Origin: Candidatus Latescibacterota bacterium
GTDB taxonomy: Bacteria; Latescibacterota; UBA2968; SICM01
DNA length: 64,000 bases
Assembly (NCBI GenBank): GCA_965217865.1
Contig: CBDCJO010000002.1
Location: 3,648,001 to 3,712,000, forward strand
Reading direction: 5' to 3'
Shown: in pieces, positions 1 to 64,000 of the stretch
Layout of the letters: the number at the start of each line of letters is the position of its first letter
Numbering within the stretch: position 1 is the stretch's first letter
Notes under the pieces: model-generated
Told to the model about the DNA's origin: nothing
Databases searched by the model: none
Seen by the model: only the letters and a program-made list of their open reading frames with translations
Position numbers and translations under genes: made by a program

Positions 1-1692
1 CGCGCGAACTCCGGTAACCCGCCCATCTGCATCCCGAATGAACCTGTCCAGCATCAGCACCCGAATCACGGTCCCGTCCTTCCGTCGCCATGTTCGCTCG
101 TATGGCATTATTGATTCTCGCCCTGACAGCTTTTCGGTGACGGCTTTCCGGGACTCTTCCTGCTCCACGATAAACTCCCAGGGGTGCCGATCCAACATCT
201 CCTCGGCGGTGTATCCGAGCATTCTCTGCGCGGTGCGATTGACCCGGCGGATGCGGCCGTCTGTGTCGATCTCGTGGTAGCCCACAGGGGCATGATCAAA
301 CAGGTCGCGGAACCTGGCCTCGCTTTCTCGAAGCGCCTCCTCAGATTGATTCCGTTCAGTGATGTCCTGCAAGGATTGCCCGGATGCCGGTGACCCGTTC
401 ATCCGCATCCCGAATGAACCTGTCCTACATCAGGACCGGAATCAGAGTCCCGTCCTTCCGTCGCCAGGTTCGCTCGTAGGGTATTGTGGACTCACCCCCT
501 GAGAGTTTGTTCTCAATCGCCTGCCGGGATTCTTCCTGCTCCTCGATGAATTCCCAGGGACCCCGGCCCAGCATCTCCTCGGCGGTGTATCCGAGCATCT
601 CCTGCGCGGTGCGATTTACCCGGCGGATGCGGCCGTCTGTGTCGATCTCGTGGTAGCCCACAGGGGCCTGGTCGTACAGTTCGCGGAACCGGGCTTCGCT
701 ATTGCGATAAGCCTCGGCGCGAAGCCTCGCGGTTTGGAAAAAGTGAACCGTCAGGGAGAAGAGCATGGCCATCAGAAGCCCCCCCACCAGAGTGACTCGG
801 GAAGGGGGGATTGGGCTTTGGCCAGCAACTCGGACCCGGGGAAGACCCGCACACGCCACGTGACGCCAAATAGCCTGATTGTGGCCTCCTGGCCCCACGC
901 CTCTCCTTTCCCCCCACCTTCCTGATCGCGGCTGTAGATCTGCTCCAGCCCGTCGAAAACCGCAACTGAGTATCCTGGCGCAACCTGCTCGTGCAGGATG
1001 AAGTCGAACAGGTTTTTAATGAGAAAAACGCCGGTAATGAATCCGCCGAAGTCCTTCCCCTGGGAAATGGGTACATAAACCCGGAACCCCTTCCCACCCT
1101 GAATCAGGTCGAAGGCTCGTGTTACGGCCACCACGCGGCGGTTTCTTGCAGTCTCAAGCGCGGTCCGCCGCCTCTCCTCGAAGGTAAGGTCCAGATCCAG
1201 GGCGGCCTCATTACCATCGAGGGGCACGATCCAGCGCACGCGAGACGACGGATCCACCCATTCGACTGCCTGAGAACCGGGGTTATGCGCGGTGTAGTGC
1301 TTCGCATCCGCTTCCCACGCGCCCCTGGGTGTTCCAGCAAGATACTCCCATCGCTTTGCGACGCGAACCAACGCCAGGGTTTGAGATTCCATCTGGGCAA
1401 GGATCTCGCTTTTCACACTCGCGGCTGCAAGCTGACCCATCTGCACGATTTGTGCACTCTCCTGTCGATCCAGAGCTTTCCAGATGAAAGCTGTGAGGAT
1501 CGCCACGACCAAACCCATAAGGATCGGGAGCCATCTTGCCGATGTGAGTCCCTTGTTCATGGACATAACCGATGAGCCTGTCGACCCCTTGGGTGACCTG
1601 ACAAAGTGCTGATCAGACGTGCTGGATTGGTCGACACCCCATAAGATCAGCCCCAAAATGGTGGCACTCAGTATCCGCTTTTCTCCTTCCAT
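1..1692 (-). pseudogene. CHASE-domain membrane sensor with at least two PAS/PAC repeats; disrupted and runs off the window edge
   Basis: ORF 772-1692 is TM + CHASE-like (VEWVD...WIVPLDGNEAALDLDL...GFRVYVPI). It shifts frame at the C-run near 780 into ORF 425-898 (TM + PAS: SEARFRELYDQAPVGYHEIDTDG). An in-frame TAG at 425-427 sits where the paralog at 5484-6731 has Q. After a further frameshift near 370 a second PAS continues to base 1. Confidence 0.85.
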
Positions 1693-2423
1693 ATGAATCC
1701 CCCAATCGTGTTAATGGACCGGGATTCAATTGATAGGGTCTTAAATCTTCAGGGGATGAAAAACCGTCGGGGGAAAACGGAGTTCAGAACAGGTCCCTCT
1801 GCCGCGGGGGCAGACAAGGTGAGTGCGGACCTCCATCCTCAAAAGACGGGCAACGCCTTGAATCCCGGGCCTCAGAATCCTCACCAATTCAGGTCATTCG
1901 ACCACCTTAATGCAGTTTTGTGAGTTGAATGGATTGGGCACGGTTTCGGCCTCGGGGTCGTTCTTCCATTTCCCATCGACCATGAAGCGGTACTCATATG
2001 TCCCAGGTTCGAGCATCATATATGTGCTCCAAGAATGCTTCTTGCCCCGTTTCAAACGCCGGGATTCCGTATCCCAATTGTTAAAGGACCCGGTCAGAAT
2101 CACCTCTTTTGCTTTGGGGGCGAGTAGGCGAAGCTTCAAAAGGGCTTTCTCCTTAATCTGCCTCACCCGTTCTCTTGTCAGTCCGAACCAGTCTCCGATC
2201 TCTTCAAGCGTCATCTCTTCGGCACCGTCCAGACCGAAATAAAGCCGAATGATCTCCGATTCCCGCTTTTCAAGGGTATCCAACACCGCCCATATCTCCT
2301 CCCGCATCTCCTTCGGGTCCATGGCTTCGTCAAAGGATGCTTGAACCGGGTCGCTCAGGGTCTGAAGCAGGTGTATCTATTCTGAGATAACAAGAGAAAA
2401 GCAGATAAAGGTCCAAGCAAGAT

Positions 2424-3449
2424 TCAGGCAGCCTTGTGGATGGTCTGGGATGTTCTTTGCCGATTGATTTCTATGCGGCGCTGCCGAGCCTCCTCCTTTC
2501 GACCTTGTCGGTGGTGAAGAATCTTTTGATGCTGGCCTTTATGCCTCTGAAGAGGCGTGACATACTGTATTGCCCCGTGATAGCGTTCGGCGTTGTAGCT
2601 GTGAATGAAGGAATCAATCAGGCCTTCCAGTTGATGGAATGTGAAGATGTCCTGGAAGCGCAGCCAGTCGTATTTGAATGTCCGGAAAAAGGCTTCGATC
2701 CAGGCGTTGTCCGTGGGTGTTTGATATCGGGCAAACAGCTGCGAGATGCCCAGGTCCTTGAAGAATTGGGCCATCGATTTGGCCTTCATCTGAGATCCGT
2801 GATCTGAGAGGGCTGTCAAGCTTATGGGCCCAGTGTCCAGCAGTCCTTCGTTGGCAAGGGCTTGATCCCAAGCCTGTTTGACCTGCTCCACGGTCGCGTT
2901 GAAGGAGAGCTTCCATCCTACGATCTTCCTGGAATACACGTCGAGAATGGCGGTAAAATACAGGAACAAACCGAAAAATGGGATGTAGGTCAGGTCCCAG
3001 CTCCAGACCTGATTAGGACCTTCAGGTTTGACCTGGGGCTTGCTCTGCTTGACCGGCGTCCTCACCTGTTTCCTGCGTGCCAGACGTTCTTTCCTGGCCT
3101 GTCGGTAGAAGCTGGAGGCCGAGGCCTGCACTACCCCCTTCTCTGAGGCTACCACCGCCAGCTGATGGGGAGGCAGATCGGCATAGGTCTCATCCCTTAA
3201 GAGGGCCGGGATTTGCTCTTTCTCCTCCCTCAGCAATCCGTGTGGGGCCTCATCAGGGGCGGGCCCGGGCTTCCCATCCAAAAGCGGGTCCGACACCCCA
3301 TCCAGCTTCTCTTCTCGATCTCGCCGGCTCCAGGCACAATACCGCTGGAGGGGAAGCTGTAGGATCTCGCAAGAACGGGTGAGTTTCACCCCTTTCTCCT
3401 TGGCCCGATGGACCATTAAGAGGATCTCGCGTTTGACCTCAGCTTGCAC
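2424..3449 (-). CDS. IS3-family transposase OrfB (rve/DDE core)
   Basis: PNQVWSWDLTY, SDHGSQM, DNAWIEAFFRTFK and YNAERYH motifs. Confidence 0.95.
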   Translation of the reverse strand: MQAEVKREILLMVHRAKEKGVKLTRSCEILQLPLQRYCAWSRRDREEKLDGVSDPLLDGKPGPAPDEAPHGLLREEKEQIPALLRDETYADLPPHQLAVVASEKGVVQASASSFYRQARKERLARRKQVRTPVKQSKPQVKPEGPNQVWSWDLTYIPFFGLFLYFTAILDVYSRKIVGWKLSFNATVEQVKQAWDQALANEGLLDTGPISLTALSDHGSQMKAKSMAQFFKDLGISQLFARYQTPTDNAWIEAFFRTFKYDWLRFQDIFTFHQLEGLIDSFIHSYNAERYHGAIQYVTPLQRHKGQHQKILHHRQGRKEEARQRRIEINRQRTSQTIHKAA

Positions 3450-3472
3450 CCGGTGGCCCTTGATCGGGCCTG

Positions 3473-3808
3473 TCAGATCCCATTCACACTTTTTTTTAGC
3501 AGGGAAAGTTCCACAGATTGCTCAATGATCGTTTGCTCCAGGCGTGCCCGCTCTTTGCGCAGCTGCTCCACCTCCTCAGCCGATACCATCGGCTTGCGGC
3601 TCCGGCGACCCTTGAACTCCTTGAGGGCCCCGGACTTGACCGACTCACGAATACGCTTTAGATCCGAGGAATGAATGCCCCATTTCCGCAGCACCTGTGC
3701 AATGGGAACATCTCCCCGGCTGGCTTCAAGGAAAATCTCATACTTCTGTTCCGGGGACAAGCTCCTGCGCTTCTTGACCGGGTCACTGTTTGAGGACAGT
3801 TGCTCCAT
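3473..3808 (-). CDS. IS3-family transposase OrfA (HTH + coiled coil)
   Basis: 111 aa HTH-type ORF. An A8 run near its end followed by a GGCCC-GATCAA-GGGCC hairpin puts OrfB in the -1 frame. Confidence 0.9.
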   Translation of the reverse strand: MEQLSSNSDPVKKRRSLSPEQKYEIFLEASRGDVPIAQVLRKWGIHSSDLKRIRESVKSGALKEFKGRRSRKPMVSAEEVEQLRKERARLEQTIIEQSVELSLLKKSVNGI

Positions 3809-4607
3809 CTTTACTCCTCCTGTGAGGTCAGGGATATCCCAAAATATGTATCCCTTCTCAACCCTACAGGCAACCAGGATCTTGCTTCGACCTTGCCCCC
3901 GTTTTTTCGGGCGATCTCAGACAAAAGATACAGGTTAGATCCGGATTCCTCATCAAAATGGGCATCGAGGGATATAGGCGGCTGAATGTCGCGCAGGGTT
4001 TGATCTATCTCCTCAAACGAAACACCCATGTCATCAGCAACCTGCTCTGTTGAAGGGGCATCCTGCAGCTCCTGCTGCAAACCCGGAGAAAGACCTCAAG
4101 ATACGGGCCGAGAGATCGAGCCGGCTAATGGGGATCCGAACGGTCCTTTCCACTCGGAGGGCATCAAGGATGGCCTGACGCACCCACCAGACCCCATAAG
4201 AGATAAATTTGAAGCCACACCTCCAATCAAACCGCTCCGCGGCTTTTAGGAGCCCGATGTTTCCTGCGCTGACCAACTCCTCCAGGCTAAGCCCCCGATT
4301 GCGGTAGCCCTTAGCAACACTCACGACGAAGCGGAGATTGGCCTGGACCAGCTCATTCCTCGCGTCCACGTCACCTTCCTGGATGGCGCGGGCTATCCGG
4401 CCCTCCTCTTCCGCAGAGAGGAGTCGGGAGCGAGAAATCTCCTTAAAGTACGTGGTCAGTGACCAATAAGAGGTCTTCTCGAGTTCCTGGCTGTCCATAG
4501 TTGAGATCCTCATGCTCATACGGAAAGATTTCGTTCAAATTTAAGGGTCTAATTAGCCTTTGACAATCGGGGGAATCCTGATTTTGGGGTTCGAAAAACC
4601 TGAAAAG

Positions 4608-4740
<133 letters not shown>

Positions 4741-4828
4741 AGTGTACGGCATGGAGGTGTGATGAAGGGAAGGATGAAACCTGGAACTGATAGGGGGGAG
4801 AACAGGAGGTAGGGGGATCTGTCTTAAA

Positions 4829-5506
4829 TCAATCTTCAAGGGAGGTTAAACCTGACCGAATGGCGTACTTGGTTAGATCAGCGATGCTGTGGAGGTCGAG
4901 TTTCTCCATAATGTGCTGGCGGTATGTCTCGACGGTTTTAACGCTTACATTAAGATGCGAGGCGATCTCTTTGGTGGAATTTCCTTCAGCCAAGAGCTGA
5001 AGTACTTCACGCTCTCTACCCGTGAGGACGGAAGAATCCGGCTCGGTGTCTTTTGAGATCTTACGAACGTAGTCTTCTACCACGACCCCGGTTATCGAAG
5101 GGCTCAGGTAGATCTTGTTCGATCTCACTGTGTGGAGGGCGGTGACCAGCTCCTCGAAGGCGGAGTCCTTCAAGAGATAACCGGATGCGCCCGCACCAAG
5201 CATTCCAGAAACGAACCGCCTGTCCGAGTGCATGGAAAGGCCGATCACCTTGATGTGAGGGAATTCAGCTTTGATTTTGCGCGTTGCATCGATTCCGTTC
5301 AGATCGCGCATGCCGATATCCATGACGACAATTTCCGGGGAAAGGTCGCGGGCCATCTGGATGGCGGCGCGTCCGTCCTCTACCTCGGCCACGACCTCCA
5401 TGTCCGGCTGTCCCTGGATCAAGACGCGGAGGCCCTCCCGCACAAGCCTGTGGTCGTCGGCAAGGAGGATCCTGATGCTCACATCACCCCTCCTGTGTTG
5501 TGGCAT
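4829..5506 (-). CDS. NarL/FixJ-family response regulator (REC + LuxR HTH)
   Basis: ILLADDHRLVREG, VVMDIGM, GYLLKD, LTGREREVLQLLAEG...TVETYR. The true start is probably the GTG near 5482. Confidence 0.95.
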   Translation of the reverse strand: MPQHRRGDVSIRILLADDHRLVREGLRVLIQGQPDMEVVAEVEDGRAAIQMARDLSPEIVVMDIGMRDLNGIDATRKIKAEFPHIKVIGLSMHSDRRFVSGMLGAGASGYLLKDSAFEELVTALHTVRSNKIYLSPSITGVVVEDYVRKISKDTEPDSSVLTGREREVLQLLAEGNSTKEIASHLNVSVKTVETYRQHIMEKLDLHSIADLTKYAIRSGLTSLED

Positions 5507-6731
5507 TGGATGTTAAGGGGGCCGTCAAGACAGCTCTGGTTCCCTCTTTCGGGGTTGAAACGATCAGAAAACGTCCGCCAAGAAGATTCAAACGCTCCCG
5601 GATCTGGAAGAGACCAAGCTTCGGGGGCCGGTCTCCAGAGAGGCTGGTTCTGGACGTATCGAACCCGATCCCGTCGTCTTCAACCGTGATTTGTATGTCG
5701 TTGTCATTCCTTATAATTGACACCTTCGCGTGATGCGCGTGCGCGTGCTTGACGACGTTAATCAACAGCTCCCGCAACGTCCGAAAGAGGAGAACGCGAA
5801 CATCGTTGTTGAGGGGCTTTGGCTCTGAGTCATTCTCAAATTTAATCGAGATTCCGTGCTCTTCCTGGATCTGTTCGGTGAGCCATTCGGCTGCGGCTTC
5901 GAGCTCCAGTTCATAGAGGATTGGAGGGCTGAGCTCAAAGGTCAATGATCGGATATCCTGAATGATCTGGTCGAAAAGCCCTCGGAGCTCGTCAAGGGGT
6001 TTGTGAATATCAGTCGATGAAGCCGATGCGCGCAGTGCACCTAATTTAATCTTGGATACCGCCAGGGCCTGGCCGGTCCGGTCGTGCAGGTCTGCTGCGA
6101 TGCGTTTTCGTTCCTGATCCTCGGTCAATGTCAATTCGGAAACCAGAGACCTTAGTTCCTTTTGATAGGCCAGCAGTCTTTCCTCCGCCCGCTTGCGTTC
6201 GGTGATGTCCTGGATGGTTGCCCGGATGCCGGAAATCCGTCCATCAGCATCCCGCATGACGTGGTCCTGCATCAAGGTAGGCAGAAGAGTCCCATCCTTC
6301 CGCCGCCATGTCCGCTCGTAAGGACTGGGGGATTCAGACCCGCTTAGCTTGTTGACGACAGCCTGATGAGAAGCCTCCCGCTCAACGATAAACTCCCACG
6401 GGTGCCGCCCCAGGATCTCCTTCTCTGCATAGCCGAGCATGGCCAAGGCTGTGTAGTTGGTCTGGATGATACGACCCTCGGTGTCGATTTCGTGGTAGCC
6501 GACAGGAGCCTGGTCATAAAGGTCGCGAAACCTCGCTTCGCTCTCCCTCAAGGTCTCCTCGTCAGTTTGTCGGGGGCCGACCGCCGATGCTTCCAGCTCG
6601 GCAACCCGGCGCCTTATTATGGTTAATTCCTTAATAAGTTGCAGCTTTGTCTTATTTTGATCTTTCATGTCATCCAAAAAAATTCCGTAACACAAGAAAA
6701 GCCGCACCTGTGCAATGCGGCTAACGATCAA
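5484..6731 (-). CDS. PAS-domain sensor histidine kinase (HisKA_3/HATPase)
   Basis: PAS/PAC, ERKRIAADLHD, ELLINVVKHA, VEDDGIGFD; adjacent to the response regulator. Start probably near 6670. Confidence 0.93.
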   Translation of the reverse strand: MIVSRIAQVRLFLCYGIFLDDMKDQNKTKLQLIKELTIIRRRVAELEASAVGPRQTDEETLRESEARFRDLYDQAPVGYHEIDTEGRIIQTNYTALAMLGYAEKEILGRHPWEFIVEREASHQAVVNKLSGSESPSPYERTWRRKDGTLLPTLMQDHVMRDADGRISGIRATIQDITERKRAEERLLAYQKELRSLVSELTLTEDQERKRIAADLHDRTGQALAVSKIKLGALRASASSTDIHKPLDELRGLFDQIIQDIRSLTFELSPPILYELELEAAAEWLTEQIQEEHGISIKFENDSEPKPLNNDVRVLLFRTLRELLINVVKHAHAHHAKVSIIRNDNDIQITVEDDGIGFDTSRTSLSGDRPPKLGLFQIRERLNLLGGRFLIVSTPKEGTRAVLTAPLTSNATTQEG

Positions 6732-6836
6732 GACCGTTCCCCTCCAGTGGCAAAAAATGCGGAGACCATTGATGGAAGAAACGAAATCAATAATGAAACA
6801 ATGTCAAGGAATTGTCAAGAAGAATACAGAGAGAAA

Positions 6837-7163
6837 TTATTGATGAAGGTGTGTGTATCTCAACAGGAGCCTGCTCTCCCTACGGGAATTCGAGGATGGG
6901 AAGGGGTGGGAAGGTTTCCGAGATCTCCGGCAGCGTTTTTCTGCGCGCAGGGCAACTGGACTAATTCTGAGACGGGATGGGGCGATCCGTATGAACATAT
7001 GAACGATCTTAACCCCGAGCGCATAAACCACACGTATGGGTAGATTCCACTTTAATCTATACGCCTTTCTTAATTTCGAAGGGAGCATGCCGGCAGCAAG
7101 TACATAATTAATTGGGCTAAGGAAGAAAAAAAACCGTGGACCACGGAGAAGTGCATCGGCCAC
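6837..7163 (-). pseudogene. C-terminal remnant resembling DUF2236/MpaB-family oxygenase
   Basis: GMLPSKLRKAYRLKW...RLRISP resembles the C-terminus of that family; no N-terminal part is visible. Confidence 0.45.
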
Positions 7164-7422
7164 CGCGCGGCAGCCCTTTAAGGGACGTTGGTTTGTGAAC
7201 AGTGGACCCTTTTATTCGTAAAGCCGACAGGGGGCGCCACTACATTTTCGTTGCCCCGTAGATCATGGCAGCGTAGATCACCAGCAGGCTGAAGACAATT
7301 AACGCTCCCTTGATAAGGGAAACAGAGATTTTTAAGATTCTTTTCATCACAACTTTCCAATCTCTTCATCCGCCCCCCAAAAAGAAAAATCCGCACCCCC
7401 CCTTTCCCGACTTTTCTCGGTC

Positions 7423-7497
7423 TTCGGTAGTGCGGAAGTCTTTCCCTATTCGGCTGTAGCTTTGCGTCCTGACGCTTAGTTAGTTTGCCCTTTCGGA
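7423..7497 (-). ncRNA. Degenerate cyclic-dinucleotide (c-di-GMP-I/GEMM) riboswitch
   Basis: Minus strand reads AAGGGCAAAC-taactaagcgtca-GGACGCAAAGCTACAG...CTACCGAAG, matching GEMM conserved blocks. The P2 tetraloop and P3 are imperfect. Confidence 0.55.
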
Positions 7498-7628
7498 TCG
7501 TTAAAACGTCGTAAACACTAAAACGTCCGGAGGCCCCGATAGGTTCCCTTCGGCACGCTGTTATGGATTAACTTATTGTATAATCTATATATATTTATAA
7601 TTATGCCGGGGATCATCGGCAATAAAAA

Positions 7629-7850
7629 GTAAATCACCCCGCCCAAAGGGCGGGGCATTAACCACTCCCCTCCCCAAACAGATCCAACTGTAGGGGCCCT
7701 TTCTGCTCTTGAAGATGAAACCGAATATATCCTCTGATCACTTTAGAAGTTACCTTTTCGACTACGGTACGGACAAAACAGCCTTTTAGCTTACCCTCAG
7801 CAAGCTAAACTTTTCCTCCCCTTCCAAAGGAAGGGGTATCCAAGTTCAAA
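7629..7850 (+). mobile_element. Non-autonomous IS200/IS605-type mini element (paired terminal hairpins, no ORF)
   Basis: Left GTAAATCACCCCGCCC-AAA-GGGCGGGGC and right TTCCTCCCCTTCC-AAA-GGAAGGGGTATCC resemble the subterminal palindromes of IS200/IS605 (IscB/TnpB-type) ends. Confidence 0.55.
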
Positions 7851-7965
7851 TACTTTCATGAAGCATAGCTCAAACAGAAAATTGAGTCCCAAGGTTCAGT
7901 AGAGTGAACCGGGGTTCAAAGGTCCAGGTTTCCGGTTCCAAAGATTACTAGGATTTGAGTTTCGA

Positions 7966-7995
7966 GGTAGGGGCGCACAGTCGTGCGCCCCTACC
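7966..7995. repeat. GTAG-type REP palindrome
   Basis: GGTAGGGGCGCAC-agtc-GTGCGCCCCTACC, a perfect 13-bp stem downstream of amtB. Confidence 0.75.
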
Positions 7996-8056
7996 GGATG
8001 ACGGTCTATGAAAATTTCCGATCAACAAAACGCCATATTTGGAAGAGGTCTGACGT

Positions 8057-9355
8057 TTATATGTTGTAACCTCTTTCGTCGTGCAGGGAGAGGTCCAATC
8101 CGGCTGTCTCCTCTTCCTGCGTGACCCGCAAGCCCACCACGGCATCGATTACCTTGAGGATGATCAGAGACCCGATCGCCGAATAGGCTGCTGTAGCGAC
8201 AATCCCTATGACCTGGATCCCGAGCTGGCTTCCGATGCTCCGCTCCAAGCCAACACCTCCCCAGCTCGCATCTGCGAAGATGCCGGTGAGCAAGGCCCCC
8301 ACCATTCCACCGATCCCGTGGACCCCGAACACATCGAGAGAATCGTCGTAGCCGAGTTTGTTCTTGAGGGTGGTGGCCCCCCAGAAACAGATGAACCCGG
8401 CCGCAAAACCGATGATCAAGGCGCCGATTGGGCCCACAAATCCCGATGCGGGGGTGATGGCCACAAGGCCACCTACGGCGCCGGTAATGATGCCCAGGAC
8501 ACTCGGGGTGCCGTTTTTGATCCACTCGACAAACATCCAGGTGAGGGCTGCGGCAGCCGTGGCGATATGGGTTACGGCCATTGCCATGCCTGCCGTGCCG
8601 TCCGCGGCAAGCTGGCTTCCCGCGTTAAAACCGAACCAGCCAACCCAGAGCATCGAAGCCCCCACCACTGAAAGGGTCAGGCTGTTGGGGGGCATCGGGG
8701 TCTTTGGGAATCCCTGACGCTTTCCAAGGACCACTGCTGCAACCAGGCCAGCAAACCCCGCGTTGATGTGGACAACCGTGCCTCCTGCGAAGTCGAGGGC
8801 ACCCAGGTCGCTCAACCAGCCCCCCCCCCAAACCCAGTGGCATACCGGGGCATATATCAGGGTCAGCCAGAGTCCCATGAACCAGAGCATCGCAGAGAAC
8901 TTCATCCGCTCGGCAAAGGCCCCAACGATCAGGGCGGGGGTGATCACCGCGAAGGTCAACTGGAACATCCAGAAGACGGTCTCCGGGATCGTTCCGGAGA
9001 CGGAAGAGACATTCACGCCTGACATAAAGGCCTTGCCAAGGCCGCCGACGAACTTGTTCATCGGACCCGTTTCAAACGCGAGGCTGTAGGCATAAAACAT
9101 CCAGAGGATGCTCATCAAAGCCGTGATCGCAAAGCACTGCATCATAACCGAGAGGACGTTCTTGCTTCGAACCAGGCCTGCATAGAAGAGCGAAAGGCCG
9201 GGGATGGTCATAAACAGAACCAGAACGCATGAAACGAGCATCCATGACGTATCACCCGAGTCGAGCTTGTCCTCGGCCATGGCAAGCCCTGGCAGGGCCA
9301 GGAGCAGGATCGTGATAAGCCCCAATAATCGACCTCGAAATCTACATGCCATCAT
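8057..9355 (-). CDS. amtB: Ammonium transporter
   Basis: FYAGLVRSKN, FQLTFA, DFAGGTVVHINAG, LWVGWFGFNAGS, DDSLDVFGVHG. Confidence 0.98.
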   Translation of the reverse strand: MMACRFRGRLLGLITILLLALPGLAMAEDKLDSGDTSWMLVSCVLVLFMTIPGLSLFYAGLVRSKNVLSVMMQCFAITALMSILWMFYAYSLAFETGPMNKFVGGLGKAFMSGVNVSSVSGTIPETVFWMFQLTFAVITPALIVGAFAERMKFSAMLWFMGLWLTLIYAPVCHWVWGGGWLSDLGALDFAGGTVVHINAGFAGLVAAVVLGKRQGFPKTPMPPNSLTLSVVGASMLWVGWFGFNAGSQLAADGTAGMAMAVTHIATAAAALTWMFVEWIKNGTPSVLGIITGAVGGLVAITPASGFVGPIGALIIGFAAGFICFWGATTLKNKLGYDDSLDVFGVHGIGGMVGALLTGIFADASWGGVGLERSIGSQLGIQVIGIVATAAYSAIGSLIILKVIDAVVGLRVTQEEETAGLDLSLHDERGYNI

Positions 9356-9381
9356 TTCTTCATCCCTCCTGAGTTAAGATT

Positions 9382-9720
9382 TCAAAGGGCATCGGAGCCC
9401 GTCTCACCGGTCCGGATCCTGATTACCTGTCCCACATCCGACACAAAAATTTTACCGTCTCCAACGTTTCCCGTCTGAGCGGCATTAACAATCGCTTCGA
9501 TCGCCTGATCGACCATGTCGTCGTTCACGACAGTTTCCAGCTTCACCTTCGGGACAAATTCCACCGAATATTCCGCACCGCGATAGACCTCTTTGTGACC
9601 CTTCTGTCGTCCAAACCCCCTGGCTTCGGTGACCGTCATTCCCTGGACCCCGATTCCAGACAGGGCTTCTCTTACCTGGTTCTCCCTGTGAGGCTGAACG
9701 ATTGCGGTGATGATTTTCAT
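9382..9720 (-). CDS. glnK: P-II nitrogen regulatory protein
   Basis: 112 aa, [16 protein letters not shown] and TG..GDGKIFV; directly upstream of amtB. Confidence 0.97.
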
Positions 9721-9877
9721 AGCCTGCTTCTCCTTGTGAGTTTAGGTGACAGTCCGGACGCAGTTCTCCGTGCCGAAGATTTCCGGCGGAACTCCGGCAT
9801 CGACAATCTCCTTTTCTTGCAAACCAAAATTTTATTGGGTTATGATGTCGGTACTTGAGAAGGCACCGCGCGGAATG

Positions 9878-9915
9878 AAAAGGAGCGGAGGGCCCGTAGC
9901 CGAACCCCCCGCTCC
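9878..9915 (-). terminator. Probable intrinsic terminator after the porin gene
   Basis: Minus strand GGAGCGGGGGG...CCCTCCGCTCC followed by TTTT. Confidence 0.6.
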
Positions 9916-9986
9916 CCCGGCCAGGTGGGTAATGTAATCGATTGGTGAATCTAGGAGAGTACCCAGGTCTCATGAACCGGATACGG

Positions 9987-10715
9987 TTACATGCTGAAGC
10001 TGATTCCGAAACCCATCCAGACTTCCCCTTTGTCCCCGCCCGTTCCCACGATGCGTTCATCGGTATAACTGAAGCCTATGGACGGGCTGTAGGTGGCGAC
10101 CCCGTGGCTGATACCCACGGACGCGGAGAGGTTGAAGTCGTTGAAGCCGAACGATTTATTATTATAATTGCTGAATCCGGCGTTGATCCCGATCCCGAGC
10201 GCGGCCGCCTCACCCAGCGGGAATTCGGGACCGATACCCAGGGAGAGATAGGATGCATCGGCCAAGCCGAAGTCGTGGTAAACGGTGACGCTGGGTGCGG
10301 CCGGGCTGTCATTGCTGAGCCCGAAGTAGAACTCTTCCGAATGCTTCCCTCCCTTGGGTGCGTTGGGAAAGGTGTACTGGATGTAGCCGAGAGAGATACC
10401 CACGGCTTTACCCTCCTCACCGAAGCTCCGGTCCACGCTCAGGGTGAAATCGAGCTCATCGGCTGCGTCGAGGCCTTTGCTCCGGTCGGCCGTGGCCAGA
10501 GATGCCCAGGTGTTGAAGGCCAGGCCTGTGTCGCCAAAACCGAAGGTTACCGAAGGCTGGACGGATGGTTTATTTGCCAGGACATATCCCCGCCACCAAT
10601 ACTTAGAAAAGAAATCGAAACCTGCATCCATGGAGACCTTCATCTCCTGGGCCCCGGCTCGGCTTACGAACGAGAAGACCAGAATGACTAAAATCGCTCG
10701 AGAAATCTTTGACAT
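9987..10715 (-). CDS. Putative outer-membrane beta-barrel, TorF/TIGR02001-like (paralog 1)
   Basis: Signal peptide, SKYWWRG, PSVQP, ELDFT, GYIQYTFP, C-terminal amphipathic strand; upstream of glnK-amtB, the typical context for this family. Confidence 0.75.
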   Translation of the reverse strand: MSKISRAILVILVFSFVSRAGAQEMKVSMDAGFDFFSKYWWRGYVLANKPSVQPSVTFGFGDTGLAFNTWASLATADRSKGLDAADELDFTLSVDRSFGEEGKAVGISLGYIQYTFPNAPKGGKHSEEFYFGLSNDSPAAPSVTVYHDFGLADASYLSLGIGPEFPLGEAAALGIGINAGFSNYNNKSFGFNDFNLSASVGISHGVATYSPSIGFSYTDERIVGTGGDKGEVWMGFGISFSM

Positions 10716-10792
10716 GGAACCTCCTTCTGTTGGGTTAGACTACTACCTGTGGACATTCATTAACTTCGGACACCCTATATATAAGAAATCTA

Positions 10793-10853
10793 TGTTTCGT
10801 CCGTGTTTCAGGTTGGTTAAAAAAAGATTAACGGATTGTTAATTTTATGTAAC
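10793..10853 (-). promoter_or_regulatory. Six 11-bp-phased hexamers (OmpR/PhoB/GlnR-type operator array), copy 1
   Basis: GTTACA-n5-TTAACA-n5-TTAATC-n5-TTAACC-n5-GAAACA-n5-GAAACA, followed by a TATATA tract. Confidence 0.75.
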
Positions 10854-10997
10854 ATCCCGGAGGCGAACAGGCTGTAAAATGCCTCGGAACTCGGAATAAC
10901 CGGTTGATTATTAATAATATGATTCGAAATTTGGCCCAGAGATTTCGGCGTTTTGGCAATTCAGATTAAACAGGAGCGCCTTTGGATGGGATTATGA

Positions 10998-11744
10998 TTA
11001 TATACTGAAGAAGATCCCGAAACCCACCCACACCTCCTCCTTGTCCGCACCCGTTCCGACGATATTCTCATCTGTTACACTGAAACCGATGGACGGGCTG
11101 AAGGTGGCGACTCCCCGGGTGATGCCCACGGACGCAGAGACATTGAAGTCGTTGAAGCCGAACGGTTGATTATTATAATTGCTGAATCCCACGTTGACCC
11201 CGATCCCGAGGGCGGCCGCCTCTCCCAGCGGAAATTCGGGACCGATACCCAGGGAGAGATAGGATGCGTCGGCCAGGCCGAAGTCGTGGTAAACAGTGAC
11301 GCTGGGGGAAACCGGGCTGTCGATGCTGAGCCCGATGTAGAACTCCTCCGAGTGCTTCGCTCCCTTGGGTGCATTGGGAAAGGTGTACTGTATGTAACCA
11401 TAGGAGATGCCCACAACTCCGAAGCTCCGATCCAGGCTCAGGGTGAAATCGAGCTCATCGGACGCGTCAAGTCCTTTTTTCCGGTCGGCAGTGGCCATAG
11501 AGGCCCAGATATTGAAAGCCAATCCAGTACCGCCGAACCCGAGGGTTAGCGAAGGCTGGAGCGTGGGTTTATTCGCTAGAACAAATCCTCTCCACCAATA
11601 TTGAGAGTAGAAATCGGTACCCGCATCGAAGGAGACTATCATCCCCTGAGCGTTTGCCTTGCTCGTAAAAGAAACGGCAAGGATGACGAGAATCGCCCGA
11701 ATCATGGACATAGAACCTCCGCCGATTTGGGATTGGACAACCAC
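10998..11744 (-). CDS. Putative outer-membrane beta-barrel, TorF/TIGR02001-like (paralog 2)
   Basis: Tandem duplicate of 9987-10715 with long identical stretches (YHDFGLADASYLSLGIGPEFPLGEAAALGIG). Start probably near 11705-11711. Confidence 0.75.
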   Translation of the reverse strand: MVVQSQIGGGSMSMIRAILVILAVSFTSKANAQGMIVSFDAGTDFYSQYWWRGFVLANKPTLQPSLTLGFGGTGLAFNIWASMATADRKKGLDASDELDFTLSLDRSFGVVGISYGYIQYTFPNAPKGAKHSEEFYIGLSIDSPVSPSVTVYHDFGLADASYLSLGIGPEFPLGEAAALGIGVNVGFSNYNNQPFGFNDFNVSASVGITRGVATFSPSIGFSVTDENIVGTGADKEEVWVGFGIFFSI

Positions 11745-11791
11745 ATGATGGACAATTTATACCCGATTACACTATATATATAATGAATCGA

Positions 11792-11852
11792 TGTTTCATC
11801 CATGTTTCGGCAGGGTTAAATAATGATTAACGGATTGTTAACTTTGTGTAAC
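11792..11852 (-). promoter_or_regulatory. Six 11-bp-phased hexamers, copy 2
   Basis: The same six hexamers as 10793-10853; four of the five spacers have diverged. Confidence 0.75.
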
Positions 11853-12066
11853 ACAGCGGGCGTGATTAGCGATTATTTAAAATTCCGGGTAATTGGCATA
11901 ACTCAAATAATAATAATAAGATTTATCCGATCTCTTCGAAAGAAGCCTTGACACAACCCTAATATAGACGAAAAAAAAGTCGCAAAAAAAATGAAAGCCT
12001 ATAACTAATTATCTTTTAATAAGAAAACATGGTCATTCAAAAATTGAAACGGGAATCCAGTCTGGC

Positions 12067-12082
12067 TGGCAGGGTTCCTGCT
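12067..12082 (+). promoter_or_regulatory. Candidate sigma54 promoter
   Basis: TGGCAGGGTTCCTGCT has GG-N10-GC spacing and lies in an AT-rich intergenic region. Confidence 0.4.
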
Positions 12083-12241
12083 CTATCTATAAACGAGGAA
12101 AAAGAAGATCCCGGGATTTATCAGGCTACGCCGCAATGTCGATGAATTTGATAGGAAAAAAAATTTTCAATTCGTGATCGGGGTCACGACCTTTTTTTCG
12201 TTTGTTGTCGATATTAATAACAAGTTAGTAATAAGTAGTAA

Positions 12242-12445
12242 AGCGGTGAGGGTCTGGACGAACCACCGCTCCTAATTTCGCATCGTGCAGCACCTCAAGA
12301 CGGAGGACATTGATTGTCCATTGCGAACGTTTTGCGGATCGGATGAGATGCAGATCAGAACGCCGAAGAAAGTGCCAAGCTGGGACAAAGGCGTTCTCCG
12401 TTAGGTTTTATTTGAGGGTTTCACGATGTCGAAAGGAGGCGGACC
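12242..12445 (+). ncRNA. Candidate structured 5' leader RNA occluding the RBS
   Basis: Nested complementary segments TTTCGCATCGTG/CACGATGTCGAAA, CCTCAA/TTGAGG, ACGG/CCGT, GGACA/TGTCC, AGAACGCC/GGCGTTCT, plus the 5' hairpin AGCGGTG/CACCGCT. Confidence 0.5.
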
Positions 12446-12871
12446 ATGCTTCGCATCCAAAATCATATCGGGCATGCATTAGGGTTCTTGATCACGGCAC
12501 TCGTTGTGTTGGGCTGTGGAACACCCTATCCTCAGCAGCCAGAACCCACCTTGACCGCCAATACGCTTATCGGTCAATGGGTTCATACGCAGGATGATAT
12601 CGTAGATGAGGTCTGGTTCGAGGCGGGAGGTAAGTTTTCCCGATCGTTCGTCCAGAAGGACTACCGCAATTTCTGGTCGGGCACTTTCGACCAGTATAAG
12701 CAAACCCTTAAAATCTATCTTAAAATGCATGAGAACGATAATGGGAGCACCGAAATCGTGCCCCCGAGTATCATTCTGGTCTCCTACGATGTTGCGAGTC
12801 TGGACAAGCTTCGGATTCAAAATGTTTTGTATACGAGGCGGGAAAGCGAAACTCAGGATGTCGCCCCCTGA
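12446..12871 (+). CDS. Hypothetical lipoprotein (small beta-rich, lipocalin-like)
   Basis: Strong AAGGAGG RBS, lipobox VLGC, LIGQW motif; similar to 15048-15545. Confidence 0.75.
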   Translation: MLRIQNHIGHALGFLITALVVLGCGTPYPQQPEPTLTANTLIGQWVHTQDDIVDEVWFEAGGKFSRSFVQKDYRNFWSGTFDQYKQTLKIYLKMHENDNGSTEIVPPSIILVSYDVASLDKLRIQNVLYTRRESETQDVAP

Positions 12872-12979
12872 GCTTCGCACATAATCCATCAACGTCCTGA
12901 TTACGATATGAACAAAGCAAATTTTCCTTAACGCATCCTCGCTCGGTCTTCATAAATCCAGGTTGGTTGGAGCAAATGG

Positions 12980-13011
12980 AAAGGCCCCGGAGAGAATTTC
13001 CGGGGCCTTTT
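12980..13011 (+). terminator. Intrinsic terminator
   Basis: AAAGGCCCCGGA...TCCGGGGCCTTTT. Confidence 0.8.
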
Positions 13012-13324
13012 CCGTTCTTCCCAATTGCCAGTTTTTATTCTACTTGACTTCTGTTATATCCTCGTCTAAATTATTATAGTTGCGTGTAACAGATTTAGAT
13101 TTGAATTTAACACCGCTTCCCTGCGAAGGATGTCCTGACGCAAGCTAAACGTCAGCTTGTTTGCTCCGAATTTCTCCCCCAAGTTCCCCCTTTCGTTTGC
13201 TCGCAACGAAAAAAAAAGACCACGTCGCTCCCAGAAGCAATGTCTGGATCTGAGAATAGAAAGATCCTTCGACTCGCGGCAAAAACCGCCGCGGAGTTTA
13301 TCCTGAGCCTGTCGGAGTTGAGCC

Positions 13325-14275
13325 ATGAGCTTCGATTGGGCCGTTCTCGCGCTAATCGGCGCGATTGTATTTTCCTGTGTCCAGATTTTTATGACCTATC
13401 GGAGGCAAGTGATGCTCATCCAGCCGGCAGTCGAACAGCTTGAGACCAGCCGGGAAAATATCGAAACCCAGATCGAAGAGAGCGATCAAAACACAGAAGA
13501 GATCCACGGGATAATCGCCGAACTGGAAAAGGAGCTGGTCGACCTGGACGAAACCCGCGTTCAGCTCCAGGAGAAATTATCCGAACACGAGATGATTGAG
13601 GTTCCTTCGGGAGAATTCAAAATGGGGGATGATGAGGCAGGCTCGGATGAATATCCCATGCATACGGTTCTTCTCAACGCATTCTTGGTCGACAAGTATC
13701 CCATTTCGAACGCGCAATATAAAATGTTCGTCGATATCACCGCACACCGGCCACCTCCTCACTGGACGAGCGGGACCTACGCGATCAATAAGGCAGACCA
13801 ACCCGTCGCCAATGTCTCCTGGCATGACGCACAGGCTTATGCGCTATGGGTGAATAAAAGACTTCCCACAGAGGCTGAATGGGAAAAGGCAGCCCGGGGC
13901 CAGAAGGGTCAGACTTATCCCTGGGGGGATGCCTTCCGAAAAGACAACGTCAATTGCAATAACGAATACGATGGGGCCACCGAAGTCGGTCAATTCCCGG
14001 GTGGGGCAAGTCCTTACGGTGTGATGGACATGTGCGGGAATGTAAGCGAGTGGGTGGAGGATTGGTACTTCGACGACTTCTACAAAGACTCGCCGATCGA
14101 CAACCCGCCTGGACCGGCCGGCGGTCAATACCGGGTGATGCGCGGCGGTTTTTTTGGCGAAAACAAGGCCGGGGTCCGTTGCTCGAGCCGTCACTATTCC
14201 CCCCCGGCGTCCATGCAGGAGCACGTTGGTTTCCGGTGTGCAAAATCCCGGAAAAATTATGATGCAGCCCAGTAG
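13325..14275 (+). CDS. Membrane-anchored coiled-coil protein with FGE-sulfatase (SUMF1/EgtB/PvdO) domain
   Basis: N-terminal TM and coiled coil, then PVANVSWHDA, RLPTEAEWEKAARG, DMCGNVSEW, GFRC. Confidence 0.92.
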   Translation: MSFDWAVLALIGAIVFSCVQIFMTYRRQVMLIQPAVEQLETSRENIETQIEESDQNTEEIHGIIAELEKELVDLDETRVQLQEKLSEHEMIEVPSGEFKMGDDEAGSDEYPMHTVLLNAFLVDKYPISNAQYKMFVDITAHRPPPHWTSGTYAINKADQPVANVSWHDAQAYALWVNKRLPTEAEWEKAARGQKGQTYPWGDAFRKDNVNCNNEYDGATEVGQFPGGASPYGVMDMCGNVSEWVEDWYFDDFYKDSPIDNPPGPAGGQYRVMRGGFFGENKAGVRCSSRHYSPPASMQEHVGFRCAKSRKNYDAAQ

Positions 14276-14374
14276 AGTTGAACCGTAATCAACACGGTTC
14301 ACCATAACATGCGTCCTGATCGGGAGATCACCGATGGACGCCCGCAAAGAAGAAAGTTGGGGGAATTGTGAAAA

Positions 14375-14406
14375 AGCCGCATTGAATAGGTGCGGCTCTT
14401 TGTTTT
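14375..14406 (+). terminator. Intrinsic terminator
   Basis: AGCCGCATT...GGTGCGGCT followed by a T-rich tail. Confidence 0.65.
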
Positions 14407-14485
14407 AGGAGAATTTCTATGCTCATTCGAGAAATTTGCTCTTGAAAACGTCGCGCATCTTGATTAACGAAATCTGTCAAGTCAT

Positions 14486-14982
14486 ATGAAATATCTCTAC
14501 CTTATGAGGCACGCAAAATCTTCCTGGATGGATGATTCATTGTCCGATCTTGAAAGCCTTTGAACAAGAGAGGCAAGAAGGACGCACCCAAAATGGCGAA
14601 GGTGCTTAGCGAATTCGACCACCTACCCGAACTCATTCTGACATCTCATGCCGTCCGGGCTGCAACAACGGCCGGTTATATTAAAGGCTCGGATGCCTTT
14701 GCAGAAACGCCCTGCGTTGAGGAAGAGCCGTTATACGGTGCCGGATCAGAAACGATTTTTGATGTGATCAGAACGCAGGACGATCGGTATCAATCCTTGC
14801 TGGTGATTGGTCATAACCCGGGGATGGAAAATCTTGCATCCATGCTTTGTACGGATCACGATGACATCACAATGCCGACAGCGGCCTTGATTCTGCTGCA
14901 CTTTCCTGTGGATCGATGGCGGGATGTGAAGATTAAGACGGGTCAACTAGGGGCGCTGGTCTTTCCGAAAAACCTGGCTTGA
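14486..14982 (+). pseudogene. sixA: SixA-type histidine phosphatase, frameshifted
   Basis: ATG at 14486 gives MKYLYLMRHAKSSW...DLE; one base is missing near 14556 before PLNKRG; IGHNPG occurs downstream. Confidence 0.85.
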
Positions 14983-15047
14983 AGCAATTTGAAAAAACCG
15001 TCAAACCCCTTCGTTGTATTACCATAGGAAATATTATATATTAGTTT

Positions 15048-15545
15048 TTGAAAACCACTGCGATTTCCGTCCAAATTGCTTTAGGTTTCGGCTGTCTATC
15101 GGAGCTTATCCTTCATGGTGAAAATGCGAAAATGACCCGGTCCAAAGTTTCAGTGCACCGATGCCTAATTCTCATAGCATCGGTTTCTCTCCTAGTTTCC
15201 TGTTCCAAGGCCGAGGAACCCGAGCTGGATATCTTCAACCCTCTCGTGGGTTCGTGGTTCCACAATAGGGGGTCGGTTCGAGACGAATTCGAATTTCAAA
15301 AAGAATTTCAATTTCAACGAACTGTTACGCAAGGTGGAGAAGGCCGCCTATACTGGTCTGGATCCTACGATTTTCGGGTGGAACGTTCCATCAGGTTCCT
15401 CATCGGGGAATTAGAGGATGAGAACGGGCTGGTGGAGGTCGCACCTGCTCAGGTCCAGATCTTTCGCCTGAGAATTCTGAATGACGACGCGGTGGAGATC
15501 GGTGGTTTGTTGTATTTGAGAGAAGGGACGGAATTTGAGGTATAG
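15048..15545 (+). CDS. Hypothetical lipoprotein, paralog of 12446-12871
   Basis: Lipobox LVSC; shared LxGxWxH...DE..F...F.R...Q....WSG..D pattern. Likely start is the ATG at 15132. Confidence 0.7.
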   Translation: MKTTAISVQIALGFGCLSELILHGENAKMTRSKVSVHRCLILIASVSLLVSCSKAEEPELDIFNPLVGSWFHNRGSVRDEFEFQKEFQFQRTVTQGGEGRLYWSGSYDFRVERSIRFLIGELEDENGLVEVAPAQVQIFRLRILNDDAVEIGGLLYLREGTEFEV

Positions 15546-15614
15546 GGAGTAATGACGGGGAAAGAAAATCAGTTTTGACAATACTGGGGGATGGACTGCG
15601 TGAGAATTTCCCGA

Positions 15615-15650
15615 AGCCCCGATGAATGATCCGGCGGGGGTTTTTTTATT
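15615..15650 (+). terminator. Possible intrinsic terminator
   Basis: GC-rich imperfect stem followed by T7. Confidence 0.5.
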
Positions 15651-15785
15651 GAAGAAAAATAAAAGATATTGAAGATTGAAGAACCAATATTGGAAAATCC
15701 GTAGGACCTGAAGAAAGTCCTGGGTTGTTCAAAGATTCAAATCCCCGATGTTCAATATCAATGAAGATGTGGTCGTTGACTTACC

Positions 15786-16556
15786 TTAATTGAATTTCGG
15801 GGGCCGTTTTTCAAGGAAGGCTTTTGTACCTTCGATTCGCTCCTCAGCGTCCAGGACCCTGCCGAACGCCTTATTTTCCAATTCCATCCCATCTGAAAGC
15901 GCCCGATCGATTCCGTTGTTTATCGATCCGTTTGCCTGTTTAACGGCTTCGGGGGCGTTGCGGGAAATTCGTGAGGCCAATTCCATGCAAGTCTCCAGCA
16001 GAAGATTTCCTTCGACAACCCTGTTGACCAGGCCCATTGCGCCGGCCTCTTCGGCTGAAATCGGTTGTCCGCTCAGAATCATTTCTTTTGCTTGTCGCGT
16101 TCCCACCGCACGGGCAAGCCGCTGGGTGCCTCCAAAGCCCGGGATTAGTCCAAGGGTCACCTCCGGAAGGCCGAAGGTGGCATCGTCGCTGGCGTATATA
16201 AAATCACACGCCAGTGCCAACTCCAGGCCACCTCCCAAGGCGTATCCGTTGACAGCGGCGATGGTGACGGCGTCCATCTCCTCCAATTGAGAGGCGACTC
16301 GTTTTCCCAGACGACAAAAGTTGAGCATTCCCTCGCGATCAAGGGAACTCATTTCGTGAATGTCGGCGCCCGCAACAAAGGCTTTTTCACCCGATCCGGT
16401 GACCAACAGGACGCGGACTTTTTCCCGGGCTACGAAGTCGGTCAAAAATCCGTCGAGTTCCTCCAGCATTTCGCCATTAATCGCGTTCAGGGATTCTGGT
16501 CTGAATAAGGTCAGTATTCCGACGCGTTCTTTTTTTTCAAACCGGATATTTTTCAT
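15786..16556 (-). CDS. Enoyl-CoA hydratase/crotonase
   Basis: AFVAGADI, AAVNGYALGGGLELALACD, PEVTLGLIPGFGGTQRL. Confidence 0.96.
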   Translation of the reverse strand: MKNIRFEKKERVGILTLFRPESLNAINGEMLEELDGFLTDFVAREKVRVLLVTGSGEKAFVAGADIHEMSSLDREGMLNFCRLGKRVASQLEEMDAVTIAAVNGYALGGGLELALACDFIYASDDATFGLPEVTLGLIPGFGGTQRLARAVGTRQAKEMILSGQPISAEEAGAMGLVNRVVEGNLLLETCMELASRISRNAPEAVKQANGSINNGIDRALSDGMELENKAFGRVLDAEERIEGTKAFLEKRPPKFN

Positions 16557-16632
16557 GTCAATCCTTTTAATTTTGAAGATTGATTAATTGACGATCGGAG
16601 TCGAGCCAAACGGCGTTCTCATCAAACTACCA

Positions 16633-18006
16633 TCATAATTGGACGAAATCGCTGAACGGACCATAGAGATGACGGAAACCGGTTTTCAGGACGGTGTTCA
16701 CATCGTCGGGAGATCCGGCAACGCCGTCTGAAACGAGTTTTTCGGCAATGCTCCTGGAGGCCTTTAAGTATGATTTGGCCAGACGGGCGCCCAGGGTATC
16801 GATAGCAAATAGTCCGGCAAAGTGGTCTTTGAGTTTTCGATCGGCACCCGGATCCTGGGAGAGATCCTTCCATGTCAAATCAACCGGTGTCAAGGATCCG
16901 AGGGCGCGGTCGACATCGTCCCGTGCGCAGGCGTCGAGACCGACGTAATCACCCCCATCCGGTGTGAAAACGCCGACAGGCTCGCGCCCTTTGTATTGAA
17001 AGAATCCGTTTTTTTGAGACCCATCCGGGTTTTGTCCCCCCATCAACTCCTTGGAGATCAATTGTTCGATCAGATCCGCTTCGAACGACTCACCCGGGAT
17101 ATGACCAGCCATTAGCTTCAGGATCGATGAAAACACGTCCAGTCCCACATAGTCCAGGAGTCGGAAGATCCCCATAGGGCGGATCAGGCCTTCCAGGCTG
17201 ACTCTGTTTAATCCATAGATCGATCCGGCAACGCCGAATCGTTCGCTCAACCCGTTGACTTGGCTGAGAGCATAAAGGCTTTCGCGGATAAAATAGCCAT
17301 TCCCGATAAAGCCCGCGATGTCACGCGATGAAACCAGGGTTTTGCCGAACCGCCGGCCGATTTCCCAGGCTATCTCGGCGAGTTTGGGACTCGTATTTCG
17401 GGCGGGAATCAATTCCACCAGTTTCTGGACTAGTGGGGGGTTGTAGAAGTGGAATCCGATGATGCGTCCTCCGAGACCGGCTTCTCGGTCCATGAGTCCG
17501 ATCGGAATCGAAGAGGTGTTGGAAAGGAAGATGGCATCCTTCGGACAGATTTCGTTCAGCCGACGGAGGGTGTCGATCTTCGCCCGTTCGGATTCGGGAA
17601 CGGCCTCGAACACGAGTTGTGAGCGTCGGGCATGATGCAGATCGGTAGTTAAATGAATGATAGAGTGGATGTCTGAAACGAAGGATGTGGCGATCTCCTG
17701 AACACTTTTTAATTCACCCCGTTCCCGGAAAAGGGGCCGGATCGATTCGATCGTCTTCTCCGCCCGTCTGATGGCCTTGGCCTCAATATACGACATGAGA
17801 TCCTTGAGTGCCTTTTGGCGGATGTCGATCAGGTTCAGACGATATGGCCTTCCCCGATTTTCCTTCAGGTTCTTCAGGCGAGCCATTTCCTCTGCGGCTA
17901 AAAGAGAGATTCCGCGTCCCATGACCCCTGCCGCGCCGATTACCGCTACCTCCTCAAATCCTTTGTCCAAGTCTATGGGTTCTCCGATTCTCTTGTTTCC
18001 ATCCAC
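16633..18006 (-). CDS. 3-hydroxyacyl-CoA dehydrogenase family protein
   Basis: VIGAAGVMGRGI, FEAVPE, SNTSSIPI, GFHFYNP, GFIGN. Confidence 0.92.
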   Translation of the reverse strand: MDGNKRIGEPIDLDKGFEEVAVIGAAGVMGRGISLLAAEEMARLKNLKENRGRPYRLNLIDIRQKALKDLMSYIEAKAIRRAEKTIESIRPLFRERGELKSVQEIATSFVSDIHSIIHLTTDLHHARRSQLVFEAVPESERAKIDTLRRLNEICPKDAIFLSNTSSIPIGLMDREAGLGGRIIGFHFYNPPLVQKLVELIPARNTSPKLAEIAWEIGRRFGKTLVSSRDIAGFIGNGYFIRESLYALSQVNGLSERFGVAGSIYGLNRVSLEGLIRPMGIFRLLDYVGLDVFSSILKLMAGHIPGESFEADLIEQLISKELMGGQNPDGSQKNGFFQYKGREPVGVFTPDGGDYVGLDACARDDVDRALGSLTPVDLTWKDLSQDPGADRKLKDHFAGLFAIDTLGARLAKSYLKASRSIAEKLVSDGVAGSPDDVNTVLKTGFRHLYGPFSDFVQL

Positions 18007-20511
18007 TCAGTCCTCTATCGGTTGGATCTTGCGAGGTGAACAAGGGGTTCCGATCATGTATTCTTCTAGTGTAAAATGATCCACCTGGATGGCATCGATT
18101 CTTGCCTCTTCAGCATCACGGATCAATCGGGCTTCTTCCCGGTCGATGATTCCGGACTTGAGGGCCTCGGCTGAGAGCTGTTCGGGTTTCCCCTTGGGCA
18201 GCGTTCCCTCCAGAACAGCCTCCTTAATCCGGCGAAGCACGGGTTCAACCCGATGGGATAGCAACAAAGCACGTTCCAGCCTTCCCAAGGCCTCCCGATG
18301 ATCTGCCGGTATATAAATTCCCGAGGTCAACGAATCTCTTTGAGGACCCGGGGTCTGCACCGCACGTGCAACTTGAGACCCCAACTCGTCGGAGGGGTCA
18401 TCCGAGAACCGATTGACGCGGGACCATAGGCCCACAGGTCCCCGGAAGCAGAAGCCCAATCCCGGTAAAGCCAGGTTTTGGAAGAGTCCATCGAAACCGG
18501 ATTGTATCCGGGCAAACGCGTATCTCATGGACCAGTGGAGAAAAGGGAGATCGTTGACCGGGCGTCCTTCCGATTCGAAACGGCGCAATGTTGATACGCC
18601 GAGGTACATCCAGGAAAAGATATCCGCGAAACGTCCGGCCAATTTTTCTCTTCTTTTGAGCTGACTTCTATGGACTATCATCGCGACATCCGCCAGCAAG
18701 GCGAATGAGGCCGACGCCCACGCCAGTTTGCGGTAATAGCGAGAAGCGGGTCCCTTGACGGGTGAACCGGCCAGGTACCCCCGTGAAATGCTCAACATCA
18801 CGGACCGGAAGAGGTTTCGAATGAGGTGACCGACATGACTCCAGAATGCCCGATCGAATGGAGTGAGATCCCCGGTCCTGAGCGCCTCGATCTCGCTGTA
18901 GACAAACGGATGGCACCGGATCGCGCCCTGTCCGAAGATAATGAGGGTGCGGGTCAGGATGTTTGCCCCTTCGATCGTGATGATGATGGGCGCCAAAAGA
19001 TAGCTGTGAGCCAGAAGGTTGCGGGGCCCCCGGATAATCGCGTTTCCGGCGAGGATATCCATCCCGCAGCCGATGGCCTTACGGAAGAGTTCCGTTGTGT
19101 TGTATTTTGCGATCGCGGTAGCCACCCCAGGCTTCGCTCCTCCATCCAGACCGCCACATGTATAACGCCTGGCGGCTTCCATCAGGTAGGCATAACCGCC
19201 CAGGCGTGCCAGGGGTTCCTCGACCCCCTCGAACTTGCCGATGGGAAGCCCAAACTGTTTTCGTACGGCCGCGTGCGCCCCAGCCACGCGGGCGACGAAC
19301 TTCGCACAAGCGGTGGCAGTGGCCGGGAGCGAGATCCCGCGGCCTGCGGCCAGGGATTCCATCAGCATCCGCCATCCGTTGCCAGCCTGGGAAGGACCGC
19401 CGATTATATTTTCCACGGGGACGATCACGTCCCTCCCTTCGGTTGGCGCGTTGATAAAAGGCATGCCCATCGGATCGTGTCTCAGACTTGTGATCACTCC
19501 GGGCGTATCCGTAGGGATCAGGGCGCAGGTGATCCCAGGATTTTCTCTTTTTCCCAATAGGTTATCCGGGTCCTTGAGCCTGAATGCCAGGCCGAGGACA
19601 GTCGAAATGGCCGCGAGGGTGATGTATCGTTTTTTCCAGTTTAGCCGGAGGTATATCCTTCCGTCTTCTCCTTTGAAAACGGTTCCGACCGCCTTGATAG
19701 CGCCCGCATCCGAACCCGCTTCCGGTTCCGTCAAGGCAAAGCATGGCATCTCTTCTCCGCGGGCAAGGCGTGGAAGGTAATGATCTTTCTGTTCCTTCGT
19801 CCCGTAATGGATCAGGAGTTCGGCGGGTCCTATGGAATTTGGGACCATCACGGAGATACTCAAAGGAATCGATCGCGAGGCCAGTTTCCCCACGACTGCG
19901 CTGTTCGCCGAGGCCGAAAAGCCGAGGCCTCCGTATTCCTTCGGAATAATCATACCGAAGAATCGATTCTCTCTAAGATATGCCCATATGGTGGGCGGCA
20001 GATCTTTGTTCACATAAACATCCCAGTCGTTAACCAGACTGCAGACATCCTCCACAGGCCCTTCGAGGAACGCTCGTTCCTCGAAGTTCAGTTCGGGATA
20101 GGATTCTTTGTTAAGACGCTTGAAATCGGGCTTTCCGGAGAAGAGTTCCCCCTCGATCCATACTGTCCCCGCTTCGATCACTTCCCGCTCGGTCTCGGAG
20201 ATGACGGGTAGGAAGTCGATCTTTTTCAGGAAACACATCAACGGGGCAGACACCAGATGCCGACGCACCGGTCTGATGTTGAAGGTCAGTGCGAGGAGCC
20301 CGAACACGATCCAGAGCCAAGCCGGTGAACCGAAACCATACAGGAATCCCATAGAAAACAGGGTCCAGAGCCACAACGGCGAACCCGTGAACCCCAGGGT
20401 ACAAAGGATCGCCATAAACAGGATGATCTGGGCAGATGAAGGCCAGCTTAGCAAGACTTCATATGTCGATTCAAGGAAGTTCACTCCGGGAACCCTCAAT
20501 TGAGTTTTCAA
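18007..20511 (-). CDS. fadE: Long acyl-CoA dehydrogenase (FadE/YafH type)
   Basis: ISETEREVIEAG, VMVPNSIGPAELL.HYGT, CFALTEPEAGSDAG, ITIEGANILTR and a DUF1974-like C-terminus. Confidence 0.95.
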   Translation of the reverse strand: MKTQLRVPGVNFLESTYEVLLSWPSSAQIILFMAILCTLGFTGSPLWLWTLFSMGFLYGFGSPAWLWIVFGLLALTFNIRPVRRHLVSAPLMCFLKKIDFLPVISETEREVIEAGTVWIEGELFSGKPDFKRLNKESYPELNFEERAFLEGPVEDVCSLVNDWDVYVNKDLPPTIWAYLRENRFFGMIIPKEYGGLGFSASANSAVVGKLASRSIPLSISVMVPNSIGPAELLIHYGTKEQKDHYLPRLARGEEMPCFALTEPEAGSDAGAIKAVGTVFKGEDGRIYLRLNWKKRYITLAAISTVLGLAFRLKDPDNLLGKRENPGITCALIPTDTPGVITSLRHDPMGMPFINAPTEGRDVIVPVENIIGGPSQAGNGWRMLMESLAAGRGISLPATATACAKFVARVAGAHAAVRKQFGLPIGKFEGVEEPLARLGGYAYLMEAARRYTCGGLDGGAKPGVATAIAKYNTTELFRKAIGCGMDILAGNAIIRGPRNLLAHSYLLAPIIITIEGANILTRTLIIFGQGAIRCHPFVYSEIEALRTGDLTPFDRAFWSHVGHLIRNLFRSVMLSISRGYLAGSPVKGPASRYYRKLAWASASFALLADVAMIVHRSQLKRREKLAGRFADIFSWMYLGVSTLRRFESEGRPVNDLPFLHWSMRYAFARIQSGFDGLFQNLALPGLGFCFRGPVGLWSRVNRFSDDPSDELGSQVARAVQTPGPQRDSLTSGIYIPADHREALGRLERALLLSHRVEPVLRRIKEAVLEGTLPKGKPEQLSAEALKSGIIDREEARLIRDAEEARIDAIQVDHFTLEEYMIGTPCSPRKIQPIED

Positions 20512-20738
20512 GAAAGATTATAGGACAGGTAAAATAACACCTGGTTGGTTCAACGATCTGTGGAATGGATCACCGAAGGTTTGTGCCTTTTGCAGGTGAG
20601 TTAAAATTCCGAGTATACAAAGGATATATCTTTGCCTATAATATAAAATAAATAGTTTATCGTATCTTAAAGAAATCCGCCTGTGAAATAATGGGGCGGA
20701 AATAAATTAGGCGCAATGGGTTATTTTGCAAGGAGGAT

Positions 20739-20993
20739 TTGATGGCAGCCCTGACATCTTTTGAAGGTTTTGCACATTTGGACGACGATGAGATCCAGAA
20801 TATCTTGAGGAAGGTCGAGACGGAGGATCTGGCAGCGGCTTTGAAACTGGCCAGCAATCAGGCGAAAAAGAGGATATTCGACAATATATCCGACCGGGTA
20901 AAGAAGATCATCCAAGACCGCATGGAAAAACTGTTGGACATATCGAAGGTGGAGATCGAGGAAGCGCAGCAACGGATAGTGAGTGTGTCTTGA
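20739..20993 (+). CDS. Stand-alone FliG C-terminal-like domain protein
   Basis: LDDDEIQNILRKV...LAAALK...IFDNISDR...EIEEAQQRIV, with a good RBS (AAGGAGG). Confidence 0.75.
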   Translation: MMAALTSFEGFAHLDDDEIQNILRKVETEDLAAALKLASNQAKKRIFDNISDRVKKIIQDRMEKLLDISKVEIEEAQQRIVSVS

Positions 20994-21086
20994 GACTTGG
21001 GTGCCGTATGATGGACTGCCCCTATAAACCATATATATCTTTTTTGCTGTTTTGGCTTTCAGTTTTTTATATTTTGGTGATTGAGT

Positions 21087-21961
21087 AGATATTGGCACCA
21101 GCGTATATTAATAATATGCTGGTAATTAATCCACTTAAGTTAGCAAATGACTGCAAGATAAGTAGGGCCTATTTTCGTGCAGCCCGTTGGGGTGGAAAAA
21201 GGCGATGTCCAAGCTGCGATTATCAGCGCAGGTTGCCCTTATTAAAAGACGATCGGTTCAGGTGTTCACGGTGTGGATATCGGTTTAAAGATTTCACGGG
21301 CACTTATCTTGAAAGGCTTCGAATTTCATTTGACGAGCTTGCCCATTTACTTTATCTGTTTGTATTGGGAGTGCCCTCTTACCGATCCAGGCACTACCTG
21401 TCCGTATCGCTGAAAACGGCTCAGCGGATTTATACCACGTTTCGCCAGGCCATCTACGATCATAGCTTTACGGACCAGGTGCTTTGGGGTGAGATCGAGT
21501 TGGACGAGGCGATGTATGGAGGTCATCATAAGGGTAAGCGTGGATGGGGAGCAGCCGGAAAACACTTGGTTTTCGGGCTTTATCAGAGGAACGGAAAAGT
21601 CCTCACCTTTCCCATTCCGGATCGAAGTCGAAACACCCTTACACCGCTTGTGACCTCACACATCAAAGCAGGCAGTCTATACTACACCGATGACTGGCAC
21701 GCCTACACTTGGCTGTCAGTCAAAGGTGACCACGTGGTTGTTCGAAAAGAAGAAGGGGTGCCCAAAGGCAAAGGCCGACATCACATCAATGGCATCGAAG
21801 GCTTCTGGAGTTTTTCTAAAAATTGGCTATATCAATACAGAGGAATCCCTCGACATCATTTCCATTTATACCTGAAGGAAACAGAGTTCAGATTCAACCA
21901 GGAAGACGAGGATCTCTTCCCAATTATTGCTTCATATCTGGTGAATCTGGTACCAATATCT
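21087..21961 (+). mobile_element. IS1595-family insertion sequence
   Basis: IRs AGATATTGGCACCAG / CTGGTACCAATATCT flank the transposase; exact tips and TSD are unclear. Confidence 0.85.
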
Positions 21962-21967
21962 TCCTAA
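21116..21967 (+). CDS. IS1595-family transposase (Zn ribbon + ISXO2-like DDE)
   Basis: CxxC...CxxC, EIELDEAMYGG, YYTDDWHAY, HINGIEGFWS, LYLKETEFRFN. Confidence 0.93.
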   Translation: MLVINPLKLANDCKISRAYFRAARWGGKRRCPSCDYQRRLPLLKDDRFRCSRCGYRFKDFTGTYLERLRISFDELAHLLYLFVLGVPSYRSRHYLSVSLKTAQRIYTTFRQAIYDHSFTDQVLWGEIELDEAMYGGHHKGKRGWGAAGKHLVFGLYQRNGKVLTFPIPDRSRNTLTPLVTSHIKAGSLYYTDDWHAYTWLSVKGDHVVVRKEEGVPKGKGRHHINGIEGFWSFSKNWLYQYRGIPRHHFHLYLKETEFRFNQEDEDLFPIIASYLVNLVPISS

Positions 21968-22057
21968 TTACCATAATTTTTAATATAAACAACCTTTGGC
22001 GCAGACACCGGGGGAGAAATCACGCCGTTGCGATTTTGAGTTTGATGGAGGCGGGCC

Positions 22058-22375
22058 GTGACCATTTGGATCATTTGGGTCGTCACGATAGTAATCGTGA
22101 TCGCGATTAAGTATTACGCTTTAAAGACCCTTTCCCAAAAAAATCTGGATCTAACCGCAAATGAAAGACATCTATCCTCGTTAACGGTGGAAAGCAACCT
22201 TGTCAGAAGCAGTCTTGATGTCACCAAAAGAAACCTGGCGGATATCCTTTCGATAACGGCAGGGCACGAAAGGGTTAGCGATAAACTGGTAAAAGAACTT
22301 AAAGAATTAGAAGAAAAAGAAGACAACGAAATCGAAGAAACGAAGAAGAAGATCTCAAGGGAAAAGGGTTCTTGA
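22058..22375 (+). CDS. Small single-TM coiled-coil protein
   Basis: GGAGG RBS, hydrophobic N-terminus, charged heptad-rich tail. Confidence 0.65.
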   Translation: MTIWIIWVVTIVIVIAIKYYALKTLSQKNLDLTANERHLSSLTVESNLVRSSLDVTKRNLADILSITAGHERVSDKLVKELKELEEKEDNEIEETKKKISREKGS

Positions 22376-22389
22376 ACAGGAGATCGGAG

Positions 22390-22497
22390 ATGGATTGGTT
22401 ACCCATATTAGCGTTAATCGGAACCGCCTTTTTCTTGATACCCATTTTAAATGATTTTCAAAAAAAGCTGGCTGCGATCGAAAAAAAACGCAATTAG
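22390..22497 (+). pseudogene. Truncated TM-anchored protein cut by the transposon end
   Basis: MDWLPILALIGTAFFLIPILNDFQKKLAAIEKKRN*; the stop lies inside the TIR and the N-terminus resembles that of 13325. Confidence 0.5.
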
Positions 22498-22508
22498 CAG
22501 ATTAAGGC

Positions 22509-22537
22509 TTGACTTCCCAAGCCAGAGTGAGTAACTT
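22509..22537 (+). promoter_or_regulatory. Sigma70 promoter in left TIR; predicted leaderless MTase mRNA
   Basis: TTGACT-N17-TAACTT with the ATG 6 nt downstream and no SD. Confidence 0.65.
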
Positions 22538-22543
22538 CACGCC

Positions 22544-23512
22544 ATGCCCAACTTTAAGAACCGGACTATGTGGACGGGAGACAACCTGGACATCATGCGT
22601 GGGATGAACTCCGAGAGCGTCGATCTGATTTATCTGGACCCCCCGTTCAACTCCAACCGCACCTATGCCGCACCCGTGGGGAGCAAGGCGGCAGGGGCAG
22701 CCTTCAAGGATTCATGGTCGTTGTCCGACTTGGATGTTGCCTGGATGGGTATTATCGCCGACAAACACCCCGCAATGTATAAGGTTCTGGAAGCGTCTGG
22801 CATCACTCACGGAAAAGGGATGCAATCCTACCTCTGCATGATGGGTGTCCGAATCATTGAAATGCATCGCCTCTTGAAGAATACGGGTAGCCTATACCTG
22901 CATTGTGACCCTACGGCCAGCCACTACCTGAAGCTGCTTATGGACGCGGTATTCGGGCCGGGAAACTTTAAGAATGAAATTACATGGTGCTACAAAAGAA
23001 TGGCAAGCCGGAACCAACGTCATTTTTCAAGGTGTCATGACGTTCTGCTGTGTTACGAAAAAACTCCCCGCTCAACCTTCAACCCTGATTCCGTAAGGCT
23101 TCCGTATTCGGAATCCAGCAAACGCAGAGCGGGACACAAAAAAACGAGCTTGGGAGGTGCAGCCCCCGCGTCTGGCGTGTGCGAACTCAACGCCAGGGGG
23201 CGTTTCCCTGAAGATTGGTGGGACATCCCAATCATAAGACCCAATGCGAAAGAAAGAGTCGGCTACCCTACGCAGAAGCCGTTGGCATTGCTTGACCGCA
23301 TTATCCAGGCAAGCAGCAATACCAACGATATGGTCCTGGATCCATTCTGCGGATGCGCAACAGCTCTCGTGTCGGCGGACAAAATGAACCGCCAATGGGT
23401 CGGAATAGACATCTCGCATAAAGCTTCCGAGCTTGTCAACATAAGACTTCAATCAGAATTGGGAGACCTTTATCATTCCCGCCTGGTTACGGTCCGGACC
23501 GACGTTCCGTAG
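22544..23512 (+). CDS. Beta-class N6-A/N4-C DNA methyltransferase
   Basis: Catalytic DLIYLDPPF precedes SAM-binding VLDPFCGCAT; YPTQKP..LL.RII. Confidence 0.95.
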   Translation: MPNFKNRTMWTGDNLDIMRGMNSESVDLIYLDPPFNSNRTYAAPVGSKAAGAAFKDSWSLSDLDVAWMGIIADKHPAMYKVLEASGITHGKGMQSYLCMMGVRIIEMHRLLKNTGSLYLHCDPTASHYLKLLMDAVFGPGNFKNEITWCYKRMASRNQRHFSRCHDVLLCYEKTPRSTFNPDSVRLPYSESSKRRAGHKKTSLGGAAPASGVCELNARGRFPEDWWDIPIIRPNAKERVGYPTQKPLALLDRIIQASSNTNDMVLDPFCGCATALVSADKMNRQWVGIDISHKASELVNIRLQSELGDLYHSRLVTVRTDVP

Positions 23513-23521
23513 CGAACGGAC

Positions 23522-23770
23522 ATGGGCGAGATTCCCAACTATCGAACACATAAACACGTCCTGTTCGGCAAGCAGGAAGGAAAATGCGGCGGATGCCGGT
23601 CGCTGTTTCAATTCAGGAACTTCACGGTGGATCATATCGTACCCGACGTCAAAGGAGGAACCGACCATCCGGAAAACCTGCAACTGCTCTGCGGAGCCTG
23701 TAATAGCGTCAAGGGAAGCAATACCCATGAATATCTTGTGGCCAAACTGAAGGCGGATGGTATCCTGTAA
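23522..23770 (+). CDS. HNH endonuclease domain, in frame with the MTase after a single TAG
   Basis: CGGC...VDHIVP..KGG.DHPENLQLLCGACNSVKG; junction reads RTDVP*RTDMGE. Confidence 0.9.
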   Translation: MGEIPNYRTHKHVLFGKQEGKCGGCRSLFQFRNFTVDHIVPDVKGGTDHPENLQLLCGACNSVKGSNTHEYLVAKLKADGIL

Positions 23771-23788
23771 ATCGAAAGGAGAACTCAA

Positions 23789-23929
23789 ATGGCATACGAA
23801 AAAGACAACGAACAAAAACAGAATGAATCGCCACCACCGCCAGAGACAGATACAAGAGATTTAGTCAAGGACTCGGGCTCGGATGGTAGAGAATCCAAAG
23901 AACCACAAAAATCGACTCCAGACAAATAA
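23789..23929 (+). CDS. 46-aa acidic/Pro-rich peptide
   Basis: AAGGAG RBS; MAYEKDNEQKQNESPPPPETDTRDLVKDSGSDGRESKEPQKSTPDK*; shorter than any ORF in the supplied track. Confidence 0.5.
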   Translation: MAYEKDNEQKQNESPPPPETDTRDLVKDSGSDGRESKEPQKSTPDK

Positions 23930-24075
23930 GGCCAGTGACAACAACAGAGACCACCCACTTCTTTTTGATGTTACTTATATTCTCTTTGAAGTGCAGGCCA
24001 GCCCAATATGTAATATCTTTCTTGAATTTCCAATGTGAACTGCCAAGGTGATGCTCGTACAAGCTTCTGGGGCTA

Positions 24076-25603
24076 GCAGCCTGTTGAAAAAGTGCGTTTA
24101 TGCCAAGATGACTGTTGTCTTTCCTTGTGGTTTGGTCCTATGATATATCAGGTTCAAACTGAGAAGGGAGGACGAGCAAATGGCAATGGGAAAACGAGGC
24201 CGACAGAGACAGGAAAACCTGTTCATCGCATCGAACACTTTGGTGAAATCTCCGGGTCATCCGTTCTACGAGAAGCTGAATCAGGTATTGGGGGCGAACG
24301 GCTTCGACGAGTTCGTCGAGGGGCTTTGCCAGCGGTATTACGCTCCTCATATGGGTCGCAAGGGCATTCCGCCCGGGGTTTATTTTCGGATGCTTTTGAT
24401 TGGGTATTTCGAGGGACTTGATTCGGAACGTGGGATCGAATGGCGTGTATCTGACTCGCTGACGTTGCGCCGGTTTTTGGGGTATGCCCTTGACGAACAG
24501 ACCCCGGATCATTCCAGCCTGTCTCGCATCCGGCATCGGCTTCCCTTGGAAGTTCACGAAGCGGTTTTCAAGTGGATCCTGAGGGTCTTGTGCAAAGCGG
24601 GTCTGGTGAAGGGGAAGACGTTGGGCGTGGATGCTACGACACTGGAGGCCAACGCCGCGATGCGCAGCATTGTACGCCGTGACACGGGTGAAGGCTACCA
24701 GGCATTCCTTGAGAATCTGGCCAAGGCCTCGGGCATTGAAACGCCTACCCGCGAGGACTTGTCCAAGATCGATAAGAAGCGACCGAAGAAGGGATCGAAC
24801 CAGGACTGGGAGCACCCGCACGACCCGGATGCCAAGATCGCTAAGATGAAGGACGGTCGCACGCACATGGCGCACAAGGTGGAGCACGCGGTGGATCTGG
24901 ACACCAATGCCATTGTGGCAGTGGCGTTGTCGGGAGCAGATGAAGGAGATACCGAGTCGTTGCCCTGGACGCTGCTCGAGGCGCAGCTCAATCTCAAGCA
25001 GGTCGCGAAGGACGAAAAAGCTGCCAAACGTTTGCACAGACAGCGTATACGGGAGGTGGTTGCGGACAAAGGATATCATAGCAACGATGTATTGACCAGT
25101 CTGAAGCAAGGCGGCATCCGGAGTTACATTTCAGAACCGGATCGGGGACGCCGCAAGTGGAACGGCCGACGAGATGAGCAGGCCGCGGTATATGCGAATC
25201 GACGCCGGATCAAGGGAGATCGCGGCAAGGCCTTGCGCCGAAGTCGTGCAGAACGGGTGGAAAGAACCATCGCTCACACATATGATACCGGTGGCATGCG
25301 CAGGTTGCACTTGAGAGACCGCGGCAATATCCTCAAGCGTTTGCTGATCCACATCGGGGGCTGCAACCTGGCTCTGCTCATGCGCAAAGTGATGGGCGTA
25401 GGTACTCCGAAGGCCCTCCAGGACCTGGCCAAGGCCTTGCAGCGTCTACTGCTCGTCCTACAATCACGTTTGCTGCCCTCGGTCACCTTTTTAACCTCTT
25501 ATCAGCGTCTCCTGCTCAATCTCCTTACCTTGATTTATCCGACCCGCACTCCAGGCGTCTTTTCCGTTTATGTGCGTTGAAAGGTAGTTCTTCAACGGGC
25601 TGC
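24076..25603 (+). mobile_element. IS5/IS1182-like insertion sequence nested in the transposon
   Basis: IRs GCAGCCTGTTGAA / TTCAACGGGCTGC flanked by TA. Confidence 0.9.
24180..25580 (+). CDS. DDE transposase (DUF772-like N-terminus)
   Basis: GRKGIPP, TPDHSSLSRIR, GVDATTLEANA, VVADKGYHS, ERVER. Confidence 0.93.
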   Translation: MAMGKRGRQRQENLFIASNTLVKSPGHPFYEKLNQVLGANGFDEFVEGLCQRYYAPHMGRKGIPPGVYFRMLLIGYFEGLDSERGIEWRVSDSLTLRRFLGYALDEQTPDHSSLSRIRHRLPLEVHEAVFKWILRVLCKAGLVKGKTLGVDATTLEANAAMRSIVRRDTGEGYQAFLENLAKASGIETPTREDLSKIDKKRPKKGSNQDWEHPHDPDAKIAKMKDGRTHMAHKVEHAVDLDTNAIVAVALSGADEGDTESLPWTLLEAQLNLKQVAKDEKAAKRLHRQRIREVVADKGYHSNDVLTSLKQGGIRSYISEPDRGRRKWNGRRDEQAAVYANRRRIKGDRGKALRRSRAERVERTIAHTYDTGGMRRLHLRDRGNILKRLLIHIGGCNLALLMRKVMGVGTPKALQDLAKALQRLLLVLQSRLLPSVTFLTSYQRLLLNLLTLIYPTRTPGVFSVYVR

Positions 25604-25900
25604 TAAGCACCGCCAGAGACTTGAACAATCTTCCAAACAAACAACATCCTGCACTTAAGGTAAATATCCCAATAGTCGCAATAGCCCAGTACATCCCAAG
25701 AGGCAGGTTTAGAGTCTTAGCTAATATGGGAATTGCCAATGTGAGCGTTATCACTACGGATAGGAGCGCGTGAAAAAGACTGTTCATGGCATCCCACCGT
25801 TGTTGGATAATATCATAAGACTTCACGGCCAAATTATAGGCCAGGTCCACAGAGGGGTATTTCGTTTCATCGTCCATAATTTAACCTCACGAAAAAAATG

Positions 25901-26785
25901 TTAGGCAAAGCACCCCTTCATGAACGTATCAAACGTCCGCTTGTTTTTCCGGTTGTTGTATTTGTAGCAGGCTTCAGCCACGTAGAACGGCGTGTAACGC
26001 TTCGTGTAGTGATGATGTGAACCGTACCAGGCACGCTTGAGCAGAGACCACACGCCTTCAATCGTGTTGGTATGTATATCGCCGTCCGAGTATTGCTTGG
26101 CGTGGTGGATCACAGCGTGATTCATGATTTGCCTTACGGTATTATAGGCACTGAATTCGTCCGTGACAAGCACCGACTCCGAAGGGTCTATCGCCTGTTT
26201 GATGAAGGCCAGAACCCCCGTACCCGACAGATCGTCCGCCACACGGGCAACTACCTTTCCGCCACGTTCCACGGCTCCTATAACCGGAGTCTTGCGGGTT
26301 CCTCGCCCCCTTGGAGCATTGCCACCGCCACCCGAACGCTTGTTACGTTTCCGCGGCTTGCCTCCGACGTAGGTCTCGTCGGCTTCGACGATCCCACGCA
26401 ACAATACCTTCCCCTGCCTCGTTGCCATCTCGGCACGAATCCGCTGTTGCACATACCATGCAGACCGTTGCGTAAGGTTCAGGTCACGGGCAAGTTGGCA
26501 GCTTGACAGGCTTTTCTTGGCGTTCACGATCAAAGCGATTGCCATAAACCACTTCTGAAGCGGAAGATGCGTACCCTGAAACATTGTCCCCGAAAGGACG
26601 TTAAAGCTGGACTTGCATGCATGGCAGTTCCAACGCCCTACAAGACTTCCCTCTCTCTTTCGCGCGCACTCCCCAACCACCCCACACAGCGGACAAAACG
26701 GATCACTTCCGAACCGGACACGCTCAAGATGCTCAATGCATTTTTCCTGCGTCGGGAACTTTTCAATTGCCGTCAACAAGTTCAT
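25901..26785 (-). CDS. IS1595-family transposase
   Basis: CPLC...CHAC, GIVEADETYVGG, LVTDE, HTNTIEGVWSLLKR. Confidence 0.95.
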   Translation of the reverse strand: MNLLTAIEKFPTQEKCIEHLERVRFGSDPFCPLCGVVGECARKREGSLVGRWNCHACKSSFNVLSGTMFQGTHLPLQKWFMAIALIVNAKKSLSSCQLARDLNLTQRSAWYVQQRIRAEMATRQGKVLLRGIVEADETYVGGKPRKRNKRSGGGGNAPRGRGTRKTPVIGAVERGGKVVARVADDLSGTGVLAFIKQAIDPSESVLVTDEFSAYNTVRQIMNHAVIHHAKQYSDGDIHTNTIEGVWSLLKRAWYGSHHHYTKRYTPFYVAEACYKYNNRKNKRTFDTFMKGCFA

Positions 26786-26821
26786 TTTCCTTTCTCCCTT
26801 TTTTTGGTTAAATTAGTTGTT

Positions 26822-27790
26822 TTAACTACACTTAATATAACTAAAAAGGGAAGAAAAGTCAAGCCTTAATCTGCTAATTGCGTTCTCTTTTTGAAACCAT
26901 CTGAAGTTCAGGATATCCTCGTATGAAAACTGTAACAATACGGCCATGAACAATAATCCGGGAAGGTACAACAATCCATCATTCTTCATCCAGGCGGCTC
27001 CGGCGGTTAGGATACCACCCAGAACCCACTCTCTCCTTAATAAAGCGGCAACTGCAGCCACTGAGAAGACCTCTACACCGATATCACCATATCCGGCCGC
27101 AGCATGCCAGACTTGAAGGGGAAGGGCGGAAACGATAAACCCAGATCCGGCAGCAAGCCAGCGGTTTTGAGAAAATCTCCAAACCGCCAACCAAACGATC
27201 GCCGCAATCGCAACAAAAAAAATGAGCCCATCGGCACGTGCGATGGTATCATTCCATTCTCCGTGGAAGTTGGCCGTTACCGCCCGCCATATGGGTATCC
27301 CAAGCGGATAACCCTTGTTCCCTGTGAAGCCTAAAAAAACACCGGATGCAGGATCGAATGACCAGTTGGCCTGAGCGAAGATGGATCGGGCGCGCCCCGC
27401 CCAGTGCGTGAACGCATCTCCAAAATACAAAGGGGTTTGTGTTAGTTTCCAAACGCAAAATGCCAATTTTTCAAATATGGAGATCAGTACCACCCATTCG
27501 AACCATTTCAATTTTCCCGGTCTTAATTTCGGTACTGAGATGCCCTTTTTTAGCCATACCATAATCGTTGGGATCATGATCCCGATCATCATCATGATCG
27601 TCGATATTTTCATCGGTATGCCGGCAAAACCTGCGACCCCGATCCAAAGCGTCTCCACGTAAATTCCGAGGAGTAAACATGCTGTCAAACTCTCCCCCCA
27701 GGTTCGGTTACCCGGGCAAAGCCTCAATACCGTCCAGCCTGTCCATATGTTCAGCGCGACATGGAAAAATAATGCAAAAAATGTGGTCAT
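26822..27790 (-). pseudogene. Polytopic membrane protein (GT-C/ArnT-like), C-terminus truncated by the transposon
   Basis: Many TMs, D...HW, GYPLG, GYGD, KNDGL; the last ~20 codons run into the TIR. Confidence 0.6.
26834..26862 (-). promoter_or_regulatory. Sigma70 promoter in right TIR driving the transposase
   Basis: TTGACT-N17-TATATT on the minus strand. Confidence 0.65.
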
Positions 27791-27851
27791 TTATTTTCCC
27801 CTCAGACCAGGAACCCGTGCCACGTTACCGTTGCCGCCCATGCTGTCTGCT

Positions 27852-28661
27852 TCATTCCACTTTAGATATGACCAGAACCCGATCTTCCTTTGTCACGATA
27901 AAATCAGCTTGTGAGTCAGACTTAAACGGGACATAACGGTGATCGGATAAATAATACTTGATTAGCATGTTGGTGGGCGACCCCAGTCCCCTATAGGTCC
28001 ACGATCCGGTATCAATCTGGTTTGACGCGGCCGTAGTCCCGTCTCTCACCTGTTCTATAAGATTCACGTGTCTGTTATCTTCGATGTTTTTCACAATCAT
28101 CAGGTGGTCGTACATGGATCTCAAATCCATCCCCACCCACGCGATCAAAAATCCCGCAAACAGGGAGATGACGACGTTTTTTTTACAGAGATACACGAGC
28201 ACTGAAGAAATCAGAAACAGAATGAACAAAAAAGACTTCCACCGCCATGCCATAAATGTGTAACCGTACAGGAGATTAACCGTACTCCCAAGCCATAGGT
28301 GGGGATAAAAAAAGATCTCAAATTCATCTGTCAGAGAGGGCACCTCCAATTCAATCACGATGTTCGGGAATTTCGTAATCCCGATGGCCTTCGCCGTGCC
28401 CCTCCAAACGGCCTGATCCCGAGTTTCATACCAGTGCTCCCCTTTTCTTGAAGAATATTCTCGCTTCCATTCCCTGCCGTCTTCTCCGACCCAAACGATT
28501 TTGAACGCTCGACCTTCGTGCGGCAGGTTTAACCTGACAACCTTTCCTTCAATAGGAATTGTTCCCTCAATTTTACTCTTGATTGGAGTCGCACACGCGG
28601 AAGGGATAGGGTACGTGCTAAAAAAAAGGACAAGTGTAAAAATAAGACCCGATCTTGTCAT
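27852..28661 (-). CDS. Hypothetical membrane protein
   Basis: 269-aa ORF with a signal peptide and two central TMs. Confidence 0.65.
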   Translation of the reverse strand: MTRSGLIFTLVLFFSTYPIPSACATPIKSKIEGTIPIEGKVVRLNLPHEGRAFKIVWVGEDGREWKREYSSRKGEHWYETRDQAVWRGTAKAIGITKFPNIVIELEVPSLTDEFEIFFYPHLWLGSTVNLLYGYTFMAWRWKSFLFILFLISSVLVYLCKKNVVISLFAGFLIAWVGMDLRSMYDHLMIVKNIEDNRHVNLIEQVRDGTTAASNQIDTGSWTYRGLGSPTNMLIKYYLSDHRYVPFKSDSQADFIVTKEDRVLVISKVE

Positions 28662-28754
28662 CCTCGAAGACCCCAGATAGTTGCGATGAGTGATGAGCCA
28701 ACCCGGCTTCGATTTTTCTGGAACGGGTTAAGACTTTGAGCTTACCCAGAAAAA

Positions 28755-30021
28755 TCAAAACAATCGAAAGATCAAAATAATCCAACCCAACGCGGAGAGG
28801 ATCGCGATGCCTGGAAGGGTCGCGCCCGGGAGCCATTCAAATAATAGTTCTGCGAGAGCGAGAAATCCCGATGTGACGCCTTTGGAGGCCCTATAGATGA
28901 AAGAGTCGATCACTTCCTTAGACCGGTAGCGGGCATCGAACGGCAGGGGAATATAAAGAATCTCCTTCCCAGCCCGGAATATCGAATAGTCGAGGGTTTT
29001 GAAGAGAAGATAGGCGCCGGCCCCTACGGTTAATGTGGGATGAACCAGGAGGATCGCCGCTGCGGCAATGTGGAGCACCGGAATCGCAAAGTGCACGAGC
29101 TTCATGGGAAGATAACATAAAGACAGCGGTGTTACCACGAATTGAAAAATAAATGCCGCGCCGTTGAGGAGTGCATAAAAGTTTCCGAGGTAAGCCGTTC
29201 TTGCATCCTTCACGGGTTCCGCTTCCTCTAAAAGGCCGCTGAAACGAAGGTCCAGGACAGTTGAAATCACCTGCGTGACGGCGATCAGGAGGGCGAGGAT
29301 GACCAGAGTGCGATGCTGTTTGAAAAGGTTCAGACCCACCAGGCTGCCGATCCCCTTTCGCTCTTTAGGGGTTGGCGCGGGTTCCCCGCCGAGGTTGTAA
29401 GCCAAACCGGACAGGATCCCTGCCGGGAGCAAAGATATAGCCGCGAATAGCAGCAGTTGTTCCGTGCCAAGCCATATCGCAAATTGTCCAACCACAAGCG
29501 CGCCGCAGATCGCGCCAATGGAGGCGATCCCGCAGATCGGTCCATTCCATCTTTTCGCCTGGTCGGAATCCAGGGTGCTGTCTATAAACGACCAGTACTG
29601 TTCGATCAAAATTACAATATAGGCCTCCCGGAGGACATAGAGCCCACCCAATGCCAGGTGGTTTCCCATCCGGATAGCCAGATAGCAGAAAAGGATGCCG
29701 AGTGCGGTAAATGCAGATGTGAGGAAGATCGTACGTTGCGCCCCGACCCGTGAGAGAAGCCATCCATAGCCATAGAGGAACACAAACGTTCCCACCGCCG
29801 AAAGGGCCATGACAATCGGCAATCTGTGCGCACCGAAAGTATCGATGTAAAGGGAGGTCGAAACACTTCGAACGAACGCGTACCCAAAAAGCAGGAAAAA
29901 GGCGGCTGCAGCCAGCGCGAGGACGGCCGGGATCGGGCGGGAGGACTTAAAATGGCCCGGGTTTTCCGGCGGTTGGGTGGTTCTCTGGTCTTCGTACAAG
30001 GTTCGGTGAGAGAATATCCTA
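28755..30021 (-). CDS. NTT/TLC (Npt1/Npt2-like) nucleotide transporter family MFS protein
   Basis: About 12 TMs, QYWSF, DYSIFRAGKEILYIP...RYRSKEVID...R..KG; start uncertain. Confidence 0.8.
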
Positions 30022-30049
30022 CTGGAAATCAGGTATGGCCATATATGAT

Positions 30050-30943
30050 TTAATCGACGGTGACCCGCTTGAGTCCCAGATCGGAAGCCTTCTTCCACAA
30101 GGCCTTTCTCCGATCGGGGGTCAGCGGAGTCCCGGGAGGCCGGGGGTCTCCACATTCGATACCCAGGCGTTCGCTGAGCAACACCTTAAGGGAGACCGGA
30201 AAGCCAAACTCCTGCACGATATCGTAAAGCTCAGCGCCCGTCTGTTGTGCAGCTTCCGCGCTCTTGATATCACCCGCCTGGTAGGCTTTCCAAAGCGTCA
30301 CCCAGATTTCAGGCGCAGTACACGGCGAACCGTCGATGCAACCCGCCGCCCCGAGTGTCAGGGCAGGAAGCATGAAGGAACTGTCCCCGGTGAAACACAA
30401 TAGGCCCATCTTGGTGAATCTTCTAATGTTGGGATAATTCCACGCGGAGTGCTTCAGACCGATTAACTGCGGAACACCCTCCTGGACTTTTTTCGCCAGG
30501 TCCGGCGTGATCTCCACTCCCGTAGCCTGGGGAAGATTGTAGAGAAAAAAAGGCAGGTCAGCCGCGCCGGCAACTGTCTTGAAATGTTCGACCATGGCCT
30601 CATCGGTCTGTCCATAGATAAAGGGTGACAGGCAGCAGAGAGCGTCCACACCGGCTCGGGCGGCGTTTTCGGCCATCCTTGCCGAGCGGACAGTGGTCGG
30701 CGAGCCCACGTGCATGATAATTTTCACCCGGCCTCGGGATTGATCGACCCCGATCTCAGCAATCCTCCGATTCTCCAGATCGTCAAGCAAAATGCTCTCC
30801 CCCGCCCCCCCCGCAAGCCACAAACCGTGCACCCCCGCTTTGATATTGAACTCCAGTACCTTCCGAAACGCACTTTCATTGAGTTTGTCATCCGGGGTCA
30901 TCGGCGTGATGATCGCCGGGATTAAACCTTTGAAATCAGCCAT
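30050..30943 (-). CDS. DHDPS/N-acetylneuraminate lyase family aldolase
   Basis: GLIPAIITP, G..GE, FLYNLPQATG, IGLKHS. Confidence 0.92.
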   Translation of the reverse strand: MADFKGLIPAIITPMTPDDKLNESAFRKVLEFNIKAGVHGLWLAGGAGESILLDDLENRRIAEIGVDQSRGRVKIIMHVGSPTTVRSARMAENAARAGVDALCCLSPFIYGQTDEAMVEHFKTVAGAADLPFFLYNLPQATGVEITPDLAKKVQEGVPQLIGLKHSAWNYPNIRRFTKMGLLCFTGDSSFMLPALTLGAAGCIDGSPCTAPEIWVTLWKAYQAGDIKSAEAAQQTGAELYDIVQEFGFPVSLKVLLSERLGIECGDPRPPGTPLTPDRRKALWKKASDLGLKRVTVD

Positions 30944-30968
30944 TACAATCCTTCTGTATCCTCAGGTC

Positions 30969-31577
30969 CTAAACCACCCGGGTACCGGTTTTGACTTTCC
31001 CAACCTCTGGCCTCCGACCACTGACCCCCGACCTCTTGGGCTGCGGGGTCGGGGGAATAATCACCAGTTCCCCCTCCACAGAGCCATCCTCTATCCGCAT
31101 GATGGCGAGCGATATCGGCAACTTAAACCGCCTGGGTCCCGCGCTGCCGGGGTTCAAAAAGAGAACGGCTCCCCGGTGCTGGATGGAAGGCCGATGAGAA
31201 TGTCCGCTGATCACGGCGTCAAAACCACTTGCGGCCGGGTCAAGATCGAGCTGATTCAGGTCGTGCAGGACATAAATAGAAGCATCGCCGATCTGAACCG
31301 TCTCGGTCTCCGGGAGCTCGCGCGCCCAATCATCCCTGTCTCGATTCCCCCGAATCGCCACAACCGGCCCCACCGTCCGAAGGTTTTCAAGGATATCCGG
31401 CCTTCCGATGTCCCCGGCGTGAATAATCAATTCAGATCCGTCGAGATACTTGACTGCTTCCGGCCGGAGAAGACCGTGAGTATCAGAGATGACGCCGACG
31501 ATATGGAGACTCGACTCACGTGGATCTCTGGACTTTTCCTGGACTTTTCCCGTTTGATCAACCGATTTCGGCGACAT
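30969..31577 (-). CDS. YfcE-like metallophosphoesterase
   Basis: ISDTHG, HAGDIG, RGNRD, GHSH, NPGSAGP. Confidence 0.93.
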   Translation of the reverse strand: MSPKSVDQTGKVQEKSRDPRESSLHIVGVISDTHGLLRPEAVKYLDGSELIIHAGDIGRPDILENLRTVGPVVAIRGNRDRDDWARELPETETVQIGDASIYVLHDLNQLDLDPAASGFDAVISGHSHRPSIQHRGAVLFLNPGSAGPRRFKLPISLAIMRIEDGSVEGELVIIPPTPQPKRSGVSGRRPEVGKVKTGTRVV

Positions 31578-31758
31578 TCAGTCAGGAACCCAAGGATCAA
31601 TGGTCTTCAAACCTTCTGCGAGCGACACATAAAATAGGAATAATCCCCCTTCCCTACAAGCGGAAATCCGGATCGGAGGTTCACGATCAACCAAATAAAA
31701 GGCCGGTTCTTCTCAAGAACCGGCATATGAAGCTCCCACGTTAGACCTTTTGAGCTTC

Positions 31759-32634
31759 TCAAACGTCCTTCGCCAGAATCTCGACCATCTCCGAAAGCGT
31801 CCTGTTTTTATCCACGGTCTCGGCGGTTTCATCCGCCAGAGAGGTTCCGCCCACAAATCGATAGATATCCGCAGCCCCCTCGTATATCTTCGGCGTCAAC
31901 CCGAGATCTTCGAACGTTTTGGCGATCTCCTCCATTTCCCCGATCCATCTGCGGGCCTTGCTCGGCATTCTTGGAAGCTCTTTCTCCATCGATGATAATC
32001 GATCGGCCTGGCTGAGCCTGAACTCCTCTGTCAGCACCTCATATAAACCCATTCGCCACGCCGAGACCAGAAGCTCTGTCGAAAGCGCGGCGATCCCCTT
32101 GGTCAGGGAGGCGTAAGTCATCTTGAGGCCCGAAGCCTGGCCGATCTCGGTCCCGATCACCCTGACATCGAGTCCGAAATCACAAAGCACCTCAAATTCT
32201 CGTGCATCTTTTCCCGACGCGTAGAACCGTGTTGTATCCTCCTGCTTTGGAGGCGGACCGATGATCCCCGCGTCAACAAATCGACCATCCGCTTCCCGAA
32301 TCGTCTTTCCCATTTTCCTGGCGGTTTCAGGGGCAATGGCATTGCAATCGACGTAAACAGTATGGTTCCCTGTGTGCTTTATGGCCTTAGCGATCGCAGC
32401 GGCCGCGTTCGGAGCCTGTGCGGGAACCAGAACCGAAAGAATCAGATCCGCATCGCGTACCAGTTCGCCGAGATTCGCAACCGATGCAATACCCGCTTTT
32501 TCCGCCAGTCCCCGGGTCCGTTCGCTTCGTCCCTCCAGGCAGGTGATAACCGACATCCCGTGATCTATCAGCCTTCGGCCGACCACGTGTCCCATGTCGC
32601 CCGGGCTCAATAATCCCACCTTTTGAAGCGCCAT
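31759..32634 (-). CDS. NAD(P)-dependent oxidoreductase (6PGDH-like, DUF1932)
   Basis: GLLSPGDMG, YVDCNAIAP, ASGLKMTYASLTKG, RWIGEMEEI. Confidence 0.9.
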   Translation of the reverse strand: MALQKVGLLSPGDMGHVVGRRLIDHGMSVITCLEGRSERTRGLAEKAGIASVANLGELVRDADLILSVLVPAQAPNAAAAIAKAIKHTGNHTVYVDCNAIAPETARKMGKTIREADGRFVDAGIIGPPPKQEDTTRFYASGKDAREFEVLCDFGLDVRVIGTEIGQASGLKMTYASLTKGIAALSTELLVSAWRMGLYEVLTEEFRLSQADRLSSMEKELPRMPSKARRWIGEMEEIAKTFEDLGLTPKIYEGAADIYRFVGGTSLADETAETVDKNRTLSEMVEILAKDV

Positions 32635-32700
32635 TAATTAGCTCCGTCCCCCGTGTCTCTTCCTGACTTTCCCCTCAATTCCGACCCCTGATCCGAACCT

Positions 32701-33387
32701 TCATTCCTGTGAAGATTTCAGCTCGCAGAGAACCTCCTCCGTTACCGAGACCCGGCCGAATGTCCTAGCGTGCATTAACATGGCTTCGTTATGGGCCCGC
32801 TGTGAAAGCGTGCCGCACGCATCTTCACAGATTAAGGAATTATAGCCGAGTTCCGCCGCTCCTCGGGCGGTGCTGAAAACACACATATCGGTCAATACAC
32901 CGGTCAAAACAACATCGGTGATGTTCATGTTTCTCAAGGCGTGATCAAGGATGGAAAACCAGAATGCACTCGCCGTCAATTTGTCGACCACCAGATCGTT
33001 TTCTTCGGGAAAAATCTCGTTGGCGATCTCGTAATCGGGCTTTCCTCGGTAGCGGTTCGGTGAGCCTTTTCTCCTGAGGCGGGCGGTCATCTCATCTCCG
33101 GACGGACTGATGTTTCCGTTCCGGGTGTAAAGAATTCTCATCTTGTTCTCGCGAAAAAATTCGATGAGACGTTTCGTGTTGGGGATGATCAGCTTTTCCA
33201 TCCTCTGATTCCAATATTGAACGATACCCGGATATTTCTTTCCCATCTCTGAATCGGGATCCTTCTTGAGGTCACCGGCTTGTAAATCAATAACCAAAAG
33301 GGCCGCGGCTTTCGCACGAAGGTTAAAGCGAGTCGCATAAAAATCGTAAGGCCATTCCGGATCATATTTTTCAGCTAACCAGCTCAC
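32701..33387 (-). CDS. Isochorismatase/cysteine hydrolase
   Basis: ALLVIDLQ, DK..SAF, GVLTDMCV.STAR. Confidence 0.9.
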   Translation of the reverse strand: MSWLAEKYDPEWPYDFYATRFNLRAKAAALLVIDLQAGDLKKDPDSEMGKKYPGIVQYWNQRMEKLIIPNTKRLIEFFRENKMRILYTRNGNISPSGDEMTARLRRKGSPNRYRGKPDYEIANEIFPEENDLVVDKLTASAFWFSILDHALRNMNITDVVLTGVLTDMCVFSTARGAAELGYNSLICEDACGTLSQRAHNEAMLMHARTFGRVSVTEEVLCELKSSQE

Positions 33388-33468
33388 ATCAGCTCCGAAG
33401 GGGTTATTGAGCGGATACCTTTGGGGGGTTCATTCCATTTTCCATTTTGAATTTTACATTTTTCATTT

Positions 33469-34065
33469 TCATGGCTCCCCCAGCGCCATATCCACGATGC
33501 GGCGCAAATCCCCTGGAAAATTCAGGCCTAGCGCGGCCTGATGTCCTTGTGGAGACATCTTTTTCCAGGTTTTCCGCAAGATATTGATCAGCTTCTCCTC
33601 GTCGTGCTGTTTGGCGAAATCGGAAAAATAATTTTCCAGAAAAACGAGGCAGATCACATCCTCCAGGAGCTGCACCTCCGGATCCCGCTTCAATCCCTCC
33701 TTTCGAAGAAGCGTCCTGACCCTCCCGATGGTGTCATCGTCATATCCCACGTCTTTCAAGATAGCGCCCGCCGTCTCCGCATGATATTTCGCGAGGTTTG
33801 TCCGCCAGCGTTTGTATCCCCGGCGATCCATGGGGTAATCGCTTCGGGGAATCGTCCATCGGCGAATGTGTTGGCACCTCGCCGCAAGTCTCAGGGATTC
33901 GGAAGCGTCGGGCACGAGCCTTTCAAGCCAAGCCGTCATTCTCCTGGCGTAGATGAGCTCTTTGGGGTATTCCACCCCCTCATAAACCTCCTTGTTGGGA
34001 TCCTCCGTATTGGCGGCATCGAATCGTTCAATCGCTTTTTCGAAGCGGACCGGATCGGAAATCAC
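33469..34065 (-). CDS. DUF4202 family protein
   Basis: DAAN.EDPN, PKELIY, QHIRRW.IPR..YPMDR.GY..WR, QLLEDVICLVFL. Confidence 0.88.
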   Translation of the reverse strand: MISDPVRFEKAIERFDAANTEDPNKEVYEGVEYPKELIYARRMTAWLERLVPDASESLRLAARCQHIRRWTIPRSDYPMDRRGYKRWRTNLAKYHAETAGAILKDVGYDDDTIGRVRTLLRKEGLKRDPEVQLLEDVICLVFLENYFSDFAKQHDEEKLINILRKTWKKMSPQGHQAALGLNFPGDLRRIVDMALGEP

Positions 34066-34142
34066 GGGAATCCCCAGCCTGTGTGTCGGAACCTGTATAG
34101 CGATTTAAGCCGCCCCCTGGTATGCACTGAGCACCACAGCCA

Positions 34143-35102
34143 TCAATTTTCGGGCGGTCCTTCCATCCGTCTGGGGGGAGTCTCCGGACCCGACGCAATC
34201 GAAAAAATGACGGACCTCTTCCGAAAATCTAATCCTTCGTCGGTGTCATGGAGTATTTCATCGGTCTTTCCAAGCACCTCTATTCGTGACTTCCAGGGAC
34301 AGAGGTGTCCTTCTCTGGCCAGATCGCCCAATGGATTCACGGTAAGCTTTATAATCGCTTTCTCACAAAAGGCACGAATCGTATACCAGATGCCCGGTTT
34401 CGGGGAAAACCAGGTGTGCCGGGTCGAACCGATGACACCGCTCTTGAACTTGATAACGGATATCGCTGTATCCTCCCCCTCCATCTCAATTCCACCCTTC
34501 GTGCCCACCATGGAAATGGTCTCCACCTCTCCTGCTATCCATAAGAGGACATCCAGCATGTGCGGGGAGGAGGAGAAGAAGACCCCGCCGCCCAGCGTCG
34601 CTTTTTTGGTCAACCATCCGGAAATATAGGCACTAAGATTCTCATCCATCATGGCATCGAGCATAAACAGTTTCCCGTAGTCCCCGCATTCGATCAGCTG
34701 TTTGAATTTCTGGGTGCTCTTTCTGTAACGATGAGGGTAGGCAACCATCAAAATCATGCCCTTTTCCTCCGCCTTCGCGATCATTTCGTCCGCTTCGGCG
34801 AGGTTGAGGGCAAACGGCTTTTCGAGAAAGACGTGGCAGTTCGCGTTCAGGGCATCCATCGTGATGGGATGGTGGAGGTGATGGGGCACCAGGATGAAGA
34901 CGCTATCGACGCGGTCCAGGCGCTCGCGGTAATCAGCAAGGACTTCAACATCCCCCAATAGCGACGCGATCTTATCTGCCCGGTCCACCTCAGGATCTGC
35001 AACCCACCTCACATCCACACGATCCAAAATCTGGGTCAAGGCTTCAACGTGAAAAGGCGCAACCCACCCGCAGCCGATGAATCCGATCCTGTGTCTTTTC
35101 AT
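34143..35102 (-). CDS. Gfo/Idh/MocA oxidoreductase, apparent frameshift near the C-terminus
   Basis: IGFIGCG, HVFLEKP, GGG...H.LD; the family-like tail (EEVRHFFDC...AY) lies in another frame after the T-run near 34225. Confidence 0.88.
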   Translation of the reverse strand: MKRHRIGFIGCGWVAPFHVEALTQILDRVDVRWVADPEVDRADKIASLLGDVEVLADYRERLDRVDSVFILVPHHLHHPITMDALNANCHVFLEKPFALNLAEADEMIAKAEEKGMILMVAYPHRYRKSTQKFKQLIECGDYGKLFMLDAMMDENLSAYISGWLTKKATLGGGVFFSSSPHMLDVLLWIAGEVETISMVGTKGGIEMEGEDTAISVIKFKSGVIGSTRHTWFSPKPGIWYTIRAFCEKAIIKLTVNPLGDLAREGHLCPWKSRIEVLGKTDEILHDTDEGLDFRKRSVIFSIASGPETPPRRMEGPPEN

Positions 35103-35124
35103 GGATTGGCTTTCCAGTAAACAA

Positions 35125-35914
35125 TCACGGTTGGATCCGGATGACGCCACCTTCAAAACGGTCCAGAATCGAATTATCGTGCACGGCCAACACCATGTCC
35201 GACTCCCTTTTATACCGCTTGATCACCTCCCGGCATAGGGAGGCGTTTTCGGCGATCCCGATCGGAATCTCTTTATCGATATTTTCCTTCAGAAAGGCGG
35301 TCTCCAGGATGGAAACCGTTCCTTCCGGTGTCTTGATCTTGACACCTGCTGATCCCGGATGATGCCCTCCCGTGGTTTCAAAGATAATACCCGGCAGGAC
35401 TTCTACGGGATCATCCACAAGATGCAGCTTTTTCAGGACAAGAAGCTTCCACAAAAAGCCCCCAGGTATCCTCGGTGAAATAAAGATCCCGCGGGGGATG
35501 CCCGGGGGTTTCAAGAAGGAATTCCGCAATCCCCTGTCTGGACAGATAGACCTCCGCCCGCGGGAAGTGCCGGGGCAACAGACATCCCGTGTGATACGTG
35601 ATCGTCTGCGTAATCAGGACAATGTCGATCTCACCGGGACTGACATCGGCTTCCTCTAAAATTTCTTCCAGAACGCGAATACGTGTCATCTTGGATCGTT
35701 CATCGAGCGACTGGCATCCCGACACTAATTTTTCGAAATTCACCTCGTCGGATGGAGGCCCCGTATCCACCAGAACGGTCTTTTCACCTTCTTTTACGAT
35801 CCAGATATAAAAGAACAGGGTGTGAAAGGTCGTATCGTTCCTTCCAAAAAAACATTCCCATCCCGGAACGGGCAGTTTTGCCACCGGGTAAGCGGTCACC
35901 TGGTAGGTGGACAT
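35125..35914 (-). pseudogene. MBL-fold (AHL-lactonase-like) hydrolase, frameshifted
   Basis: VLVDTG in 35411-35914 and TGGHHPGS...VHD in 35125-35529; the shift falls at the G/T runs near 35455-35464. Confidence 0.75.
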
Positions 35915-36030
35915 AAGGCCTCCCTAACGTATCTGCTTGATCTTGGCCACCGAAAAACCCCTTCCTGCTGAACCGAATTTCATCGTGGGTACTTTATCGA
36001 ATTGATAATCCCCTTTTTCCGAAGCGGATG

Positions 36031-36921
36031 TCAGTGACGATATTCACTCCCGATCAGGTTTCCCTGTGCGTGGACGGCCCGGAAAAGGGTTTGCCTCTTT
36101 GGGGGCATCTCTTCGACCAGTTCATCGGGGGGATTCCACTTGTGCCACTTGCTGTTGATCGTGTTGTAGCAACTGAATACCGCGACGCGATCGCGATCCT
36201 GGTTCTTCCACGGGGTGCCGCTATGCGTGAGGGCCTCGGTGAATAGAAGCAGGGACCCGGCCGGACATGAATAGGTTTTCCAGATCGGAGACCCGGGATC
36301 CCATACGGACTCAGGGGCGGGGTATACCGACTTATGACTTCCCGGGATAAGGAGGGTTCCGCCGTCACCTTGATCCACCGGGTTCAGTTCCCAAACCGTT
36401 CGCGTTAGACCGCTGTGGGCCTTTCCCGGGATACATCGGTAAAGATGCGAATCGCCGGGAAACCGCAGCATTCCATTGCCGTTGTGGGGCCTGAATTCCC
36501 CGTCTCCTGCAGATCGGAGCTGGAGGTTGCTGGACTCCATGCGAAAACCGTAGCAATCCTGACTGGCCAGGGCGGGATGCGCCACAAACTCATTCATAAA
36601 GCCCACAACCGCGGGATGATCGGTCAACTTCTGAAGCGGACCGCCGATCGTAGATCGATGATGTTCCGGAATCGAGCTCGGATCCCTCTTTAACCGGTAG
36701 CAAAATTCCCGCATCTCCTCGATCTCATCATCCGTCAGCACCCCCGGGATGACCAGCCAACCGTCTGTGTCAAAAACGTACTTCTGTTCGTGAGTGGGTT
36801 CGATGACCGGTTTGCCATCGGCGTTGGTCCGGGTCAGGTCCTCCATGGCCAGGTCCAACCGGGATCCTAAATTTTTATCCACAACAAAGGGTTCAGCCTG
36901 ATTCATCTGATCGACGACCAT
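36031..36921 (-). CDS. Phytanoyl-CoA dioxygenase (PhyH) family protein
   Basis: DGWLVIPGVL, GGTLLIPGSHK, AGS..F.EALTH, R. Confidence 0.88.
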   Translation of the reverse strand: MVVDQMNQAEPFVVDKNLGSRLDLAMEDLTRTNADGKPVIEPTHEQKYVFDTDGWLVIPGVLTDDEIEEMREFCYRLKRDPSSIPEHHRSTIGGPLQKLTDHPAVVGFMNEFVAHPALASQDCYGFRMESSNLQLRSAGDGEFRPHNGNGMLRFPGDSHLYRCIPGKAHSGLTRTVWELNPVDQGDGGTLLIPGSHKSVYPAPESVWDPGSPIWKTYSCPAGSLLLFTEALTHSGTPWKNQDRDRVAVFSCYNTINSKWHKWNPPDELVEEMPPKRQTLFRAVHAQGNLIGSEYRH

Positions 36922-37021
36922 AACTGGCTCCTGTTCCTTTCGAAATCGGTCTATAACCCGGGACTATACTTTGATGTTCCAGCCAACCATTTTCTAATAG
37001 CTTGCCGGGTTCCACAACAGG

Positions 37022-37819
37022 TCAGGATTCAACCTCGGACCACATCCTCTGGATCGTTTCAGCGCAGGCACGGGCGACGTGTTCCCGCTGGTCTTTCGGC
37101 CATTTATTCTCGATCACCGTAAAGGGACCATCGTAACCCAGTTGCTTGAATTTTCGAATGATCGCCGGCCAGTCCTGTACCCCGGGATCATCGGGAAGGG
37201 CAGACGTCCATTGCACTCCGTCCTTTTCCATATGGACCCTTTCCCCCGGGCGAACGTGGCGAACCGACTGGACCATGATGTTCCGTGTGATTCCAAAAAA
37301 TTCCTCGATACAACCCAGATAGTCCGCACCCGCTATGTTCAGATGGAGGGAATCGTAGAGCAGTCCCACATTCGGATGACCCACCTCCGTAAAGAATTCA
37401 CGGGTATCCTCTACCGTCTCCAGAACGCCATCCGCGGAATTGCTTGTTACCAGGGTGATACCGAGACGTTCCGCCTTGGACGCAGCCCTGCGGAGCCACT
37501 TGGAAATCGATGTCACCTTCAACAAGCCGCACCCATAGTCCACGCACAGATCGAGATAGCGATCCAGGTAATCGTCCCGCCCCGGTCCGGAGGAAGGCAT
37601 TCCGCGTGCCGTCAGGCACGTCACATCAAGGTCCGCGTCCTGGACGATCTTGAGCAGATCCCTTCGCTCTCGGACTGGTGTTTCCAGGTTGACCTGCGTC
37701 CGCCTGAGCTCCACCCCCTGATAGCCGGCGGATTTTGCGATCGAACAGAATTCTGGGAAGGATACCGATTGAGAAGAATAATCATCCTCGAAATGGTACC
37801 CGCTTAAAGACAACAGCAT
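37022..37819 (-). CDS. Sugar phosphate isomerase/epimerase (xylose-isomerase-like TIM barrel)
   Basis: GYQGVELR, HPNVGLLYD..H, LGYDG...IE. Confidence 0.8.
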   Translation of the reverse strand: MLLSLSGYHFEDDYSSQSVSFPEFCSIAKSAGYQGVELRRTQVNLETPVRERRDLLKIVQDADLDVTCLTARGMPSSGPGRDDYLDRYLDLCVDYGCGLLKVTSISKWLRRAASKAERLGITLVTSNSADGVLETVEDTREFFTEVGHPNVGLLYDSLHLNIAGADYLGCIEEFFGITRNIMVQSVRHVRPGERVHMEKDGVQWTSALPDDPGVQDWPAIIRKFKQLGYDGPFTVIENKWPKDQREHVARACAETIQRMWSEVES

Positions 37820-37826
37820 GACGGAC

Positions 37827-38204
37827 TCATTGGGTGGCGTAGCTGATGACCGATATCTCCGCCCCCTGAGGGTCTCTGATGGTTGCGATCCGCCCCACCG
37901 GTATGTCCTTCGGCGGAAATACGACCCGGCCTCCAAGTTCCTCCGCCTTCTTTACCGTTGCGTCCACGTCCTCCACCGTCACATAGGCCCCCCAACTCGG
38001 AGAATCCCCTCCATCGGGCATCGGCATCAGGCCCCCCACATCTTCCCCGTCTTTTTTCAGGATGTGGTATGTGAAATCCCCCATCGGCATAGCCGCGGTC
38101 GTCCATCCAAAGAGACCTGTATAAAAAGAGACGGCACCATCCGCATCCGTCGTCAGCAATTCGTTCCAGCTGAATTGACCCGCTCGCTTTCTTGATTCAC
38201 TCAT
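37827..38204 (-). CDS. VOC/glyoxalase family protein
   Basis: WNEL.T.D, FYTGLFGW, YVTVEDVD, DPQGA. Confidence 0.93.
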   Translation of the reverse strand: MSESRKRAGQFSWNELLTTDADGAVSFYTGLFGWTTAAMPMGDFTYHILKKDGEDVGGLMPMPDGGDSPSWGAYVTVEDVDATVKKAEELGGRVVFPPKDIPVGRIATIRDPQGAEISVISYATQ

Positions 38205-38479
38205 GGTTTTTCCCTTATGTTATCCTCTGTGTAAACACACCTGCGCCACAGGCCTACCCCCTCCGTGTCTTCCCCTCCCCCCGCTTCTCTCTGAATTAAA
38301 TTGTATATCATATTGATTTTAAGAGATTAGCATCTCAACCTAGGTCGAATCCGGGAATGGCATTCCGCACGTGGGTATGCATAACACAAACCCTCAGGGA
38401 TGTCAAGACAAAATGGGAAACCCATCCGAATTTTCTAATACCGCCGCGATTGTAGCGATCCCCGTTTGGCGTTTCACGT

Positions 38480-38660
38480 TTCACGGCTTCTCTTTTATAA
38501 AAATATCTTCTCACCAGTTCTTTTGATGGGGCCGGGGTCCACAACGTGACAACATACACGGTCATGAAGGAAACGACGAGACCCAGAATGATGGGATCCA
38601 GATTGAACACCCGGTATGGTTCGAAGAAACTTCCGTTCCAGATCCATCCTGCCACGAATT
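38480..38660 (-). pseudogene. C-terminal remnant of a sodium:solute symporter-like gene
   Basis: DPIILGLVVSF...VTLWTPAPS; there is no room for a full gene. Confidence 0.5.
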
Positions 38661-38771
38661 CAAAAAGACCGGGTCGAGTTCGGCCCGGTCTTTCTCGTTC
38701 GGGGATAACTTGGAATCCATGGAGGTTTTCAAGGAAGGCTCCAGATTCTCGGTATGGAGAGGGAGAGGTCT

Positions 38772-39599
38772 CTATTCAGAGAAGATCTCTTCAAAAAAGG
38801 CCAGCATGGCCTTCCACGACCTCTCGTCGGCGGAGCGGTTGTAGCCCAGAGCGGGGATGCCTCGCTTGTCGGCCTCCGGGTTGGTAAAACTGTGTTTGGC
38901 CCCTCCGTATTGGACAAACTGCCAGTCCGCGCCGGCCGCGATCATATTCTTTTGAAACTGGACGATCTGATCCTGTGTGATCAGGGGGTCCTCTGCACCG
39001 TTACAGACGAGGATCTTCGCTTTGATAGGGTTGGGCCCGGCAGGTTCGGTTGGCAGGGAACCGTGGAAGCTTACGACCCCGCGCAGATCGATGTCCTCCT
39101 GAGCCATCGAAAGCACAACGTTTCCTCCAAAACAATACCCGATGGCTGCGATCTTGTCGCTGATACTCAGAGGTTGCTCGTGCAGCAGTAAGTAGGCGGC
39201 GAAAAATCGCTTTCTTCCGATTTCTCGATTCTTCCGGATAAAACCTGACCATTCGCCGGCTTCTTTCGGATGTTCGGTGCTTCTGCCTTCACCGTACATA
39301 TCGAGGGCCAGGGCGATGTAACCTTCACGAGCCAGTGCATTGGCCTTCCGCTTCGCGTGGATGTTCAGGCCCCACCATTCGTGGACCACAAGGACGCCTG
39401 GACGCTTCGAGTCTGTCTCGTCGTCATACACCAGGTAGCCCTTGAGAAGGATATCCTCGCCCCCGTAAGTCACCTCTTTGGAAACAAGCCCCCCGTGGAC
39501 ATCCATCGCTGAACTTAATAGAAACAACACGAATACCGGGAAAGTAAACCCCATGTCACTTTTTCCTCCGTCGATCTGGAACAACGCGTCTCCCACCAT
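38772..39599 (-). CDS. Dienelactone hydrolase family protein
   Basis: HEWWGLN, AIGYCFGG, VSFHG, HSFT. Confidence 0.95.
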   Translation of the reverse strand: MVGDALFQIDGGKSDMGFTFPVFVLFLLSSAMDVHGGLVSKEVTYGGEDILLKGYLVYDDETDSKRPGVLVVHEWWGLNIHAKRKANALAREGYIALALDMYGEGRSTEHPKEAGEWSGFIRKNREIGRKRFFAAYLLLHEQPLSISDKIAAIGYCFGGNVVLSMAQEDIDLRGVVSFHGSLPTEPAGPNPIKAKILVCNGAEDPLITQDQIVQFQKNMIAAGADWQFVQYGGAKHSFTNPEADKRGIPALGYNRSADERSWKAMLAFFEEIFSE

Positions 39600-39600
39600 T

Positions 39601-40098
39601 TCAGGCAGGCTGATTCTTACACGGGACCTTCATTACCCGAAACTCGTGTCCGGTTACCCCGATCATCCTTTCGATGTCATCCCTGGATATCACCAGGGTG
39701 CTCGTGTTCACAAGGGGATGACAGGCGAGTGCCTCGGCATTCCAAAGATCTTCGTCGATGACGATCTCCACACTATGATCCGGGTTGTTGACGATGCCCA
39801 GAAGGCTAACGGAACCGGGATCCACACCCAGGTGACGTTCGAGCCGTTCTGAAGAGGCGAGGCTCAGATTTCGAACCCCCAGCAGGGTTGACAGCGACTT
39901 GAGATCCACACGCTTCTCATAGCCGATCGCGACGAGAAAGTGCCGTTTCCCGGCCTTGTCCCTGAGGAAGATGTTCTTTGTGGACGCTGCGGCCAGCGGA
40001 GGCACGAGACGCTCCGCCTCCTCGCAAGTGTATACCGGAGGATGGTCGTACCGCTCGTAAATAATCCCGTTTTCGTCGAGAAACCGATAGATGTCCAT
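39601..40098 (-). CDS. YbaK/ProX (PrdX-like) aminoacyl-tRNA editing protein
   Basis: HPPV.T.EEA, KNIFLRDK, LGV.PGSVS, HPLVN. Confidence 0.92.
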   Translation of the reverse strand: MDIYRFLDENGIIYERYDHPPVYTCEEAERLVPPLAAASTKNIFLRDKAGKRHFLVAIGYEKRVDLKSLSTLLGVRNLSLASSERLERHLGVDPGSVSLLGIVNNPDHSVEIVIDEDLWNAEALACHPLVNTSTLVISRDDIERMIGVTGHEFRVMKVPCKNQPA

Positions 40099-40106
40099 AT
40101 CCGGAT

Positions 40107-41024
40107 TCAGGCTCCCACCTGATCCAGGACGCCATTGACCGTCTTGAGGCCGGCCTCGGACAGCCTAAGGCTCGGCCCTTTGGGCCTCCCCCCGCAAATG
40201 CCCCGGGCCTCAAGTACGGCCTTTACAACACTGATCGCGGAGACATCCTGTGCCTGAAAAGCCTTGAAAGCTCGCATCAAAAGACTATGGGAGGAAAATG
40301 CCCCCTCAATGTCTCCTTTGATACCCGATTCGTATATATCCACACAGAGCTTCGGAAGCACATTGGCCAGGGTCAAAACCGCTCCCGATGCCCCCATGAG
40401 GATGCTGCCCGCCAGATCGTCCTCTTCCCCCTGAAATACCTTGAAGTCCTTCGAACCTTTGAAATTTCGAAGCAGATCTTGAAACTGGGAAAAGTCCCTA
40501 CTGCTGTCCTTGATACCGACAAACCGCCCCCCCTCGCTCAATTCCGCAACGATGTCCGGGGTGATGTTGAATTTTGTGCTCCCCGGATTATTATACATGA
40601 AAATAGGAAGATCGACGGCCGATGAGACCTCCCTGAAATGGAGGAGCACCTCCGGGGTTCTGTGTCTGAAATAGAAAGGCACCATCAAAACCATGGCATC
40701 CGCTCCTAGGGCGGCGACCCTCTTTGCGGTTTCGATCGTCTTTTTTGTCCCGACCTCGGTGGCGTTCGCCAGGATCGGCACCCTGCCGGCAGCTTCATCA
40801 ACGACAACCTCAATGATCCGCCGCCGTTCCGCCGAGGTGAAGGCTGCAAATTCGCCTGTCGAGCCCAGGACAAAAAGGCCGTGCACGCCCTGACCGAGCA
40901 GGTATTGCACCAGGTTCCGCATCCCCTGCTCGTCGAATTCTTCGGACTCAGTAAGAGGCGTCGCAATCGGAGGGAAAATCCCCTTCAACCTTTCCTTCAA
41001 CGCTTCAAGTTTCATGACCCTCAT
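40107..41024 (-). CDS. DHDPS family aldolase
   Basis: GLFVLGSTGE, MYNNP, GIKDSS. Confidence 0.93.
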   Translation of the reverse strand: MRVMKLEALKERLKGIFPPIATPLTESEEFDEQGMRNLVQYLLGQGVHGLFVLGSTGEFAAFTSAERRRIIEVVVDEAAGRVPILANATEVGTKKTIETAKRVAALGADAMVLMVPFYFRHRTPEVLLHFREVSSAVDLPIFMYNNPGSTKFNITPDIVAELSEGGRFVGIKDSSRDFSQFQDLLRNFKGSKDFKVFQGEEDDLAGSILMGASGAVLTLANVLPKLCVDIYESGIKGDIEGAFSSHSLLMRAFKAFQAQDVSAISVVKAVLEARGICGGRPKGPSLRLSEAGLKTVNGVLDQVGA

Positions 41025-41082
41025 TCCTTTCCGGTTTTTCCCGAGGCCATCGGTTCGGCCTCAGGTGTTCCCCCCAGGATAT

Positions 41083-42468
41083 CTAAAACACCCTGACCGT
41101 CGATCCCCGCTCTGCTTCGATACGCCTTTGGACCTGGTTCGGGGTGACTGGGTTTTCAGGCCATTCCTCGGGAGGAACATTTGAAAGTCGAAGGAAAATC
41201 CGGGCAAGCTGTCCCACATAAACTTTCAGCTCTCTGATATTCACCTTGTCGGATGTGTCTCCGGGTTCGTGGTGGAAATCGGAGTCCGGATGTCGCCCGT
41301 GGAACCGCCAGCGCCACAGAAAGGCCGCATCCATCCCTTCTCGCAAATAAGGAAAGTGATCCGAAGAGGGATCCAATTGAGCCATGACGTGGCACTTCAG
41401 CCCATCGCCCATACGATCGAGTTGTTCCTGAACAAGGTTCCGAAGATGCGGGAATCCCAGGGCGATGCCCTTGAGGTTTCCCGTGGAGAGCTCATCCAGA
41501 TTGATCGCAAGCCTCGGAGGTCTTTTTCCCTCGTAGTGGCGTTTCACGTAAGCCGATGATCCCTGCAGCTTCTGCTCCTCCGCGCTGTAGGTGACAAATC
41601 GGATCGATCTTCCGGGGGGCTGGCCGACATCAGCGAACAGCCGGGAGAGGACCCGAGCCGTCTCCATCACCACAATCGTTCCGGAGCTGTTGTCATTCCC
41701 CCCTGGGGATCCGATAGTGGTATCGTGATGTCCGCCGAGCACGAGGTGTTCTTCCGGCCAGCGGTTTCCCGTGATGACGCTGCTCACATTGTATGCTGGG
41801 GCCTGATAGAAACGGCTCTCCACCGAAACTCTCAGTTCTTTTTTTTCACCGGCCGCCCGGCGGAGAAGGGCCCCGTGTTCCCGGGAAGTGACCACGCAGG
41901 GAATCGGGTGCTCCTGAAGCCCGGAATCTCTCCAGTCGCTGGCGCTGTGGTATTCCATTCGCCGTCCGCTCTTCTTCTCGATCACGACAGCCGCAGCCGC
42001 CCCGCCATCCGCAAGAGATCCGAGTCGACCCGGGTGGGGGATTGGATCCGTGAAAGGTTCGAAGGTCAACGCCATCAGTGCGATCGATCCCGGTAACGCA
42101 GTCCGCACGGCGTCGATCTCGCGAGGCGTTCCGAAACCCACATCGACAATCGGCCCCTCGAGAACGAAGGGAGGGCACCGGTTAAAAGGAAGGATGTCGA
42201 TGGCCATCCCGGTTTCAACCAGTTTCGCCTCCGCTTTTGTCCAGGTCCATGTATCGAGTTGAAATTCCTCCAGAGCAGGTTCTTCCAGCCCATCCGCCGA
42301 CATCTGATCCCGAATATAGTCTACGGTTGTGCGTTCGGCCTCAGACGAAGCCCAACGAGGCCCGATCTGATCGCAAAGCATGCATAGATGGGCTTCGATT
42401 CGCGATCCCACCCAGGCCTCTCCGATAATCCATCGGTCGATCGATTTCCAATCCGGATCCTTCATCAC
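41083..42468 (-). CDS. M28-family metallopeptidase with PA-like insert
   Basis: GGHHDT, DNSSG, AEE..L.GS, SDHFP, HH...DT.DK. Confidence 0.9.
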   Translation of the reverse strand: MMKDPDWKSIDRWIIGEAWVGSRIEAHLCMLCDQIGPRWASSEAERTTVDYIRDQMSADGLEEPALEEFQLDTWTWTKAEAKLVETGMAIDILPFNRCPPFVLEGPIVDVGFGTPREIDAVRTALPGSIALMALTFEPFTDPIPHPGRLGSLADGGAAAAVVIEKKSGRRMEYHSASDWRDSGLQEHPIPCVVTSREHGALLRRAAGEKKELRVSVESRFYQAPAYNVSSVITGNRWPEEHLVLGGHHDTTIGSPGGNDNSSGTIVVMETARVLSRLFADVGQPPGRSIRFVTYSAEEQKLQGSSAYVKRHYEGKRPPRLAINLDELSTGNLKGIALGFPHLRNLVQEQLDRMGDGLKCHVMAQLDPSSDHFPYLREGMDAAFLWRWRFHGRHPDSDFHHEPGDTSDKVNIRELKVYVGQLARIFLRLSNVPPEEWPENPVTPNQVQRRIEAERGSTVRVF

Positions 42469-42523
42469 GCTCCTGGTGTCTCAACCGCTCCGACAGTCGG
42501 TTCCGACATTGGGGATGAGTCAC

Positions 42524-44128
42524 TTATGCCTTCCCTGAAATCACGCTTCTCTTTGCGTCCCGCCGCCAGGCCTCTGTTTTCGGGAAACTCGAGAAACTCC
42601 TGATCGGATCGAATATGGAACTGCTGCGTTCTACGCCCATCGTTTGGAGAAGGGCATAGTCCTGCAGGCTTTCGCCGAAGACCTCCCACCTGATCGAATC
42701 GACTGGACCCTTTTGACCCGGGTAGACCATAAACGCGTCTCCGAAGGCCCATTCCGGCCAGCGCCTCCCCTCCAGAACCGTATAGGGATCGATCAAATTC
42801 CGTGTGCGTCCCTGGTACCAGTAGTTATAGCTCCAGTGCAGAAATCCCTGGAGGGGCCAGCGGTAAAACAGGAATCCGTGCATCGCAATCTTCGGGAGGG
42901 GGGTATCCAAAAACCGGTTCAGGTACTTGCCCCGCGGGCGGAGACAGTAGTAACACCAGCAGGGGATTCCCTCCTCCACAAAGCCAAGGGACTTCTGAAT
43001 AATCGCGATCGGCATGTCCGTCAGCTTTTGACGTGCATATTCGATATCCGAGAGCGCGTCCATCACCTTCATCCACGGAGCCAGCTCCTTCAGGACTTTC
43101 CGGGCCCTGCGGTAGTTCCCGATATGCTCCTCCCCGTGAGGTTCGTCCGACACGTGGAAAAACGAACGATTGACTATATTTTCATCCGAAAGGAATCGAT
43201 ACAGCTTTGGAAGATATTGTGAGAGGAAATTTCGGTAGGTTCCGGATGTCGCGCTGGTAGATGGACGCCATAGAAGCTTTTCATCCCGACCCTGGCCTTC
43301 GTAGATTCTGATGGCGTTCCGGGAGCCCCACTGCGTGAAGGGGTGGCACCATTCGAAATTCCGGATTCCGCATCGCTTCGTCGTGTCGATGTACCGCTTA
43401 ACGTCCCTCCAGTCGAATCGGTATTTCTCCCGACCGGATTTCCGCACGCGTAAAAGCTGACTCGGTCGTTTCACCCCGTCAAGCGGGGGGGTAAACACCG
43501 GCACGTAGATCGTGTCCACTCCGTGGTCGGCCACGTCCTTTGCATAGGGGGGAAGGATCTCCCAGAAGCGCCTGTCAAAAAGGTCTGTTCCGTACCAGTC
43601 GATCAGCGAGTCCACGTAGAACCAGTGCGCAATCGGAAACCCTCGCCTCTTGCCGATAACCACATCGTAGAGCCGCACCCAGACGGTGTGGGTCTTCCCA
43701 CTCCCTCTTTCGGGAATGACCGAAACCTTCACGGGGTACCTCCCGGGGTCGGCCCCCCGTCCCGGACGAACCGTGATCCAGAACGCGTGGGTCTCCAAAG
43801 GAGGGAGTTCGATCGTGTCCTCGTCGAAAAGCGGATCGGGAACGTATCCCGGTATATGTCCGCGTCCCTCGATATCCAAACTGGATTTTTCAATCGGGGA
43901 ATTGTGGTGAGGGATCGGAACGTAACCCACCCGTCGGATCCGGATCCTCCAGCCTTTTGGTCCATCGCTTGATACGCGTACTTTAAGGCCCTCGGCTGTC
44001 CGCATGGCGACCTGAAAACTGAACTGTTCATTCAGCGCCGCCTCCACGGTAAATCCCGTCGCAGCTTTCGGGCGGGAAGCCGGATAATTCCTGGTCAGTC
44101 CGGATGTTATCCAGGATCGAAAATCCAT
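42524..44128 (-). CDS. DUF4091 (GH123-like) glycoside hydrolase
   Basis: HVSDEP, GFLHW.YNYW, GDAFMVYPG, SIRWE. Confidence 0.85.
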   Translation of the reverse strand: MDFRSWITSGLTRNYPASRPKAATGFTVEAALNEQFSFQVAMRTAEGLKVRVSSDGPKGWRIRIRRVGYVPIPHHNSPIEKSSLDIEGRGHIPGYVPDPLFDEDTIELPPLETHAFWITVRPGRGADPGRYPVKVSVIPERGSGKTHTVWVRLYDVVIGKRRGFPIAHWFYVDSLIDWYGTDLFDRRFWEILPPYAKDVADHGVDTIYVPVFTPPLDGVKRPSQLLRVRKSGREKYRFDWRDVKRYIDTTKRCGIRNFEWCHPFTQWGSRNAIRIYEGQGRDEKLLWRPSTSATSGTYRNFLSQYLPKLYRFLSDENIVNRSFFHVSDEPHGEEHIGNYRRARKVLKELAPWMKVMDALSDIEYARQKLTDMPIAIIQKSLGFVEEGIPCWCYYCLRPRGKYLNRFLDTPLPKIAMHGFLFYRWPLQGFLHWSYNYWYQGRTRNLIDPYTVLEGRRWPEWAFGDAFMVYPGQKGPVDSIRWEVFGESLQDYALLQTMGVERSSSIFDPIRSFSSFPKTEAWRRDAKRSVISGKA

Positions 44129-44164
44129 GACCTGTTTTCCTTTCTCGACGGTTTGAAGTTTTTA

Positions 44165-45550
44165 TCAGTTAAAAAACCGGGGAAGCCATTCCCTGTTGGA
44201 CATTAAAAGCTCGTCTGCCAGATGCCCGATTTCGGCGAAATCGACGCCCGCGCTCAACGGGTCCAGGCTCAGGGCCTGTATCAGGAGGTCCCGGCTCCCC
44301 TCGAGGGCAGCTTTTAACGTCAATTCCTGGACATCTACGTGAAGACGGCACCACGACGCGATCACCCCCGGGAGTTCGCCCGCGGGAACAGGTTCAACCC
44401 CTTTTCCGCTGACGAAACCAACGGTTTCAACCACAACGTCGGGGGGCAGGTTGGAAATCTGACCTTTGTTCGGCGCATTCACGACCGTCTTGTAAGAACC
44501 CTTGTGAATAATAGCTTCCACAATGTGTACAAGCTCTTCTCCCGACCCCTTCCAGTCCATATCCATCTCCCCCCGGCCGATCTTCCGGATCTCCTCAAGC
44601 TGCCTGGCCTTTGAGAATCGTCGTGCATCAACCGTGGTTTTTTTGACACCGTATTTCATTCCGAACCCGTTTCGAAAGTTGCAAAGACTGGGAAGGAACT
44701 CGATCGTGTGCCGGTCGTGGTTGATCGGAAAATACCCCACCTGCTTGCAGATAGCCATGGCCGCCTGATAATGATTTTCAAAATCTTCTGTCGCCAGTTC
44801 CTCATCGGGTAGAGAAATGAGTTCGGATCCGGACTTTTCCTCGCAAAACTTTCGAATTCTTGGAAGAACATCCACACCTTTGCGGCTGGCTTTCGTCAGG
44901 AAAATAAAATGGTTGATCCCCGCAAAGGTATAATCGAATCCCTGCTCACCCAACCATGTATAGAGGTAGGTCAGGATGTCCATCCCTTCTGGCACCTTCA
45001 TCCCCAGGGCCGGCCCAAGAATTCCCGGAAGGGCGTGCAGACCGTGGCAGAGCCCCAGAACCTTGGTCTCCTTTGCGGGAAGGTTCAATGCTCGGGTCAC
45101 AACACTCATAGGATTTGTTTCGTTCAGAACCCATGCCCCCGGACAAACCTGTTCCATCTCTTCGACGATCTCGTAAGCCACCGGGGCCGTTCGGATCGAA
45201 GCGGATATTCCCGAAGGCCCGACCGTCATCGACACCGGCTGCCGGATGCCGTACTTGATCGGGATCTCCAGGTCGTTGTAAAAGGCATCCATCGCGCCCG
45301 GGCTGAACGTCAACAGGACGAATTCGGACCCCTTCAGGGCTTCCCTTCGGTCATCCACGATCGATATGGCAAAGTCCTTATTCCGCTGCTCATTGAATCT
45401 CCGAAGCATGCCCTCCACGGCCTCCACGGTTTCACGGTTCGGGTCCACAAGCCGGATCTCCCCTCCATCAACCCCTTCCAAAAGGTAGAAATCCTTCATC
45501 ACCCCTCTCATCCAGTTGACGCTGCCCCCGCCGATCACGGTCAGAATCAT
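44165..45550 (-). CDS. Family 4 glycoside hydrolase (NAD-dependent)
   Basis: VIGGGS, TNPM, GLCH, GINHF, N.GQI.NLP...VVET. Confidence 0.93.
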   Translation of the reverse strand: MILTVIGGGSVNWMRGVMKDFYLLEGVDGGEIRLVDPNRETVEAVEGMLRRFNEQRNKDFAISIVDDRREALKGSEFVLLTFSPGAMDAFYNDLEIPIKYGIRQPVSMTVGPSGISASIRTAPVAYEIVEEMEQVCPGAWVLNETNPMSVVTRALNLPAKETKVLGLCHGLHALPGILGPALGMKVPEGMDILTYLYTWLGEQGFDYTFAGINHFIFLTKASRKGVDVLPRIRKFCEEKSGSELISLPDEELATEDFENHYQAAMAICKQVGYFPINHDRHTIEFLPSLCNFRNGFGMKYGVKKTTVDARRFSKARQLEEIRKIGRGEMDMDWKGSGEELVHIVEAIIHKGSYKTVVNAPNKGQISNLPPDVVVETVGFVSGKGVEPVPAGELPGVIASWCRLHVDVQELTLKAALEGSRDLLIQALSLDPLSAGVDFAEIGHLADELLMSNREWLPRFFN

Positions 45551-45740
45551 GTTCGTCCTCCTTTAGTGGACTCATACGGAAGTCAAATATATTCTCAGGT
45601 CCGAACCTTTGTTTTTATGCGCGACGTTTCATTGCAATTTGCATTTTGCATTTCCATGGACCACCTGGGTGCGCCCGTCATTCCGATGCAGGTGAATAGT
45701 TTGGCCAGGCATGCCACATCCCGGCGGATAAACTGTCAGT

Positions 45741-46010
45741 CTAACCGCTGGATCTTACCAACCCCACGGATTGATCCTGATAACGCCTCTCATCGAAGAG
45801 GTACCAGAAGGCCGCTGCGGCAACGAGGGTGATGGCGATCGGCACCAGAAAAATCTTGACCCAATCGTGCCCCCCATCCGCCATCGCAAAGAGGTCGTGA
45901 ATCCTCCCGCTCAAGAAATGTCCGAGCAGCATGCCAACCCCGTGAGTTGCGAACATGAGGAGCGCCTGCGAACTTGCCCGGATGTCTGTAGGGCTATTTG
46001 TCCGACATCC
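45741..46010 (-). pseudogene. C-terminal remnant of a nucleoside:H+ symporter-like MFS gene
   Basis: DIRASSQALLMFATHGVGMLLG...DWVKIFLVP; the N-terminal part is absent. Confidence 0.65.
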
Positions 46011-46021
46011 GGTTCTTATCG

Positions 46022-46744
46022 TTATTCTCCACAGGCAATTTCAAGGAACCGCGCGGCTAATCTTGGGCCTGCAGCTTCATCCTCGTGCTTGAAAAAGACA
46101 AAAGCCCTCGTCCATTCCTGAGCGTGAATCCGCCCCTCCCAGTCCTTCAGATCCGTATCCGAATATCCACTCCGCCGCAATCGGAGGTACCCCCAGTTCG
46201 CGGTGCCGAGCAGCTGGGTCCAAGGCTCATCATCAGTATCGCTTGCGCACAGGGCAATATTTTTGTCTCGAAGGCGTCGGTAGACCTCCTCATCGAACCA
46301 GGTCGGATGGCGGAACTCGAAAGCCGCGGGCGTCCCCTCAGGGAGGAGGGAAAGGAAGTTATCCAGACGGGGTAAATCCCTTTGTAGATACGGGGGAAGC
46401 TGGAAAAGAATCACCCCAAGCCGTTCTCCAAGCGTCCTCGAATTTCCCAGAAGGAATTCCAACTCCTCCCCCGCGTCCTTCAAACGTTTGATGTGTGTGA
46501 TCCGGCGGGATGCCTTGAGCGAAAAATGAAAGCCTTCAGGAACCTGTTCCGCCCACGATTCGAGCACACTCACCTTCGGCATACGGTAAAACGTGTTGTT
46601 GATCTCGACGGCGGGTAAGCGCTCGGAATAAAACCGCAGCATATCCTTCGCCGGAAGATCTTCAGGATAGAAGGGGCCCTTCCACTCTTTGTAGCTATAT
46701 CCGCTGGTACCCACATACAGCTTCATCAAGTTAACCTCCACCAA
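46022..46744 (-). CDS. DUF72 family protein
   Basis: VGTSGYSY..W, VEINNTFY, FQLPP, FEFRH, YLRLR. Confidence 0.94.
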   Translation of the reverse strand: MVEVNLMKLYVGTSGYSYKEWKGPFYPEDLPAKDMLRFYSERLPAVEINNTFYRMPKVSVLESWAEQVPEGFHFSLKASRRITHIKRLKDAGEELEFLLGNSRTLGERLGVILFQLPPYLQRDLPRLDNFLSLLPEGTPAAFEFRHPTWFDEEVYRRLRDKNIALCASDTDDEPWTQLLGTANWGYLRLRRSGYSDTDLKDWEGRIHAQEWTRAFVFFKHEDEAAGPRLAARFLEIACGE

Positions 46745-46773
46745 AGGTTTTCCGCTTTACCCCTTGTGCAGAT

Positions 46774-47346
46774 TTATTTCAGCTTTTTGACATGCTTATA
46801 GCGGAAACACCCCGCAACATGGTCGTTGACCATTCCGACGGCCTGCATAAAAGCATAACAGATGGTCGGACCAATGAACCGGAATCCACGTTTCTTCATG
46901 TCTTTGCTCATTTTCTTCGACACTTCGGTCTCGGAGGGGATCTCCTTCAACGATTTCCAGCCATTCTGAACGGGTTGCCCATCCACAAAATTCCAGATGT
47001 ATTCGCTGAAGCTTCCGAACTCCTTCTGAATCTTTACGATTATCCCGGCGTTAGAAACGGATGAAGCAACCTTCAGCCTGTTCCGAACGATTCCCGGATC
47101 TTTCAGAAGTCGGTCAATCCTTCTATTGTCGAACCCCGCCACCTTCTTCGGATCGAATTTCTCAAAGGCCTTCAGGTAATTCTCGCGTTTCTTCAGAATA
47201 GTGGACCAGCTCAGACCGGCCTGTGCGCCTTCAAGGCACAGAAACTCGAAGAGCAGGCGGTCATCCCGAACGGGTACCCCCCACTCTTCATCGTGGTAGG
47301 CCATCTCCAGAGGAGATCCTTTTGCCCATTCGCATCGCATAACCAC
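46774..47346 (-). CDS. tag: DNA-3-methyladenine glycosylase I
   Basis: RC.W, YHDEEWG, LEGAQAGLSW, QAVGMVNDH...C. Confidence 0.97.
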   Translation of the reverse strand: MVMRCEWAKGSPLEMAYHDEEWGVPVRDDRLLFEFLCLEGAQAGLSWSTILKKRENYLKAFEKFDPKKVAGFDNRRIDRLLKDPGIVRNRLKVASSVSNAGIIVKIQKEFGSFSEYIWNFVDGQPVQNGWKSLKEIPSETEVSKKMSKDMKKRGFRFIGPTICYAFMQAVGMVNDHVAGCFRYKHVKKLK

Positions 47347-47385
47347 TTAAAACTGGCTGTTTATCTATGGTTTCATCGGACCGCT

Positions 47386-48477
47386 TTAATCAGCCCGATC
47401 TCGAAAGGGATCAAGCGCCTCCCAATCCAGTTCCACCCCGTGCCCGGGACGGTCAGGGGCGATCGCCTCCCCGTCATCCAGTTGAAGCCCGTGAACCATA
47501 TAGGGATCCAGGCCGAATCCATGTACTTCCAGATAAGAGGCGTTGGGCACGGCAGCCAGCAAGTGGACGTGAAGGTCGTGGACCCCGTGGGACGTCACGG
47601 GCAGATGGTGGGCTTCGGCCAGGTGCGCAACCTTCATCCACACCGTCACACCGCCGATATTCGACACATCCGGTTCCGGAAAGGATACCGCCCCCCGGGA
47701 AATCATATTGCGAAATTCTCCCAGGGTTCGAAGGTTTTCTCCGGCTGCGATAGGGAGCCCTCCCTCCCGTAAAATTCGGAAATGCCCTTCGACATCTTCC
47801 GGAAGCGTCGGTTCCTCCAACCAGTACACCCCGAGATCGGCGAAGGACATGGCCGCCCGGATCGCCTCCTCCACGGTCCAGACCATGTTCGCGTCCACCA
47901 TAAGCGGAACGTCCTGGCCGATCACACCACGAATATAAGCGACACGGTCAAGATCCTCGGAGAGCTTCTTCTTCCCCACCTTCATCTTGATCGCCCGGAA
48001 GCCGCGCTCCAGGAAGGCCTCCGTCTGCTCGCGAAGCTCCTCCCTAGAAAATTGTAGGTCTACCCCTCCGGCATAGGCCGAGACACGCGCCTTATTTCCG
48101 CCCAACAACCTCCACAGGGGCATCCCCGCCGACCGCGCCTTTAAATCCCAGAGGGCGATGTCTACAGCGGATATTGCGAATCCTGCAACCCCGCCCCGGC
48201 CAACATAGTGCAGCTGCCACCACATCCGGTTCCAGAGGTATTCGATGCAGCTCGGATCTTCTCGAATCAGGACCGGTTTCAGATCTCGATCAATCAACGC
48301 CCGAATCCCTGCCCCACCCCTGATGGCATACGTATATCCGAGCCCCTCGGATCCATCTTCGGAACGGATCCTCACGGAAATGAAATCAAAGTGGCTGATC
48401 GATCCGTGGGTCGAATCCGAAAGCACAACGGGCAAAGGGATCCGGTAGTGATCTGTTTGAACGGATTCGATTTTCAA
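47386..48477 (-). CDS. Mandelate racemase/muconate lactonizing enzyme family protein
   Basis: AISAVDIALWDL, KMKVG, MVDAN, WLEEP, AAGEN. Confidence 0.94.
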   Translation of the reverse strand: MKIESVQTDHYRIPLPVVLSDSTHGSISHFDFISVRIRSEDGSEGLGYTYAIRGGAGIRALIDRDLKPVLIREDPSCIEYLWNRMWWQLHYVGRGGVAGFAISAVDIALWDLKARSAGMPLWRLLGGNKARVSAYAGGVDLQFSREELREQTEAFLERGFRAIKMKVGKKKLSEDLDRVAYIRGVIGQDVPLMVDANMVWTVEEAIRAAMSFADLGVYWLEEPTLPEDVEGHFRILREGGLPIAAGENLRTLGEFRNMISRGAVSFPEPDVSNIGGVTVWMKVAHLAEAHHLPVTSHGVHDLHVHLLAAVPNASYLEVHGFGLDPYMVHGLQLDDGEAIAPDRPGHGVELDWEALDPFRDRAD

Positions 48478-48514
48478 CTGGGGTCCCTTGTATCAGTCGA
48501 CCAACCTTGTTTAA

Positions 48515-48967
48515 TCATGTCCGTAAAATATTTCGATTCAGCGCTTCTCCGGAACAGCTCTGCAAAGTCGTTCTCAACTGGTTCTCCAATCCCTGTCGTG
48601 AGGGTTTCGTATCAGAGAAAAACAGGTGGGATCGACAAGTGCAATCCGAACAGCCGAAACCCGGGATCGGAAGGGATAGTCGTTTCATCTCCTCGGCCCA
48701 TTGGTGCTCAAATCGATCCCGGCCGGATCGATACCACACTTCAACAAGAGGGGTAATTTTTCGAAGATAATCAATATGCCAGTGTGCCCTGCGGGGGGTG
48801 TTCAGGTGGTGTGACACGCGCGCCTTCAATCCCCCGGGCCCGAGTGCGCTCCCGATATAGGTGTAGAATCCGGGTTGAACCAGGAGATTTCCTAACCCCC
48901 CGATCTTCATCGACTTTTTGGATGAAGACTCCAAAATCAAGGCGTAGGTGCCGGGGACGGCTTCCAT
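48515..48967 (-). CDS. DUF123/GIY-YIG-like nuclease family protein
   Basis: GTY.L, YIGSALGPGG, HWHIDYL, GFGCSDC.C.SHL. Confidence 0.9.
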   Translation of the reverse strand: MEAVPGTYALILESSSKKSMKIGGLGNLLVQPGFYTYIGSALGPGGLKARVSHHLNTPRRAHWHIDYLRKITPLVEVWYRSGRDRFEHQWAEEMKRLSLPIPGFGCSDCTCRSHLFFSDTKPSRQGLENQLRTTLQSCSGEALNRNILRT

Positions 48968-48974
48968 AACCCGG

Positions 48975-49307
48975 TTAAACCGTTGCTTTGTGAATTTTCC
49001 GCTTGAGCTTGTGGATTTTCCTGCGGACGATCCTGAGTTGCTTGTGGTCGTGGGCTTCAAGGGCCGCATCCCGCTCCACCTTAAGCTCCCGGATCTGAAG
49101 CTTGAGGCTTCGCTTTTCGACCCCGACCACCTCGTGATGCACGTGGCCTTCGATCCCAAGGATTTTGCAGAGGGCAGTCAGGAGGGGTTCCTTGTGCATC
49201 GAGCTGAAACCCTTCAGCTCGTCATTATCCAGATCCCTCGCGATATCGCGGAGCTGGGCGACCGTCTTTTTCTTGAGCTCGTCGTAAGTGATCTCTGCGG
49301 TTTCCAT
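48975..49307 (-). CDS. Small basic protein with Rho-N-like helix-extended-helix and coiled coil
   Basis: AAGGAGG RBS; ELKKKTVAQLRDIA...S.MHK..L. Confidence 0.75.
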   Translation of the reverse strand: METAEITYDELKKKTVAQLRDIARDLDNDELKGFSSMHKEPLLTALCKILGIEGHVHHEVVGVEKRSLKLQIRELKVERDAALEAHDHKQLRIVRRKIHKLKRKIHKATV

Positions 49308-49323
49308 TACACCTCCTTTGTGT

Positions 49324-50370
49324 CTACGTGGGCATCGCCACCCCAAGCGAATCAGCAGCTTCGGTGATGGATTTCCAGATGTCATCTGCGATCGGAATAC
49401 CCTCACGTTGCCGAATCTCACGCGTACGCGCCTCTGGATCTCCTGGAACAAGAACCGCCTCGAAACCCGGTGCGGGTGGGACAGCCTTGACCCGTCGTTT
49501 CAGCTCACCCGCCAGGCTCTGGTATTCAGAAATTGGATGAAAGATGTCCGCTCGGAAGACGAACATCGTCACCCCCTGGTGCCGCATGATGTTGTTGCTC
49601 CGTCCCGATTCCGCGAATGCGTCGCTCCCCGTGAAAATTCGTCCCAGAAACTCCACCGCCATCATCAGGGCATAACCCTTATGTCCCCCGAAGGACAAAT
49701 GCCCTCCGCCTTCGAAGTAATCGTTCGGGTCGATCGTGGGAACCCCGTTTTTATCCGCGATGCAGCCCGGAGGTAGCTTTTCTTTTCTTCTTTTCGCGTT
49801 TTCAACCTTAACCCCTGAAAGGGCGGTCGTCGCAAAGTCGAAAAACATCGACCCTTCCTCCCCCGCTGGAAAACCCATCGCCACTGGATTGGTGTTCAGG
49901 ACGCGCTTTCGCCCCCCATAGGGAAAAGCCACCGGAGCTTCCTCGGAGAGCCCTCCCGCCCAGACCATGGAGATCATCCCGTTTTCAGCCGCCATTTCCA
50001 CGTAATGGCCTAGGCGACCGATATGGTTGCATCGAACCAGCCCCACCACCGCAAGGTGGTTTTCCTTCGCCTTCTCGATCGCAACTTCCATCCCGAATTT
50101 TGCAGTAACGTGTCCGAAAGTCCAGTTTCCCGTGACCAGGGCACTCGTCGGAGTTTCCTTCAAAATCTCTGGGCGGACAGTGGGAACGATCCCGCCCGAT
50201 TTAACCTCGTTCACATAGGGGGCCAGGTGCCAGACCCCGTGCGTGTCCACACCGCAGAGGTTGGACGAGACGAGATGATCGGCAACGCAATCCGCAGTCT
50301 CCTCATCCGCCCCTGCGGCCAGAAGGACGTTCCGGACAAGATCGTTGAGTTTATCTTTCTGGATAACCAT
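49324..50370 (-). CDS. Ldh_2 (malate/L-lactate/sulfolactate dehydrogenase) family oxidoreductase
   Basis: GVDTHG, NHIGRLG.Y, TNP, DFATT, GGHKGYAL, VLVPG.PE. Confidence 0.94.
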   Translation of the reverse strand: MVIQKDKLNDLVRNVLLAAGADEETADCVADHLVSSNLCGVDTHGVWHLAPYVNEVKSGGIVPTVRPEILKETPTSALVTGNWTFGHVTAKFGMEVAIEKAKENHLAVVGLVRCNHIGRLGHYVEMAAENGMISMVWAGGLSEEAPVAFPYGGRKRVLNTNPVAMGFPAGEEGSMFFDFATTALSGVKVENAKRRKEKLPPGCIADKNGVPTIDPNDYFEGGGHLSFGGHKGYALMMAVEFLGRIFTGSDAFAESGRSNNIMRHQGVTMFVFRADIFHPISEYQSLAGELKRRVKAVPPAPGFEAVLVPGDPEARTREIRQREGIPIADDIWKSITEAADSLGVAMPT

Positions 50371-50442
50371 AGACTCTCCGTTAAGGACCCCATCGAAACG
50401 AAATATCCCGGATGATATTCAGTTCGTCGTCCGATATCCGGG

Positions 50443-52745
50443 TTACACGAAATGCTCCTTCACGATTGTTCGATCTGAAAGAAAGGAAATAAAATTGAAG
50501 AAAACCGGACATCCGACCTCAAAACCCGGTTTTTCATCGTTCGGCCACACGGTGAACTGACAGAACGGACTTCCAACCCCCGAGTAGAGTATCCCCTCCT
50601 TGTAAATTTGCAAACTCCGGTGAACGTGTCCGAAAAAGACCCCGCGCAGCTTGCTTCGTCCGTCCGATAAGACTTGATGCAGTCTTGCACCGTTCAGGAG
50701 CAGCATGTCACGATCGAGCCAGGGGGAATCCAACTCGATTGGCGGAAAATGTAAGAACACACTCACGGGAAATTCACTCTGTTGGATTTCGCGCTTTAGA
50801 ATTACGAACTGTTCTTCTTCAAGTTCTCCGGCCGGACCGATTTCATCCCGCCCGCGGCCGTCCAGAACGATAATATTGAGATTCTTCAGAGAAATCCTGT
50901 ACGTCAAAGACTGATCCCCATCCACGAGATCGACCTTCGACCCCATCGGAAGAAACCTCTGAATATCGCCGGAAGTGTCGTGATTGCCCGTCGCATAGTA
51001 AACCGGGGCCTTGAGTCTCGACAGTTCATCTCCGGCGAGCCGATATGCATCAGGGTCGGGGTCCGCTACAACATCGCCGGAATGAATGACCAGATCGGGG
51101 GGGAATGGAAGCCCGTTAATCGCATCAACAAGCCTTTTCAAGCACGGAAACGGCTCGACCCCTATCTTTTGTCTGAGATCGCCCGAAAAAACGGGGGCAA
51201 GGTCGAAGCAAGATCCTGGTTGCCTGTAGGGTTGAGAAGGGATACATATTTTGGGATATCCCTGACCTCACAGGAGGAGTAAAGATGGAGCAACTGTCCT
51301 CAAACAGTGACCCGGTCAAGAAGCGTAGGAGCTTGTCCCCGGAACAGAAGTATGAGATTTTCCTTGAAGCCAGCCGGGGAGATGTTCCCATTGCACAGGT
51401 GCTGCGGAAATGGGGCATTCATTCCTCGGATCTAAAGCGTATTCGTGAGTCGGTCAAGTCCGGGGCCCTCAAGGAGTTCAAGGGTCGCCGGAGCCGCAAG
51501 CCGATGGTATCGGCTGAGGAGGTGGAGCAGCTGCGCAAAGAGCGGGCACGCCTGGAGCAAACGATCATTGAGCAATCTGTGGAACTTTCCCTGCTAAAAA
51601 AAAGTGTGAATGGGATCTGACAGGCCCGATCAAGGGCCACCGGGTGCAAGCTGAGGTCAAACGCGAGATCCTCTTAATGGTCCATCGGGCCAAGGAGAAA
51701 GGGGTGAAACTCACCCGTTCTTGCGAGATCCTACAGCTTCCCCTCCAGCGGTATTGTGCCTGGAGCCGGCGAGATCGAGAAGAGAAGCTGGATGGGGTGT
51801 CGGACCCGCTTTTGGATGGGAAGCCCGGGCCCGCCCCTGATGAGGCCCCACACGGATGAGACCTATGCCGATCTGCCTCCCCATCAGCTGGCGGTGGTAG
51901 CCTCAGAGAAGGGGGTAGTGCAGGCCTCGGCCTCCAGCTTCTACCGACAGGCCAGGAAAGAACGTCTGGCACGCAGGAAACAGGTGAGGACGCCGGTCAA
52001 GCAGAGCAAGCCCCAGGTCAAACCTGAAGGTCCTAATCAGGTCTGGAGCTGGGACCTGACCTACATCCCATTTTTCGGTTTGTTCCTGTATTTTACCGCC
52101 ATTCTCGACGTGTATTCCAGGAAGATCGTAGGATGGAAGCTCTCCTTCAACGCGACCGTGGAGCAGGTCAAACAGGCTTGGGATCAAGCCCTTGCCAACG
52201 AAGGACTGCTGGACACTGGGCCCATAAGCTTGACAGCCCTCTCAGATCACGGATCTCAGATGAAGGCCAAATCGATGGCCCAATTCTTCAAGGACCTGGG
52301 CATCTCGCAGCTGTTTGCCCGATATCAAACACCCACGGACAACGCCTGGATCGAAGCCTTTTTCCGGACATTCAAATACGACTGGCTGCGCTTCCAGGAC
52401 ATCTTCACATTCCATCAACTGGAAGGCCTGATTGATTCCTTCATTCACAGCTACAACGCCGAACGCTATCACGGGGCAATACAGTATGTCACGCCTCTTC
52501 AGAGGCATAAAGGCCAGCATCAAAAGATTCTTCACCACCGACAAGGTCGAAAGGAGGAGGCTCGGCAGCGCCGCATAGAAATCAATCGGCAAAGAACATC
52601 CCAGACCATCCACAAGGCTGCCTGAATCTTGCTTGGACCTTTATCTGCTTTTCTCTTGTTATCTCAGAATAGATACAACCCCGTAGAGCGTGAAGTCCTC
52701 CGTGGGACCGATGTGTGTGTCACTGATATGTACGATATATGCCAC
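50443..52745 (-). pseudogene. CpdA/Icc-like cyclic nucleotide phosphodiesterase split by IS3
   Basis: The N-terminus (GTG at 52745: AYIVHISDTHIG...LYG) joins VEPFPCLKRLVDAIN...HSGDV...GNHD...GHVH after removing the IS. Confidence 0.88.
51163..52677 (+). mobile_element. IS3-family copy 2 (1515 bp) with a 44-bp internal deletion that frameshifts orfB
   Basis: Same IRs, ACCCC duplication; the deletion lies between two GGAT microhomologies near 51855. orfA (51285-51620) is intact. Confidence 0.95.
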
Positions 52746-53012
52746 GATAAGCCCATAATTTTCCGGGTGCTTACCACCACAAGCCTCGTCTTTTCCATCC
52801 CCAGAAACCCATCATTCATAATGCAAATCCTTCGAGATGTCAACACAAAAGGTCCTGGGACTCAAAACCAGAAGGGACAGCCGAAAAAGCTATCCCTTCT
52901 GTCTAATATATTGTTGCCCAGCAAGTTACATGTCAATCCCCAACTTCGCAGATGCCTTAATGCTTTAAATCGTTTCAAAATTGTTTGGTCGGTATCTCTT
53001 TCAGAATGAAAA

Positions 53013-55505
53013 CTAACCTTTATGTTCTATAGGAATTTTCCAATCTCGGCTGAATAGAAACGCCAGGATACAGATACCGGTAACCAGAAACGTGCAGACG
53101 GCCACGGTGGTAAACGCCTGGAATCCGTAGAGAATGGGGATAAAGAAAGCGAGAGTGGCCCCCATGGCGGTCCCCAGGGCATCCATGCCAAACAATTGCA
53201 GCCGGCCCATCGGAACCTGTTCGAAAATTAGGGGAAAGAAAGTGCCCGTGACCAGGACAACAGGAACCAGAGTCCCGACTACCGTACCGACGTGCCACGC
53301 GGAGGCCCCCAACCACATGATTACCGCGATGATCAGCGTCCCGAGGATAATCCGGGGAAGGTGCCGTTTTGAGATCAGAAGGCTCCCCAGACCGGTCATT
53401 GTCAAGAAAGAAACGATGCCGATGATCAAAGAATCGTAGTAGGAATACAAATTCCGGAAAAGGTGAATAACGCACAGATGCTCGATCAGGATAAAGTTGG
53501 CACCCAGCAGGATACCTATCCCCATCAAAACCGTCGGATGGACGGAGAGGGATTTCCCGCGAAGCGGTCGCCACAGAATTACCCCCAGGATGCCGCCAGC
53601 CCCAACAAGCAATACGGCCAGCACCTTGAACATCCAACGGATATCCTCCTCGGACAGGATGTTGCTGATGTTACCCGCCAGGAATGGGCGGTTATCCGTG
53701 ATTTGTCGAAAGTCGGATAGCTCCATTTCCGGATCCCGGAGCGGGACCAGATCGTGATCCATTGCGAACTGCCTTCTCGCGCTTGACCATTTGGTTTTTT
53801 GCTCCGGCGAGGCATCGGATGGAAACGCCAATAACTCGAAGGCCCCCTGCTTTTCATCCATAAAGCCGAAAACATCCATCCCCAGCAGACGCAACGTGTT
53901 GTAGTACTGACGGAGCAAAATACCCTTGTCGTCCAGCACCACGTCGTAACCGATGGCGAGGACACCGCCGGGATTCAAGTGGTCTATGAACAACTGGAAG
54001 GCCTCCGTCGTTCGGATCATGTTACCCGGCTCGAGCATCAACTGCGGATACCCGCCGACACTCATTAACATAATTAAGTCGAAGCGTTCATCGGTTCGTT
54101 CGAAATAACCGCGGGCTTCTCCGACGTAAGTCTCCACGGGATCCTTCGTGTATGCTTCGGCAAAATCCTCGCGTAAGGGTCCCTGGATCGATTCAACCAC
54201 AACCGGTTCAATCTCCATGGCAAGGATCCTCCCGGCCCCCGCCATTCGGCTGTAAATGATACCGCGCCCGCCCCCGGACCCGATGATCGCCACGCGGCCC
54301 TCTTCGGGCAGAAACAGGAACGGGATCCGGTCTCGTGATAGCAGGGCGTCGGAGCCCTTTTGGGGAACCACATTCCACATGCCGACATCGTTGTAAAACC
54401 CGCTGTAGTAATGCTCATCCAGCCGCTTGAACAGGAAATAGCCTTTCTCCGTCCCGATCACTTCGCTGAATTCCCCCACCTTCAGATCCACCACTCCCTC
54501 GAAAAACCGGGGGTCCAAATCCGAAGGCACGACGAAACCGAGGGCCTTTCCCGGAAAAGTCCCCCCCCTCCTCAACCCCCCAAGCACCCTTTCCGCCTCC
54601 GCTCGTGATGAAACCACCACCATTGACAGCCGGATCCTTTCAGCCCCTTGTGTACTTTCACTCCGGGTCTTCCCCTCCTCGATACTTCTGCGGATAATTT
54701 CGACATATGAGTATTTGCCCCATCCCGCAAAGGCCACTTCGTTGTCCGGGCTTTGATCAAGACTCCACGCAGCCGACATGTTAACGGTTGAGGGCAGCTT
54801 GAACCAGTTCATAAAGGTGCGGTCGAAGGCCGGCCAACAGACCACCGCCAGAATTACAACCAGTTCCACCCCCCCCCGAAAACGGACACCCTTTTTCAAG
54901 ATAAGGCGACTTCCCGAGACAGCTGCCACCGCAAGAAGCAGCAGGCGGGGCACACCCAACGGTCGCTGAAGCAACTCGGCCAACCCGAATGCGGCAGCTC
55001 CACCGAAGAGGAACAGCGCATACACCGGCCGCATTCCCCCTCCAAAGGCCTGTGTCCCCGCCAGATAACCGATATATTCGGCTGCCCCGTATGCGGCGAA
55101 AAACGAAAGATAGATTAAGGCGAACACCAGAACCTGTACCAGCAAGCGAACCGGATCGATGCCGAACAGTAGATTCGCTCGCATGTAGTCAACGTGCTTG
55201 CAACCCAGAGTGGCCAGGATGCTCAGGACCATGACGATCTGCATCACGGTCAACATGCGCTGAAATCGCCTCACGTCCGCCTGATGCTTGCGCGCGGCCA
55301 GGGCGGCGCCGATCGGAAACCCGACCAGCAGCAGCGCAAAAAACATAGATGGCATGATGAAAAACGAAAGGAGACGAAAAATCGACAGACTGAACAGCAC
55401 GGCCCCAAGGGACGAGAGAAAAATCCCGGCGACCAAACGCTTCAGCGACGTCCCTTCAAGCATGTCTACGGATCCGTTCATATCGATAAGTTGTGAGGTT
55501 GACAT
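53013..55505 (-). CDS. Polytopic membrane protein with spermidine-synthase-like SAM-dependent domain and an inserted parvulin/rotamase-like domain
   Basis: N- and C-terminal TM bundles; VAIIGSGGG, EIEP.VV, EAR.Y, FDLI, TDNRPF; insert IRLSMVVVSS.AEAE...LGF...LKVGEFSEVI.TEKGYFLFK. Confidence 0.8.
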   Translation of the reverse strand: MSTSQLIDMNGSVDMLEGTSLKRLVAGIFLSSLGAVLFSLSIFRLLSFFIMPSMFFALLLVGFPIGAALAARKHQADVRRFQRMLTVMQIVMVLSILATLGCKHVDYMRANLLFGIDPVRLLVQVLVFALIYLSFFAAYGAAEYIGYLAGTQAFGGGMRPVYALFLFGGAAAFGLAELLQRPLGVPRLLLLAVAAVSGSRLILKKGVRFRGGVELVVILAVVCWPAFDRTFMNWFKLPSTVNMSAAWSLDQSPDNEVAFAGWGKYSYVEIIRRSIEEGKTRSESTQGAERIRLSMVVVSSRAEAERVLGGLRRGGTFPGKALGFVVPSDLDPRFFEGVVDLKVGEFSEVIGTEKGYFLFKRLDEHYYSGFYNDVGMWNVVPQKGSDALLSRDRIPFLFLPEEGRVAIIGSGGGRGIIYSRMAGAGRILAMEIEPVVVESIQGPLREDFAEAYTKDPVETYVGEARGYFERTDERFDLIMLMSVGGYPQLMLEPGNMIRTTEAFQLFIDHLNPGGVLAIGYDVVLDDKGILLRQYYNTLRLLGMDVFGFMDEKQGAFELLAFPSDASPEQKTKWSSARRQFAMDHDLVPLRDPEMELSDFRQITDNRPFLAGNISNILSEEDIRWMFKVLAVLLVGAGGILGVILWRPLRGKSLSVHPTVLMGIGILLGANFILIEHLCVIHLFRNLYSYYDSLIIGIVSFLTMTGLGSLLISKRHLPRIILGTLIIAVIMWLGASAWHVGTVVGTLVPVVLVTGTFFPLIFEQVPMGRLQLFGMDALGTAMGATLAFFIPILYGFQAFTTVAVCTFLVTGICILAFLFSRDWKIPIEHKG

Positions 55506-55657
55506 TTATGGCTACTTCCTGCAGTTTTATGGTTCCCTTGCAATCGCGAGATTCGCTTCGCTCAGCCGGAACCAACTGGCTCCTTGGCATAGCTTTCCGA
55601 CCGGATACTTCAGGAGATTGTCAGGATATTAATCCCTGGCCTTATGGGGCCAAAAGT

Positions 55658-55772
55658 TGTGGGACCGGTCTCCAGACCGGGAACTGGCTCGGTAGGGCCA
55701 GGATCAATTAAACAGAGATTTTTCACTTTGGCTGACGACCTTATTATTCCCCGACTGGAGTCGGGTCCCACA
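55658..55772. repeat. Inverted pair of REP-like palindromes (REPIN-like)
   Basis: TGTGGGACCGGTCTCCAGACCGGGAA (55658-55683) and the inverted TGTGGGACCCGACTCCAGTCGGGGAA (55747-55772). Confidence 0.6.
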
Positions 55773-55868
55773 AAATCTAAGGGGTTATCCCCTTACCTAT
55801 CCCGGGCTTGACTTTTCCTGCCACTGCCACTGCTACTGCCTCAGTCCATCGTCCATCGTCCATCGTCC

Positions 55869-55968
55869 AAACTGTATTCATGATGCAATTCCTTTGAATT
55901 GTCAATACCAAAGGCACCCCACGTACGCAGTAAGACTCAATAAAAAAAGGACATACCGTGAAAATGGT
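55869..55968. repeat. ~100-bp imperfect direct repeat, copy A
   Basis: AAACTGTATTCATGAT.CAATTCCTTTGAA.TGTCAA...AAAAAAAGGACATA...AAAATGGT recurs at 62979-63078. Confidence 0.85.
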
Positions 55969-56023
55969 GTCCAGGGCGTTAAATCAACTTTCCCATCAAT
56001 TACCTTTATAAGGAAGAATAAAC

Positions 56024-57184
56024 ATGGACAGCGCTGCGTCTTACCGCGCCACGGCCTTTGCCGACGCCAAGCCCGAGCTTGCTGCCCCTGGAGCCACGCC
56101 GGAGCGGTTGGCCCACTTGCAGGAGCATGGTTTCGTCATCATCACCGACCTTGTCGACAACCCAATGATCCCCGTACTCCGTGAGGCGGGCCGCCGTGTC
56201 ACCGAGGCGTGCTCGCCCGAAAATGGATACAGCAAGATCGATTGCTCGAAGGGCTACGTGCACCGTGCGCGAGACGATGAGCCGTGGGCGATCCGGGGCC
56301 TGACCCATCCCGCCCTCGGGGAGCCCAGCTTTGCCGAGTTCCACTGCTCGCCGGATTTCCTGAATTTCGTCCACTCCTGGTGCGGGCTGCGGCCTGAAGA
56401 TATGGTGATGAGCGGGATGCTCCTGTGGTGCAATCCCCGGCGGCACGAGAATGGGCCCAGTTGGCACCGAGACGTGACGTGGTGGGGCACCGGGAAGCCT
56501 TATTTTTCGCAGAGGGACGACCGCGGGGAGGACACTGAGGCGTACTCTGAGGAGACCGAAAACCTCCGATGGGAAGAAATCCGCGCCAATAACGCCACGG
56601 CGATCACCGAGCGGAACGGAGTGAGCGTGTTCTTGGCCTTGGTCGACGATGAGTGCCACGAGCTCGTACCCGGTAGCCACGATCGCTGGCGGACGCCGTT
56701 TGAGCACGACGTGCTCCTCCCGCAGGCGATGAAGGACCAGGGGGTGCCGCACACGCCCAGTTGGAACGGCTTGGACCCGTTGCCGAACCAGGTGGCGATT
56801 CGGCTCAAGGCCGGAGAAGCCCTCATCCGCAACGGGGCCACGATCCACACCGGGCACACCGTCCCCGATCGCGAGCGCAACACCTTGTCCATCGGCTGGT
56901 CGAAGTGGACAGGCCCATTCACAGGGGAGCGGGCGGTGGCGGACGCGCGTAGCGCGTGGCAACTCGATCCCGCCGTGCGGTCTGCATTGCCGCACGAGTG
57001 GATGAGAACAGCGTGGGACCGATGGGCAGAAACGCAGAAGTTGGGAGATACGCTTGAGGACCGCTACGCGGGGTTTGACATCGGGCGAATCAAAGCTGGG
57101 GAAGTCGTGGGTTGGCGTGGTGAGCTGGAGCGCCAAGCTGCAGCGGCGGGAGAAGCGTGGAAGCCCTTCCAAACAGCGGAATGA
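56024..57184 (+). CDS. PhyH-like dioxygenase with C-terminal extension
   Basis: EHGFVII, WHRD, LVPGSH, LKAGE......H.G, R. Confidence 0.8.
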   Translation: MDSAASYRATAFADAKPELAAPGATPERLAHLQEHGFVIITDLVDNPMIPVLREAGRRVTEACSPENGYSKIDCSKGYVHRARDDEPWAIRGLTHPALGEPSFAEFHCSPDFLNFVHSWCGLRPEDMVMSGMLLWCNPRRHENGPSWHRDVTWWGTGKPYFSQRDDRGEDTEAYSEETENLRWEEIRANNATAITERNGVSVFLALVDDECHELVPGSHDRWRTPFEHDVLLPQAMKDQGVPHTPSWNGLDPLPNQVAIRLKAGEALIRNGATIHTGHTVPDRERNTLSIGWSKWTGPFTGERAVADARSAWQLDPAVRSALPHEWMRTAWDRWAETQKLGDTLEDRYAGFDIGRIKAGEVVGWRGELERQAAAAGEAWKPFQTAE

Positions 57185-57244
57185 AGGAATATGAAACCTC
57201 GCTTGCGAGCTCTTCGTTCCGCGACGCGCACGTCCACACCTCGG

Positions 57245-59578
57245 TCACCCGTCACCCCCGAGGAGAACGCCGGACTCGGGCGCTCGGCATTCGTGTCCCA
57301 GCAGCCGCAGGCTGTGCCACAGCGTCGCCTGATTGCCGGTGACGACCGGGCGGCCGAGGGCTAATTCGAGGCGGTCGATCAACCCGATGGTGTCGATCGC
57401 GGTGTCCGGGATCAGCAACGGATGGGTGCGGCTCCCCAGCGCGCGGTTGAAACGTACCGCTTGCTGGTGGATGTCGAGGTTGTGCGACTCGAGCTCGTCC
57501 GCGCAGTCGAGCGACACCATCGCCGCCACTGCAATGCCAGCGTCGTCAAGGAACCGCAGGAACCGGTGCGTGGTGGGCGCGGGATAGGCGCTCAGCACGT
57601 CCACCGTGCCGGCACCGAGGACCGTGACCGCCTCGAGCATCGCGAGCGAGGTGCTCGTCGCGGGCCGCCCCGCAGCTTTCGCCATTGTATCTATTCTGAG
57701 ATAACAAGAGAAAAGCAGATAAAGGTCCAAGCAAGATTCAGGCAGCCTTGTGGATGGTCTGGGATGTTCTTTGCCGATTGATTTCTATGCGGCGCTGCCG
57801 AGCCTCCTCCTTTCGACCTTGTCGGTGGTGAAGAATCTTTTGATGCTGGCCTTTATGCCTCTGAAGAGGCGTGACATACTGTATTGCCCCGTGATAGCGT
57901 TCGGCGTTGTAGCTGTGAATGAAGGAATCAATCAGGCCTTCCAGTTGATGGAATGTGAAGATGTCCTGGAAGCGCAGCCAGTCGTATTTGAATGTCCGGA
58001 AAAAGGCTTCGATCCAGGCGTTGTCCGTGGGTGTTTGATATCGGGCAAACAGCTGCGAGATGCCCAGGTCCTTGAAGAATTGGGCCATCGATTTGGCCTT
58101 CATCTGAGATCCGTGATCTGAGAGGGCTGTCAAGCTTATGGGCCCAGTGTCCAGCAGTCCTTCGTTGGCAAGGGCTTGATCCCAGGCCTGTTTGACCTGC
58201 TCCACGGTCGCGTTGAAGGAGAGCTTCCATCCTACGATTTTCCTGGAATACACGTCGAGAATGGCGGTAAAATACAGGAACAAACCGAAAAATGGGATGT
58301 AGGTCAGGTCCCAGCTCCAGACCTGATTAGGACCTTCAGGTTTGACCTGGGGCTTGCTCTGCTTGACCGGCGTCCTCACCTGTTTCCTGCGTGCCAGACG
58401 TTCTTTCCTGGCCTGTCGGTAGAAGCTGGAGGCCGAGGCCTGCACTACCCCCTTCTCTGAGGCTACCACCGCCAGCTGATGGGGAGGCAGATCGGCATAG
58501 GTCTCATCCCTTAAGAGGGCCGGGATTTGCTCTTTCTCCTCCCTCAGCAATCCGTGTGGGGCCTCATCAGGGGCGGGCCCGGGCTTCCCATCCAAAAGCG
58601 GGTCCGACACCCCATCCAGCTTCTCTTCTCGATCTCGCCGGCTCCAGGCACAATACCGCTGGAGGGGAAGCTGTAGGATCTCGCAAGAACGGGTGAGTTT
58701 CACCCCTTTCTCCTTGGCCCGATGGACCATTAAGAGGATCTCGCGTTTGACCTCAGCTTGCACCCGGTGGCCCTTGATCGGGCCTGTCAGATCCCATTCA
58801 CACTTTTTTTTAGCAGGGAAAGTTCCACAGATTGCTCAATGATCGTTTGCTCCAGGCGTGCCCGCTCTTTGCGCAGCTGCTCCACCTCCTCAGCCGATAC
58901 CATCGGCTTGCGGCTCCGGCGACCCTTGAACTCCTTGAGGGCCCCGGACTTGACCGACTCACGAATACGCTTTAGATCCGAGGAATGAATGCCCCATTTC
59001 CGCAGCACCTGTGCAATGGGAACATCTCCCCGGCTGGCTTCAAGGAAAATCTCATACTTCTGTTCCGGGGACAAGCTCCTGCGCTTCTTGACCGGGTCAC
59101 TGTTTGAGGACAGTTGCTCCATCTTTACTCCTCCTGTGAGGTCAGGGATATCCCAAAATATGTATCCCTTCTCAACCCTACAGGCAACCAGGATCTTGCT
59201 TCGACCTTGCCCCCGTTTTTTCGGGCGATCTCAGACAAAAGATACCATCGCGTCGGCTTGCGCGCGCGACCACTCGAGCCCACCGACGAAGCTCCCGCAG
59301 GTGCACGGCCACGCCACTACGTCGCAGTCAGCCTCGGAAAGCTCCCGCACCGCCGCCGCCAGCTTGTCTTCGCGGCCGGTGTCGTACACGGACTCGATGT
59401 CGTGCCGGCCGTTGGCCTCGGCGTAGGCCTCCACCGTGCTGATCGAGGGGAAACCAAACCGTTGCATCCACCAATCGTAGTGCTGCGTCTCGGGATCTTC
59501 CACCCGGTTGAAGCCCGCGCCGGCCACCTTGGGGATGATCAGCCCCAGACGCTGCGTGTTCGGCCGTGTCTCGGTCAT
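57245..59578 (-). pseudogene. Maleate isomerase/arylmalonate decarboxylase (Asp/Glu racemase superfamily) gene split by IS3
   Basis: N-half WPCTCGSF...QADAM joins AKAAGRPATSTS...LGRPVVTGNQATLW in frame. Confidence 0.88.
57686..59244 (-). mobile_element. IS3-family copy 3 (1559 bp)
   Basis: Same IRs, CCAT duplication; orfA 58787-59122 and orfB 57738-58763 are intact. Confidence 0.95.
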
Positions 59579-59590
59579 GGTGCGCTTTCC

Positions 59591-60109
59591 TCAGTCAGGC
59601 TCGATGAACATGGTTTCGTCGACCGCGCCTGTGAACCAGAGATTACGGCAAACCTCCGAGAACTCCTCGAGCGCCTCGAACGAGGTGCCGGTCGCGAACA
59701 GGGTCGCTGCGATGATGCCGTACGGGCTGATGAGGGTGTTGCCGCGCTCGTAGAAGAATGCGAAGTCGAGCAGCCAGCCGTCCTCGTCGACCACCAGATC
59801 CTGCCCCGATAGGGTGTTACCCCCCGTGAACCCGCCGGTCAGTCGGCCGCTCACCGGCGCGAACAGCAGATCGCCCGGCCCCGGGTAGATGCAGGTCCAC
59901 TCCTGCGGCGGGGTGGGCTTGGGCAGGGGGACCAGGTTATAAATCTCGTTGTTGGCGTACTTCGCGTGATACGCCTGGCTCTCCACCGGCAGCATCTTCG
60001 CTACAGTCTTGCAGGTTTCCGGTGAGCGGTCCCAGCGCATGCGCAGACGCACGCTCGCATCGCGCTTGTGTAGACCGAGCCGAATGAATGGGAGCTTTTC
60101 GTCCGGCAT
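59591..60109 (-). CDS. DUF3830 family protein
   Basis: P.TC..V...LP, HAKYANNEIY, YPGPGD, DFAFFYERGN; upstream of the isomerase-like gene. Confidence 0.8.
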   Translation of the reverse strand: MPDEKLPFIRLGLHKRDASVRLRMRWDRSPETCKTVAKMLPVESQAYHAKYANNEIYNLVPLPKPTPPQEWTCIYPGPGDLLFAPVSGRLTGGFTGGNTLSGQDLVVDEDGWLLDFAFFYERGNTLISPYGIIAATLFATGTSFEALEEFSEVCRNLWFTGAVDETMFIEPD

Positions 60110-60350
60110 CCCTTCGTCCTCTCGTCTACTAAGGTGTTACACAGTCCACATGTCAGGCTCAGAATGAGGCAAAACCTGACCGATTGTCTGTGGCGTTGGC
60201 GCTTCGAGATCCGTGACAAGCTGCGTCAACTTGGTCTCTAGTAACACAGGCTCTATGAAACGGCACTTCCGGTCTTGCTCTTTTTGACAACACGAAAGAC
60301 ATGATAATTCTTCGGACCGACTTTCAAACCATCGTTATTTCATACACTTG

Positions 60351-60820
60351 TCACCATTTTTTATAAGGTAGGAATTTTCCTGACATTGTCACTTTAACCC
60401 GGTCGCCTTTCGGATCCTCTTCCTTAAAACCGTCCGCTAAACCGGGGTAACTCCATCTATTGTAAGCGTAAAATCAATTGCACTCATGATACCGTCACCA
60501 AATTTTTCATGGATAACCGCCTTGATGGGCATGCCGTAAACCTGCATTATTTCATAAAACCGATATATTAGCGGATCCGTTGGTACAACAGGTCCGAGGC
60601 CTTTGCTTGGGCATACTGTCAACGCCTCAGCGATGGTTGAATCCAGCTCCAACTCATCAACAATTTTAGTAGCTTCTTCTGTGGTGGCGCTTGCTTGTTG
60701 ATAAAACAGGGATGCAACCCAAACTTCATCCCGATTGATGCGTTTCCCTAGTTCATCAAAGGACAAACCTTTTGCCTGTTTTGCGTTCAAAAGTTGTTGT
60801 GTTATCTGTGATGATTCCAT
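60351..60820 (-). pseudogene. cynS: Cyanase disrupted by a 29-bp insertion
   Basis: [17 protein letters not shown]...[13 protein letters not shown]; removing 60426-60454 restores [24 protein letters not shown] (146 aa). Confidence 0.93.
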
Positions 60821-60845
60821 CGTAAATCTCCTGTGAAATAAAACA

Positions 60846-60969
60846 ATCTTGCGGCTGAGTTAAGTGGCGAAACGGGCGATTTCAGTTGATGTTCTTCATC
60901 TCTGAAATAACGATCAAGTTGAACAATTTAATAGCAGCGATCAATATCCGTTCCAGCGCCCAGTTATGT
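60846..60969 (-). other. Degenerate integron attC-like site
   Basis: ACATAAC (contains the upstream gene's stop)-TGGGCGCTGGAACGGA ... GCCACTTAACTCAGCC-GCAAGAT; the R' box is not canonical GTT. Confidence 0.55.
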
Positions 60970-61338
60970 CTTATTGATGGCATTTCCAATTCGCCACAAA
61001 ACGCCAGTAGGGTCAAATAAAGTGAAGTCTCGCAACCCCCATTCTCGCTCTTCGGGCTCGCCAAGCCTAATTCCGTATTTTTCAACCACATTGTTAGATT
61101 TAATTCTAGACCACCAGTCATCAGAGTTTTTTACCAGAAAATGCATCACGAAACTATCTGCGTGCTCCTTCACATAATAATTCTGAAGAAGAAAGCTGCT
61201 ACTTTGAGTTCTAAAATAAGCCAAGTCCCCATCAGACCATATAAGATCAAATCCAATATCACTATAGAATTTCTTTGACAACTCAAAATCCTTTGCCGGA
61301 ACAAAAGCCTTTATTTCTACTACATCATAATCCGGCAT
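60964..61338 (-). CDS. VOC/glyoxalase family protein (cassette-like, low GC)
   Basis: IKAFVPAKDFELSKKFY, WGLRDFTLFDPTGVLWRI; GGAGG RBS. Confidence 0.92.
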   Translation of the reverse strand: MPDYDVVEIKAFVPAKDFELSKKFYSDIGFDLIWSDGDLAYFRTQSSSFLLQNYYVKEHADSFVMHFLVKNSDDWWSRIKSNNVVEKYGIRLGEPEEREWGLRDFTLFDPTGVLWRIGNAINKT

Positions 61339-61539
61339 CTCCATCCTCCAGACTGGATTTTTGAACCTGCCGACACGCTCGGGGCGGCGAAGAAACCTCA
61401 AACAACCAAGAACTGAGAACGTCCGACTGCATCTCGCTCGTTGGGCATTATTTGACCGTTTGGGGTCATCTCACCTTCGCCAGAGACGATATAATAAAGC
61501 TTGAAACCAGGGAGCCGGCGGGACCGCCGCTCTTGCGAA

Positions 61540-62385
61540 TCATGTGGCCAGTCCATCGGGGTAGCCGTAGGGTGTGTCGTTGCGGTGGGCGGGAAGCGGC
61601 CAGCTCTGGCCGCCGAGGTTTTGGTACGCCTCGTGCTTGCCGCATAGCCACAGAAACATCTCGGCCGTCTTGCAATCCCCACGGAACTGCTCGACATAAG
61701 CGCCCGCGGGCGTGCTGTAGCTGACGGAGGCGAAGTCGAAGTCCGGCTCGACGATCCAATCGCGCCTGGACGGAGTCTTGCGCCAGTAGAAGTATTTCAG
61801 CATGTTCCGGAGAGTGGCTTCCGTCGACCTTCCGCGACGGTGCCAGATCTGATACGCCGTGAGGAAGATGGATCCCCCCGGCGAAGCCGTCGACACGGTG
61901 CCGCGAATGGCGTTCAGGTGTCCCATGAAACGGGCCTTGTTGCGGATGAGATGAGACCCCGGCAAGACCTCCGTGGGCCCTATTTCCACAGGGGTGTTCT
62001 GAGGATAGAAGAATACCTGCAGGTAGTTGAGTTCCGGGCCCCACTGGTAGTTGCCGTCCACATGCCAGCCGCCGGTCACCGGATGCGGACCCGTCACCCT
62101 GTGGTTGCTCATGAGGATGGGAATGTGAAAATTGGCGCCCATCAGCGAGCGTACAGCTCCGGCCGCAACCCTGTTGAGAATGACACCGTCGATGAACCAC
62201 TCTTCATCGAGGATTCCGGTCGGTTCCTTGAACGCGTCGCTCTCGAGGTATTCCGTCGTCATGCGATTGATTTCGTCAGGTACCACGCCTTCCAGAAGCA
62301 AGTAGCCGTTCTTGCAGAATTCCAGCACCTGCGAGTCGGTGAGGGTCGGTTCGCAGTCGTAGGTCTTGTCGTTGAGTTGTGTCAT
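61540..62385 (-). CDS. PhyH family dioxygenase
   Basis: F.KNGYLLLEGVVP, WHVDG, PTEVLPGSH, IWHR. Confidence 0.88.
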   Translation of the reverse strand: MTQLNDKTYDCEPTLTDSQVLEFCKNGYLLLEGVVPDEINRMTTEYLESDAFKEPTGILDEEWFIDGVILNRVAAGAVRSLMGANFHIPILMSNHRVTGPHPVTGGWHVDGNYQWGPELNYLQVFFYPQNTPVEIGPTEVLPGSHLIRNKARFMGHLNAIRGTVSTASPGGSIFLTAYQIWHRRGRSTEATLRNMLKYFYWRKTPSRRDWIVEPDFDFASVSYSTPAGAYVEQFRGDCKTAEMFLWLCGKHEAYQNLGGQSWPLPAHRNDTPYGYPDGLAT

Positions 62386-62389
62386 CGCT

Positions 62390-62758
62390 CTATTTCCATC
62401 GTTCGAGGATAAAGAGGAACCCCAGGCCGTGGAACTCCTCATCGCTCATGGTCAGCAGCGACTGGTCGGGAAAGGAGATCACCCGCCAGCCCTGATTTAT
62501 CGCGTCGAGCACCGACTTGTACGGCCATTCTTCCGGATCGGAGCTCAACACGACCTCCTTGCCGCCTTCGACCAGCGACATGCCCAGTAGTTCTGTGCTC
62601 ACTGAAGTCGACCGGGCGTGAAGGTAGAGAAGATCCTGACGGGCTCCGTTGACTGCCGCGATGGCGGCGATGCCACCGCGCAAACCTTGCTCGGTCAGCT
62701 CACCTTTCTTCAAGTCCATCACGAGTGCTTCGATCCGTTCGGTTTGCTCGCTGCGCAT
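62390..62758 (-). CDS. Hypothetical protein co-transcribed with PhyH
   Basis: AAGGAG RBS; 4-nt gap to the PhyH start; RQDLLYL...WPY.SVLDAI..GWRVI.FP. Confidence 0.75.
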   Translation of the reverse strand: MRSEQTERIEALVMDLKKGELTEQGLRGGIAAIAAVNGARQDLLYLHARSTSVSTELLGMSLVEGGKEVVLSSDPEEWPYKSVLDAINQGWRVISFPDQSLLTMSDEEFHGLGFLFILERWK

Positions 62759-62978
62759 GTCTATCGTCGCTCCTTTCAGAAGTGCAGGAAGGAGATGGCT
62801 CTGGGAAAAACCGATGTTGTCGGGAAGCGTGTCAAGCCATCACGGTAAACCCCAGTGTGCATCCCTAGTGCATCGTGGCGGAAACCATCCCCACATTCAA
62901 AGCAAGCTCTTATACTTTGTATTTCCCTGGAGTTTTAAGCATAGTTCAGACGCCCTCAAGAACCCCTCCAAAGCACCT

Positions 62979-63078
62979 AAACTGTATTCATGATTCAATT
63001 CCTTTGAAATGTCAAATACCAAACGCACCCACGTATGCCGTAAGGTTTCATAAAAAAAGGACATAACCATAAAATGGT
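62979..63078. repeat. ~100-bp imperfect direct repeat, copy B
   Basis: Matches 55869-55968. Confidence 0.85.
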
Positions 63079-63128
63079 TGCCCCTATGCAATCAAACAGC
63101 CAAGAGAATCCCAACCTGGAACTTTCTT

Positions 63129-63320
63129 TTATCGCCACATATTTCGATCCAGACTTCTGTACTGGACCGCTTCGGCCACGTGTTGCGCTTGTATGTCCGC
63201 CTCACCCTCGATATCCGCAATCGTCCGGTTGACCTTCAGGATCCTGTCGTAGGCCCTGGCCGACAGACCGAGTTTGATGATCGCCATGCGCAGGAGCTCG
63301 TGCCCCTTACCGTCGATCCG
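63129..63320 (-). pseudogene. comM: 3' fragment of comM/YifB (Mg-chelatase-like ATPase)
   Basis: Manual translation: RIDGKGHELLRMAIIKLGLSARAYDRILKVNRTIADIEGEADIQAQHVAEAVQYRSLDRNMWR*. Confidence 0.88.
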
Positions 63321-63390
63321 CCACCACCGATCATATGGAGGTGATTACCCATCTTTAGATCCAGTAATTTATAGTGCCTTGAAAAATCTC

Positions 63391-63406
63391 TGGTACGCAA
63401 GTTGCA
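63391..63406 (+). promoter_or_regulatory. Orphan sigma54-like promoter
   Basis: TGGTACGCAAGTTGCA is one mismatch from TGGCACG-N4-TTGC. Confidence 0.45.
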
Positions 63407-63502
63407 GTCACTCGACTCAGGTCTGTATACCGAAATTTACAACTTGGAGAGCGCAAAGTCATTAAATTTGTCGAACCGTCAGTCATAATCACCTCGCTTC
63501 AC

Positions 63503-64000
63503 TCATACGTCGGCAAACGGAAACGTGCCATTGTAGCCGAGCGCATCCAGAGCCGACTGCGGCGAGCTGACGAAGCGGATTCCGGGAAACATCGGAGTCT
63601 GCTGGTAGTGGAGAACGACGTTGCTGCGAATCGGGGCGCCGGGATCCTTTTTCAGTTTGGCACCCTGATGTGGGATATGGCTGAAGAAGACGACGGCATC
63701 CCCAGTCATCGGGTACAGATGCGCATGCTCCTGCTCGTCGCACCAACGGTGGAAAGGATTGCTGAAGTCGTAGCCTCTGTGCTTGCGAATCTCGGCCGGC
63801 ACCTCCTTGTGACAGTACCCGCTGACGAATGTCAGTCGCCCCGTTTCCGGTGTATTGTCGGTTAAATAGAATGTGGTATTCATGCACAGAGGCCTCAGCG
63901 CGTGACGCGCCTCGTCGCAAGAGTCCCAGTAGTATCCGAAATCAGTATGCCATTCCTGGGTGTACGATACGGGATTCATGTGAGCGCGAAAACTCCGGAG
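63503..64000 (-). CDS. PhyH family dioxygenase, 5'-partial
   Basis: WHTD, FYLTD, GDAVVF.SH.PH.G, R; the frame is open to the window edge. Confidence 0.85.
   Translation of the reverse strand, partial: LRSFRAHMNPVSYTQEWHTDFGYYWDSCDEARHALRPLCMNTTFYLTDNTPETGRLTFVSGYCHKEVPAEIRKHRGYDFSNPFHRWCDEQEHAHLYPMTGDAVVFFSHIPHQGAKLKKDPGAPIRSNVVLHYQQTPMFPGIRFVSSPQSALDALGYNGTFPFADV

Follow-up and report, generated by a model that had tools for sequence, protein, structure and literature searches.

Does the transposon at positions 22489 to 26882 of the window, by which we mean the whole 64,000-nt stretch of the Candidatus Latescibacterota bacterium genome analysed here (assembly GCA_965217865.1, contig CBDCJO010000002.1, positions 3,648,001 to 3,712,000, forward strand), carry a single functional cassette or passengers that travel independently of each other? 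A previous sequence-only reading had described it as a self-mobile defence or addiction cassette built on a fused methyltransferase (MTase)-HNH protein, possibly with a membrane effector. We favour a different explanation, to which we assign a probability of roughly 60%, namely that the element is an IS1595 transporter IS (tIS) with two independent, broken passengers: the MTase-HNH fusion, likely a one-protein restriction-modification (RM) enzyme, and a pair of genes encoding a proline-rich peptide and a three-helix (3-TM) membrane protein, likely a separate defence unit made of a toxin and its regulator. Each of the two modules is found in IS1595 elements that lack the other.

IS1595 subgroups include ISPna2, ISNwi1 and ISNha5, and Siguier 2009 is reportedly the reference cited for tIS. 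The element in the window is 4394 bp long, or about 2.87 kb without a nested IS, and its left (22489..22515, plus strand) and right (26856..26882, minus strand) terminal inverted repeats (TIRs) are exact reverse complements across all 27 bp. A TTGACT hexamer inside the left TIR points toward the MTase gene, and a promoter-like TTGACT-17-TATATT sequence (26834..26862, minus strand), which is a consensus match only, begins in the right TIR and points to the transposase gene. The transposase (25901..26785, minus strand) is intact with 294 aa, contains the zinc ribbon and DDE domain of the family (PF12760, PF12762) and is scored by NCBIfam NF033547 at 185 bits (cut-off 75). The nested IS1182-like element (24077..25602, plus strand, 1526 bp, transposase at 24180-25580), for which NF033551 is the top NCBIfam match with a score under its cut-off, is present in 87 full copies in the genome. 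The anatomy proposed from the sequence alone, that is TIRs, a beta-class MTase, an in-frame HNH domain, a 46-aa peptide ORF, a 3-TM gene and an IS1595 transposase, could be verified in all its parts.

The flanks of the window copy, AAAAAAAA on the left (22481..22488) and TTCTCTTT on the right (26883..26890), do not form a target duplication. The left flank is identical to the flank of a right half-element at G000:C2:3359123 (L003), the other end of an original copy A, and the right flank matches in 7/8 positions that of a left half-element at G000:C2:3584753 (L002), the other end of an original copy B. Re-pairing with these displaced halves yields duplications of 8/8 and 7/8, restores a 431-aa host gene that matches a 430-aa neighbouring paralogue (56%), and also yields a single host ORF of 1800 aa. 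From this we conclude that the window copy is a recombinant consisting of the left half of one copy and the right half of another, and that it therefore lacks the 8-bp duplication typical of a tIS, which reappears after pairing with L003 and L002. Exact 8-bp duplications surround 7/9 sister elements. Both left halves carry a TAG within the MTase-HNH frame and differ from each other at two positions only, which lie in the nested IS and at its end; the element was thus duplicated after it had acquired both the TAG and the nested IS. In the window copy both cargo modules are inactivated: the TAG separates the nuclease from the MTase, and the nested IS splits the membrane gene. An IS-free junction was not listed in the contigs of four public runs, which show presence only and whose junction contigs extend only 24 letters into the IS, and no RNA holder of the element was listed among the public runs.

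With an IS1595 transposase, perfect repeats close to the usual length of about 25 bp, two near-identical copies at two sites and multi-copy sisters with cargo, the element is a cargo-carrying IS1595 (a tIS as defined in the accessible text of PMC9330008), and the earlier claim of self-mobility holds. According to the accessible text of PMC5704250, MTnSag1/tISSag10 and tISCpe8 likewise have an IS1595 DDE transposase, an 8-bp AT-rich target duplication, TIRs near 25 bp in length and internal passengers, but these passengers are lincosamide and chloramphenicol resistance genes, whereas here MTase-HNH and the peptide/3-TM pair occupy a swappable slot. Since the carrier belongs to a known kind and has lost both of its cargoes here, there is little unusual about the window as such, and what stands out are the two cargo families.

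The first of these starts with a beta-class amino-MTase of 322 aa (22544..23512, plus strand; N6_N4_Mtase, E 8e-48) with intact DPPF and DPFCGCAT motifs, which ends at the premature TAG. The in-frame stretch behind it (23513..23770, plus strand) matches HNH and HNH_5 (E 2e-13 and 4e-14) and contains two CxxC pairs as well as the D-H, N and N residues. Four intact sister copies of the fusion are present in the same genome, among them alleles of 418 aa (G000:C2:1809833) and 407 aa (G000:C2:4039399), confirming that it is a real natural protein, and the model of an intact sister forms one confident unit (pLDDT 86.8, pTM 0.86), whose best folds are the beta-class MTases CcrM, M.RsrI and M.BceJIV. 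Between sister alleles, nucleotide identity is only 33-41% in a variable region corresponding to aa 149-225 (22988..23218, plus strand), likely the target-recognition domain, vs 72-86% in aa 1-148. The fusion represents a large family of this single-chain layout: all 7999 scored candidates were matches, and both Pfam domains were found in 119 of the 120 listed. In an alignment of 98 proteins, taken from the top-scoring matches, 97-98 keep the catalytic and zinc-binding residues. The dN/dS of the HNH domain is 0.17-0.37 (10 pairs), and purifying selection acts on both domains.

Members of this family lie inside IS1595 ends in many phyla, and relatives enclosed by TIRs with exact 8-bp duplications were found at 10/80 GTDB loci, which removes the objection, raised with the original proposal, that homologous fusions might never occur within such repeats. 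Fusions share 49-57% identity between elements with transposases that are 30-36% identical. At 63/80 GTDB loci no IS1595 transposase was matched within a flank of up to 6 kb, so the fusion often resides outside any recognisable element. All matches in plasmid and phage collections were below 60% identity, with none annotated as an HNH fusion among the 15 matches listed for each.

For the intact sisters a defence activity is plausible. The variable middle region would choose the DNA site, the MTase would mark host sites, and the HNH domain would cut near unmethylated sites of incoming DNA; because each HNH domain offers one active site, double-strand cutting would need dimerisation, which is a putative step here. 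A swap of the middle region would alter the specificity of methylation and cleavage together, and one genome already offers natural fusion alleles of different likely specificity. The Type IIC/IIG enzymes MmeI, BpuSI and BtgZI also carry methylase and nuclease on one chain, and because both activities are tied to one specificity region, the specificity of both can change at once (PMC4081073, accessible text). However, their nuclease is a PD-D/EXK domain that is placed N-terminally and combined with a gamma-class MTase, or a C-terminal variant of this domain combined with an alpha-class MTase, and no single chain of a beta-class MTase and HNH was among the enzymes described in the accessible part of this source. 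The placement of MTase and nuclease on one polypeptide applies to the intact sisters and the family, not to the window copy with its TAG, and the order, with the beta-class MTase first and HNH last, departs from the usual Type IIC layout. Similar to the present element, the units of Furuta, Abe and Kobayashi 2010 hold RM genes between inverted repeats of 26-65 bp with 8-bp duplications, but according to the accessible text of PMC2853133 their cargo consists of Type IIP pairs or of Type IIG together with S genes, and an intact transposase is missing, the Neisseria unit having a transposase-like remnant. The window element differs from them by its intact transposase and by a beta-MTase with a C-terminal HNH domain.

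Alternatively, the fusion could be a selfish gene or a mobility aid rather than a restriction enzyme, with HNH acting as a nickase beside the MTase site and thereby helping the element to spread, the recognition region to be exchanged or gene conversion to take place. Among the closest matches of the HNH domain by sequence are the HNH of the group II intron maturase, Cas9 and IscB, recognition regions are indeed exchanged among the sisters according to the allele comparison, and homing HNH insertions are known in phage methylases (PMC11855218, accessible text). However, the 119 of 120 listed homologues mentioned above all have the HNH domain at the C-terminus, as a constant part of the protein rather than a sporadic insertion, the element transposes without it, and the target duplications share AT richness only, with no common motif by eye. 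We regard this explanation as unlikely.

The addiction reading is not supported either. In an RM addiction module, a separate nuclease outlasts the methylase after gene loss. In the present family both activities reside on one chain, stops in the upstream part abolish both of them, and the elements still transpose and multiply when their fusion is dead or deleted. The locus also records how an element whose cargo was already dead was copied, and this speaks against the genes being kept by addiction. A point against our own explanation is that the fusion decays often, which suggests that whatever benefit it brings does not last.

The second module comprises an ORF for a hydrophilic, proline-containing peptide of 46 aa (23789..23929, plus strand), preceded by an AGGAG site, which overlaps tail-to-tail by 65 bp with the 3' end of the membrane gene. 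The latter is split by the nested IS into a 5' piece with the first two helices (25603..25877, minus strand) and a 3' piece with the third helix (23865..24076, minus strand; family profile positions 92-156, E 1e-18), and it belongs to a distantly PycTM-like family of about 160 aa, an intact relative of which has three hydrophobic segments. A full HMMER search revealed 160 relatives of the membrane protein, whereas word-index searches returned 0 and 2. A convergent proline-rich peptide ORF lies beside the 3-TM gene at 29/35 metagenome loci, compared to 2/82 control ORFs and a mean of 3.4 (maximum 7) in a shuffle control, and the pairing is kept in 21/26 non-redundant clusters and 4/5 viral loci. 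Integrase, transposase, restriction or toxin-antitoxin genes are neighbours at 17/33 loci, a count without control. Four IS1595 elements of genome G042 contain the pair without an MTase, and the other MTase-HNH elements examined have unrelated cargo in its slot. Intact natural pairs include those of L152 and of the minimal element L185. From this we conclude that the peptide and the 3-TM gene form a module independent of MTase-HNH, which is likely a separate defence module. The cargo comparison across genomes suggested earlier thus gave a divided answer, as fusions do recur inside TIRs, while the peptide/3-TM pair is not their constant partner. For gene callers, which would miss such small genes, the pair is an example of a conserved partnership.

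The 3-TM model (pLDDT 96) gave no Foldseek match at E 0.001 and the sequence no match in the PDB; a VIA search with the model retrieved generic helical bundles only (best Z 12). In the Atlas, an intact relative adjoins clusters with 19-38% PycTM members (score 0.94), with a recognition value below the Atlas threshold. The link to PycTM is weak, with matches of PADLOC PycTM profiles to only 2/70 family members (best E 0.001) and of Pfam PycTM to 0/70 at E 0.05. PycTM, the Pycsar effector, and the three-helix effector MisC of type II Metis (10.1101/2025.11.05.686725, accessible text) resemble the family in being small membrane proteins; in the family, the length is about 160 aa and three segments are hydrophobic. 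However, the constant partner of the 3-TM family is a convergent proline-rich peptide gene, and among 113 neighbours from 33 loci neither a pyrimidine cyclase (E 1e-5), which the element lacks as well, nor a MisB HAD phosphatase was found.

In type I toxin-antitoxin systems, a convergent transcription unit extends into the 3' end of a membrane-protein gene, and the toxin is short, under about 60 aa, and repressed by antisense RNA. A convergent unit overlapping or abutting the 3' end is likewise seen at the 29 paired loci, but at about 160 aa the 3-TM protein is longer than such toxins, and a coding frame is conserved in the opposing unit. The weakest step of our explanation is that the membrane protein would be a PycTM-like killing effector restrained by the convergent peptide gene or an antisense transcript. 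A complex prediction for an intact relative and its own peptide gave no verdict (score 0.00, mark 0.32) and is not counted as evidence. More tentatively, and at present rather doubtfully, one may propose that the two genes make up a defence system not described so far, in which a convergent polyproline peptide gene would gate a cyclase-free PycTM-like pore-forming effector and which IS1595 would shuttle between hosts together with new beta-MTase/HNH single-chain restriction enzymes. The effector might be inhibited by the peptide, or an antisense transcript might be kept alive by ribosomes translating the polyproline tract, so that a phage shutting down host translation or transcription would release the pore. 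If so, membrane effectors could be controlled without a nucleotide signal. Neither the MTase-HNH cargo nor the pair was described in the titles and abstract openings searched, with subscription papers, REBASE and ISfinder lying outside that search.

Slightly less likely again than the nickase explanation is that both cargoes are near-neutral hitchhikers and that the peptide ORF does not function as a protein, being a by-product of an antisense sequence or of one that replaces a terminator. In favour of this, neither cargo is intact in the window copy, breaks of the fusion are frequent elsewhere, and the antisense reading of the last helix constrains the overlapping peptide tail. Against this, both fusion domains are under purifying selection, the peptides begin with Met after ribosome-site-like sequences and use all four Pro codons (121/118/64/39), 18/30 of them share a hydrophobic-K/R-E/D/G motif (a count without control), and the pairing persists across clusters. 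Very improbable, and largely refuted by the independent distribution of the modules, is a single integrated defence or addiction cassette in which MTase-HNH, peptide and membrane protein act jointly and retain the element in the cell, for example by an MTase whose methylated nucleotides would trigger the membrane protein in the manner of type II Metis: the order MTase-HNH, peptide, convergent 3-TM gene and transposase does recur in two copies of a second element type of this genome (L018, L019), the three-helix effector of type II Metis senses m6dAMP (10.1101/2025.11.05.686725, accessible text) and 4/70 family members weakly match an 8xMP octamer (best E 0.012), but an MTase homologue, not an HNH fusion, lies near the 3-TM family at only 1/43 metagenome loci, the pair and the fusion each travel in other company, MisB and cyclase are absent from the 113 neighbours, and elements in which the fusion is broken or deleted occur in several copies. 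Membrane proteins of the window type and the L018 type show no significant alignment; at least two distant membrane families therefore share this layout.

The TAG itself (23510-23512) was seen with no alternative letter in contigs of four public runs from two studies, one of the runs possibly being the source sample, and an assembly error can thus be rejected. A recoded sense codon was rejected as well, since no CUA-anticodon tRNA was among the 50 tRNAs found, sisters have the Lys codons AAA/AAG at this site, and an A stands at 23510 in a single contig of low depth from run X8. The genome to which the window belongs (G000) contains three separate lesions in the linker between the two domains, the TAG and two IS3-type insertions. 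However, among 40 hand-chosen loci, 5 of them from G000, the lesions that could be placed in genomes other than G000 affect aa 58, ~65, 78, 276, 296 and 305 and the variable region, and none the linker, so that selective breakage at this position is not general. A separate HNH protein starting at the possible restart ATG 23522 is unlikely, as Met occupies that column in 4/98 homologues and no clear ribosome site precedes it. In the window copy, the TAG would leave a complete MTase, which probably still methylates, with the nuclease uncoupled from it.

The window covers G000:C2:3648001-3712000, G000 being the host genome, and at its positions 22489-26882 lies an IS1595 element that is mobile, has a cargo slot with exchangeable content and carries two modules independent of each other. 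Its anatomy had been described accurately by the sequence-only reading: exact 27-bp TIRs (22489-22515 and 26856-26882) enclose an N6/N4 methyltransferase (MTase) ORF (22544-23512), an HNH domain in frame after a single TAG (23513-23770), a 46-aa ORF (23789-23929), a minus-strand membrane gene interrupted by a nested IS1182-like element of 1526 bp (24077-25602), and the gene of an intact IS1595 transposase (25901-26785). That reading had further proposed one compact self-mobile defence or addiction cassette, of which the self-mobile IS1595 element stands but the single unit does not, since the pair of peptide and 3-TM gene rides elements of another genome, G042, without an MTase. At window positions 22509-22546, TTGACT (in the left TIR) and TAACTT are separated by 17 bp, and the MTase ATG follows 6 bp on without a ribosome site; this site scores below the consensus threshold of the promoter search, and the MTase transcript is possibly leaderless from it.

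A flank comparison revealed no target duplication at the window copy's own flanks. The host genome (G000) also contains one further left half (locus L002) and one further right half (L003), and a copy of the nested IS marks the end of each. Between the two left halves, both of which have the TAG, there are two differences, one in the nested IS and one directly behind it; the right halves differ at a single position. The window's left flank matches the L003 flank as an 8/8 duplication, which is an all-A run and hence weak alone, and its right flank matches the L002 flank as a 7/8 duplication. When the second site is rejoined, a 431-aa gene reappears that is 56% identical to the adjacent 430-aa paralogue along its length, and rejoining the two leftover IS flanks gives a single 1800-aa ORF. 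From the flank duplications and both restored reading frames we conclude that two full copies once existed, each with the TAG and the nested IS, and therefore that the element transposed with both cargoes broken. The present order would have arisen by two inversions between repeats, of about 222 and 86 kb. The 431-aa gene, split by one of these original copies into window 26822-27790 (minus strand) and L002:4618-5013, encodes a polytopic membrane protein without a Pfam family. Contigs with the TAG come from four sequencing runs, which belong to two studies; one of these runs may be the source sample. Since the tRNA search of G000 found no CUA tRNA and related elements in this genome have Lys codons at this position, the TAG represents a nonsense mutation. 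The window copy is decayed, and its 322-aa product, with all MTase motifs kept, probably still methylates.

Full-length transposases at least 88% identical to that of the window occur at twelve places in G000, the window's counted, and exact 8-bp duplications flank seven of the nine sister elements with both ends mapped. Intact MTase-HNH genes are present as two allele types, one of 418 aa and one of 407 aa, and each type has two copies. Another two-copy allele is interrupted by an IS3-type element two codons upstream of the window's TAG position, a 1.8-kb sister with three identical copies retains only the last 45 aa of HNH, and one sister carries an HSDR_N protein in place of MTase-HNH. DNA identity between alleles is 33-41% for aa 149-225 and 72-86% for aa 1-148. 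Six pairs of N-terminal MTase sequences give a dN/dS of 0.07-0.11, and ten HNH pairs give 0.17-0.37; a conserved enzyme whose target-recognition domain has been swapped would be expected to show this pattern. The 10-kb element L020 (G000:C2:4583550-4593523), which has a matching duplication and several nested IS1595 pieces, carries a 541-aa fusion of an MTase with a weak Mrr-like domain and also an IS3-split MTase-HNH.

In the fusion search all 7999 of 7999 scored candidates were matches, and both domains were present in 119 of the 120 matches listed. DPPF, DPFxGCAT, both CxxC pairs and the HNH D-H, N and N residues are kept in 97-98 of 98 aligned top matches. The structure model of an intact sister is confident as a single unit (pLDDT 86.8, pTM 0.86) and resembles CcrM, M.RsrI and M.BceJIV by fold comparison. 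Among the loci of the best 80 of 566 GTDB matches, an IS1595 transposase lies near the fusion in 17, and in 10 the fusion is enclosed by TIRs that are flanked by an exact 8-bp duplication, so that homologues do occur inside such ends; no IS1595 transposase was found in flanks of up to 6 kb at the remaining 63, which limits the mobile-cargo claim. Two of the 10 TIR-bounded loci lack a transposase inside, and in L107:5857-7395 (1539 bp) the fusion is the sole content between TIRs with an 8-bp duplication. Hosts include Chloroflexota, Poribacteria, Proteobacteria, Acidobacteriota and others. Fusions are 49-57% identical between elements whose transposases are only 30-36% identical, and therefore the cargo moves among IS1595 lineages. 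Broken alleles occur often, in genome G168 in multiple copies, and their lesions are scattered over the MTase. We also noted that L107:5857-7395 and L167:3405-5056 are non-autonomous units of 1.5-1.7 kb with TIRs, 8-bp duplications and only an MTase-HNH gene, that the TIR-bounded L066:5944-9171 carries MTase-HNH and an Apea-like HEPN protein without a transposase, and that G168 alone has 69 fusion-profile matches, many of them identical broken copies within IS1595 ends. Streptomyces phage records H16-H19 gave methylase matches to query aa 9-402 (34% identity).

An intact fusion would act as a single-chain restriction-modification enzyme. Addiction requires a nuclease that outlasts the methylase. 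The addiction module of the original proposal is disfavoured, because nuclease and methylase on one chain do not readily allow this and copies with dead cargo go on spreading.

The first piece of the membrane gene matches 160 cluster representatives, mostly of 150-180 aa, and the second piece matches the remainder of the same family profile. An intact relative, L152, with 64% identity over 90 aa, contains three hydrophobic segments and is modelled as a helical bundle. Four IS1595 elements of G042, with TIRs and exact duplications, carry the convergent peptide and 3-TM pair without MTase; two of these are identical (1637 bp) and consist of the pair and a transposase that shares 76.5% identity with that of the window element.

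Of 43 loci from a metagenome scan, 35 were kept after leaving out seven without a complete ORF and one without room. A convergent ORF of 22-85 aa with a Pro content of 10% or more, no more than 25% hydrophobic residues and its end near the membrane-gene stop was found at 29 of 35 loci, versus 2 of 82 other ORFs of the same loci and a mean of 3.4 (maximum 7) in 60 shuffles of the downstream DNA. After clustering at 60% identity the pair is seen in 21 of 26 clusters, and 4 of 5 viral loci have it as well, with two identical loci among them; because the thresholds were set after the first few peptides had been seen, the viral set is the sole out-of-sample check. Typical peptides show Met, charged residues and a proline run, often followed by hydrophobic-K/R-E/D/G, and all four Pro codons occur. 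With 13% Pro and 11% hydrophobic residues, the window's 46-aa peptide passes these thresholds too, and it has the common overlap of 64-65 bp. An MTase homologue is present at only 1 and an IS1595 transposase at 2 of the 43 loci. No cyclase or HAD phosphatase was found among 113 neighbours (33 loci); integrase, transposase, restriction or toxin-antitoxin neighbours occur at 17 of 33 loci, a count without background control. The Atlas ties the 3-TM family to PycTM-containing clusters, with weak profile matches. A second 3-TM type (L018, L151) does not align to the window type and has the same layout and clearer PycTM matches (E 3e-5 to 3e-6). That the 3-TM protein would be a PycTM-like effector under control of its convergent partner is the weakest step of the proposed mechanism. 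A basic ORF of 45-60 aa with RGRP and PDTPENI-like stretches recurs in several IS1595 elements (L040:7209-7367, L110:5853-5984, L152:3744-3920 and L151:4461-4601), and Pfam searches with two of these ORFs gave no match.

IS1595-family tIS elements (PMC5704250, PMC9330008) and RM genes between inverted repeats with 8-bp duplications (PMC2853133) are already known. Type IIC/IIG enzymes, as described in PMC4081073, have a PD-D/EXK nuclease and a mostly gamma-class MTase, unlike the MTase-HNH layout; Type IIC regulation and addiction are treated in general terms in PMC12707154. Type II Metis, as outlined in 10.1101/2025.11.05.686725, has a three-helix effector tied to adenine methylation and needs MisB, whereas the 3-TM loci lack an HAD phosphatase among their 113 neighbours. 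A literature search, with REBASE, ISfinder and most subscription papers outside its scope, returned no description of MTase-HNH cargo or the peptide/3-TM pair. The value lies in the testable intact MTase-HNH alleles and the peptide/3-TM module, rather than in the decayed window copy.

The IS1182-like element is present in the whole G000 genome as 87 full copies that are almost identical. Their 4-bp NTAN flanks agree in 51 cases and disagree in 36, some of the latter being reverse complements; this reflects either heavy recombination between copies or a mixed mechanism of duplication. Another IS1595 element, unrelated to the first, with a 291-aa transposase and about ten near-full copies, lies at window positions 21071-21977, adjoined by a FliG_C-like short ORF (20739-20993).
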